From Octopus vulgaris (Eukaryota), in the NCBI GenBank assembly GCA_951406725.2, contig OX597819.1:99696001-99760000 (forward strand): 64,000 nucleotides of DNA, given 5' to 3'. Positions 1 through 64,000 of this stretch are shown piece by piece. Below the pieces are notes generated by a model. The model had not been told where the DNA came from. It saw nothing but the letters and a program-made list of their open reading frames with translations, and ran no database searches. The position numbers and the translations under genes were made by a program. Within the stretch, counting starts at the first letter, position 1. Every line of letters starts with the position of its first letter.

Positions 1-213
1 CATTAAGTGCCGAAAATGAATTCCTTATCTTCCATTTTAAAGGGTTACAGCATTAACACAGGTTATAGGAACATAAACCTTCTTCCACGAAAAGATAGTT
101 TAAACTGTGCTTTAAATGGAGGTGTAGTCAAATCCTATTTTATGGATTCAACCACGTTCTAAAATAAGTCGAAAGGTAAGCTACTATAAATTGGCACGAA
201 CTTACCAGACAAC

Positions 214-215
<2 letters not shown>
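1..215 (-). mobile_element. 5' end of a mariner-family DNA transposon (TIR plus start of transposase), cut by the window edge
   Basis: The reverse complement matches 40049-40265 (TTGGGTTGTC.GG.AAGT.CGTGCC TIR, then ATGGAAGATAAG start). It abuts a (TA)n tract. Confidence 0.8.
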
Positions 216-259
<44 letters not shown>

Positions 260-514
260 AAGTAGTAAATAAATGGCACAACTATTTACCGATATTTACT
301 GGAAATAGCGAACGTAAAAATACGACGCTAATGTATAGCTTCACCGCGTATGTATTAGTAAAAATGCGTATGTGCAACAAACTAGAGAAAAACGTCTTAC
401 CTCCAGGGAGAACATCTGAAAGATGAAATACCCGGAAAAGGATAATGTGCGACCTGCAGGTTTCAGATTTTACAAGATATGTCTGCCACCCATATTTTAT
501 TCTATCTTCATCAG

Positions 515-562
515 CCAAGCATATACCATGACGAAATCTACGATGTTACCACATATATGCAT
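515..562 (+). CDS. candidate small exon (PSIYHDEIYDVTTYMH) of an unidentified plus-strand gene
   Basis: Pyrimidine-rich acceptor attttattctatcttcatcag and donor gtatgt; 48 nt, open. A competing minus-strand exon reading exists. Confidence 0.25.
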
Positions 563-801
563 GTATGTACGTATGTATATATATATGCATTTATATGCAA
601 TTATTTGATTACATTAGAACATTTTAGTTCTTATTTCTAGTATGTAAGTGCTTCTAATATCTAAGTAATTTTCAGTAACAATCACAGCTTACCTTTTTGG
701 CAAAACATTGCATGCTGCTGTCGATATTAATATTTTTGTATAGACATCAGTGATTTGCTAAATCATCCATTGATTTTTATTGTAAAAACTTATACTGACA
801 G

Positions 802-886
802 AGAATTCAGGCCTGAAACTGTCGAAGTCGACCCAGTCCTCACTGATGAGGTAACGGAAATTGCTGAAACTGACCGGTCGTTACAA
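802..886 (+). CDS. candidate exon (EFRPETVEVDPVLTDEVTEIAETDRSLQ), phase 2->0
   Basis: ctgacag acceptor and gtaatt donor (alternative donor gtaacg after 850). Same phase and an EVDP motif like the EIDP exons at 11601 and 17277. Confidence 0.3.
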
Positions 887-1039
887 GTAATTCTTGATTG
901 GTGCTTTCGGACGACCATATTTCTACAATTATGTGCTTTGACTACAATTTTAGAACATTTTAGCTCTTATTTCTAGCACCCTAGTCATATTTAGTGACAC
1001 TTATAGTTTTCCTTTTTAATAGAACATTGCACACTGATT

Positions 1040-1041
<2 letters not shown>

Positions 1042-1108
<67 letters not shown>

Positions 1109-1215
1109 ATATATATATATATGTATGTCTATATATATATAGATATATATATATGTATATATATGTATATATATATATATATATATATAGATATATATAT
1201 ATGTATATATATATG

Positions 1216-1280
<65 letters not shown>
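1042..1280. repeat. (TA)n microsatellite, representative of many in the window (e.g. 3816-4300, 7681-7882, 8129-8320, 8868-9030, 11330-11537, 20427-20528, 28717-28830, 37490-37760, 46600-46857)
   Basis: Direct reading. These tracts generate the spurious YIYIYI ORFs. Confidence 0.97.
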
Positions 1281-1283
<3 letters not shown>

Positions 1284-1639
1284 ATGTATATTAGAAGAAA
1301 TGAGGTAATCAGAAGATCGGATGGTTTATATTTACAGATATTTATTTATATATTACTTTTTTATATATATATCATATCACTTAGATCATTAGCCCTTTCT
1401 CCCATTCCAGTGGGGTTTTCAAATCAAACTAAGTTCCTTTGTGGGGAATTTTAATCATTTTATAGAGTTTCGTAGTGATGGGGAGGAATGTAAGACAGCA
1501 CAAGAGGATGAGATGGATGAGGAGAAAGTGAGAGAGAGAATATGTGTGTATGTGTATGTGTGTGTGTGTGTGTGTGTTTGTATCTGAGGTGAGTGCTAAA
1601 GAGAAAGAGGGGAAGGGAGAGGGAAGAAGAAGGAAATAA

Positions 1640-3813
1640 TGTTTCATGTCTTCTATGCAAGCCGTATGCCAGAAATATGTCCCAGAGCACAAGGCCAAAA
1701 CAAATAGGAGCAAGATTCCAAGAGACAGGAAGATCCTCATGAGACGACGGACGAAGGTTGCAAATCGTCTCAACCAACATCCCAAAAGTAGCGAAACGTC
1801 CCGCTTAAAAACAACACCGATGGAGATCGAAAAAAGGCTGCAAAAATCCTATGTGAAGGAGAAAGCAGACAAAGAAGCCTGGGTTATAAAAAACATTAAA
1901 TCAAACCCAAAGGCCTTCTTTCATTACGCAAAAGAAACAGTCTCAGTGCACTACAAGATAGGACCCCTCCTCCAAAAGGATGACTCCCTCACAGACTGTC
2001 CAACTATGATCAGTAAAATGCTGAATGACCAGTTCAAAAGTGTCTTTACCACCCCGTTGGAACACAGACAAGTGAACGAACCAGTGGGCTTCTTTGCCGC
2101 CTCACCTATAACCAGCGAGGCGGTTACAATAGAATGTATTGACATTAGCGAAAAAGATGCCCTACTAGCCATAGATGAAGTGGACACAAACTCAGCTGCT
2201 GGTCCAGACGGTTTCCCAGCCATCCTCCTCAAAGCGTGTAAGCATGCCCTGGCAAAACCCCTCAAGATTCTCTTCCAGAGCTTTCTTGCGAATGGCAAAC
2301 TGCCAAGCAAGCTGAAGGAGGGAATAATATGCCCAATACATAAAGGGGGAAGTAGAGCAGATGCCAAAAACTATAGGCCTATCTCTCTGACTTCACACAT
2401 CAGTGGATAGTCAGAAAGAAACTAATCGTATTCCTTGAGGAAAATAACTTGCTGAGTAATACCCAGCATGGTTTTCGACCAGGTAGGAGCTGCCTGACCC
2501 AGCTCTTACAGCATTATGACTGGGTGTTGAGGCAGTTACTCAACAAATCAAATGTGGACGTAATCTACCTTGATTTTGCAAAAGCTTTTGACAAGGTGGA
2601 TCATGGTATGATATGCCACAAACTACGTGACCTCGGCATAGCTGGAAAACTTGGAGTGTGGTTGCATGACTTCCTGAAAGATAGGAGTCAGGCAGTAGTG
2701 GTTAATGGAGCCACCTCTATGAACACACAAATAGTGAGCGGTGTTCCACAGGGCACTGTCTTGGGACCACTGCTTTTTATAGTGGCCCTCTCAGATATGC
2801 CCTCAAATTCCCGGATAGCCACTCTGGCCAGCTATGCAGACGATACGAAAGTCTCGCAGAAAATACAGAACCCCAGCGATGTTGCACACCTGCAGCAGGA
2901 GTTGGACTCAATCTACAGATGGGCTGAGCATAATAATATGCAGTTTAATGCTGAAAAATTCCAGGCCCTGCGCTACCAGCATCCAAAACTGAATATTAAA
3001 CTTACAGGATACATCGGTCCACAGGGAATTTCAATCCCAGAGCCTAAGTCTGTGAGGGACCTGGGTATCGACATGAGTGATGATACCTCTTTCCAAGTGC
3101 ACATTACCAGGATGGCGACAAAGTGCAGACGAATTGCTGGGTGGATCCTAAGAACATTCAGACCCAGAGATAAGGAAACCATGATGGTCCTCTGTCGGAC
3201 ATTCGTCTTCAGTCGCCTGGATTACTGCTCACAGCTATGGTCACCAACCAGTGTAAAATTAACAGCGGACCTTGAAGCAATCCAGAGAAGATTCGCAAAG
3301 AAGTTCGTCTCTTTGCAACAGCTCAGCTACTGGGAAAGGTTGAAACAGCTAAGACTGTACTCCCTGGAGAGAAGACGGGAGAGGTATGCAGTAATATATG
3401 TCTGGAAGATCATGGAAGGAATTGTGCCAAATTTTGGCATTGTAAGCTACATCAATGATAGAACGGGACGACACTGCATAGTGTCAAAGATCCCAGCAAT
3501 GCCATCGCGCTTCAGGACCAGCTTCTGCAACAGCCTGGGTTTCAAGGGCCCACAGCTTTTTGATATTCTTCCAAAGAGTCTGAGGAACTTGCACAAAATA
3601 GATGTAGCGGTTTTAAATCAAAGCTGGACATTTTCCTGTCAAGAGTACCAGATGAACCTACCTCACGGCAAGAGGTGCAAATGAGAGTAGCTGTATCAAA
3701 CTCCATTCTTCACCAAGTGCCACATATTAGACGAGGTTCGTCGCAATAACAGTGTAGCACAAAACGGCAGTGCATCAGCATGGCCGCAGCTCTGAGCTGA
3801 AACTAGAAAAAAA

Positions 3814-3814
<1 letters not shown>
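1640..3814 (+). mobile_element. 5'-truncated non-LTR retrotransposon (LINE, CR1/Proto2-like RT), frameshifted ORF2
   Basis: ORFs 1646-2410 and 2449-3684 carry [49 protein letters not shown] and YSLERRRERY. The 3' tail GGCAGTGC..CATGGCC..hairpin..AAAC is followed by (TA)n. Confidence 0.93.
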
Positions 3815-3897
<83 letters not shown>

Positions 3898-3900
3898 TAT

Positions 3901-3956
<56 letters not shown>

Positions 3957-4057
3957 TATACGTATATATATGTACATATATATATACATATATATATACA
4001 TATATATATATACATACATATATATATATACATATATATATATATACATATATATAC

Positions 4058-4107
<50 letters not shown>

Positions 4108-4300
4108 TTACATATATACATATATATATATACATATATATATACATATATATATATACATATATATATATACATATATATATATACATATATACATATA
4201 TATATATACATATATATACATATATATATATATATACATATATATACATATATATATATATACATATATATACATATATATACATATATATGTATATATA

Positions 4301-7300
4301 TTCCAAACAAGGAATCCCCAAATCTGCCGCTATTCCCAGCGAGACAGATTGTGTTTGCACAGGGATTGCCCCTTTACCCATCTCCCGGGGACTCGTCGGA
4401 CATTTAAAGATAACCACTCACATAAAAATAGCCGCGGCCACAGTCACCTGCGGTTCCCTAGACAGGAAACCACCTCTTCTTCCACTTTTTTAGCTATAAT
4501 GAATCTAGCAAAAGAACTGGAAAAAAACATCCGAGCTATCACCCACCGCCATCCACCACTATTACCCCACTACACATGCCATTAAAAAGCAATCAAATTA
4601 ACAAATCACCAAAACAATTAAAACCATCCACTCTCGCCTCAACATTTCTGCTTAATGCCCAAGGCATCAGCCCTTCCACCAATACACAAAAATGGAAGAT
4701 AAGATTCCTGGAGGACTGGGTCGAGGCCCATCCAAACCACATCCCTTTCTTCGTCCTCACTGAAACCCATCTTAGTGACCTCCACTTGGAAGCCGAGGTG
4801 AAAGTTAAAAATTTCAAAACCATTCGTGCTGATCGTGTTGGCAGAAGAAAGGGTGGGACTGCCATTTATGTCCATGATTCATTCTCAACAGAAGCCATGA
4901 ACATATTTTCGAATGGATACTGCGAAGCAGTCGCTGTATTCAGTCAAACCAACAACTTAATAGTAGTTGGGCTCTACAGACCACCCCAAACGCCCCTACC
5001 ATGCTTCAAGGAATGCCTCAACAGCATAAAGTGTTTCATTCAGCAGTGTCAACCTGACAACATTTTAATGATGGGAGATTTCAACCTTCCCGGGGTTGAC
5101 TGGTCTACAAACAGTCTGCCGCCAGGTTCTTCTCTCTCAACCCCTGACAGGGAGGCAGTGGAATCGCTTCTTGACTTCATGGATGACTTCTTCTTGTCCC
5201 AACTGGTACTCGAACCAACGAGATGTCACAAAAACGTCTTAGACTTAATTTTCAGCAATCACACTGATACTATCCACAATATTGCAGTGGAGAAAACCCT
5301 ACTCTCCGACCATGACATGGTTCTCTGTGATCTGAGATTTCACTGGCCAAAATGCAAAACAAATGTCATCCCTCCTGTTCATCCATTTGACACTATGGAT
5401 TTCCACAATGCAAACTGGGAAGCGATCAATAATGATCTTGCACAAGTCGATTGGTCCTTCGCGCACACATACACACCCACTAACATCAAAAAGTCCTGGC
5501 AGTCACTTGTAGACACCATCACGAACATATGTGCAAGACACACCCCATTAAGATCTGCAAACAAATCTAAGTGTCGAATCCCTAGAAATAGAAAATCTCT
5601 CATAAGGAAAATTAAAAGAATCAACAAAAAGATCAACATGCTGAAATACTGTCAACAGCAACACACCAACCTGACTGCCATCTCGTCGCTAGAGATTAAA
5701 AAACATAAACTCCAAAACAACATGATGTCTATCATCAATAGTCAGCGAAGAGCTGAAGAGGCCTGGGCCATTGAGAAGATCAAACTCAATCCCAAAGTGT
5801 TCTTTTCATTTGCAAAAAAACACAGAGTCACTGGTTCTACTGTTGGCCCTCTGATTGATGAAAATGGTATTCTTCAAGACAATGCCAAAACCATGGGAGA
5901 AATATTGCAGAAACAATATTGCTCTGTTTTCAACAATCCTGATATGACTGATCTGGGCTGTATCAGTGATGTTACTCCCCAATACACTTTATCGGACATA
6001 ACATTTGGCGCTCCTGATGTCTTAGCAGCAATAAAGGAAATGAAGCATAATTCAGCAGTAGGTCCCGATAGGTTCCCTGCTTGTGTCTTGAAGATGTGTC
6101 AAAACCAACTTGCACCCCCTCTAGCCAATCTGTGGCGGAACTCATTGGATGCTGGATATATACCAGAAGACCTTCTATCCCAGTCTGTTGTCCCAGTTTT
6201 CAAAAAAGGAAACAAATCGCTTGCCGTGAATTACCGTCCAATCTCACTCACCTCTCATATCATCAAGGTATTTGAGAGGGTGCTGAGATCGCGTATGACT
6301 CACTTCCTTGAGAGTCATAATATGCTGAACCCCAACCAGCATGGATTCCGTAATGGGAGAGATTGCCTGACGCAGCTACTGCATCATTTTGATGACATTT
6401 TGAGAGCCTTGGGAGAGGGTTCCAACACTGATGTCATCTACCTTGATTTCAGCAAGGCCTTTGACAGGGTTGATCATAAGATCCTTCTGAGAAAGCTGTC
6501 CAATATTGGTGTCACTGGAAAGCTGCTGCAATGGATCAAGTGCTTCCTCTCTAACAGAACCCAACATGTTGTAGTCGAAGGAGTCAAATCCAGCCCAGCC
6601 AAAGTCAGCAGTGGTGTCCCACAAGGCACTGTGTTGGGCCCACTTCTCTTCATCATCTACATAAATGATATTACTGACACCATCAAACACAGCAACATCA
6701 GAACCTTCGCTGATGATTCCAAGCTCCAGAAGGTCATCAATGGCGTGGATGACCGAATAAACCTTCAGTCAGACCTACTAGCTGTTGTCCAATGGGCGGA
6801 AAAGAATAACATGTTGCTAAATGAAGACAAATTCGAACTGATCCACTTTGGAAGGGAGGACGCTCTGAAACTCCCATACTCTCTTCCTTCTGGAGAAATT
6901 CTCATGGCATCCAACAACATCAGAGACCTGGGAGTAACAGTGGACAACAACATAAGCTGGGCTACACATATAAGCAGCAAAGTTGACATGGCCCGCAGAA
7001 TGTGTTCCTGGATTCTCAGAACCTTCCAGTCGAGAGATTCCCACGCTATTATCCTTCTCTTCTCCACTTTTGCCCGACCCCACCTTGAATACTGCTGTCC
7101 ACTGTGGTCTCCCTACACAAAACAAAATATTATGAGAATTGAAGCTCCCCAAAGGTCAATCACAAAAAAGATAGATGGCATGTCAGACCTTGACTACTGG
7201 GGTAGACTAGAGAAGCTGAAACTGTATTCACTCCAACGACGCCGTGAACGCTACATTATCTGTATGATGTGGAAAATATTCCATCAGCACTGTCCGAATG

Positions 7301-7680
7301 ATGTTGGCATCACCTTCAAAATGCATCCAAGGCTTGGACCACGTGCCATCCGTCCACAACAAAAATCTAAATCGCATCACATAACGACAATACGGCACAA
7401 CTATTTCACCTCAATTGGACCCGCTCTCTTCAACATTACACCAGGACACGTCAAAAAAGAAACTGACCACACAAAATTCAAGAAGTCTTTGGACAAATTC
7501 CTTCAAACAGTACCGGACAAACCATCCACACCCGGATATGTCTCCGCAAACAATAACTCTCTGCTCGAATGGGCCTTGGTGCCCAAATCCTGAACTGAAA
7601 GACTTCGCCAGGTGGTGCTATTAAGTTAGACATGGCCTGGGCCAATACTGGCCAAAAACCTTTCTAAGTTATTCTAAGTT
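4301..7680 (+). mobile_element. LINE with intact ORF2, 5'-truncated in ORF1, inserted in (TA)n
   Basis: ORF1 remnant to 4585 with a C-x8-C-x4-C-x3-H finger ([19 protein letters not shown]), overlapping the ORF2 start by 10 nt. The 3' UTR ends in (TTCTAAGTTA)2. TA arrays lie on both sides. Confidence 0.95.
4576..7593 (+). CDS. LINE ORF2: apurinic-like endonuclease plus reverse transcriptase (1005 aa, uninterrupted)
   Basis: APE motifs NAQG, LTETHL, YRPP, MGDFN, LDLIF, SDH. RT motifs [26 protein letters not shown]. Confidence 0.95.
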
Positions 7681-7696
7681 ATGTATATATATATAT

Positions 7697-7727
<31 letters not shown>

Positions 7728-7831
7728 CATATGTATATATATATATATACATAAATATACATATATATATATACATATATATATATGTATATATATATGT
7801 ATATATATATATACATATATATATACATATA

Positions 7832-7876
<45 letters not shown>

Positions 7877-8014
7877 GTATATCATTGAGAGAAGAAAGAG
7901 ATGTACGCTTCAATTCTATGCTGTTGCCGCATTATGTCGTACGCGAATGAGAGGATTTGCATCCCCAACCAAGAATTTTTGATGTAACACATGTCCTTGT
8001 AGAAGCTGTTGTGC

Positions 8015-8092
8015 GCGGCTGAAGAAGGCCACAGACATACATTATGCATTGTTATAAATCTGTCTAATAAAGGCCCGAAACATATGTACCGC
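8015..8092 (+). ncRNA. minimal type I hammerhead ribozyme motif in a short Penelope-like remnant (~7885-8128) between TA tracts
   Basis: gcgg-CTGAAGA-aggcc...ggccc-GAAA-catatg-TA-ccgc: stem I gcgg/ccgc, palindromic stem III, GUA cleavage triplet. Confidence 0.75.
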
Positions 8093-8289
8093 TGAATCCT
8101 TGGCATCATGTTTTTATTTTGATCAATTTATATATGTATATATATATGTATATATATATATGTATATATACATATATATATATACATATATATACATATA
8201 TATATACATATATATATGTACGTATATATATACATTTATATATATATATATATATATACACATATATATATACATATATATATATATAC

Positions 8290-8320
<31 letters not shown>

Positions 8321-8923
8321 AAACTTAGATAAAACTTAGATATGTTTCGACCAAAGATTGGTCCAGGCCATGTCTAACTTAATAGCACCACCTGATAGGA
8401 TTATTCGAATCCTGTTTAAGTCAAGTTTTGTTCAAGTAGCGAGTTCTTGTTGGGTGAGTTGTATCCAATTATGGGTGGCTTATCTAGTTTTCTTTGAAGG
8501 AATCTATCCAGACTCCGTTTAAAGTTGATGGGATCCTTTTCCTCTTTGATCTCCCTCGGGACAATGTTAAATAGGGCAGGGCCTGTTGAGGAAAAGAAAT
8601 TATGTTGCAGTGTACATGTATGTTGTGATCTTGAATTGGGCAGGTTACGTATGGCCCGTGGTCCCATTGAAGCTAATGTTTAGGTCGTTTGGGCAAAGTT
8701 GGCGGTATATTCTCCACATCGTACAAATGATGTACCGCTCACGGCGACGCTGGAGGGAGTAAAGTTTCAAGGCTTTAAGGCGATCCCAATAATCGAGAGC
8801 AGCCATGCCTTCAATTCGTTTAGTGAGTGCCCTCTGGGGTGACTCAATTCCGGAGATGTTTTGTCTTGTATGTATATATATACATATATATATACATATA
8901 CATATATATATACATATATATAT

Positions 8924-8962
<39 letters not shown>

Positions 8963-8981
8963 TATATACATATATATATAC

Positions 8982-9027
<46 letters not shown>

Positions 9028-11330
9028 ACAAATTGGAAGGTTTGGAGATGATGTACAGGTATTATCAATGTCTGGTGTGGAGAGACATTCCGGCCAGTCC
9101 TCTCTGAGGATCTCTTTTTGGATCGATTTCCAATCTGCTTTGTGGAAGTTCAGATTGGAGAGATTCGGGTGCTTCCTTTAGGCTGTATGTCTCTGGTTAC
9201 TTTCGGCCCAAACATAGGCAGCTCTATTATGTTGTGATCCGAAACTGATGTCGGTGTCACTTTCACATGATGAATGATGTCCATATTGTTCGTGAAGCAG
9301 AGATCCAGAATGTTACTCGCCCTAGTTGGCTTGAGTACAACTTGCTCCATGAATAAGGCATTGGTGAGGTTGAGCAGAGACTCCACCTTTACTTGCTTGC
9401 AATGATCCATTCCTGAGAGTATGTGACCTTCGGGCCATTTGACGTTGGGGAAGTTGAAATCACCCATAAGAAATATGGTCTCGTGGTGTTCCAGATTCAT
9501 CAGGATTTCTTCAATTCTTGTGAGGCAATCTTCAAACTTGCCTATGTGATTTGGGGCATCCGGTGGGCAATGTGTATTGCATATGACTATATTATGTTGT
9601 CTTATGTATACAAGGTGTCACATACCGAATTTGAGTATGTCATCAAGACCTAGGGTGTGAGGTCATCTCGGATGTATACAGCAACTCCACCATGGCTCCT
9701 TTCCCTTCTGTCTGTTCGCAGTATGGCATAGTTTGGTATGTGTACTTCTGCGTCCTCTATATCAAGGTTGAGGTGAGTTTCCACAAGTGCTATGCATAGG
9801 GCTTGATTGCATGCAGTAATACGAGGGGCGTTCAATAAGTAATGCCCTTGACCCACTTGCAGTTGTTTGATCTAGCTGAAATTTTGCATGTGTACTTATG
9901 TATACCTTTATAGATTAAGTGGCGAATTACAGCTCTGAACTAATTGTGGTTTCTGATTTACAGGTATTTGAACTGAGTCAAGTGTGAAATGGAGCCTGTT
10001 GAGTGTCGAGCAGTGATCTGGTTTTTGTATTTGAAAGGACGCACACCACGGGAGACTTCTGATGAAATGAAAGTAACTTATGGTGATGATGCCCCATCAT
10101 ATGACCTCGTAAAACGCTGGCATTGTGAATTCAAACATAGTCGGAACTCTGTGGAAACAGCTCCCAGATCTGGTCGCCCCCTTCTGCCGTTGATGTGACG
10201 TCTGTCCGTCAAGTTGAGGCTGCCATTTTGGAAGGTCAACGCATAACTATTCGCCAAGATTAGTACCGGGTCTGTGGAAACTATCATTCATGACCATTTG
10301 CATATGCAAAAGGTGTCTGCCAGATGGATTTCCAGGTTGCTCACACCTTTGCAGAAGCAAGAACGCGTTGAGTGCTCGAGGATGAATTTGGAGATGTGCC
10401 AAGAAGATGAGTCAAAATTTTTCAAAAGACTGATCACACAGGATAAAACCTGGGTCCATCACTATGATCCATAGACCAAAGCCCAGTCAATGCAGTGAAA
10501 GCACCGTGACTCACCCCCTCCAAAGAAGGCAAGGGTGCAGCCCTCCGCTGACAAGGTTATGCTCACAGTCTTCTGGGACCAGGACGGAGTAGTGATGACA
10601 GATTTCCTGGCAAAGGGTACCACAATTACAGGAGCCTATTATGCTTCACTTTTGAGGAAATTAAGAGAAGCTATCAAAATCAAGAGGCGAGGCAAGATCA
10701 GCAAAGGCCTCCTCCTCCTGCAGGACAACGCTCCGGTCCACAACTCGCGTGTCGTCAGATCAGAAGCACAGGCGTGAACCTATGAACTCCTCCCCTTGCA
10801 CCCTCTGATTTTCACCTCTTCCCAGCCATGAAGTTGATTTTGAAAGGAAAGCTTTTCCCAGATGATGCAGCCTTGATTTCTGAAGTCACGTCGTGGTTGG
10901 AGGACCAAGCTGGGGTCTTCTACAAAAACGGTCTCCAGAGCTGTATCAAACGATGGGAGAAACGCATAACTCTGGGTAGTTCCTATGTAGAAAAAGACTA
11001 ATAACTGTGCCAAGTGTCGTTGCTCTACCGCTATGGGAAGTGGGTCAGGGGCATTACTTATTGAACGCCCCTCGTATCTCTCAGGAAAAAAATTTTGTTT
11101 CTATTTTGATGCAACAGGCTCCCAATATTTAGTAAAAGTATTGGGGTGACGGCTGTGCAGGCGTTAGGGGAGGCCATCCCGTGTCTGTTGACTGTGGTGG
11201 TCTTGCATAGTGGTGGGCAGGGTTTCCTCTCTGTGCTTGGTGTAGCCAGGTTAGCTGCCGGACAATTCTTTCCGCCATGCATAAAAAAGACTCTTGCTCA
11301 GCTGCTGCGTTGCGCAGAACATCTGAGGAT
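8321..11330 (-). mobile_element. degenerate LINE related to 4301-7680: ORF1 end, APE domain and RT C-terminus; RT core absent; split by a mariner
   Basis: Minus-strand fragments ALVETHL, FLMGDFN, ILDLCF, SDH and [14 protein letters not shown]. The 3' UTR shares CAGGTGGTGCTATTAAGTTAGACATGGCCTGG with the 4301-7680 element. Confidence 0.88.
9822..11074 (+). mobile_element. full-length but defective mariner (Tc1/mariner) transposon with TIRs and TA duplication
   Basis: TIR CGAGGGGCGTTCAATAAGTAATGCCC(T/C)TGACCCACT at both ends, TA at 9820-21 and 11075-76. Transposase fragments MEPVECRAVI, ITQDKTWVHHYDP, LLQDNAPVH and LAPSDFHLF contain stops and frameshifts. Confidence 0.95.
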
Positions 11331-11335
11331 GTATA

Positions 11336-11368
<33 letters not shown>

Positions 11369-11396
11369 GTAGGTCCCGGGTTGATTCGGGGTTATA

Positions 11397-11478
<82 letters not shown>

Positions 11479-11479
11479 G

Positions 11480-11540
<61 letters not shown>

Positions 11541-11600
11541 TAATGATGGATATCAGATATTTAAATATATTTATGTGTAACAATATTTTGTATTTCACAG

Positions 11601-11703
11601 TTCAAAAGATAATAAACGTAACGAAGAAATCGATCCAAATTGGGAGAAAAAGAATATATATATTAACCAAGATTTCCAGGAGTACGAGGAAATTACACCC
11701 GGA
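11601..11703 (+). CDS. probable internal exon ([34 protein letters not shown]) of an unidentified gene; Tyr-motif cytoplasmic-tail-like
   Basis: Acceptor ttttgtatttcacag and donor gtaagt; open in phase 2->0. A paralogous copy with the same splice sites and length is at 17277-17379. Confidence 0.55.
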
Positions 11704-11782
11704 GTAAGTTTATTTTTCTGTAACTAGACATACTTATTGCGATTCCCTTCAATGTTATGACGATCTAGTTAAGTTTTCATTT

Positions 11783-12150
11783 GAAGGCTGTGAGTTAGAA
11801 GAATCGGTAGCACGCGGACAAAATGCTTAGCGGCATTTCTTCTGGCGTTGTATTGTGATTTCAAATTTCAATTCGGTCAACTTTGCTTTCTTTCTTCCAC
11901 TGTCGATAAAATTCGCGCCAACTGAGTACTGGGATCAATGTAATCGAATTGCGTCTCCTCCGAAATTGCTGGTCTTGTTTGAAACGATTATTACATTTTC
12001 TTTTGGAAGCATTAAGATGATAGAATCGCTAGCACGTGGACAAAATACGTTGCCTATTTTTTTTAAATTTACGTTGTAAGCTCAAATTTTGTCGAGGTCG
12101 ACTTTACCCTTCATATTTTCGAAGTTGATCGAAATAAATAGCAGTTCAGT
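11783..12150 (+). mobile_element. degenerate copies of tRNA-like SINE family B (GGCGGCGAGCTGGCAGAA...GAGGTCGACTTTGCCTTTCATCC type)
   Basis: Similar to clean copies at 25143 and 52884. Confidence 0.7.
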
Positions 12151-12177
12151 TTTGACATCAAGTATATTTATGATCGT

Positions 12178-12475
12178 GGAAGCGCAATGGCCCAGTGGTT
12201 AGGCCAGCAGACTCGCAGTCGGAGGATCGTGGTTTCGATTCCCAGGACGGGCGTTGCATGTGTTTATTGAGCGAAAACACCTTAAAACTCCACAAGGCTC
12301 CGGCAGGGGAGGGGGAGTACTCTTTCGCCACAACTTTCTCTCACTCTCTTCCTGTTTCTTGAGTAACGCTGCAATGGACTGGCGTCCTGTCCAGCTGGGG
12401 GAAACACATACACCACAGAAACCGGGAAACCGGGCCCATAAGCCTGGCTAGGCTTGATAAGGGCGACGTTTATCG
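12178..12475 (+). mobile_element. tRNA-derived SINE with Deu/Nin-like central domain
   Basis: A box TGGCCCAGTGG, B box GGTTTCGATTCCC, and CTGCAATGGACTGGCGTCCTGTCCAG...GAAACCGGG resembling the DeuSINE/Nin domain as I recall it. Confidence 0.7.
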
Positions 12476-12722
12476 TTATATTTGTGATCACAAAGTTTCC
12501 AGCCCTCACTATCTCGTTTCCTTTTACGACGTAATGTATCTTCAGATATTTTATTAAATGCGTTGTTCGTTTATGCAACATAATATGGTGTTGATATTAC
12601 TAGTCCCTAGCCGGTCGATAAATTATGCGGATGAAATATCTTATTAATGATATTGTATGTTAGAAATATCATTATTTCTAATTTTCTCTAAAGGAGACTA
12701 CGGCAATGGTTCTGGATATTAA

Positions 12723-12909
12723 TAGTTATCACCAAGCTAACGTGGCAGTACAGAAAAATAGGACGAATGCTGCCGTTCGAAGGTTATAATGGACACAGGT
12801 TTGTTTGTCACATAGCTAGCTAGAGGCGATGGCCTCTTGGAACTAATCAACGGCAGCATTCGTCCTATTTTTTTTTTTTTGGACTGCTATGTTCGCTTGG
12901 CGATAACTA
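12723..12909. mobile_element. MITE-like foldback element with ~60-bp imperfect terminal inverted repeats
   Basis: TAGTTATCACCAAGCTAAC..AATAGGACGAATGCTGCCGTT pairs with AACGGCAGCATTCGTCCTATT..GTTCGCTTGGCGATAACTA. Confidence 0.7.
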
Positions 12910-15623
12910 TAACTAATATTGTATGTTGTTATTTTATCTTCTACCCATTTCAATAATTAGACTGCGGACATGCTGGGACACCAATCTCAAGGGATTTTGT
13001 CCAACGGATTGACCCACCACTTATATTTAAATCTGGCGTTTATTCTGTAGGCATCTTTTCTGGTGCGGCTAAATTATGGGAACCTAAACAAAACAGCACC
13101 TGTTGTCAGGCAATGGGGAGGGGACAAACACAAAGTCACATATTTACATATACGACGGACTTCCATAAGGGACCCCTTTATCAAATTCACTCAGAAATCA
13201 CCGGTTGTCTCAGGGTTATACTAAAAGTTACTTCCCCAAGATACCGCGAAGAGAGTTTGAAATCGAAGCAACATGGTTGCAAAATGGACTTCTTAACAAC
13301 TTACTTATGCCAACACCTATCATGTTTATTTTACTGTTATTTCCGATTGTCGTGAAATATTGGATAAAAGCCATTCCTCGTTCGGCTTGCATTTCTTGTT
13401 TCTTTATTTCTTTATTTTTTTTGCTTCTCCTGTTAGGGACACCGTTTTTCATTATGCCACCATTATATATGCTAGCAAGTATAGTAAAGGCTTAAAAGTC
13501 CAACATGCGCTAGCAATGTGATTCAATCCCTTTTAAAATTAACTCTACAGAGTTTCTTTAGAAATTAGAGTCAGCTCTGAAAGTTACGTCAAATCGTATA
13601 CGAACATGTCTATTTTGCTGTCTTCCATCGTACTCTTTGGATAGATGTATTTGTATACGAAACGTCGTAAATTTTGGTGTTGCCTGTAGTTTTTATACAA
13701 AATTTGTATACAAAATTTAAAAAGTAAATATTCATTGTCCCCCCCACTTTTATGTGACAGCGTGTGATTTGGAGCAAATTTTAACAACTATTTCTTGGGC
13801 ACTACGTGTTTAGATGGAGGTTCCGCCATTTTTTCGTTCATTAATGGAAATATGCGATGTTTTATGTGTAAAACATCTCACCAAAGCACTCTTAGAAGAT
13901 AAATCTTTGGAGTGCGAGACACTGATTAAATGTTTAAAATCTTGAGAAACTTGAAAAGAAAGGATCTTCGTTCAGTTTACTAAATTTTACAATTTATAAG
14001 CTATATTTACTTATTAAGTTCTGCATTTTGTTTTTCCTACAACACAGTATTATAACCAGTGTAAATTTTGACGACCAGAAGATACGGCATCGAATGATAA
14101 CATGTTATAGACAGTAGCTGTAAAGTGTTCACTACTTAGAACGAAGCATCAGGTTGATTATTAGTACACTTCGCACTCCTGTTGATGATTATGCAACGTA
14201 ACCCTCTGTGAAGATATCAATAGATGCATACATACATACCAAAACTACATATATGTTTATAAATATAAATACACAGAGTCACACAAAAGCACACGCGCGT
14301 ACACAGAGACACAGACACACACACACACACATACACACACACACACTCCTGTACATAATTAGGTGTTATTTCGATAATACTTAGTTTTCTGTTTGGGTAA
14401 AATTAATTAATTAATTAATTAATAATTAACAAATTTACCAATTATTTCGGTATGTTAAAAGAACCATTATCGGTAAACTTAAACAAAAAATGGTCCTTTT
14501 AAAGTGGCGAATACTACTTGGTGGAATTATTTATTATTAATTAATTAATTAATTTCACCCTTTATTATTATTGATATATATATATATATATATATGTATC
14601 TATGTATAGATATGTGTGCATAAATGTGTGTGTGTGTGGATGTATATATACAGAGAGTGAGAGGGGAAAGAGGAAGGGAGACAGAGGGCGGATGAGATAC
14701 AGGGAGGAAAGGAGAGATGAGTAGAATACAGACAGATAGATATTAAGGATGGATGGATATGTGTATGCATGTGTGTGTTTCTGTGTGCGTGTGTGCGCGC
14801 GCACACGCGTATGCTTATTCTATACAAACACATTTTAATCGCACTTGAGTTGTGCCCTCTTAAAACAATACTTCTTAAGTAATTTCACTTAACCTCATTT
14901 TTCAATATGTTTAATCTGTTTCAGTTTAATTCGAAGAAACTCTCAAGAGAGAAATCAGTGTGAGTAATTTCGTCTTTTGTCACTTTCGTGTAATCATTAT
15001 TCACGTAAGAATAAGAGAGCCGATTTACAATAATATTAATTTGCTTAAGAAATATATAAATATAAATGTATATGTGTGTGTCTGTGCGTGGGGGCGCGCG
15101 CGCGCGTATGTGTGAGTGCATAGTTCAAGTGCGCAGAAAACGTAAGAGGGAGACAGGTATCGGAACAACAAACAAGTGCATTAGTTTAATGCCCAGACGT
15201 TTCAAGCTAACGCCATTCATCAAAAAGGATTGAGAGGTAATAAAATCGAGAGAGAACGAAAAACACGGAAAGAAAAACTGTAGAGATTAACGGTTCAAAA
15301 TTACGTGCACGCATGTATGTATACATCATAAAATGTTTAGCGTCCAATAGGATAAAGGCATTCAAGTCACAAAGGCTCTAAGGTAGAGTCGCGGATAACT
15401 TACTAACTGGGTGTGCGAACACTCACGTACTTATTAAAATAAATACGGATTTGTCCTTCAGGTTACGCTTACATTCACAAGCATGGGCCAAATGTAAAGT
15501 GCATAAGTAAAATTACACGGAAGGCTCAAGATCCAACTCAGGGGAAAAGATAAGGTTCGGAGTTTGGTGAAATATAAATAGTAACGTTGTTGCTAATCAG
15601 CGTTATTATTTATACATACACAC

Positions 15624-15675
<52 letters not shown>

Positions 15676-15774
15676 GAGTAAACACATGATGTGAAACAAG
15701 GTGGAAAAAGAGTACTCAAATACCAGTGGTAGAGTAATATGCTTTATTTAAAGCAGCAGAAAATTCAACAAAAC

Positions 15775-15812
15775 CTGTTACTCTGAGTTTCCCGTTGCCG
15801 TTCATCGGACAG
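15775..15812 (-). ncRNA. minimal hammerhead-like motif (U4C variant) in a short repeat (~15672-15822); second copy at 22798-22835
   Basis: Minus strand ctgt-CCGATGA-acggcaacgg-GAAA-ctcagag-TA-acag. Confidence 0.55.
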
Positions 15813-15822
15813 TTTTTGCTAG

Positions 15823-16232
15823 TGAATCACTAGGTCACGCACCGACTCTGACTCTGGAATCGTATTACCTTCTGGTCCAGTGTAACCCCATTTTTTAAGC
15901 CTGGTGTTGGGCCAATAGTGGAGTGCTTGAAATTTCATAACATTGAACTTCAGGTTATTTTTGTAGATTTCATACAGGTCTTTCTGCAGTTTTATAATGT
16001 CCTCTGGGTTCCTAACTGCTTGCGATACTTTTGTGTCCTTAGTGTAACTAGTCAAATTGGCTGACTATACCGTGAAGGGCTGTCTGAGAAGGCCACCACA
16101 AATAGTATGGCCCAGTACAGTTCCCAGAGTGAGCACCATGGGCTACAACTTTCTGGCTCCTGCCCTTTAGAAAGTCATGCAGCCACTCTCCTAGTTTCGC
16201 AGTAGTACCAAGGTTTCGTAGTTTGTGGCATA
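15823..16232 (-). mobile_element. decayed LINE RT fragment
   Basis: YTKDTKVSQ...LKFNVMKFQALHY...ESVRDL, homologous to the RT at 2449-3684. Confidence 0.8.
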
Positions 16233-16749
16233 TAATAAAATGTGGTAAGGTGTGAGCTCAGCATTTTTCTCCTTTTTCATATTTACCTATATTTTCCTTT
16301 CAAATTGCTTTGAATACTTGCTACTTAATCTCTTGTAAGTATTTACTGAAACCTATACTTTGTAATTTGATTAAGTAAACACGTCATGTTTCAATATTAT
16401 TTAATGCTGGGAGTAATCTATACTTTAACATTATCTTAGATATCTATACTTGAATTTCATTTAAGTCACCAGCTCTGTAACTTACATTTCTTAGTCCATC
16501 AATTAACAAGTAACACTATATAATTCAGTCTGTTTTGAAACTTTTGTGTTTAAACCAATGGTGAAGTATTTTATAGTCCACTGAATGACCTGACATCCCT
16601 TGTGAGTCCTTTATTGCTTATATTTTTAGTTATTTACATACATACTCACACACACACACTCATACACAAACATATACTCTTTAAGTATCTATATCTGTAC
16701 ATATGTTCAGATTTGTACCTGTTTATTAGCATGTGAGTGCGTGTATGTA

Positions 16750-17150
16750 TACTCTTTTACTCTTTTACTTGTTTCAGTCATTTGACTGTGGCCATGTTGG
16801 AGCACCGTCTTTAGTCGAGCAAATCGACCCCAGAACTTATTCTTTGTAAGCCTTGTACTTATTCTATCGGTCTCTTTTGCCGAACCGCTAAGTAACAGGG
16901 ACGTAAACACACCAGCATCGGTTGTCAAGTGATGTTGGGGGGACAAACACGGACACAAAAACATATACACACACATACATATATATATACATATATACGA
17001 CGGGTTTCTTTTAGTTTCCGTCTACCAAATCCACTGACAAGGCTTTGGTCGGCCCGAGGCTATATTAGAAGATATTTGCCCAAGTGCTACGCAGTGGGAC
17101 TGAAACCAGAACCATGTAGTTCGCAAGCAAGCTACTTACCACACGGCTAC
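16750..17150 (-). mobile_element. tRNA-derived SINE family A (head, TA/TG tract, body, LINE-like tail); other copies 12945-13275(-), 19866-19985(+), 20150-20428(-), 22515-23140(+), 57700-57880(+)
   Basis: Head GTGTGGTAAGTAGCTTGC..GGTTTCAGTCCCACTGCG and tail CGGTGCTCCAACATGGCCACAGTCAAATGACTGAAAC(AAGTAAAAG)n. Confidence 0.85.
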
Positions 17151-17276
17151 TCCAACGCCATGGCGGCGCTCTAGCATGACTGCAACCAAATGACTGAAAC
17201 AAATAAAGGAATATTATATATATATTATACAGTAAGGGATATAAAGTATCTAAATATATTATTTTGTATTTCACAG

Positions 17277-17379
17277 TTTAAAAGAAGATGCATATTACCA
17301 TGAAATCGATCCAGATTGGATGTCAAAGTGTGTAGCTATTAGGAAAAGTATCGAAGAGTGAGAGGCAATTCCACAAAAT
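17277..17379 (+). pseudogene. duplicated exon copy (LKEDAYYHEIDPDWMSKCVAIRKSIEE*EAIPQN) with in-frame TGA
   Basis: Same acceptor, donor, length (103 nt) and downstream intron as 11601-11703. TGA replaces the TAC of YEEI. Confidence 0.55.
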
Positions 17380-17506
17380 GTAAGTTTATTTTTCTGTAAC
17401 TAAGCATACTTATTGTGTTGTTCGTCAATATTATGACGACCTTATTAAATTTTCTTGTAAAGGCTGTGATTTGGTAGAATCGGTAGCACGCGGAGAAAAT
17501 GCTTTA

Positions 17507-19345
17507 GAGTTAAAGAGCGACTGAAACACAGTCTTAGAGCCACGTTTGGACTGCGTGAGGCTAGCGCATAGAAGAGAGCATGGTAAAAGTATTGGAAATC
17601 AACTAAGACATTTCGACTCTCTGACAGCTACCGAATGGATTTCCCTGACGTGCCAATGTGGACGTGAACGAATCGCATAGCGTCATCCAGGACATATCTA
17701 GACACAGTATCCTGTAGATAAAAATGCAGTCCTGAATGAAACGTAGACCGAGTCAGGGCGCCTGACACAGTGTCATGAGACGCTCACAGTGCTCTGTCAG
17801 TTGGACAATGCAGTTGGTGGAAGTTACCCTCAAGTGTTCTATAGATGGTTAGTGGCGAGTACGTGCGACGATGTTCTAGGGGAGACACTGGGCGTTCACC
17901 AAAACGAGCTGGCTGATCTGTTCCGGTGGACTTTCGTGCCGGGACCCTGAATTATCTCCAGAAATCTCGGGTCTCGCAGTGCTATTAGGATTGAGGGCAT
18001 TGCCGGTTCGGGATATCTCTACAAACATGGAAGTACCGTCAGCCTGGCTTGCCCTAGGCGCAAACGGAGCGACGAAATTGTTCTGCACGTGCGCGTCCAG
18101 TGCCCGAGTATTGCTGATGTGTGGGTTTATGTCGAACACCAGCTGTAGCGTGTAGGTCGGATCCTGCTATCAGCTGAGTCCATCGTGAAGATCGCTCCGT
18201 CGCCTTCCTTTGACCAGGAAAGTCAGGCAGTGTTTCTTAGACTGGTTACCTTAGCGAGAAAGGTTGTGTGATGGATCAGGTTGAAAGTGCTGAAGATAGA
18301 GACTTTTCTCTTTGGTCAAACCCTCATCAACTTTTTCAAATTTCTCTTGAAAAGTAATGTGATGGTAGAGATGGAGTAGCTGCCTCCCAGCTATTTTGTT
18401 ATTTTGTCAAAAATTAGATTTAATGTAACGCGAATGGCCCGAGTGAACGGGTCTGCTGTAATCATGCACCTCTAGATCGAGGCTGGTTGAGGTGGATCAG
18501 AGTGATCGTGGTTTTTGTGGGGTTTCTACTAGCAGCACTTAGAAGTCTCCCCTTTTGGATATTTATTTGTTATAATTTTTATTATTATTCCCCTTTTACA
18601 CGATTCAATGCACTCCGTAGGTATTGTATTTTCCTGCACCGTCCCTAATATTTTATGTATGAACCCTCAGTGATTAATGAAGAAAGGATTATCATTATTA
18701 TTATTGGTATTTCTATAATCATTATAATTATTATAATTATGGCTATTATTATTTTTGTTATATTTATTATTTTCGTTAGTTGTTCTTCGTTGGTGATGTC
18801 CATTAACATGGCGCTAATTAAATGTGGCTACGATGCATTCAATGCAAAGCGCAGAGGAGTAAGATAATTTAATGGTGGACCAATTAAAGATACGGTGGGG
18901 TAGTAAATTGAATGTGATAATAGCAAAAAATTGCTCTGGTGAGCCCTTAACATTTGAAAAAGGGTGGGGGTATACCAAAGTAATGTTCTCTCCCAGATTT
19001 TATAAGGTAATCTGCTGTTTGCTGATGCGGGGTTTAGTTTTATAGTTGGTATTGTGGATGTAATTCTACCTATAATGCTGCATTTCGTATGAGTAGTTTT
19101 GAGGTGTATGAGAGGTGGTTGAATATGCTGCTTTTTAACGTTTAGGGTACTGAGATGAGTTCTTATGCACTGTGGGGAAAATCGTAACCGTGGTTTTGGT
19201 GTGTGTTGACTCAGGATGTATTTGAATTAGATAGTTCTTAAGCCTAGTATTGGAGCAGGATTTGATCTTTCGGGAGAAGGTGTTTACGGCAAGAGCTTGA
19301 TCATAATAGTTTTAGTGTGGTGATTTCCGCTGTTGCAGACAGACG
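17507..19345 (-). mobile_element. highly degenerate Penelope-like element remnant
   Basis: Minus-strand fragments LLWYTP..FSNV and RIFNWSTIKLSYS (~18840-18990) resemble the PLE post-RT region. Boundaries are uncertain. Confidence 0.4.
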
Positions 19346-19432
19346 GAAATTCTAATAGAAATACCCTTAATTACGCTATTAAAACAGATTTATGGTGGGA
19401 AATTTTCAGATTCTACCCTCTCTATGTATGTT

Positions 19433-19474
<42 letters not shown>

Positions 19475-19667
19475 TGTGGGTATGTGTGTGTGTGAGTGTG
19501 TGTGTGTGTGTGTAACGATAGTTTACATATCCAAATTGTTATAGTTTTATTGATAGATTATAAAAATAAGCTAAGCGATTTGAAATTGCAGTTAGCTGAT
19601 AGTTGTAGTTTTTGTTTCATGCTAAATCTAATTATTTATGTCAATAAATTCTTTTGTTTATACTTAG

Positions 19668-19717
19668 TTCAAGATCAAGAGACCAAATATCCAATCAGAC
19701 CAAAGTCCTTCCACCCA
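19668..19717 (+). CDS. candidate 50-nt exon (FKIKRPNIQSDQSPST in phase 0->2)
   Basis: Acceptor cttttgtttatacttag and donor gtaagt. The phase fits between 11703 and 21846, but all three frames are open. Confidence 0.4.
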
Positions 19718-19794
19718 GTAAGTTGTCTCATTGAAACCTATTTATTATTTGATACACGTATACCTACACATATACACACAGGTACACACACACA

Positions 19795-19861
<67 letters not shown>

Positions 19862-20210
19862 ATGTAGGTGCCGGAGTAGCTGTGTGGTAAGACGTTTACT
19901 TCCCAACCCCATGGTACCAGGTTTAGTTCCACTGCGTGGCAATTTGGGCAAAATGTCTTCTACAATAGCCCAGGGCCAACCAAATTATTGAGGTGAACCC
20001 TTTTCAAGAAACAACAGTGTAGGGCTTATTCTACTGAGCGATTAGATTAAAGTATTAATTTGAAAGAGACAAGTTCCAAGGTCAACAATACTCCTCCTCA
20101 AAGCCAATACCCATCTAAATACAGAGAGCATATATATGCCATTATTAGTATGCGAACACATAACAAGCAATGCTAGGGGGACAAACACAGACACACAAAC
20201 ACACACATAC

Positions 20211-20264
<54 letters not shown>

Positions 20265-20424
20265 GACAGGCTTCTTTCAGTTTCCGTCTACCAAATCCAC
20301 TCACAAGGCATTGGTCGGCCCGGGGCTATAGCAGAAGACACTTGCCCAAGATGCCACGCAGTGGGACTGAACCCGGAACCATGTAGTTGGTTAGCAAGCT
20401 ACTTACCACACAACCACTCCTGCG

Positions 20425-20531
<107 letters not shown>

Positions 20532-20570
20532 AAAGATAAATGCGATACAATAAAATTAATTATAATCGCC

Positions 20571-20606
<36 letters not shown>

Positions 20607-20637
20607 GTGTGTATGTATGTATGTATGTATATATATC

Positions 20638-21073
20638 TTTAAATTGTTTCAGCTTCAAATTTGTAGTCATGTTGGCGCACCACCATTAACTGTGCTACCC
20701 CATTATTTGAGATCCCCTCTGATATGTGGCATTTGGTAAATGAGTTAGATTGATGCTGCTGCAATCATATGTGTCTCCTGCCGTGAGATAGGCTTTTCTG
20801 GGATCCTTGACAGGTGTAGATCCAGGTTTGCTTTGAAGACACCCACATCCACACCATGCAAAACTCTGCGGCATTTTGAAAGGATACTGAAGAGCTGTGG
20901 GCCCCTGAAACCCAGTATCTGGTCCTGTATTTTGATGGTGATGCAGGGATTTTGGCACTAAGCAGTGGTGTCCCGATCTGCTGTTTGTGTAACCTTCAAT
21001 GCCAAAGTTTGGTACAAGGCCTTCCAGAACTTTCCAGAAGTATATCTGTACATATCTTCCCCGCCTCCGTTTC
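20638..21073 (-). mobile_element. LINE 3'-end fragment, related to the 1640-3814 family
   Basis: RRRGRYVQIYFWKVLEGLVPNFGI plus tail GGTGGTGCGCCAACATGACT..GCTGAAAC; flanked by TA-rich tracts. Confidence 0.85.
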
Positions 21074-21240
21074 ATATATACTTAAATATATATGCAAATA
21101 TACATATATAGACACACATAAATGTACATATATAAAAATGTTCACGTACAATCACAAACACATATATGTACACACATATACAAATATATATTCATATACA
21201 CATATGAATATATACATGTATATAACCATATATATATATT

Positions 21241-21300
<60 letters not shown>

Positions 21301-21845
21301 CATACATGCATACATATCTGCATGCATACATACAAAGATACATACATACATAGATACATACATACATACATATATGTATACACACACTAACACAGAAATA
21401 TATGTGTGTGTCTGTGTGTGCGTACGTATGTATTTATGTATACATATATATGTACATATTCATAATTTACTTTTGTGACAACTTTATTTGACTTCCCTGT
21501 TTGGCTTTACCATATTGCTCATGGAAAATGGATAGCTTCCTTGGAGTCTTTGCAGACAAATATCAAAAATGCTAGTCGGCATTATTGCAATATGCCGTAA
21601 ATGCAGCAAAATAGAAAGTTCTCTAAGTGGGGCAATTCCATTCTTTCCCTCGTCAGAATGATTAGATCTAGAAGTACATTATCCGGTGTGTGATTCCGTT
21701 TTATGATGCATTTGTGCAACTCTAAAGATAATCGGTTGCTATTTCAAGTGATTCCTTGACCTTTTTAAAACTTACCAACTTCAGAATGTACTGTATTATT
21801 ATATCAAGCAGTTGAATAATAATGAAACTTTATCGTATTTTTCAG

Positions 21846-21876
21846 ACTGGATATGGACAAGACAACCAAGTTTTAA
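21846..21876 (+). CDS. candidate terminal coding exon (LDMDKTTKF*)
   Basis: Acceptor tatcgtattttttcag. Phase 2 start fits after 19717. AT-rich sequence with AATAAA follows. Confidence 0.3.
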
Positions 21877-22685
21877 ACTTACAGCAATCAATTTGTTTAG
21901 TTTTAATATTTTTTTCTTAAATAGTGTGAATTTTTAAAATAATTATTAAAATAAAATTAGGTATAATTTTTAAGGCAAAATACCAAAATATTTTCTTGTA
22001 TCAGAACAAAAATTTAGTGAACCTTTCAACCTATGCATGTAGATGTGTACCTATGCAGGTAGATGTGTAAAATACTACAAAAAATTAATAAATGCTTAAT
22101 AAATAACAAATATTAGTAAACTTACCATAAATTGGTTTATCTATCTAGATGTAAATCTTTCTTCTGTTCACAATTTCAATACTTTCTCAAAATGTACGTA
22201 TATCTACTTCGTTAGACGATAAACTTCACATAATTAAAACACATCTATTTGCTTCCTATTATAAATTTTCTGAAGAAATATGTTGACCTTAGTAAAAACA
22301 GTTCATTAAATTGCTTTTCTCTTTTTAGTCGGAGATAAAAGGAGCATTCAATCAAAATTGGGCTACAGGCATTTGGAATACACTAGTAAAATATGATTTT
22401 TACTAAGCCCTTTATTATACTCATTTTAAGTGGATTGGTTAGAAAGTAATGCAAATTTTAGTTCCACTAATTCTTGATCTACTCTCGAAATAGTGTTCAC
22501 TGCTTCGTTGTTTCAGGCGTGGCTGTGTCATAAGAAGATTGCTTACCAGGACCCTGATTCTGGATTCAGTCCCACTGTGTGACATGTTGGGCAAGCGTAT
22601 TCTACTTTAGCCTCCGGCTGAATAAGTTCTTGTTAGTAGATTTTGTAGATGGAAACTGAAAGAAGCACGTTGTATACACACACAC

Positions 22686-22765
<80 letters not shown>

Positions 22766-22797
22766 TTTATTTTAAGCAGCAGAAAATTCAACAAAAT

Positions 22798-22835
22798 CTG
22801 TTACTCTGAGTTTCTCGTTGCCGTTCATCAGACAG
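22798..22835 (-). ncRNA. minimal type I hammerhead motif in an ~80-bp insert inside the TA tract of a SINE
   Basis: Minus strand ctgt-CTGATGA-acggcaacga-GAAA-ctcagag-TA-acag. Confidence 0.65.
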
Positions 22836-22846
22836 TTTTTGCTAGA

Positions 22847-22906
<60 letters not shown>

Positions 22907-23351
22907 ATATGCATGTATGTATGTATGAATGTGTGTGTGTCTTTATGTTTGCGCTTGTTCCCCAGCACCGTTTGAAACCGGTGTATGTATGTTTACGTTC
23001 CCGTAACGTAACAGCTTAGCAAAAGAGACCGATAGAATAAGTACCAGGCTTTAAAAAAGTAAGCCCTGTGGTCGATTTGTTCGACGAGAACCCTTTAAAG
23101 CGGTGCCCCAGCATGGTCACGACCAGACAACTAAAACAATTTTAAAAAATATCAGTAAGATAAAAATAGATGAAAAAATCGTTTCATAACACTAATACAT
23201 TTGTGAGACAATGTTAAGTTTACGACATCTTATTTTAAATAAATGATTGAACAGTCCAGAAGTAAAAAGTTTTCTATGAAGATTAACCATACATTTAGCT
23301 GCAATATTATTATATTGTAATATCTGTAATAGCATTTATTACATGGAGGAG

Positions 23352-23722
23352 GGCGGCGAGCTGATAGAAATGTTACCACGCCGTTCTGAGTTCAAATTCC
23401 GCCGAGGTCAACTTTACCTTTCATCCTTTCGTGGTCGATTAAATAAGTACCTGTTACGCACTGGGGTCGATATAATGGACTTAATCCTTTTGTCTGTCCT
23501 TGTTTGTCCCTTCTGTGTTTAGCCCCTTGCGGGTAGTAAAGAAATAGGTATTTCGTTTGCCGATACGTTCTGAGTTCAAATTTCACCGAGATCGACTTTG
23601 CCTTTCATCCTTTCGAGGTCGACTAAATAAATACCAGATACGTACTAGGGGGGATGTAAACAACTTAATCACTTTGTCTGTCTTTGTTTGTCCCCTCTGT
23701 GTTTAGCCTCCTGAGGTCAATA
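23352..23722 (+). mobile_element. SINE family B, tandem dimer
   Basis: Two ~180-bp units GTTCTGAGTTCAAATT..GTCGACTTTGCCTTTCATCC..TTTAGCCCC. Confidence 0.85.
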
Positions 23723-25142
23723 AAATATATATATAGAATTTAGAGGAAATGAATCAATGTTAAAACAAAATATACTTTTACAATAAATATTGGGATTTTG
23801 TAATACACAACTGTTAATGTACTAATATTAAACTTAAGATCATGATTTTCTTATGTGTTAAATAACTTTCAGTAAAAATCTTACTAAATATATTTTTTAA
23901 ACTTCGGACATGTACCCACATACAATTTTATAAGATTTCAATACAGATTATCCTGATTAAAGATTTGTTATATTTCATTGTGACTTTGTGTTCTACTTCA
24001 ATATGTTTTTTCTTCCTTTAGCTATTCCCCAAATTGTTCGCTTCATTACTCAGCTGCGGTACAGTGTTGTTAGCTGCGTAATAAGAGCTCAGTTTTGTTG
24101 TTGATATACTCATTGCCGTTATATCTTAAAATGCACGCAACATATGTTAAATTACGCCAACGAATCTGATGAGAAACGGACACTACTTCAAGCAAGTGAA
24201 TAAAATCGCCACTTGTAAATAATTCGTTTATTTATATACGACTGAAATTTGAAATAGAAAAGAAAGACGACACAATCCTCATAATCTCACACTTTTCATA
24301 AGATTCATAATACTAGATCAATTTGTTCAATATTGTACCAAATCTACTCTAGATAAATCTGCATTGCAAACCCCCATATCATATTCTCGAGAGAACACCA
24401 ATTAAACAATACATTTCTTAAAGGTATATGTATGGAGATGTATGACTATCAATATTTAGCATAGATGTCCTTTCATGTGTCGCTTACACAAACAAAAAGA
24501 AAAAAATATATACCCCTTTCTCTCATTTAGAATTTATGACCTAATCTCTGTAACTCTCGTAAGATTCCCTAAGATATATTGAAGATTCCTAAATATAACC
24601 GGTAGAATCTTTAGCATACTGAACAACGTTTAATGGTATTTCATCCGTCTTTAACTTCTGAGATGAAATTTCTCTGAGGTCGACTTTGCCTTTCATCCTT
24701 TCGGGATTGATAAAATAAGTAGGAGTTGAACACTGGGGTCGATGTAATCGAATTGTCCCTCTCCCGAATTTGCTGGCCTTGTACCAAATTTTGAAACCAA
24801 TATTAGCTGTATGAAACTACAAATCTGCTAAAATTGGTGTTTCATAACGAAGATAATTTCATTTCTAGTTCCTAACTTTTTTACCTCGTGGTTCACTCGA
24901 GATCAAATGTAAAATATATGGAAAGTTAAAAAGATGCGTTTCTGAGTCTATACTTTAGAAAGAAAAGAAAAAACGGAAAGAAAATAGTAACTAAAAAAGA
25001 AAAAAAAAACTCCTAATGTGAGTCATTAATAAAACTTGTATAAAAGCTGAGTTTGGTGGCCATTCATGTAATTTTTTTCTGTATTGGAGCAGACGTACGA
25101 TAAACAGTCTTTTATTACACCGTCAATAAGAGTATATTTGAA

Positions 25143-25715
25143 GGCGGCGACCTGGCAGAAACGTTAGCAAGCCGGGCGAAATGCTTAGCAGTATTTCGTC
25201 TGCCGTTACGTTCTTAGTTCAAATTCCGCCGAAGTCGACTTTGCCTTTCATCCTTTCGTGGTCGATTAAATAAGTACCAGTTACGCAATGGGGTCGATGT
25301 AATCGACTTAATCCGTTTGTCTGTCCTTGTTTGTCCTCTCTGTGTTTAGCCCCTTGTGGGTAGTAAAGAAATAGGTATTTCGTCTGCCGTTACGTTCTGA
25401 GTTCAAATTCTGCCGAGGTCCACTTTGTCTTTCGTCTTTTCGGGGTCTATAAATTAAGTACCAGTTACGCACTGGGGTTGATGTAAGCGACTTAATCCGT
25501 TTGTCTATCCTTGTTTATCCTCTCTGTGTGTAGCCCCTTGTGAGTAGTAAAGAAATAGAAATAGGTATTTCGTCTGACTTTACGTTCTGAGTTCGAATTC
25601 CGCCGGGGTCGACTTTGCATTTCATCCTTTCGGAGTCGATAAATTAAATACTGGGTCGATCGAATCGACTGGCCTCCTCCCCCAAAATTTAGGGCCTTGT
25701 GCCTAGAGTAGAAAA
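25143..25715 (+). mobile_element. SINE family B, tandem trimer; further copies 24600-24800, 26590-26690(-), 29378-29550, 40630-40850, 51876-52320, 58760-58960(-)
   Basis: Head GGCGGCGACCTGGCAGAAACGTTAGC followed by repeated ~180-bp body units. Confidence 0.85.
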
Positions 25716-25719
25716 TATC

Positions 25720-26520
25720 ATACTTACCGAACTCGGAAGCTTACTGAGATGTCTATACAAAAGTAAGGAAACCCTGCTACTGCCAATTAAGAATGAGGCA
25801 GTTTTAAAAACAGAGAGAAAAGGTAAATAAAGCAAGCAGTACAAAATTACATGAAGAAGCATTACGCTACAAGGGACTACACAATCAATTCCATGTAGCC
25901 ACAACAGAAGTTGCTGGAAAACTGGTGAGACTGGCAGAAGAAAGGAGCGATGTGAAAAGAGACAGAAAGCACCATACTGGCAGCGTAAAATCAAGCTTCG
26001 ACTACATATTGGAGGATCAACCTTTGGCATGAGAAAGTGCCTAAATTGTGTCGCATCTGTAATAGGGTGGACGAAACCATTGCCCATATCCTGAACGAAT
26101 GCTCCAAACCATTACAAGCTGTGATGACACGATGAGGTAGTGAAAGTGCTACTTTGGAAACTGTGCGAAAAGTGGGGTCCAGAGATAGGCAAGACGTGGT
26201 ATGTGCTCAAATCGCAGAAAGTGACGGGGTTGGAGACCTGCAAAATCCTGTGTGGTTTCCCAATCCAAACAGGCCAGGTGCTAAGACATAATAAACCGGA
26301 CCTAATGTCAGTGGACAAGGTGTATCATATGTGCTATTTAGTTGATGTTATATGTCACATTGACATACAAATAGTCAAGAAGGAAGGCGAAAAATGTTAC
26401 ATACAGTCCTCTAAAGTGTGAAATTACACGGCTATGAAAAATGAAGGTGAAGATAGTGCCAATTTTTCGTGTGTGTTTCAAGTCTGTATCAGAAGGCATC
26501 AAAAGAAATATACAGGGAAT
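25720..26520 (+). mobile_element. Dong/R4-like LINE 3' fragment (CCHC knuckle plus restriction-like endonuclease)
   Basis: CRICNRVDETIAHILNECS, RHDEVVKVLLWKLC, HNKPDL...LVDV; multiple stops. Confidence 0.8.
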
Positions 26521-26953
26521 AGAAAGCCCAATAGAAATAAAAAGAATAATTCTTTCTACTAAAGGCACAAGGTCTGAAATTTGTGGGTGGGGTTCGATCG
26601 CTTCGACCACAGTACTTGACTGGTACTTAATTAATTGATTCCGAAAGGATAAAAGGCAAAGTCGACCTCGGCGGAATTTGAACTCAGATGAAACATAGCA
26701 ATCAAATTCATAGAGAAACTGGAGATGTAATCGAATATTCAAGCAGAAAAGATACGAAAACAGTCCTAGTTTTCAAATCACTATCTCAATTATTTTCTAG
26801 CCCTGACCTGCTGTCAACAAGAACAGAAATCAGTCACACCATCGCAAGAAAGCTATAAAGATCAATGCGATGAAACATGAGACAAGGAAGTTACTGAATG
26901 ACATCATGAATGAAATCTTTGGTTTTATCAATTTTCATACATGCAAATTCACT

Positions 26954-27028
<75 letters not shown>

Positions 27029-27225
27029 ATAAAAAAAACATAACTGCATATATGTGTTTGAATAAATTTATAAAGTGTAAGAATAAAATGCATGAATAAA
27101 GTGCTTTCGAAACAACTGTAGTAAATTTCAAATACTAATTGTGTTTTACTTTCATACCTAAGCCGCATCTGGAATTAACCCTGAGTCGTATCAACCCTTT
27201 ATATTGCTTTAAGCACCTATTTATA

Positions 27226-28150
27226 TATTAGGTCATCCCATAAATAAAGCGATTTTTTCAATTGCATGAACTAAAAGTCAGTGAGGCGGTGATATACTAT
27301 CTGCATCATCTTGCAAGGAAAACGTAATAATTTTACCTTGTACTTTTTCTTATGCAAGTTTTGAAAATTGCAGTTCAATTTAAACAGCTATTTATTTTTC
27401 AAAGCTATAACTGTTTGGACTTGGTCATTGAACCATTTATCATCGGAAAAGTCCGTAAATTGAGTCAGTGGTTTCCTCACAAACTTTCCGAGTCTGCGCT
27501 CTTCTTTGCAGTCACGTCTCCCGAATGACACTATATTGGACATAATTGAGACCGATGACGAAAAAAAGGTTCTCTATAAATATGTAAAGCCCCATAAACA
27601 GTGAGTAGGGAAGGAGAAACACCGGCACCCCAGGTTAAAGAATGTCCTCTTCCATCAAAAGCGTTGTTATCTGTTTGGTGGGATATGAAAGTTTTAGTCC
27701 ACTTTCAACTTTTAAACCCAAACCAAACTAGGACAAATGAGCAGCTGCGAGCAGCTTCAGCGGCTTAAGTCAGTGCTAGAAGAAAAACAACCATCTTTGG
27801 TTTCAAGATGAAAGATGTTCTTCTATCAGGATAAATGCTCGTCCACATACAGTGAGGATGACATTCGAAAGGCTGGAGCAGTTTGAATGAGTAATGATGC
27901 TCTGCCCACTATATTGGCCGGACATAGCGCCACCTGATTATCATTTATTCCGTAGTCATTAAAATCATTGGACCGAAAGAATATGAATTCAGAACAGTAC
28001 TGGAGGAGTATTTTTCGTCAGGACAAGTGAATTTTGGAATAGGGGTCTTGCAAGTCTACTAGATAGATGAAAGACTATTGTAGCAAATAAAGGAGAGTAT
28101 ACTTTGTTTATCTTAATTTTGAAAATATAAAAATGCATGAGAAATATATA
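27226..28150 (+). mobile_element. decayed mariner transposon
   Basis: Remnants LLSVWWDMK, FYQDK and PPYWPDIAPPDYHLFRS. Confidence 0.75.
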
Positions 28151-28700
28151 TAAACACATTAAATTGTATAGTCCTACTTACTAATAAAAGTTAGGATAAA
28201 AAAACAGTGTTAAAAAAAAGATCATAAGATGTCCACGGTATAGTGTATAAAGTAATAAAAAGTCTAGGGTGTTGTGTATAAAAAATTATTAATACTTAGT
28301 TTTCATGTTTTTTTCCAAAGTATCAAATGCATTCTCCTATGGACTTTTCTGGGGAACAGTAATTGTTGTAAATAATAGATGTTCATATCCAAAATTTTAG
28401 ATAACTGCCTCCATTATCACATAATTTTTCTGTATTCTACCTTCCAGCCTGCATTTTTCCTGTGCGTATATAGACGTGCGCGGGTATGCGCGTATATAGA
28501 CGTGTCTGCATGCGTGCATACGGGTATGTGTGTATATAGACATGGTTTACTCTTTGCTTATTTTTATACTCTCTTACACGTTTCTTTCTGCATTGTTATC
28601 CTTAGCCCTGTTTTTTTCTGTGCTTGTGCGTATATAAACGTGTGTATGAACTTTTTGGAGCGCGTATGTGTTTGGGATTGAATATATATATGTGTATATA

Positions 28701-28834
<134 letters not shown>

Positions 28835-29103
28835 CGAATGGTGCGAGTGAGAATGTGCACGTTTCAAGTGAGGGTGAATGAGTGTATACTTTTAGGCGCA
28901 TGGACGTGGGTGCGCGGGGGTGCATGTGTAGGTATGGACATGCGCGCTTACGCGAATATTATGAACTTTTTTACCTCCTTACTTTTACTCCCTCCCCTCA
29001 CTTAGCGGTCATTCAAATAGGTCTTTTGTCTTAATAGCGGTCAATCACACAGTAATTTCCCTTTGTATAACGGTCATTTTCATTGCTTTTTTTCCGATGG
29101 CCG

Positions 29104-29164
29104 GATAACTGAAGAGATGGCGGTGTAGATTTCCACGTCCGCATCCGAAACTCGGAGTTTTATC
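29104..29164 (+). ncRNA. minimal type I hammerhead motif near the end of a PLE-like remnant, followed by (TA)n
   Basis: gataa-CTGAAGA-gatggcgg...ccgcatcc-GAAA-ctcggag-TT-ttatc. Confidence 0.65.
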
Positions 29165-29196
29165 ATGGCTACCGAATAGATGTCACATATTACATT

Positions 29197-29261
<65 letters not shown>

Positions 29262-30533
29262 ATGTGTATGTATAGATGCATACAAAGATTGTTGTTGTTA
29301 TTCTTCTTTTTCCTCTTCTTCTTCTTCCTCTTCTTCTTCTTCTTCTTCTCATATGCAGTAATACCTTATGTTACTTTGAGGCGGTGCTTTGGCAGACACG
29401 TTAGAATGCCGACAGAAATGCTTTTACGCTATTTTGTCCGTCCTCATGTTCTGAGTCCCAATTTGTCAGGGGTCGACTTTGCCTGTCATCCTTACAGGGC
29501 CGACAAAATAAGTACCATTTGAACACTGGCGTCAATGTAATCGATTTTGAAATTAATGTTATAGTTGTTTTCTTCACCTTTCACGCCATCATGCAGTTTA
29601 TAGCATGTAGCATGTGAATTCCTGAAGATTTAGTAGTTATTTTTAGGAAATCAGCATCTGATGTTTGTGTATCGCGTGGTAGTTAATTATATTGTAGTGT
29701 CGTGTTTAACCCCTCCCACTATGATGAACCTAACCAGAAGGTTCTATTTTAGTTACATACAACTTTAAGATGAACTCAATCAAGAGTTACTTACCTTCCA
29801 ATTCAGAAAGGTTCTGAAGAGTTTCTTCCCCTGAATCTTCAACTACTACATACGGATTTTAGATGAAAAATTATTTGAGAACTTAAATATCGCTGTCGTT
29901 ACCATAACCGCACATTTTGTTTTATTGTACACATCATCATAACCACGCATATTTGTGTTGTATTACACACATTTAACGATGTTCATATGTAACTTTGCCG
30001 TATATAAAATGCGTGTCTGCATGCGTGCGTGTGTGTATATGTGTGTGTTGTGCTTGTATGTTTGTGTGTGTGACAGCGTGCGATCGCTTATAGAGCCCGT
30101 GGGAGTAAGACACTGAACAGCGATCCAAAAATGTCTCTGCTTAACATTATTTCACACCTGTAAGAAATAATTATGTATTCTCTCTTACTTCTCGCGAGTC
30201 ACCTTCCATGTAAATGCAGATATGTACTCCAAATTCACAGTATGTCATATACTACATATTCTGTCCCAATTGTAAAGAAAATTGTACTGGCTAAACCAGC
30301 AATTCCCTTTGCCAATGTGCAACAATCCACAGACAACATATCAAAGAAAAACAGTTACACAACATTCTTCTAAGTAATAGTCCGGAAATATATGCAAAAA
30401 GTAGATTCAAGATATTTCCCTACTACAAATGTCCAAGTGATGACCCAACGTAGCAGAAAGCAAATAAATGCATTTTATCAAAAACTCCTGTACTAAAAAT
30501 CAATGTATAAAAACAAAAAGATATATTTATAAC

Positions 30534-30849
30534 AATTGCAGCGTGGAAGGTGTTTGTAAGCCATTTAAGAAACACACAAAAGCCGTTCGATTCACTTCAA
30601 CATTTAAGTTTAATTTGTCAAAATATTTTCGTGCTGCATCTCGGAGATGCAGCACGGATTTTTGTCAGTGAACAGGTCGCGGTCTTAAAGCGACGAAAAT
30701 ATTATAAACAAATTAAACTTAAATGTTGAAGTGAATCGAACGGCTTTTGTGTGTTTCTTAAATGGCTTACAAACACCTTCCACGTTGCAATTGTTTTCGT
30801 TTCAGCACACGATCTCAGATCAAATCACTTGCTATGCAAGTACATCTCC
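30534..30849 (+). mobile_element. small foldback element with ~100-bp inverted arms, 14-bp target-site duplication and a G3:C8 hammerhead-like core; related copy 31253-31460
   Basis: Arms 30531-30632 and 30692-30794. GATATATTTATAAC at 30520-30533 and 30850-30863. tttgtca-GTGAACA-g-gtcgc..gcgac-GAAA-atatt. Confidence 0.7.
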
Positions 30850-31133
30850 GATATATTTATAACGAGGTAAAAAATCCCCATTAAAAATGCTAGAGTCACA
30901 GATGAATCAAATCAGATTACAACTAGATATTATTAACATCCTCTATTCAAGTTTTTTTTCCAACTAACTCAGAAATATATAAAAATAATGAATTTACTGT
31001 AAATAAATCACTCATGATGAATCTCTTAAATGAGGTGAGAGGGCTAAATCTACAAAATTCTGATTACCTCCTTTTTTCTTATTGTGTAAAATCTGCACAC
31101 CACTTCAAACTATCAATACACAAATATTTATGC

Positions 31134-31236
<103 letters not shown>

Positions 31237-31673
31237 CACACACACACATATGAAATTGCAGCGGGGAAGGACCAGTTCACTGTTAAAATTTCGATGCAGC
31301 ACGAAGTTTTGTCAGTGAACAGGTCGCAGTTTCAAAGCAACAAAAATATTTTGACACAAATTCAATTTAAATGTTGAACTGAATCTAACGGCTTTATGTG
31401 TGTTTTTAAATGGCTTATAAATGCCTTCCACGCTGCAATTACTTTTGTTTCAGTACACGAACAATGATAAATATCAAAGTGAGTTATATACAGCAGCGGT
31501 AACACATCGTGACGTATTTTTGCCATTTCAATATGGCTAACCCCTAAGGGTGGATGCTACTGTAGTTTTTAGCCCCAGGAGGACACACTCCTCCAGCTGG
31601 CCATAGACACACTATCGGTGTCCTGTCAGTATTTGCAAAGGGAAGTCATCCTTCCCGTGTTCAACTTATGATA

Positions 31674-31718
31674 CACACGGACTCGAGTTTCGAGATATTG
31701 ACCTCTCGTCAGCGTGTG
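31674..31718 (-). ncRNA. type I hammerhead ribozyme, array copy 1
   Basis: cacacg-CTGACGA-gaggt caat atctc-GAAA-ctcgag-TC-cgtgtg; predicted cleavage after GUC, between 31680 and 31679. Confidence 0.88.
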
Positions 31719-32026
31719 ACAATCATAGTTGTCGCCGAGAATTAGATTTCCTTCACAAATACTTATACTTTTTCCAGCGTCCACTGTCGCTGATATTGAA
31801 AAAGTGAAATCAAACAATGATAAATATCAAAGTGAGTTATATACAGTAGCGGTAACACATCGTGACGTATTTTTGCCATTTCAATATGGCTAACCCCTAA
31901 GGGTGGATGCTACTGTAGTTTTTAGCCCCAGGAGGACACACTCCTCCAGCTGGCCATAGACACACTATCTGTGTCCTGTCAGTATTTGCAAAGGGAAGTC
32001 ATCCTTCCCGTCTTCAACTTATGATA

Positions 32027-32071
32027 CACACGGACTCGAGTTTCGAGGTATTGACCTCTCGTCAGCGTGTG
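32027..32071 (-). ncRNA. type I hammerhead ribozyme, array copy 2
   Basis: cacacg-CTGACGA-gaggt caat acctc-GAAA-ctcgag-TC-cgtgtg. Confidence 0.92.
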
Positions 32072-32379
32072 ACAATCATAGTTGTCGCCGAGAATTAGAT
32101 TTCCTTCACAAATACTTATACTTTTTCCAGCGTCCACTGTCGCTGATATTGAAAAAGTGAAATCAAACAATGATAAATATCAAAGTGAGTTATATACAGT
32201 AGCGGTAACACATCGTGACGTATTTTTGCCATTTCAATATGGCTAACCCCTAAGGGTGGATGCTACTGTAGTTTTTAGCCCCAGGAGGACACACTCCTCC
32301 AGCTGGCCATAGACACACTATCTGTGTCCTGTCAGTATTTGCAAAGGGAAGTCATCCTTCCCGTCTTCAACTTATGATA

Positions 32380-32424
32380 CACACGGACTCGAGTTTCGAG
32401 GTATTGACCTCTCGTCAGCGTGTG
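32380..32424 (-). ncRNA. type I hammerhead ribozyme, array copy 3
   Basis: Identical to copy 2. Confidence 0.92.
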
Positions 32425-32742
32425 ACAATCATAGTTGTCGCCGAGAATTAGATTTCCTTCACAAATACTTATACTTTTTCCAGCGTCCACTGTCGCTGAT
32501 ATTGAAAAAGTGAAATCAAACAATGATAAATATCAAAGTGAGTTATATACAGTAGCGGTAACACATCGTGAACGAGTATTTTTGCCATTTGACAATATGG
32601 CTAACCCCTAAGGGTGGATGCTACTGTAGTTTTTAGCCCCAGGAGGACTGTACACTCACTCCAGCATGGCCATAGACACACTATCTGTGTCCTGTCAGTA
32701 TTTGCAAAGGGAAGTCATCCTTCCCGTCTTCAACTTATGATA

Positions 32743-32787
32743 CACACGGACTCGAGTTTCGAGGTATTGACCTCTCGTCAGCGTGTG
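32743..32787 (-). ncRNA. type I hammerhead ribozyme, array copy 4
   Basis: Identical to copy 2. Confidence 0.92.
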
Positions 32788-33174
32788 ACAATCATAGTTG
32801 TCGCCGAGAATTAGATTTCCTTCACTTTGAATACTTATACTTTTTCCAGCGTCCACTGTCGCTGATATTGAAAAAGTGAAATCAAACAATGATAAATATC
32901 AAAGTGAGTTATATACAGTAGCGGTAACACATCGTGAACTCGAGTCCGTGTGTATCATAAGTTGAAGACGGGAAGGATGACTTCCCTTTGCAAATACTGA
33001 CAGGACACAGATAGTGTGTCTATGGCCAGCTGGAGGAGTGTGTCCTCCTGGGGCTAAAAACTACAGTAGCATCCACTCTTAGGGGTTAGCCATATTGAAA
33101 TGGCAAAAATACGTCACTATATATATATATATATTTATAATAACGTCACTATATATATATATATATTTATATAT

Positions 33175-35090
33175 AACGGGAAGCTTTATGAAAATAGACA
33201 AAAGACGAAGGCAGGTGGAAAACAAACAAACAATTGTATTAGTATGGCGCTCAGGAAATATAAATAAAACAAGTCTTTAACGATTCGAGCCTACGCTCTT
33301 CAACAGAAAGATACACAGAGAGAAAAAAAACACAGAAAGAAGGAGAGAAAAAAATGCGTGCAGTAACTAACGAATCAACATGGCGATCTGACTTCGGCCA
33401 GAGGTCAAAGATCAAACATGAGACGCGAGAGCGAAATAAGGGGAGATAATAGGGTTGATAATAGGGTTGAATGACCCTAGGATAGGTCTGGACAGGTGTA
33501 TGTATGGGGTTGGTGTATGTATTAGTATGTATTAGTATGTATTAGTACGTATTAGTATGTATAAGTGTGTGTGTATGAGAGAGTATAAGTGCGTATGAGG
33601 GGTCTGGACGTGTGTATGTATAGGGTTGGTGTATGTATTAGTATGTATTAGTACGTATTAGTATGTATTAGTTAGTGTATGTATTAGTATGGAACATCAT
33701 ATAGGATGTGATGTGTAAAGTCGTGTGGTGTAGTGAGGAGAAGAGGGGGAGGGGGAGAAGAGGGGGAGAAGGGGAGGGGAAGAAGAGAGGGGAAGAGGAG
33801 AGGAGGGGGGGAGAGGAGGGGAGAAGGAAGGGGAGGAAAGAGGGGGAGAGGGAGAGAGAAGGGGAGTGAGGGAGCAGAGGGAAGAGGGAAGGAGGGAGGG
33901 AGAAAGAGGGAAGAAGGGAAGGGGAGTAGGTGTGAAAGGATGAAGGACTGAAGAAGTAGGGGTCGGGGGGAAGGATAGGTGAGGAGGGGGAGAGGGGGGT
34001 TAGATGAGGAGGTGGGGAGAGTTGAGACCAAATGGCGTATAAGAGCGAAGAGAGAAGATTAATTCCTGTTCACGGCGCAAACGTGAATCCGGATGGCCTC
34101 TGTGTAAGGACAAACCGAACACAGATAGGTGTTGCAAGGAGTGACCGGTGGAGCGGAAATGGCGTGAGACCGGTGTGCCGTTCGCAAGGTGGATGTCACG
34201 AAAGTGTTCCGCGAACCGGTCAGCCAAGCGGCGTCCCGTTTGTCCGATGTACAAGGAATTGCAGAGAGAGCAAGAGATGCAATAGATAATATTGCTGGAG
34301 GTGCAGGTGAAGGAGTGGATGATGGGATAGGGTCGATGGTGGGTGTTAGTGAGGCGGGTGGTGTTGGAGAGGTAAGGGCAAGTGCGGCAACGTGGGCGGG
34401 AGCAGGGGAACGAGCCGGGTTGGGAGGTAGGGTCAGGGAAGGAGCTATGGACCAAAAGGTCTCGAAGGTTGTGGGCTCGTTTGAAAGAGGGGAGGGGTCG
34501 GTTAGGGAAGAGGTGTGAAGTGGACGGGTCGGACTGGAGATGACGTAGGGTCGTGGGGTGGTAAGTGAGGGGAAAAGGGAGGCGGGAGACTACAGGGCGG
34601 GTTCGGGGAGAGAGAGCAGATACACGGTCCACGGACCGTGCTCTGGCAAGGGCGGTGTGTATAGTGGTGAGGGGGTATCCACGTAGGGTGAAGTGGTGAG
34701 CCATACGTTGAGACTGAGTCTCAAAGTCATGGTCGTCACTACAGAGCCTACGTAGACGTAGGAATTGGGAATAGGGGATGGAAAGCTTGGTGTGTTCTGG
34801 GTGGGAGGAAGAGAAGTTGAGGTATGAGTGTGAGTCTGTGTGTTTGTAGTGAATGGAGGTGGTAAGAGTGGAGTGAAGAATGCTAACCGAAATGTCGAGG
34901 AAGGAGACAGAGGTGTTGGAGATAGTGGAAGTGAAGTGGAGGGCTGGATGGAAAGATTGGACGAAAGAGAGGAAGGAATCTAGATGTTCACGGGAGAGTG
35001 AGGTGGCACCGATAATGTCGTCAATGTAACGACCATATAGTTCAGGAGTGGGACCAGTGAAATTAGAGAATATTTGGGCCTCAACATATG
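33175..35090 (-). mobile_element. 5'-truncated Penelope-like element (Neptune-like) with long 3' region
   Basis: RT plus GIY-YIG ORF, a pyrimidine-rich and tandem-repeat 3' region, and a degenerate hammerhead-like motif CTGTTGA-agagcgtaggctc-GAAT at ~33273-33310 (related remnant at ~43375-43450 +). Confidence 0.88.
34000..35090 (-). CDS. Penelope-like RT C-terminal half, Cys-rich linker and GIY-YIG endonuclease (5'-truncated, open)
   Basis: YGRYIDDII, VSFLDI, SSSHP, CSRPRCRTC, NIIYCISCSLCNSLYIGQTGRRLADRFAEH, PFGLN. Confidence 0.9.
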
Positions 35091-35099
35091 TATATATAT

Positions 35100-36281
35100 T
35101 TTTATCCAAGGGGAGGCAACAGGAGCAACAACCACAGGAACACCATAACATTCAAAGATAGACCAAACACATGCAAATCTTATATACTAGATGCGGTTTA
35201 TGCATAGGGGAGGCATACACTATATTGAAAAATTACAACAACGCAGTATTAAATAAGTTCGCTTATGCAATACCGGCGTGTACGCATAAGATCCACTCGA
35301 CATACCATAGGAAATTTAGAAATAGAAAAAGCAATAAAAGTTTGAGCTAAGCAATAACAACTGAATTTAAGTTTTGTAAATATAGTGAGGGGTAAATGAG
35401 ATTTAACTAAAGTAAAGTAATTATTAAAAAATAGCTAGGAAATTTAGAAGTAGAAATAGCAATAAAAGTTAGAGCTAACCAATAACAAGTGAATTAAGTT
35501 TAGTAAGTATAGTGAGTGGAAAACGAGATAAAACTAAGGTAATGTGATTATATGAAAAATAGCTGTTAGTCGAGGACTCGAACCTGAGTATGTGGCTTTG
35601 CATGTATGGGAGAATTTATAAAATTGGAATAAAATAAAATAAATTAAGTGCTGAAGTGAAACGGGCCAGATGGCGCTGCGTGCATACAATTTCCTATGGC
35701 GACTGTATCGAATGGTTTGCGTATAAAGTTCCATTCAGGATCGACGTAAAAATTTCTCTGGGAGTACGTAAATATCATGTTCTGAGAATGGCTGGTATGT
35801 GACTATGTATTTGTGTGCTTGTTCATGTTTTATATGTGTTGTATAGGACATCCTGACGAAGGGAGTGCCAATTTTTAAGTACTGATTTGTCTAGTATTGA
35901 TTGGCACATCCCCGAAAGATGATGAAATTCTGTATATCTTATATTTTTGTAAGCTTGTATGTGTATTATATTGTATGTACTATTCGCCGGAATTTTACTC
36001 GTATCTTGATATGCTATATTTTTATTTTATTATCACTATATTTAGTCCACTTATTCTAACAGTTTTAATCGTGTTATATGCAAAATTTATATTTATATTT
36101 ATATTTATATTTATATTTTCATTTGTATATGATACTTATATATTACTGAAATTTTAAATTTCTAATATGTCGGACTGTATAGTTATAAACTAGTATATAA
36201 GATTTGCCTGTGTTTGGTCTATTTTTGAATTTTGTGGTGTTCCTGTGGTTGTTGCTCCTGTTGCCTCCCCTTGGATAAAAA
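35100..36281 (+). mobile_element. non-coding element with ~90-bp terminal inverted repeats and an internal degenerate hammerhead-like motif
   Basis: 35100-35190 is the reverse complement of 36190-36281. Internal ~128-bp duplication (35310/35438). catc-CTGACGA-agggagtgccaat..attggcacatcccc-GAAA-gatg at ~35849-35925. Confidence 0.7.
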
Positions 36282-36496
36282 AGTGTATACAGCTCATTGG
36301 AGCACTTCTATTCCAGTCCGTTGTATATCTTGAGCGTTGTTGTCACTCAAGATATAACTTTATATTTTGTAATTATATATATATAGTTAAGGGGCACAGC
36401 GTTGATCATATGTCAGAGTGTGTATATATGAATTTTTTGCCTAATGAGATAAAAAAACCAAGGCTATGTAGATATTAGAACATTTATAGATAGAAG

Positions 36497-36548
36497 GTCT
36501 TACAGCTGTTTCCGGGATATTTATTAATTATATTCCTTCGTCGGAGAC
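36497..36548 (-). ncRNA. minimal hammerhead-like motif (U4C variant) inside a small foldback (36434-36609)
   Basis: Minus strand gtct-CCGACGA-aggaatat..atatcccg-GAAA-cagctg-TA-agac, with palindromic stem III. Confidence 0.6.
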
Positions 36549-36644
36549 GGTGTGAGAGGATGGTTAAGTAATAATTAATTGTTTTTTTTTATCTCATTAC
36601 GCAAAAAAATATTATTTGTATATATAAAATAGAAATTATATATA

Positions 36645-38350
<1,706 letters not shown>

Positions 38351-38380
38351 AGTACTGTTGTATATATATATACATACACC

Positions 38381-38676
<296 letters not shown>

Positions 38677-39662
38677 TAATTGTTGTACCTCCTGAGATGC
38701 TCTTGTGGCTTCTCCAAAGCTTTTCACCCTGTTGTTACTACTTTATTTATGGTCTATGGGGTAAATCACTTCTTCCTTAATGTCAATGTTTCCAACTTAA
38801 CGCAAAAATATGCAGAGATGGTCAACAAAAATAAAAATAAATGGTTGAGCCTATTAAGGCCATTGCCGAGTATTTAATACCTGAGCAATGCCGGGTACTT
38901 ATGCTAGTTCTTACTATATTTCAGCGAGGCCATCCTTTAGAAAGCGACTATATTCCCACTGTTGTACTCTACATGTAGTTTGTTTCTAATATGGCTGCAA
39001 CCATACGCTGAATATATTTCAGAGTAACATAGTTTTACGGGTAATTCTGGTTTTGTGCCAACATTTGAATCCAATATTTAATATAATCATACCAGTAATG
39101 TGAAAATTTAACTCAAAGAACTGTATCTATTTCATTTCACGAGTATATTTACCAGGAACGACAAGAAAGCAGCTAAAAATACATACTGAGAATATATATT
39201 TGCAAATTACGATTCAAATAAGGAGATATAAGCATTTTAACATTTTTGTTGCGTAACAGGAGATTTTATTGAGAGTACATAGCGTAATTAGGAAGTTAGA
39301 CTGCTATTATTACAGCAGCTGTTGATATTATTTTTGCTGTTATCTGCAATGCATTTTCAGAAACAAAAACTGTAAAACAATTGATGAAAACAATACACAA
39401 AATTGAAGTTAGTTACATTTGCTCAATTATATAAATATTCTTTGTCTTCATGTCACAAATTTGTTCTTCCGTAGAGATAGTGTATGCATGTGTGTCTGTT
39501 GTTCAGTATGTATAGGTCATATAAATATTTCATTCGAATTGTACAGTTAAAAGTGGGTATTGACAATTCTGTCGCAATTTATGAGTAAATGTTTAAAAAA
39601 TACACGATTTCAAAGAAAATCCTCAGTTCCAGTAAGGTTGAACTCTATAGTTCAGTAGTGTA

Positions 39663-39840
39663 TCAAACAGATTTCTTTTCTTGCTTCAAATCGTTTGACT
39701 GTTTGTCGTTGACGTTTTTCAGCCAAGTATATAAAGGGTTAAAATAATTCAAGATTGGTCGAGATGAAATTGTTGCAGTTCCAGTTAACCTCTTCAGAGA
39801 TTGAGGCCATGAAAAACTGGAACCGAGTTCCATGAAATCT
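39663..39840 (-). CDS. ACE: ACE-like terminal exon ([20 protein letters not shown]...[16 protein letters not shown]...KKSV*)
   Basis: Acceptor tattttacag, TGA at 39665-39663. Matches the LGxSxxW...YFxPLxxWL end of the M2 domain. Confidence 0.9.
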
Positions 39841-41298
39841 CTGTAAAATACAGCAAGATAAAATATATTCAGTAATTTAAAATATTATTAATGATAGTGG
39901 TAATAATAATGTCTTACTTAGGCAAAAGATCATAATTTTTAGATAGAAAGAATAAGATTATGTGATGTTCATTCGTGTGATGTAGGAAGAGGGTGGTAGG
40001 TGACAATGAGAGCTAGGGCCAACTCCTAAGTAAAGTTTGTATATAATATTGGGTTGTCCGGAAAGTACGTGCCGATTTATAGTAGCTTAACTTTCGACTT
40101 ATTTTAGAACATGGTTGAGTCCAAAAAATAGGATTTGACTACACCTCCATTTAGAGCACAGTTTAAGCTATCTTTTCGTGGAAGAAGATTTATGTTCCTA
40201 TAAGCTGTGTTAATTCTGTAACCCTTTAAAATGGAAGATAAGAAAGTTCATTTTTGGTACTTGATGCTTTGGGAACCAGACAAAAATTGCTGCAGCTCGG
40301 CTAGGATGTGTTACCCCACCCCCCATATTCACCAGATATTGCTCCTTCGGATTTCCATTTATTCAGGTCTCTGCAGAATAGTCTTAATGGCAAAAATTTC
40401 AATTCCTTGGATGACGTAAAAAGATACCTTGATGAATTCTTTGTCATGAAACTACCTCATTTCTGGGAAGAAGGTATTTTCAAGTTAAAGGAAAGACGGA
40501 AAGATGGAGATGCATTGTGCATATTTAAGATATGATTAAAAATATAATAGCAAGTATTCATTGACCTTTCTCTTTCCTTTAAAAATCAGCACGAACTTTC
40601 CGGACAACCCAATATTTTACCAAAACAGAGGCGGTGAGCTGACAGTATCGTCAGGAGGACAAGCAAAATGCATAGCGTTATTTTCTGCGTTGATGTTCTG
40701 AGTGCAAATTTCGCCGAGGTTGACTTTGGTTTCATTAGTTTGAGGTCGACTTTGCTTTCATCAGTTTGAGATCGGCTAGTTGAGTGCTGGTCGGTGTAAT
40801 TGAGGTACCTCACTCCCCGAAATAGCTGCCCTTGTGCCAAAATTTGAAACGAATGTTTACCAAAGCAAAATAATATATTTGTGCTAATTAGCGGCTTAGG
40901 TCTGAAATTTGTTGGTCTTGGTAAAAATATCCATTAATTTTCGGACATGTACATTAATTTGCTCAGTAATTAACATCGTATTGACTTTAAGCTTAGGCAA
41001 TCAATCATAAATCGTAATCAGCTGCATACAGCTCACTCTATATAACTACGCGAAATGCAGAGAAATATTTTGGCACAAATTGATTGAGTCTCTTCTGCAT
41101 GGTCAAACTGAATCTCAGAGAGAGAGGGGGTAGTGGGGGAGAGAGTGGGAGTGGAGAGAGAGAGAGGAGGGGAGTGGGGAGAGAGAGAAATGTACAGAGT
41201 GAGAGAAGGCAAGAAAGAGAGACTGTATATATATACACGCATATATATGTGCATGTATGTAAATGCATGAATATATAATTAAACACACACACACACAC

Positions 41299-41330
<32 letters not shown>

Positions 41331-44300
41331 GCATGCTTGTATCATACGTATGTGTAATTGCTTGTTTCTATGTATGTATTACCGAATATATTTTACTTAC
41401 AAAAGCTTAGCTCCAACTTCTTTTGTCCCAGCGATGTCGCAATGTTGGATAGGAATATTTCTTCCTGTAACTTGACAGAGTTTCTCGTGTATCTGATACT
41501 GCAACACAGTGCTGAAGAAATATCTAGAAAGAAAACATATAGCTATTGAATGTTGGTTGCCTTATTTATCTATGCTATTTTTACGCGCGCACACACACAC
41601 ACACATACACACGCACACACATGTATGTATATACGTATTTGAACACTCGTCTCCACCGTGAACAAAAATTTATCTTCTCCCTTCGTTCCTTTGCGCTTTT
41701 TCGCCCCAACTTGCTATTTCTCTTCATCTGACACCACTCCACACAGATTCTCACACACCTTCCACATTCCCCTGCCTCTCCCCTCCATCTACAGACCTGC
41801 ATACCTATTTCTTTATTACCCACAAGGGGCTAAACATAGAGGGACAAACAAGGACAGGCATAGGTATTAAGTCGATTACATCGACCCCAGTGCGTAACTG
41901 GTACTTAATTTATCGTCCCCGAAAGGATGAAAGGCAAAGTCGACCTCGGTAGAATTTGAACTCAGAACGTAGCGGCAGACGAATACGGTTACGCATTTCG
42001 CCCGGCGCGCTAACGTTTCTGCCAGCTCGCCGCCTTCTACAAACCTGCATACCGTCTACCTCAGACTATCATCACATACACACCACTATACAAACACCCA
42101 TACAATCTGTTCAAGTCATTACTCACTTCGCACACCATTACACACACACACACACAAACACTTTCCCATCCACACACACTAGCACCCAACACTTCCCATC
42201 GCCCACATCACACATCATTATCGAAACATCCACATACGCACACACACTATTCAAAAGCGTCGACACACATGCCATTGTATGAGCAGCCCTACACCCTGTT
42301 CAACTCAGTCACATACCACACACTATCATGCACATTCCCACACCCACACAAGCACACAATGCTTGAAGACAGACAATACACACACACACACATACACACA
42401 CACACATATACACACGCACACGCACAGACACACACGCAACACGCACAGACATACACGCAACACGCACAGACATACACGCAACACGCACAGACATACACGC
42501 AACACGCACAGACACACACGCAACACGCACAGACAAACACGCAACACGCACAGACACACACACACACACGCAACACGCACATACACACACACACACATGC
42601 AACACGCCCAGACACAGGCAACACGCATAGATACATATAACTTTCGCCCACAAGCATACACTATACACACACACACTATATGTTCACAGAATCACACTCA
42701 CATACACACGTGCACACACCACCTGAACATACACACGTCAACTGCTAAAAACAAGCGTTTGCATACGCACGCGCTCACGCAACGCGCGCGCATACGCACA
42801 CACACTTGTTAGCACATTAACACACTTCCACCCTCATACTTACACATATACACATGACCATAAGCGCGCACACACTCAGAAATACAAATACGCAAGACGA
42901 ACATCACTCCACACAACTTGTACAATAGGTTACTTGTACACATACACACCCCCAGGCCAATTCGTTTGTACATACACATGATGACCGCACACATACATAC
43001 AGTTTCAAATGCTCACATGCATACATACCAGTACATGTAACGCATATCACTCCACATGATGTACTCACTGGGTCACTTACACACATACTCATACACACTG
43101 AGATCCACATATTTTTCAGCTCGTTCACACATACATAGTCACAGACTCATCCCCATTCATAGATACAATCCACAGACATACATTCACTATTTTCACATAA
43201 GCAAGCGCGCACGAGAGCGAATTTGTTCAACCAGGTCACTGTTATTATCTCCCTTTCATTCAGTCTCTTTCTTCTGGCTATTTCGTCGTGTGAACCGTTA
43301 ACCCCTACACATATTTTTTCTCTCTCCGTTTTATTTTCTTCTTTTCAATCTCTCATTTTTTTCACCTCAATTTTTTTTGTCGAAGAGCGTTGGCTCGAAA
43401 AGTAAAGAAGACTATCACAACTGCTTGTTGTTCCTACACCTGTCTTTGAATTTTGCGTTCTGTAAATCTGAATTATATATATATCCGCATCACCAAACTT
43501 GTATAACACTATCAAAACAAAATTTGCCAATCATGAAACAAAGTGAAAAGTCAATAAACAGAATATCTAAACAAAGACCGCAAGCAAAAGGCAACCACAC
43601 CTAAAGAAACTATTACCAGAAGCAATATACACCATAAAACATTCACAGCATCCAAGTGTAATGATAATATATGTGGAACGTGTCAATGCATGCAAACTGA
43701 TAGATCCATTAGAACAAGAAATGGACTCATTTTCACAAACGTAGATATGAACTGCAGAAGCAGAAATTTCATCTACTGCTTTAAATGCCCTGATGGTTAC
43801 CCCTTTTATATTAATAACACCAATGACGACGACAACATCTCCCTATTTTTCTTATTGTTACCTGATGTATGGTATATCAGCTAAAACATGATATTTTGAT
43901 CCGGGATCAAAGTCTGATTCTGTACGTTGCAATGGGGGATGGATGCCTTGGTAGTCATATCTGAAACACAATTACAAATATATGTCTGAAATATATATAT
44001 GGTAGTCACAACAGTATGGAGTAAGTCCTTTGAAACAAACATATTCAGGACAGTATACAGGACAATATACATCAAATATAAATGAACAACACGTCCCTCA
44101 AGAGTGCTCTTAGTTTTATTAATAACATAGATAGACAAACACTAATACGTAAGAAAACTTGGACATGCACATTTAAGTATTGATAGACAGAAATATGACC
44201 ACTTGCAAATATCATGATAGTCAATTACAATGGATGTAGTCCTCACATACAGTAATAAACCTTAAGTAAAATCCCATTACATTTAGTGCATAAAGCCACA

Positions 44301-45783
44301 TGCAGTCTTTCAGAAATACATACAAGCGCAATGATATAGCAACAAATATTAATGAGAAGAGAAATAAGGTTATCAAGAAGAATGTATAAAACTACGTTAC
44401 AATTATTTATTGAGATCAATAGCTAAGTTCATATATATATAAAAATATTATACCAAAATTAAATATTTAAAAAATGCACTGAATGAAGAAGGCAGATTTC
44501 ATTGATTGATATACAGAACAAAGTTTAGCTTAGCATAGCTCTTGCAGCTTACATTGGAGTATCAGATAACGAGGAATCTCCATCCAACATAGACAGAAAC
44601 CCTCATATGAACGTACTCATATTCAAGGTCCATATCAGCTAGGTCATCCTCCACCATTTTCAACCAGATGTTGACAGGTACATGGCATCCCTTGCGTCAA
44701 TTTCCAGTCGATTGTTTGCATAGTGTGCACATGGCTTAGGCTCGTACAGGTCTCTTTGTGGTAATGCATATCACGCGACTAAGTATTTCCATCTTCTTGT
44801 AAACGTGTAAACCAAAAATCAATTTCTGAAGACTTTAAATTTCCTCCACAATAATCGCACCATTATTATGTGTTCTGCAGTTTCAAAATGTAGCAAACAT
44901 AGCAGACTCAAAAATAAGTTACCAGCTGGATTCTCTATCTACGTAAGCTATGTAAAATATATGAATTTACACAGATAATACACAATATGTTCTTACCTCA
45001 TTTTCCACCATGCTTGAGTATAATTAGTAGAACTGATATCTCCTTGATATACGCGCCATCTCCATTTCTCAAGAAGATAAGCAAATATCATTGTAGGAAT
45101 CTTGTCCAGAGCCTCACGCATTAATAGGTTGATATTTCTTTCTTAAAATATCAAAACAGTATTAGAATTATTCAAAATGTATTAAATATTAACGACAGAA
45201 CTTGGTTATGTGTGTGCATGTATGTGTGTGCGAGCGTGCACGTGTGTTTGTATGTTTGTATGTATATGCATATATACGTGTATGTATGTGTGTGTATGTT
45301 GGAATGCTGGTCAACCCACAAGGCCAGTGGGGTATTCAAAACTTACAACAATGAGTGGGGGCACACTGTGACTAGCGGTGTATTGCGCCACCACCGCTCA
45401 TGTCTCTTTGAGACATTTAGAAATTTAATATTTCTAATTACGGTGACCAGTGAATAGATTTCACGGTAAATATATATATCTGCGAAGGCTAGACAGGCAT
45501 CTCGACCAGCAGGTCTCACTATCCTGGGCTGATGACGGGTTAAGACCCAGAAACATGCATGTCCTCAGGTGTGAATCCTAGCTGGTGGGGGTGCTTGCCT
45601 TCCCTTCGCAAATATAAGGACACAGGAAATGTGTCAAAGCCGACAGGAAGCGTCGATGCTTACTAGGGCTAAACAGCGGTGGTGTAAATCCCTTACGGGA
45701 CTGTCACGTTATGTTGACAGTATACAACCACTCTATCGCTCCACCACCGCTCATGTCTCTTTGAGACATTTAGAAATTTAATA

Positions 45784-45840
<57 letters not shown>

Positions 45841-46604
45841 CACACACACATGCATGTCTGTGTACGTACGTGAATATGTGTAATATATACAGACGCATTT
45901 AGCTTGATACATATGTACAGAATTGATGATCACTGGTCCAACATGAAGATTCCATACTATTTTCATTTGACCACACCCCATCGTTTTAGATAGAGAATAC
46001 ATATAGTAAAAGAACACTTACAGATATTTCTAAAAAGACGGGAGGGTCACATTTGAAATATATTTTGTCACATATCTGTTAAATCTGGCATTAATGTAGA
46101 CTAAGGAACAACAACAACACCAGCAACGGAAACAACAACTACAACAATAGCAACAGTAACAACCATAATGTTATAAAGTGTATCGACGATGCTATCTTGT
46201 ATCTATTTCCAATAGCGAAATGATAACTTCTCTGGAGTTTAAGATGTTGATGCTACCAAAATATACAGATTGGAGGCGATAGCCTATGCGCTAGTATTCA
46301 AATACGACACCCGCCTGTCATACATTATATAGGCAAAACTACAGATAAAGAATGAATGATTTATATATCATAAATATGTAATATTTGATAGTTATATGTA
46401 TGTACGCACGTACTTATGTATGCATATATGTAAAGTGTGAGTATGTATGTCTGTACGTACGTATATATAAATATACATGCATGTAGATATGCATACATAT
46501 GTATTATATATGTGTGTATGTGTATGTAAATACATGCATATACCCTGTTCACACTATCTTTCAATACACACACACACATGCATACTTACATAATATATAC
46601 ATAC

Positions 46605-46652
<48 letters not shown>

Positions 46653-46801
46653 GTGTATATGTATGTATATGTATATATATATGTATATATATGTATATGT
46701 ATATGTATGTATATGTATATGTATATATATGTATATGTATATATGTATATATATGTGTATATATATACATATATATATGTGTGTATATATATGCATATAT
46801 A

Positions 46802-46859
<58 letters not shown>

Positions 46860-47685
46860 GTAAATTATATATTCAACTTAACATTGATTGTTAGAGATTG
46901 AATATTGCGTTATTTATCTTGAAAGCCCTCTCATACTGCTGCATGGTGCATAAAAGCACAAATGTTTATATCGCTGACAGACGATAATCGTCTGTTAAGG
47001 TCGCCAGAATTGCCAGAACACACTTTCAACGTGCCTATCTTAGTGGCATACAGCCAAATCTCACAGCCGGCGATATATAAAATTTCAGTCACCTGTTGCT
47101 AACCATTATTTTTCGTTAAGTCTGCTGGCATTAGTGCTGGCATTATTTTCGGCATTAGTGCTGAATGGGCACTGAAAGTTTTCTAAACGTTATACTTGTT
47201 TGTCTGATGTATTCTTCTCAGCAAGATTTAGATGTTACAATGTTGAACAAGCAGTCCAAATCGCAAGAGAAACTTATACATCTGAGGCGCATCACAGAAA
47301 TGGCTGCAATATCCTCAGCGACAACTTACTGAAAGATAATGGTGCACACCGGACGAAGAATGTTATATAAGGCGATAATTTCTTGAACACCCACCCCCCA
47401 TTTCCAAATCTATTACAGTATAGCAGCAGAGAAAGAAATTTAGAAGGTAATAGGCCAACAGGAATGTATATTAAAGCGAAAGGAAAAAAGAGATTAAGTT
47501 GCTTGTATCGAATATTCGGATTAATAGACTATGGGACATGAGAACATTAAGCTAAAGTGGACTTCATCATGTGCTCTTGGCGAATTCGAATAAATAAGAA
47601 GACAAAGCACTTGGCAGACGTGACCGATTATACTCTTTTAAAGCATTTCCGAGAGCAGAAAATGCATCCACACACACAGACACAG

Positions 47686-47717
<32 letters not shown>

Positions 47718-49553
47718 GTACACGCACGTACTCATATACACACATGTCTGTTTCAGTGTTATGTGTGTAGGTGTCTAGAGATGAAATGATCATTTACCGT
47801 AGTTGTGCTTGTCATTTCCACCTTGAGATAAACGGTATATGTGACGTAGATGCGTTGAAGAAAACATAGCAAGAGTGTCTCCGACGGCTTCATCAACAGC
47901 AGGGTTAGCTGGATTTCTGTAGATATCTGGTTGGTTCCTGTAGGCCATATAGTACTCTAAGTGACCCATTTCGTGGTGAGCAACATTCCAGTCATATGTG
48001 GTGGCCGTATCACTCGTACACATTTTGACTCTGGCAAGAAAAAGAAAATGAAAAATTTATGAAAATGTATATTTTATATGGAATTCGATTAATTGAATTG
48101 AGTACAAGATTATTCCTAAATTATGAACTAAACCTGATAAACTGTTACACATTTAGAGAGGTGAATGCAAGAAACAGGATCGAAGCGATCAATAATTTAA
48201 GCATACGGATCGTACTTACAGTTTCAATATTATTAACTGGTCAGTTACTGAATTATGTTATCTTGACAGAAAAAAACCGAAAATTGTTGACAATGCATAG
48301 AATGCACCATCCTAAGGTAGATATAGAACGACTTTACCTGCCAAGAAAAGCGAGTAGCCGTGGACTTTTATAATTGGAATTAATAATAAAAATTGCAACA
48401 ATAGTCCTAAACACCTACCTGAAAAACTGATGACTGGATATTAGAACTTGCCTTAAAGTACGAAATCAAGAAAACATCACACTCAGTTACAAAACAGGCA
48501 AAGAAATATCTAAATGAATTACACATACAACAAATCACAGAAAAAGCTAAGCGTATGAAAACCAGCGCTCAAACTACTGGTTTTGATATTCCTTCTGAGA
48601 AATGGCAAGTAAAACCTCTCAATGGTAAAAACCCAAAGTGAGTTAATAATGCCGATGTTGACAAAACCCTTAGCCATCAATGCCAAGTGACTTCTGGCAT
48701 AAAATCAGAGACAGAAGGGTTTATCATAGCAGCTCAAGATCAATGCCTACTTACAAGGGGCTACCAGGCCAACATATTATAGAACGGCAGTAGCCCAACA
48801 TGTGGTGTATGTAAACAACAATATGTGACCACCGATCAAGTTGTCTCCATGTATAGTCTTCTTGCGCCTACAGAGTATATTAACAGTCATGATAGAGCAA
48901 AACAGTATATTCATTGGGTAATTTGCAAAAATTTCGACCTGCCCCATGACAACTGGTGGAAACACAAAGCATCTCCAATACTTGAAAATAACCACATCTC
49001 ACTCTTCTGGAACTTCACAGTTCAAACTGACAGAAAGACAGATGGGAATAGACCAGACATCATAGTGAAGGACTTGAGACAAAAATCATCTCTCCTCATT
49101 GATATCACTGTCCCAATCAACATAAATGTACCTGCCAAGACTGCCAAAAACTGAGCAAGTATAAAGATTTTGAAACAGAAATAGACAAAATGTGGAGCCT
49201 CAAGACTAAAACAATACCTGTTTTCATAGGTAGCCAAGGAACGATAGCAAAAGCAGTTGATTGCTACCTAACCCAGATACCAGGAAGTCCAAAACCGGCA
49301 GAAATTTTTAAAAAGTGTTCATGGGAACTGTCCATATCCTATGTAAAATACTGTCTATGTAATCTCAAATTTTAAGACAAATTTATAATTTTCTTATGAT
49401 TTCGTATAAATTCTCTAAAACAATACATTGTGCAAAACCAAATAAATGGCACCCTAGGCATAATACCAAATTAAACTTCTAAATTCCTGTTTTTTGAGGT
49501 CTCTGGGTGAGACCTGGAATCAACTTGTACAAATATGAAGTAAAAGTCAAGCA

Positions 49554-49622
<69 letters not shown>

Positions 49623-52600
49623 CAAGTTGGGTACGTATTCAAAAGCCGCCAATAAAAAGTCAATCATTTGCTATTCATGGATGACCTCAAACTTTATAGT
49701 AAAGATGAAGCCCAAGTCAGTTCCATCGTTGATACAGTGTATATCTTCAGTGCTGATATCAGAATGGAGTTCGGATGAGAAAGTGTGGTGTGTTAGTCTT
49801 GAAGAGAGCCAAAATCAAATGTATGGATGGGCTAACAATACCGTCGGGAGAGGTTATGAAGCAGATAGAAGAGACGGGCTATAAGTACTTGGGGATTTTG
49901 GAAATGGATAAATTGATGCAGAGAGAAATGACAGAAAATTTTAAAGTGGAGTACCTGCGCAGGCTGAGATTGATCCTTAAGTCGAAATTAAAGGGACGGA
50001 ATAAGATTGAAGCTATCAACACCTGGGCGGTTTTACTCCTTAGATATGAATCAGGAGTAATTGCATGGACAGTAGACGAACTAAACAGTTTAGACAGAAA
50101 GACAAGGAAGTTACCAATTAGATATGGGACACTCCATCCAAAAAGTGATGCAGACAGACTGTATGTACCAAGAAAAAGAGGGGGAAGAGGACTTATTGGA
50201 TATCTAATCTCATAATTAGAGTCTTTTATTTTTATTTTTACATTTTCACTCACATCTCCATACTCCTGAAAACATGGACATATTAAATTTGATTATAACC
50301 TTTCATCAGCACAAAATTCGAGTATTGAATTCTTTAAGTTATAAAAATATACGTACAAAGATTTATGTATAGAGGTGTCATTAGGGAGTTTTGCAGTCTC
50401 ATAGTTCTGGTTTTGATACTCTTGTGCTACTTAATTCCGATTCCTCGACTTTGTGAGAAATATGTAAATTCGTGACATCATGTTTCAAGAAATTCCTATT
50501 CGTAGGACAAAATTTCCTTTTTTTCCTTTTTTACTGCGTGTCTGTCTATATATAAAAATATGCCACATGAAAGCTTAGATGGTATCAGCTGTTCTGAATC
50601 GTCATCAATCAGTCATATGATAATATCACTACATCATTCGGGAAATGATCATTAGATTTAACGACACGACAAACAGTTTGGTACACAGCATTATCATGTC
50701 TTCCAGTCAACAGCTGTCTTCCGTTAGTTAATGGTAATTCATTTTTGCTTTATGACTCCCACGTAATTCATGATCAGTCGTACATTTTATATTCTTCAAA
50801 CGTTCGCTATTATTGGTAAGGCCAAACAAAACGATTATTGGTAAGACTCCAATTTGTAAACATGTCAACTCTACGTCAGCACTGGGAAATGAACTGGAGA
50901 CGATGACTGAGGATGTTAGCGATAACAATGACGATTAGGACGGCATACACGGGGGCAGCTGCGACGACGACGACGGTGACAACTGCGATGACAGACCCCA
51001 CAAAGATACTGGCGATGAGGGTGACTGCAGCTGCGATAATGGCAGGAACGAGAATATCCAAGTGTCATAGTCTGAACAAATTGTCCACAAATAATTTCCA
51101 ATGGAGATCATTTGACATTAACCAGTGGGAGAGACCCCCTTCAGTCATGAATGACCATGGGATTGCATCCACAAAGTTACCCTCCCAGGCACAAGTCCGG
51201 GCATGGTTGTTTATGGAAGGCCAGCAGTCGCCCATGCATACCAGCCTCCCCTCTGCACACCACTGATGTTATCCAAAGGCCGATACAGCTTGGCACCAGT
51301 GATGTCGTAACTCATTTCTACAGATGAGTTAAATGGAGCAACGTGAAATAAGGTGTCTTACTCAAGAACACAACACGCAGCCCGGTCCGGGAAACGAACT
51401 CACAACCTCACGATCGTAAGCTCGACGCTCTAACCACTGAGTCATGTACCTTCACATTAACTAGTAAAGTGCTCCATATTTAATTCTTGCAGTTTACATC
51501 TATCAGCATTCACCTGTCTTTGCGTAGTCGAAGCCATTTAGAGGAAGGTATCCATTCCATCTTCATAGACAGTTGATAAAAATCATGTCGCTAAGTATGA
51601 ACAGTATTGAGAAGAGCAACGCATTTATTATAACGACACTCACCAATAGACAGAATCAAATAGGAAAGATTTAGTTTAACACAATGTTGTTGCTAGTTTT
51701 TAGAAAAATAGTGGCTAAATTTTCCTCAAATTATATTGTTCAGTCTTATAATATAGAACACTGTACCTCGATGTAGTGGTTGGGAAAAAAAGATAATAAA
51801 GTGAATGGTTACGGCTGGAAGGCTATTTATTATAGGCAGCATTCATTACAGCTGATATATGATTAATGATACTAAGGCAGCGATCTGGTGGAATTGTTAA
51901 CACGTTGGAAAAAAAAAAAAAAATACTTAGTGACATTTCATCCGTCTTTAAGTTCTGAGTTCAAATTTTGCCGAGGTCGAGTTTGTTTTCCATCCTTTCA
52001 GAGTCAATAAAATAAGCACCATTTAAGCATTGTAGCCGATGTAATCGTCTAGTCCCCTTCCCAAACTTGCTGGTCATGTGCCAAAATTTGAAACCGATGT
52101 TAAATAATCGAGCTGGTAGAATCGTTAGCACGCCGGGCAAAATGCTTAGCGGCATTTCATCCGTCATTACATTCTGAATTCAAATTCTACCGAGGTCGAC
52201 TTTGCTTTTCCCCCTTTCGGGGTCGATGAAATGAGTACCAGTTGAGAAATGAGATCAATGTAATGGTCTTATCCCCTATCTCGAAACTTCTGGCCTTGTG
52301 CCAAAACTGGAAATCAATATTTAATTAATGATATTCCTTGTAAAGACATCATGGAGTATTTGCCAGAGTTTTAGTCATATAGCATTCAAATATAAAAGTG
52401 AGATAAACAATAGAAAAACTGAAAAGCCATGTTCACAATACAGTAAATAATGCAGAACATGTCATTAACAGCTTGAGAGCGGCCGAAGACTGAATGTGTG
52501 CGTGGTTTTTATTCTCACACACTAAAATTTTGAAAGCGGGATAGGCAAAGGCGACGACGAGGACGACGGTGATGACGACGGCGATGATGATGATGATGAT

Positions 52601-55600
52601 GATGATGATGATACGGAGGAGGTGGATAGCAGTTAAGGTGATGCTGCTGCTAGCATTGTCGTTTGCAAAAACGATGACGGTGTTGTTAGTACAGAGAGTA
52701 TGAATTGATAGCGGTAGCTGTCGTGGTAATGATGACGACGAGGAGAAACATAATGTTGTTGGTGGTGGTAGTAGTGGTGGTGCCACTATCATTAGAACCT
52801 CTCACACCACAAACATTATTCCTACCACTACCACCACAATTATCATCCCCTCCATAACTATCATTATTGATACTATCCACAAAGGCGGTGAGCTGGCAGA
52901 AACGTTAGCACGCCGCACGAAATGCTTTATGGTATTTCGTCCGCCGTTGCGTTCTGAGTTCAAATTCCGCCGAGGTCGACTTTGCCTTTCATCCTTTCGG
53001 GGTCGATAAATTAAGCACCATTTACACACTGGGGTCGATGTAATCGACTTAATCCGTTTCTCTGCCCTTGTTTGTCCCCTCTCTGTTTAGCCACTTGTGG
53101 ATAGTAAAGAAATAGGTATTTCGTCTGCCGCTATTTTCTGTGTTCAAATTTCGCCGAGGTCGACTTTGCCTTTCATCCTTGCGGGGTCGATTAAATAAGT
53201 ACCAGTTATGCAATGGGGTCGATATAATCGACTTAATCCGTTTGTTTGTCCTCTCTGTGTTTAGCCCCTTCAGGGTAGTAAAGAAATAGAAATAGGTATT
53301 TCGTCTGCTGTTACGTTCTGAGTTCAAATTCCGCCGAGGTCGACTTTGCCTTTCATCCTTTCGGGGTCGATAAATTAAGCACCATTTACACACTGGGGTC
53401 GATGTAATCGACTTAATCCGTTTCTCTGCCCTTGTTTGTCCCCTCTCTGTTTAGCCACTTGTGGATAGTAAAGAAATAGGTATTTCGTCTGCCGCTATTT
53501 TCTGTGTTCAAATTTCGCCGAGGTCGACTTTGCCTTTCATCCTTGCGGGGTCGATTAAATAAGTACCAGTTATGCAATGGGGTTGATATAATCGACTTAA
53601 TCCGTTTGTTTGTCCTCTCTGTGTTTAGCCCCTTCAGGGTAGTAAAGAAATAGAAATAGGTATTTCGTCTGCTGTTACGTTCTGAGTTCAAATTCTGCCG
53701 AGGTCGACTTTGCCTTTCATCCTTTCGGAGTCGATTAAATAAGTACCAGTTATGCAATGGGATCGATGTAATCGACTTAATCCGTTTGTCTGTAATTGTT
53801 TGTGCCCTCTGTGTTTAGCCCCTTGTGGGTAGTAAAGAAATAAGAATAAGAGTCATGCTTTAAAAAAATAATAATATATACTGGGATCGATTTATTTGAC
53901 TAAAAATTCTTCACAGTCGTGCCCCCAGCATGGCTGCAGTCTAGTCACTGAAACAAGTAAAAGATAAACGATGAAAAATTACCTGAAGTCCCTCTTCCTG
54001 TGAAAGTCAAACGCTTTAGGATGACAGTCCATCTCAGTTTCTTGATTTTTGAAAACAGAATTCCTCCAGAACTTTGGCATCATAGGATTAAGACCGATCG
54101 ACTCATAGAACTGCTCGGCTTTTTGTTGAAGCTCTGTTGGTGTCAGGGATTGGTTATTGATTAATGTATCAAAATCCTCTTTCGTATTAGACGGGAATGG
54201 TCGAACGATCGGGAAAATATTACCCCATGCTTGAGCCCACATATCACCTGAAATTGCAAATATTATGCTTTTATATATACTTTTTATTTTTATCTTATAT
54301 ACTTTTATAAATACATTTATCCATATATTCACAATAAAGTGTATATCTACTTGAATGTAGAATTAAAAAATGACATTCTAACAGTTACGAAGACGAGGAT
54401 TCCAGTTGATCCGATCAACGGAACATCATCTTCGTGAAAATATTGCGTATGTGGTTGAGCACTCCACAGACACACGTATCCTTAACGTAGTTCCCATGGA
54501 GATTCAGCATGACACAGGATGTGACATGGTCGGCCCTTTGAAATACAGATACAATTCATTTTTGCCAGCTGAGTGGACTGGAGCAACGTGAAATAAATAG
54601 TCTTGCTCAAGGACACAATGCGCCGCCGGGAATCGATCTCACGACCTTACGACCGTAAGCCGCTTACCTTAAGCCACGCGCCTTCACTATGTAGAAGATT
54701 ACATCAGTATTACTAGAATACAATATGCAGAATATTCATTTCTACTCAAGGCCCAAGGCCCGAAATTTTGGAGAGGGGACCAGTCGATTAGATCGACTCT
54801 AGTACTTAATTTATCGACCCCAAAAGGATGAAAGACAAAGTCGACTTCGGCGGAATTTGAACTCAGAACGTAAAGACGTAAATACTGCTAAGCATTTCGC
54901 CCGGCGTGATAATGATTCTGCCAGCTCACCGCCCTCACAATATGCAGAATATTCTTTTCTACTCTCGGCCCAAGGCCCTAAATTTGGGGGTAGGGAACCA
55001 GACGATTAGATCAACTCCAGTACGCAATTGGTACTTAATTTATGGACGCCGAATGGAAAGTGGACCTCGGCGGAATTTGAACTCAGAACATAAAAAACTG
55101 ACGAAATACCTATTTCTTTACTACTCACAAGGGGCTAAACACAGAGAGGACAAACAAGGACAGACAAACGGATTAAACGGATTATATTGACCCTAGTGTG
55201 TAACTGGTACTTATTTATCGACCCCGAAAGGATGAAAGGCAAAGTCGACCTCAGCGGAATTTGAACTCAGAACTTAACGGCAGAAAAAATACCGCTAGGC
55301 ATTTCGCTCGGCGTGCTAACGTTTCTGCCAGCTCGCCGCCTTCGCAATATGCAGAATATTTCAATAAAATTTTACAAAAGCAAATGTAACACACAAATGT
55401 GTTATTGGCTGAAACTATTATCGGGTGTTTTAGGAGGAAACACTAATAATTGTTTGTAAATTATTTCTGAAACATCAATTAATCAATTTACATAATTAAC
55501 CTAAATGGATTTTAAGACGATGTCAATCGCTCTAATGGAATGGATGGACTGAGTATGTTCACTGAAACACCTTCATTATAGGGATTATTATCTCATACTC

Positions 55601-57487
55601 ATAGATAGCTTTACATATAGCCATCTCCTGTTCGGCAACGTGCTTCAACTACTTTTTTTTTTATTAAAACATGAGCACAAGAGAAGCATTTATTGAGGTG
55701 ACCTATTATTGATGGATTCTTTATTCTAAATGAATTGTGCATTTGAGTGACTGACGGGCGCGTGGAATTATATGCGTGTGTGTGTATCAACAGACCCCTA
55801 TCTCTGATATATGAGCAGTAACATAATGTCGGCATTTGTTGGGCTTTGTAGAGTCAGAACTAAACTTATCTTGGCAATATTTTTCTTTACACAGAACGCA
55901 GTTATGAGAACTTTACAAATGTATGATCGTAATAAAAAATAGTGTGGGACCTATTATTTGGAGTGAGCTTTTTTTATACATGGAGATAATGACCTCAAGG
56001 GTAAGCTATCTTCGTTATGTTTGTGCCAAGAGTGATAACTGTTGTTCTATATTTTCTCCTCTTGATCGACTCGGGGCACGTCAATACTGTGCATTTTCTT
56101 GCCAGTTGCTAAAACGAAATTTTTGCCTCATTACATAGGAAACAGTAAATAATACGTTCACTGGTATTACGGAAAGTTTGTTGATCTGTCAAAAGCTTAG
56201 TGAATGCAATTGAATAAAATCAACATCTGTGTATCATACTAAATGCCTATACGCCGCAGCGAGATCTGATGCTTGAGTTTTTGTCTGAGAGTAAAATCTC
56301 TTCATCGACATATATTAAAACCACAATATATATATACATATCGGAACGAGGAGAACGCCATCGTGGCTGTGACTCATGAGATCGACAAACTCGTTTCGCT
56401 CTATTTGAGGCGTCGCAATGCCGTGCTGCGACAGTATGTACTCTGTATGAAAATCTTTCATATATTCTGTTTTTTTAATGTAACATGTAACGAAAACATT
56501 TTCTCTCGCGCAAAAAACACACCATCGGGCTTTTCACCAGTGTATATATCCATTTAGTATGATACCCAGATGCCGATTATATTCCAGGCTGTTTTTAGCA
56601 GTAGAACGGAGAAGGGACACAGAAGAGATCATTGCTGATTCAAATGCGCGTCAACCTCGATCAAGCAGGCATGTTATAGAATATATTTTAGCCGTAACCA
56701 TTCCGTCTGTTAGGAGTAATCCCATTAAGACGTTGCACTGATTTGAACTCAGAATGAAGGGATGTAGAAAAATAATTCAATGTATCCATTCCACTCTTGC
56801 AATGAAAACCTATTCATAACCGATAGCTCATCCTGGGTTATAGGTGGCATTCATCATATCTTTAAAAAGATTACGTACCATTTGGGGTACGTTGTCTTAA
56901 TTTTCTAGGAGATCATACCAAATTGCGACATTTATTTCATTTCCTAGACGTGTGCAAACACAAGGCTATAAAATTTTGGAATTGCAGGCATGAAGACACA
57001 GCAGTTCTAATCGCGTGTCTTAAAATGCTAAATCGAATTACAAATAATCTTAGAGTCATGAGTATCCAATCGGAGTCTTCTATAGATAAATGTCCAGCTT
57101 ACCCAGGAGATGGGCTGGAATAGTAGAGACAGATTTTTTCATTACTGCCGGTCCATAGAATTGAGAAAGCTTGTGACGGACGTAAGTGTGAAGTTCAACA
57201 TAGAGGGGCTTGATTTCCCGTAACAATTGGTCTGATAAGACTTCGATCCATTGTGGAAACTCATAGTACTTTTCTCGTTGGTACTCTCCAATATCGTTAA
57301 AACCTGGAAAATACACATTGAAATAAGAAATGTACGTAAAACGTCAACGTTCAGAATCAAATCTGTAATATAATTAATGAAATTAATTATGAAACAGGCG
57401 TATGAGCGTACATTCACTTTCAACAAAAGTCAACACTCGAACTAAAAAAAAAAAAAAATACGCACCTAAAAACACAAACGCAATCAT

Positions 57488-57540
<53 letters not shown>

Positions 57541-60500
57541 TTATTTATGTGAGCATATTTGTGTGTGCTTGTGTGTGTGTTTGTGTGTGTATATGCGTGT
57601 GTGTGTGTATTTCTGTCGATCACGAGAAGCGATAAGTTACAGAAGTCAATACAAATATTGAGTATTATCTAATACATTACAACAGATAGGCTCCGATTTC
57701 TAGCTCATCAGCGAGCTTAGTGGTTAGAGCGTTGCAGTCACGAATGTGTCTGTGTGTGTAAGTGTGTGTGTCTTTGTGTATGTGTTAGTTGCCACATTGC
57801 TTGAAACCGATGTTTGTGTGTTTACATCCCCGCAACTTAGCGGTTCGGCAAAGCGATCAAGAGAAACAAGTAAAAGATAAACGGTAAAAAGTGCATGTAT
57901 ATATGATGTATGTATGTAATGTATATAAATATGAATGAAGAAAAATAATACATAGTTGACATTTTCTTGAAAATAATCCTTTTATTCATTAGATAACAGT
58001 TTTCTATCGCCACTCCTCCTACATTTTATATAGAAAACTTCCTTGTATGATTTCGAATGATTTGATTTGTTTTATTTTAAGATGGAGAAAATGATTTGAC
58101 TGGGAAAAAGGACACACACACACACACTAACACAACCATCATAATTTCGCAGTCGATAAAAATAAATACCGTTCTTGTACTAGGATCAATATCATCGATT
58201 AAGTCTTTCATCATAATTCAAGTTATTGTGCCTTTTCTATAAGCAATATTTAGTACATTTCCAAAATTATTGACATAAAAACCAACAAAACTGTCGACTT
58301 CGTATAAAAACCTCAATCATACTTAACGTTATTATCCAATTAATGTCACGAAAATAAATTACAACTGAATTGTTTCAATATACAGAAAACTTTCACAATA
58401 AATTTATATCTATTTTCATATCTATCACTAATGTGAAAGGTTGTCCTTTACTCGGTTTAACTCCACTCCTGATCCTTGGTTTACTTTTTCTTGAATACAC
58501 TTAGTTGCATACATTTGGTTGACATTTCATCTCATGAAATTTCCTCCCTTCCTTTCATTTGTCTCGGAAACTTGAAATTTACTATGGCTTTCTGCACTAA
58601 ATCATGGTAAAAACACACTCTGTGTTCAAAATATGCTAGAAATATTTGACCCATTAGACCTCATTTCGTTTTGTATTTTAAGTCCCGATATCATTGTTTA
58701 CTATATTTCTTCATAAATCGATAAAATTATTAGAACTTCAATATTAATGTCGGACTGAAATTTTGGCTCAAGGCCAGCCATTTCGAGGTAGTGAGTAAAT
58801 CAATTATATCGACCTTAGTACTCAAGTGATAATTATTTTATCGACCCCGAACAAATGAAAAGCAAAGTTGCCCATGGCGACATTTGAACTCACAATGTAA
58901 AGACGGACAAAATGCGCTAAGCATTTTTGCCGCTGTACTAACGATTCTGTCAGCTCTCCACCTGAACTTAGATATTAATATTGGTTCAGTCGCTATACTC
59001 TCATACCTATAAAGATATGCATTATGAAGAACTAGTCATAGACATCGCAGTTAGAAATGGATGCGAGCTTAGTTCAATAGAAATAGCAACTGTATTATCC
59101 AGTACTGAATTATGCAGTACTGTCATAAAAAAAAGGAGGGCCACTGTGGATAATACAGCCCAGGATACATTACATCTGAAATCAAAAGGTGAGATGATCA
59201 CAGCTGGAATATATTTGAACATATAACTACTGAATTGAGCACTGGTGTTATTAATGTTTGTGAACAATTAGTATTCCAGATTCGAACCAACTAATGTTTT
59301 GTCTCATTAGTTCTTACGCTTCAGAAGTAAACATTTATAACTATCCAAGGAAATTTATTGGACTATAGCCACAAATAATTTGTGGTCGGTTTAATCGATC
59401 ATACACTTCCCTTCGTAAAAATAATTCTATTTCTAACAAAGCAAAATATTTTTGGACAACAGTAAACAAAAACAACTCAGATAGCTTCTTTTTACTTTTC
59501 ATTTAATTCAACCTTGAACCATTGTAGCAGCGTTTTCATGCCTTGAGAGAATTAACTCTGTTGGTCATGATTTTCAATATATTGAAGAACTAATGAACAT
59601 GATAATACTACACACAAGCTGAACATTCATCTCTGATATTCATAAAGCATATAAAACCCATCAGACAGTATTAAATTTATTAACACAGCGCCAAGCTATA
59701 GCGAGCTGTGAATAATTCTACACGCATGAAATGTCTCTTAAAATACATACCATGCAATCGTGCTAACGATTAAATGACAGACAGCTCCGGATATCATGTG
59801 AACGTTGTTGAAACAAAATTTGCTGCGTTAATTACATTTTGCCTTCAATTTAACATAACATTTTAATCACATTAATTACTTCATTTGCATTCTGTTTGAT
59901 CGTCCCAAATAACCCAGGAGCTACATTTTAACGAATTGCTAATGTTCGATCACTTCTATTGATTAACTTCACAATTTTGACATAATATCCACGGTTTTTA
60001 AAAGCAACAGTTACAGAATAATCATAAAATGTCAATTGCTGCTAACCTAGTACCACAAGTACCCCAGTTAGCTTCCATGTTTGCCAATATGTGCGATATA
60101 ATGACCAATTCTACTCATCAAAATTCCATTCTACATCTACTTTCAGATTGGTGCAGGATTTCAGTCTTTCTCACTCCGTATATATATCTCAAATAAATAT
60201 AAATATAAAATAACAATACTAATCAAAAAGGCAATGATGAACACAGATGTAGTTTCATATAAATGTTTACTATGGGCTTTACCAAATATATTTAACCATT
60301 TCTATTTTCGTGAATTAAATAAATTTACTTGATACAAAAGATAAACGTAAACGTTCGACATGTTTATACAATCTTTCCTTCGACAGCAAAAGAATGATCG
60401 AAAAGATAATAACATTTTCATAGGTTCATCTTTAATCCGTTGCCCTACATTTTACTACCATTGTGAAACTGTGTTTATAACGACCGCTGTTAAACTTTGA

Positions 60501-63500
60501 ACTAATGACTTGCATATTTTACATTCTGTTCGTAAACTATTGATGTACCGTCACTGTTTATTTTTCGAACCGAATTTTACTATGGAATATATCCAAACAT
60601 TAACCACCACTACTTTCGTGAGTTAAATATATTTACTTGATACATACAATAGATGTAAATGTTTATCATGTTTATGCAACCTCACTGTGGATAGTAAAAC
60701 AGAGATCGGCAAGACAACGTCGTCTCTTTTATTGCTGTAGTTTCGTGAGCGATCATTTACTATACACTTTTCCCAGGTCTAAAATGCTAAACTTCTCGCC
60801 AAATTGTTATATTTTAAAATCTCCTTTAGAAGAAAACACTAATTTGGAGTGTATTTAAGCATCTATCTGAAGTATTTACACACCAATGCAGTGTTGAGCA
60901 CTCATTGTCACCGATCGATATTAACATAGCAGCGCTTCTTTCGTTCATAAATTCTCTGCTTGCTCTTAAACACGAACGTAGAATTAAGACAAACCATATA
61001 TGCTATATATATGTTATATATATATATTGAGCCTTTGATCAGTTGAGATATTCAATGCTGATTTATGAGCCGATCTGGATGTTAAACAATGACAAAAACA
61101 ACAGTATATAGATTATTTTAGTTTCTTTCATGAATAGTAAATTATTTTCTTATCATCAGAGGGTACTCGATAATTGACTGTTATTCTTTTTCTTTCGGGT
61201 AGTTCCAGGTTAGCTCTGATCAGGCAAATTTATAAACAAAAGTATTTCCAACTGGAAGTTTCCCGTTCCGGATGTGATCACTTCGATGTTCCTTTTTCCC
61301 TTTTAGACTTAGTGTATCTAGAACTACACATTACAATATTTTTGTTCTACGAAGCTAGGATTTCATTGAAGCATGATTTGGCTGATACACAGGTCCTATT
61401 TTCCTATCACCCGTGCATCATATATGATATGCATTTCCTAATCCTTTAGAAAAACCAGACTGACGTGTTCCTTAGGTAAAGAAAGCTATATATCAATCAT
61501 ACCATATGAAACAAAGGCTATCTAAAGTCTAAAAAAAAAACATGGACGTTTAGGACAAGCCTATGAAATGATTTGGACAGGTAAAGGTTAAGACATAGAT
61601 GAACTTTAATCTCTTAAGTACAGTAACAGTACGACGTCGCTGATAATAGGCAAGTCCTGTCTCGTTCATCAGGATGTTACCTCACACTACCCTGAACTTG
61701 ACTCATGGTTCTACGTAGTTTTATTCTGAATGAAATTCCGAACGTTACAGAAATTTTGCAAAATACCAAATATAGATAATTTCCCTTAGCGTGATTAGTT
61801 GTAGAAAACAAAAACACTAGCGTATGTGTATATTCATTTATATAGCCACAGATAATGACACGAACTTGTATATATTCTTCAAAATACATACGTTCATCTG
61901 CACGACCTCTTCATGTTTACTGATCTGAGAAAATAAAGGAAAACATATTCGCCACAAATTTTGCTGTCTCACAAAATGTAAGGGCATATTGGATAATGCA
62001 GTCCTAGATATATAGTGACCGAAAAGAAGTAGTCGTTACTCGATTGCTTTGTTTCAAAGTTCTTATTTATCTACGTAAACCTGGAGCTGAATAATATTTA
62101 AAGCCAGCTTTCACCGGATAAGTCTGGCTTGGAAACGTGTACTATACTTTTAGTATTTGTTTCAGACGCCTTTGTAGTTGCAAGCAGACCTAGACACTCA
62201 CTCAATTGTCCCACACTTGAGCTAACAGTACATTCAGGATGCAAAATTTAAAAGGCAGGCTGCATCATTATTTCACTGATGCCCGTTTATAGGTGAGTAA
62301 AGTAAAACTGTGTGAAATGAAATACCATCTTAAGAGTATATAGCAGTCCCTGGTACACGAACTGATCACCCGACATGATTTTCAACCTAAGTAGCAACAA
62401 CATCGATATCAACAAGTGTATGTATACTTGAGATAGGGCGAAGATGGCAAAAAGGGAAAGAGGTGGGGGAAGAAATTGTACTATGTGTGTAAGTATGAAT
62501 AATATATCAGCTCGTCAGTTCGTTCTCAGAGATAAGCTTAAATTTAGATTATTTAATCGATTTCCTACATTGGATAAATCACAGATTTATAGAGAAAGGT
62601 CGAGAAATATTTGCGTGATCACACCATTTAGCATTTTGTTAAACCATCTGCACACTTCGTTGTTGATGTTGTTAAACTCTATGGCAGCCCTGTTCCAATA
62701 CGGACGTTCTGTCCAAGATGAACTCATTTTCTTTTTGGTGGGGAGTAGTTCTAATTCAGAATCGTGTGCTACTTCTTGCTGATCAAGCGACTACGTAGCA
62801 GATCCTTTGTTTAACTTACGAGAAGAAAGGTACAGTTGACAATGTACAAATTTCAATTGCTACTTTAATTACAGTGAAATGTTTTAGCGGATCTCTAAAA
62901 TATCGCCGATGAGAAATCTTCTACGTAGTTGTGCAGCCTGCTTGTCAGGGCAGGTAAATCTCTGAAATCAAACTCTACAGTTGTTTTAGACGGAATGTCA
63001 TAATTGATAACGAAATACAAGTTTAATTATCTGAAAAGGCATAATGTCTTTCCTTTTAGATTTGTTCTATCAGAACCAACCTAGCATTAACGAACCTTGT
63101 CTTTCTATGAACATCACGATTACCATTAAAATAACATGCTCCTAAAATTCATGGAAAGCTCACTATAAAATCTAGAAACGCTTTCAGTTACTCGTGAGAA
63201 TGTTTCTCTTTTTAATATAGTTAAATAACCTAGACGCTAAAAGCATAAACATTGCACAAACTTACATTTCTGCTTTTGACAGAATCCAAAACTTTGTACA
63301 AAGACAATATCATGCTTACCATTATCAGTGGCACCAATATTCAGTAGATGGACATAATTGGTTAACAAGTCTCGAGTAGAAGGTCCAATTACATCTCTCC
63401 AACCTTTCCAGGCCCATAACAATTGTCTGGGATCTCGACTAACTGACATCATATTTATAAGATCTGGTTCCAAAGACAAGCATTTGCGGGCAGCACAAAG

Positions 63501-63530
63501 TTTCGATTTCGAATAGGTTCTCGACATTTG
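39663..63530 (-). CDS. ACE: angiotensin-converting enzyme-like peptidyl-dipeptidase (peptidase M2), last 8 coding exons; 5' exons lie beyond the window
   Basis: Exons 63530-63320, 57303-57103, 54247-53983, 48030-47798, 45141-44997, 43960-43862, 41523-41401 and 39840-39663. All are GT-AG and splice in frame. Motifs IPAHLLGDMWAQ, HHEMGH, EAVGD and FDPGSKYH...PYIRYF. Confidence 0.93.
40049..40612 (+). mobile_element. internally deleted mariner with both TIRs and TA duplication
   Basis: TTGGGTTGTCCGGAAAGT.CGTGC at both ends. MEDKKVHF start is fused to [21 protein letters not shown]. Confidence 0.92.
41401..41523 (-). CDS. ACE: ACE-like exon ([40 protein letters not shown])
   Basis: 123 nt, ttctttctag / gtaagt. 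Confidence 0.92.
41806..42035 (-). mobile_element. SINE family B with ~18-bp target-site duplication
   Basis: TCTACA(G/A)ACCTGCATACC on both sides. Confidence 0.85.
42410..42635. repeat. 21-bp minisatellite (CACGCAACACGCACAGACAYA) in a CA-rich tract
   Basis: Direct reading of about 8 units. Confidence 0.85.
43862..43960 (-). CDS. ACE: ACE-like exon ([33 protein letters not shown])
   Basis: 99 nt, gtttcag / gtaaca. Confidence 0.93.
44560..44860 (-). mobile_element. possible decayed RTE-like LINE C-terminal fragment
   Basis: Remnants RRWKYL and [14 protein letters not shown]. Confidence 0.35.
44997..45141 (-). CDS. ACE: ACE-like exon ([47 protein letters not shown])
   Basis: 145 nt, tattttaag / gtaaga. 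Confidence 0.93.
45388..45791 (+). mobile_element. second retrozyme family: one 353-nt unit plus a 51-nt direct repeat, ending in (TA)n, inside an ACE intron
   Basis: CCACCACCGCTCATGTCTC...TTTCTAAT at 45388 and 45741 (period 353), an internal hammerhead, and extensive self-complementarity. Confidence 0.82.
45523..45569 (+). ncRNA. type I hammerhead ribozyme
   Basis: cctggg-CTGATGA-cgggt taag accca-GAAA-catgcatg-TC-ctcagg. Palindromic stem III; C.A mismatch at the base of stem II. Confidence 0.85.
47798..48030 (-). CDS. ACE: ACE-like catalytic exon (VKMCT...[14 protein letters not shown]...[15 protein letters not shown])
   Basis: HEXXH plus the downstream EAVGD zinc ligand; ttcttgccag / gtaaat. 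Confidence 0.95.
48083..49622 (+). mobile_element. decayed Dong/R4-like LINE 3' portion ending in (TAA)n
   Basis: [52 protein letters not shown]...LIDITVP; (TAA)n at 49554-49622. Confidence 0.85.
49623..50200 (+). mobile_element. second Dong/R4-like LINE fragment (RT region)
   Basis: [52 protein letters not shown]. Confidence 0.88.
51115..51455 (-). mobile_element. tRNA-derived CORE-like SINE; related copy with a different tail at 54385-54687
   Basis: Minus-strand head CTCAGTGGTTAGAGCG..GAGTTCGTTTCCCGG, then CTTGAGTAAGACACCTTATTTCACGTTGCTCCA. Confidence 0.8.
52884..53970 (+). repeat. SINE family B head followed by five ~180-bp body units with a 364-bp higher-order period, then a LINE-like tail
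   Basis: ORF-track translations 53049-53393 and 53413-53757 are nearly identical (offset 364). Confidence 0.9.
53983..54247 (-). CDS. ACE: ACE-like exon ([11 protein letters not shown]...[10 protein letters not shown]...[16 protein letters not shown])
   Basis: 265 nt, aatttcag / gtaatt. Confidence 0.94.
54737..55344 (-). mobile_element. two adjacent SINE B insertions separated and flanked by the same 16-mer
   Basis: CAATATGCAGAATATT at 54721, 54938 and 55345. Confidence 0.8.
57103..57303 (-). CDS. ACE: ACE-like exon ([10 protein letters not shown]...[16 protein letters not shown]...IPAHLL)
   Basis: 201 nt, tattttccag / gtaagc. Confidence 0.94.
63320..63530 (-). CDS. ACE: ACE-like exon ([12 protein letters not shown]...LEPDL...[10 protein letters not shown]...GATDN)
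   Basis: 211 nt, gtttcaacag / gtaagc. The acceptor could instead be ~22 nt further upstream. Confidence 0.9.
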
Positions 63531-64000
63531 CTGTTGAAACACTTTTTGTTTTCTAATAAATATACAGTGGGTTTCTGATAAAATATACAGCAGCAACAAC
63601 AATTATAAGTAATAATAGTACCCAAGGAAATTTCACGGTTCAATTTAGTGGTACTGTATCAGCCATAAAACTCTTCCCTTGTCGGTCGGAATATCTTGTT
63701 ATTTCGTTCATAATGCTTAAATGAACACTCTGCTGCTTACTTGAATGAATTGTATTGATTCAGTGAATAATTATACTATAGTTTGATAATAATTGAAAAT
63801 AGATTTGAGCGGTAATATTTCTGATACGTTTCATTACTAGAGGGAAGTTTTCTGTCTGACACTGTACTTATTTTTATTCCTTATGCATGAAAATATATGA
63901 GATAAAATGCTGCAATTTTGATTACACAATCATTTATATGCATGAACAATATACATAATACATCAATAATGTAAAACAAGGTAAGTAGAACTAATTATGC

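Follow-up and report, generated by a model that had tools for sequence, protein, structure and literature searches.

A young hammerhead retrozyme family of Octopus vulgaris with Penelope-like insertion anatomy

Introduction

Non-LTR retrozymes and their circular RNAs have been described in coral, mussel and axolotl (Cervera & de la Pena, 2020; PMC7229834). As characterized in the main text of that study, these elements form tandem units of about 350 nt (350–390 nt in mussel) with a GC content below 50% and one type I hammerhead per unit; helix III is short and palindromic, an open reading frame is absent and the RNA is strongly self-paired. The Octopus repeat reported here shares all of these properties, the self-pairing being predicted. 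Circular RNA and cleavage were demonstrated in those animals, whereas the Octopus repeat is known here from genomic sequence alone. In the same text, LINEs or Penelope-like elements (PLEs) appear as no more than candidate mobilisers and reference is made to larger target-site duplications; the words 'inverted', 'microsatellite', 'octopus' and 'cephalopod' do not occur in it, and its supplement may list more species. A review also names PLEs as candidate retrozyme mobilisers. Animal retrozymes have since been proposed to be non-autonomous partners of PLEs, owing to their co-occurrence in 35 genomes, none of them from a mollusc, and to pLTR homology in Xenopus (Li, Clavereau & Pollet, 2026; 10.64898/2026.07.22.740005). 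By the account in the main parts of that work, the mobilisation mechanism is still to be shown, cleavage was obtained in only one of nine predicted Xenopus retrozymes and insertion ends are not analysed. How animal hammerhead circles re-enter the genome is an open question, and the published case for PLEs consists of co-occurrence or terminal homology.

The insertions of PLEs themselves have been described as partially tandem structures that include an inverted copy truncated at its 5' end and a tail of 30–40 bp, often at one end only, with a bias for (TA)n targets in some clades (Craig, 2021; PMC8557442). In experiments with a purified PLE protein, both strands of AT-rich DNA were nicked and extended, and cDNA synthesis began at a pair of neighbouring internal positions that define the tail (Frangieh, 2024; PMC11167929). 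PLE hammerheads with an extra base after A9 have been reported, as has the activity of a short palindromic helix III as a dimer (Cervera, 2014).

Here, we describe a tandem array in a window of 64,000 nt of the Octopus vulgaris genome (the whole stretch of DNA analysed) and the dispersed family to which it belongs. The array is one insertion of a young non-LTR retrozyme family, and the anatomy of these insertions, which is the new result, fits the 'tail' signature of PLEs. In Octopus, it is the structure of the inserts that points to PLEs; homology to a pLTR was not detected in the PLE loci compared, in contrast to the earlier proposal. The literature searched, which excludes subscription journals, yielded no earlier description of a cephalopod retrozyme and no report of the PLE tail signature in retrozyme inserts. 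As the Octopus family is young, numerous and short, each insert is visible as a whole and the PLE footprint can be seen directly.

Searches and samples

The genome assembly searched comprises 2.8 Gb in 227 contigs. Exact copies of the 33-nt ribozyme core number 439 genome-wide and those of unit positions 1–30 number 858, with reversed-pattern controls at 0 for both; the difference between the two counts is mainly due to subfamilies with another stem II. A search for the repeat returned 2612 first-look candidates, of which 40 were scored, and a further 3022 candidates came from a search for an older subfamily with roughly 80% identity to the young unit. Most of the sampled young copies show 97–100% identity.

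Because our first sample was biased towards long, high-scoring copies, we also took a census of one contig (C1), in which every match of one pattern was included without selection; it comprises 47 loci. The main set consists of 82 non-redundant loci, obtained by removing overlapping loci of one insert (52 kept, 31 added). Locus L056 duplicates L051 and was left out of the end and haplotype counts on the 82 loci, but was kept in the first set and in the C1 census. Thirty old-subfamily loci were left out of the 82 since their query favoured long ends. The first-pass annotation of this DNA had expected dispersed copies elsewhere in the genome; the two motif counts, together with the 47 loci on C1 alone, bear this out.

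The repeat motif has 0 matches in viral and metagenome contigs. A stretch of the unit is present in 20 of the 24 sequencing runs listed, none of them recorded as RNA, and the joint between unit end and unit start occurs in contigs of all four runs examined, among them a large run with no type on record, one small run giving a single 383-nt contig with no differences. This joint is not evidence for a circle, because a tandem and a circle give an identical joint. An A-to-I editing signature is absent among 143 distinct variants, 14 being A>G against 12 T>C.

The array and its hammerheads

A tandem array with a 353-nt period at 31460..32937 had been noted before. Tandem Repeats Finder (TRF) recovers it (4.2 copies, 98% matches), but these coordinates omit an inverted arm, which is followed in turn by a (TA)n run. 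The insert and its surroundings are made up as follows (window coordinates).

31280..31459, no strand: left flank, a dispersed-repeat copy that is 86% like 30646–30812 and stops at the insert
31460..32937, minus strand: long arm, in which 4.19 units follow one another head to tail, with the RNA sense on the minus strand
31813..31862, minus strand: 'tail' segment of one unit, positions 171–220, between the two inferred reverse-transcription start sites
32937..33117, plus strand: inverted short arm, unit positions 344–353 plus 1–171, ending at the 'short' site (position 171)
33118..33175, no strand: (TA)n target microsatellite after the short arm

Units start at 31460, 31813, 32166, 32519 and 32885, and are numbered from the predicted cut so that 32032 is position 1 on the minus strand. 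Units 2 and 3 are identical and unit 1 differs at 4 positions. Unit 4 (32519–32884) measures 366 nt; its 13 extra bases are scattered beside the inversion junction and may reflect slippage of the reverse transcriptase (RT) or a mistake in the assembly, the sequence here being able to form a hairpin. The GC content of the 353-nt unit is 42%. Read as a circle, the unit has a longest ATG open reading frame of 38 aa, in agreement with the earlier view that it holds no credible one. The predicted fold of the monomer has an energy of -122 kcal/mol (z = -7.7), and 0 of 100 shuffles are equally stable. Near unit positions 76–87 lies a stretch that we take to be A-box-like; ARAGORN detects no tRNA gene.

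All four units carry, on the minus strand, the hammerhead elements CUGACGA, stem II gaggu-caau-accuc, GAAA and ACUCGAGUC.

31674..31718, minus strand: type I hammerhead of unit 1, with a G-U pair in stem II; first base after the predicted cut 31679
32027..32071, minus strand: type I hammerhead of unit 2; first base after the predicted cut 32032
32380..32424, minus strand: type I hammerhead of unit 3; first base after the predicted cut 32385
32743..32787, minus strand: type I hammerhead of unit 4; first base after the predicted cut 32748

A complete minus-strand hammerhead in each unit had been claimed, with cuts at 31679, 32032 and 32385, and both the motif and these three predicted positions hold. 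The Rfam model Hammerhead_1 (RF00163) matches the four units over model positions 1–45, that is over its full length, with 32.2, 32.2, 32.2 and 30.5 bits (E 1.3e-5 to 5e-5). A default Rfam scan of the window at gathering thresholds returns nothing, since these scores lie under the gathering score of 34.

An alignment of 15 copies across subfamilies has 94% of cells paired in a 64-pair structure. In nine of these pairs both partners vary, compared with 4.5 in shuffles (0/500) and 0–2 in slid controls; the nine include an A-U/G-C exchange in stem II as well as hairpins outside the ribozyme. This covariation supports the predicted fold but is not proof of it, because the sequences are related and the structure was taken from one of them. 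The canonical G10.1-C11.1 pair that closes stem II is found in only 3 of the 15 aligned copies, all from the young subfamily, and the older subfamilies have one extra base on each side. Helix I of the Octopus hammerhead has 6 bp and is extended across a bulge, unlike that of the minimal PLE type.

The family almost certainly consists of retrozymes. Its short tandem units, which fall within the range of about 150–450 nt and of monomers to multimers typical of such elements, the hammerhead in four of four units, the lack of coding or LTR structure and the dispersed copies all agree with the non-LTR class to which the array had been assigned, and the inserts are pure unit sequence between TA runs, with no LTR structure.

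Insertion anatomy

Among the 133 arms of the 82 loci, 124 end at one of two fixed sites. Short ends lie at positions 163–176 (70 arms, nearly all at 171–174) and long ends at positions 214–223 (54 arms), with 9 ends elsewhere. The two sites are about 46 nt apart, the tail between them being 43–49 nt, and a TA run then follows 112 of the 124 fixed ends. Head-to-head inverted arms are present in 49 of the 82 loci, and every inverted insert that could be classified at both ends (42/42) has one short and one long end; none has two alike. The first set gave the same result in 34/34 (binomial p 1e-10; a duplicated locus enters this count twice). Loci with a single arm have 22 short, 8 long and 2 other ends, and one further locus is a same-strand pair. 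On contig C1, 25 of the 47 loci are inverted; the 19 that can be classified all combine a short with a long end, and in 6 one end could not be assigned. Older subfamilies, at 76–90% identity, use the same two end sites.

The 5' ends of the arms are scattered, with an excess near positions 106–140. Young arms range from 53 nt to 6 units, and one older copy reaches 8.9 units. The two arms of an inverted insert overlap by at least 3 nt at the junction in 22 of 37 cases by BLAST overlap, against 6% expected; on exact matching this microhomology is weaker, at least 3 nt being common to both arms in 9 of 27, with inserted bases in 9.

The window insert itself obeys the one-of-each rule. Its long arm has its 3' end at 31460, the long site (unit position 220), and its 5' stop near position 168; the short arm ends at position 171, and the two have 1 nt in common at the junction. 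The short site falls in a hairpin loop of the predicted structure. The left end of the insert is among the 12 of 124 fixed ends that lack a TA run, which likely reflects a local deletion.

Several individual loci deserve a separate description. Positions 33111–33178 of the window hold a 32-nt duplication, in which the last bases of the short arm and the TA run are repeated; it resembles a repeated priming attempt. L038 and L039 lie on different contigs and have an identical inversion junction with little common sequence, and may be related by descent. L014 and L024, also on different contigs, have the same inversion junction, where the 9-nt common stretch is a helix of the RNA. One arm of L242 jumps from position 220 to 349, with loss of the 128 nt that separate the long start site from the hammerhead.

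Probable mobilisation by a Penelope-type enzyme

Each feature of PLE insertion (two ends, tail, inverted arm and (TA)n) is seen in the repeat, and we therefore infer a PLE protein as the inserter. A Penelope-type enzyme had already been named as a possible mobiliser; the two fixed 3' ends, the inverted arms and the (TA)n targets are evidence that is new to this claim, and with them the family was very probably mobilised by a protein of this type. With PLEs, as far as their main descriptions go (PMC8557442, PMC11167929), the repeat shares a pair of neighbouring internal sites at which reverse transcription starts, with a hammerhead upstream of them; its inserts likewise have a one-sided tail, an inverted arm truncated at the 5' end and a target that is AT-rich or (TA)n. 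Unlike them, it has no open reading frame and a unit of only 353 nt, and its tail of 43–49 nt compares with 30–40 bp in published PLEs (PMC8557442) and about 40 nt in the Octopus family termed PLE-B below.

Two other routes into the genome have to be weighed against a PLE enzyme. APE-type LINEs can also give 5' inversions, through twin priming, and the window holds an uninterrupted 1043-aa APE-RT frame (4462–7593); about half of the inserts are inverted (25/47 on C1), as such a route would allow. The internal sites at which the second primer of twin priming anneals are variable. The second end of the repeat inserts is fixed, they carry neither poly(A) nor an element-encoded tail, and the Octopus genome contains a PLE family with matching anatomy, so that mobilisation by a LINE appears highly improbable. 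Growth of a DNA-level satellite by unequal exchange or slippage, with the hammerhead as a relic of a PLE terminal repeat, would be in line with the local DNA amplification of PLE termini proposed in the main parts of another study (Li et al., 2026; 10.64898/2026.07.22.740005), and two pairs of loci might have arisen at the DNA level, namely the duplicates L051 and L056 and the pair L038 and L039 with its one common junction. Such growth is at odds with the short inserts themselves, which are scattered in their hundreds over many contigs and have fixed 3' and variable 5' ends, inverted arms and TA flanks, and no unit-like PLE terminus was found among those examined; we consider it scarcely credible.

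Candidate Penelope-like partners

The Penelope-like element that had been reported next to the insert is real.

33175..35090, minus strand: 'PLE-A', a 5'-truncated Penelope-like element with the C-terminal part of the RT, a Cys linker, a GIY-YIG endonuclease and a 3' UTR

Its family has 25077 candidates, the top copies being 98–99% identical, and a 1076-aa open reading frame with RT and GIY-YIG domains. The suggestion that this neighbouring RT is the partner of the repeat is not favoured by its own anatomy. PLE-A has a single 3' end (29/29 copies within 3 nt) and no inverted copies (0/42, 28 of them with both ends in view), and no sequence homology was found between it and the 353-nt repeat; it is a poor partner for these three reasons and was set aside. 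PLE-A is a neighbour and a separate insertion, probably not the partner, and the two simply both insert into (TA)n. As a very abundant and young family with one 3' end and no inverted copies, PLE-A is also an exception to the usual tail anatomy of PLEs. Its RNA continues with ATATAT after the 3' end (L110–L122), matching the (TA)n target.

A GIY-YIG search for other PLE families gave 6136 candidates, of which the best 150 were scored. PLE-B is a young family with a 781-aa frame containing RT and GIY-YIG domains, 27% identical to PLE-A. Its copies end in (TA)n at two sites spaced by about 40 nt, with 101 exact long ends. All four inverted PLE-B copies seen have one short and one long end, three of the four having been picked because their coordinates suggested inversion; four other long-end loci show no second end within 2.3 kb. 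The two-ended anatomy also occurs in at least two older PLE families. No homology was found between the repeat and PLE termini in 30 + 30 + 20 PLE-bearing loci and one pLTR junction, the search for further families having scored the best 150 of the 6136 GIY-YIG candidates. PLE-B is for this reason the best candidate found and not a proven partner; that it is the actual one is plausible, if somewhat doubtful. No hammerhead is among the 119 Rfam matches listed for three PLE loci, almost all of which fall in TA-rich repeats. Two apparent PLE chimeras (L159 and L169), in which diverged relatives of the repeat lie beside PLE genes, proved to be separate insertions.

Circular and linear templates

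Reverse transcription runs across the ribozyme cut site. On contig C1, hammerhead-like sequence lies upstream of the cut in 64 of 65 copies of positions 1–30, in one of these only after an internal jump. A stop at the cut site was not seen among the 133 arms, the single arm called at position 1 continuing upstream into a diverged hammerhead; 7 arms stop at 342–351 against about 4 expected, which is not convincing. The template was therefore either a circle or an uncleaved multimer. The haplotypes of 60 young loci bear on this choice. Four common markers are mixed within 2 of 48, 1 of 37, 1 of 38 and 3 of 54 loci, whereas 31, 18, 13 and 16 would be expected at random, and 9 locus-private variants in 8 of the 60 loci are common to all covering units, 4 of them spanning both arms. 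These uniform haplotypes favour a single monomer copied several times, and we consider it moderately likely that a circular monomer was the main template. Rolling-circle copying of the monomer, as put forward in the first-pass annotation, is thus favoured by the uniform haplotypes and the crossing of the cut site but is not shown, and mosaic loci leave room for linear multimers. The accompanying label of a replicon finds no support, since the sequence can be accounted for by genomic copies that bear the footprints of retrotransposition, and there is no sign of RNA-to-RNA replication.

The same PLE machinery could instead have copied an uncleaved linear multimer, the hammerhead mattering little, as for Anolis Poseidon in vitro. 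Uncleaved RNA would also let the arms cross the cut site. In the main account of the PLE experiments, hammerhead mutations had no effect on insertion and uncleaved RNA was the main substrate in vitro (Frangieh, 2024; PMC11167929). Seven loci are marker mosaics (L012, L014, L029, L035, L038, L039 and the 9-unit L252), and they count against a single circle because template switching, later conversion or assembly error is then needed. In L035 and L039 it is the 5'-most monomer that carries the other haplotype, and L252 is heterogeneous over its 9 units. Parent arrays outside the sample could supply uniform linear templates. Against a linear template stand the many haplotypes, each uniform over the units of its locus, and the private variants common to both arms, as repeated steps from monomer to multimer would seem to be needed, which this explanation does not supply. 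Variants confined to a single unit are common, yet by eye, without a formal test, no pair of loci has the same run apart from one duplicated locus. The conservation of the ribozyme core and stems with compensatory change likewise counts against this explanation. On balance, a linear template is unlikely, and a circular monomer is the reading we carry into the mechanism below.

Proposed mechanism

Taken as a whole, a scheme in which young non-LTR type I hammerhead retrozymes are mobilised in trans by a Penelope-like RT/GIY-YIG protein is likely. By analogy with known retrozymes, tandem genomic copies would be transcribed, and the hammerheads, probably acting as dimers through the palindromic stem III, would cut out 353-nt monomers that are ligated to circles. 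A PLE protein would then nick (TA)n, and cDNA synthesis would start inside the RNA at unit position ~171; a nick in the other strand would prime a second cDNA at position ~217–220, in keeping with the observed ends, the TA target and the one-of-each rule. Each cDNA would run a variable distance, straight across the cut site as the arms do. The two would presumably be joined head to head, often at a short common stretch, to give an inverted insert, and where only one cDNA persisted a single arm would result.

A bolder reading is more tentative. A 353-nt circular ribozyme RNA without homology to Penelope termini may be a true parasite of the Penelope protein rather than a fragment of a PLE, mimicking both start sites by structure alone; a PLE dimer would prime both, from opposite strands of (TA)n, on one circle and copy its way around it up to six times or more. 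If this is true, hundreds of loci in the Octopus genome directly record how an animal circular RNA was retrotransposed by rolling-circle copying with double priming, and an intact candidate enzyme, PLE-B, is at hand for reconstitution. The predictions from the family as a whole are exact, with starts at 171 and at 217–220, one per strand, on (TA)n. As a clean substrate, the repeat lends itself to work on the tail and inverted structures of PLEs, which lack an explanation, and to asking if an RT related to telomerase can roll round a circle of RNA.

Other elements in the window

An older element lies on the plus strand at 604–980, with a direct repeat of ~333 nt and a hammerhead-like core (CUGAUGA...GAAAC) at 843; it ends near a (TA)n run at 1042. 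Its search gave 414 first-look candidates, the scored copies being 71–79% identical, plus one nearby copy at 93%, and a few copies are head-to-tail or inverted. It is possibly another retrozyme or a PLE terminal-repeat family.

The 1043-aa LINE frame considered above is on the plus strand, encodes an APE endonuclease and an RT, and is preceded by a 435-aa frame at 2377–3684. The dispersed repeat to the left of the retrozyme insert is represented by copies at 30500–30812 and 31280–31459 with an inverted segment, the second of which ends at the insert. Tandem arrays of a 180–184-nt unit, which resembles a tRNA-derived SINE, are present at 25191–25651 and 52931–53842, with 2.5 and 5 copies, respectively.
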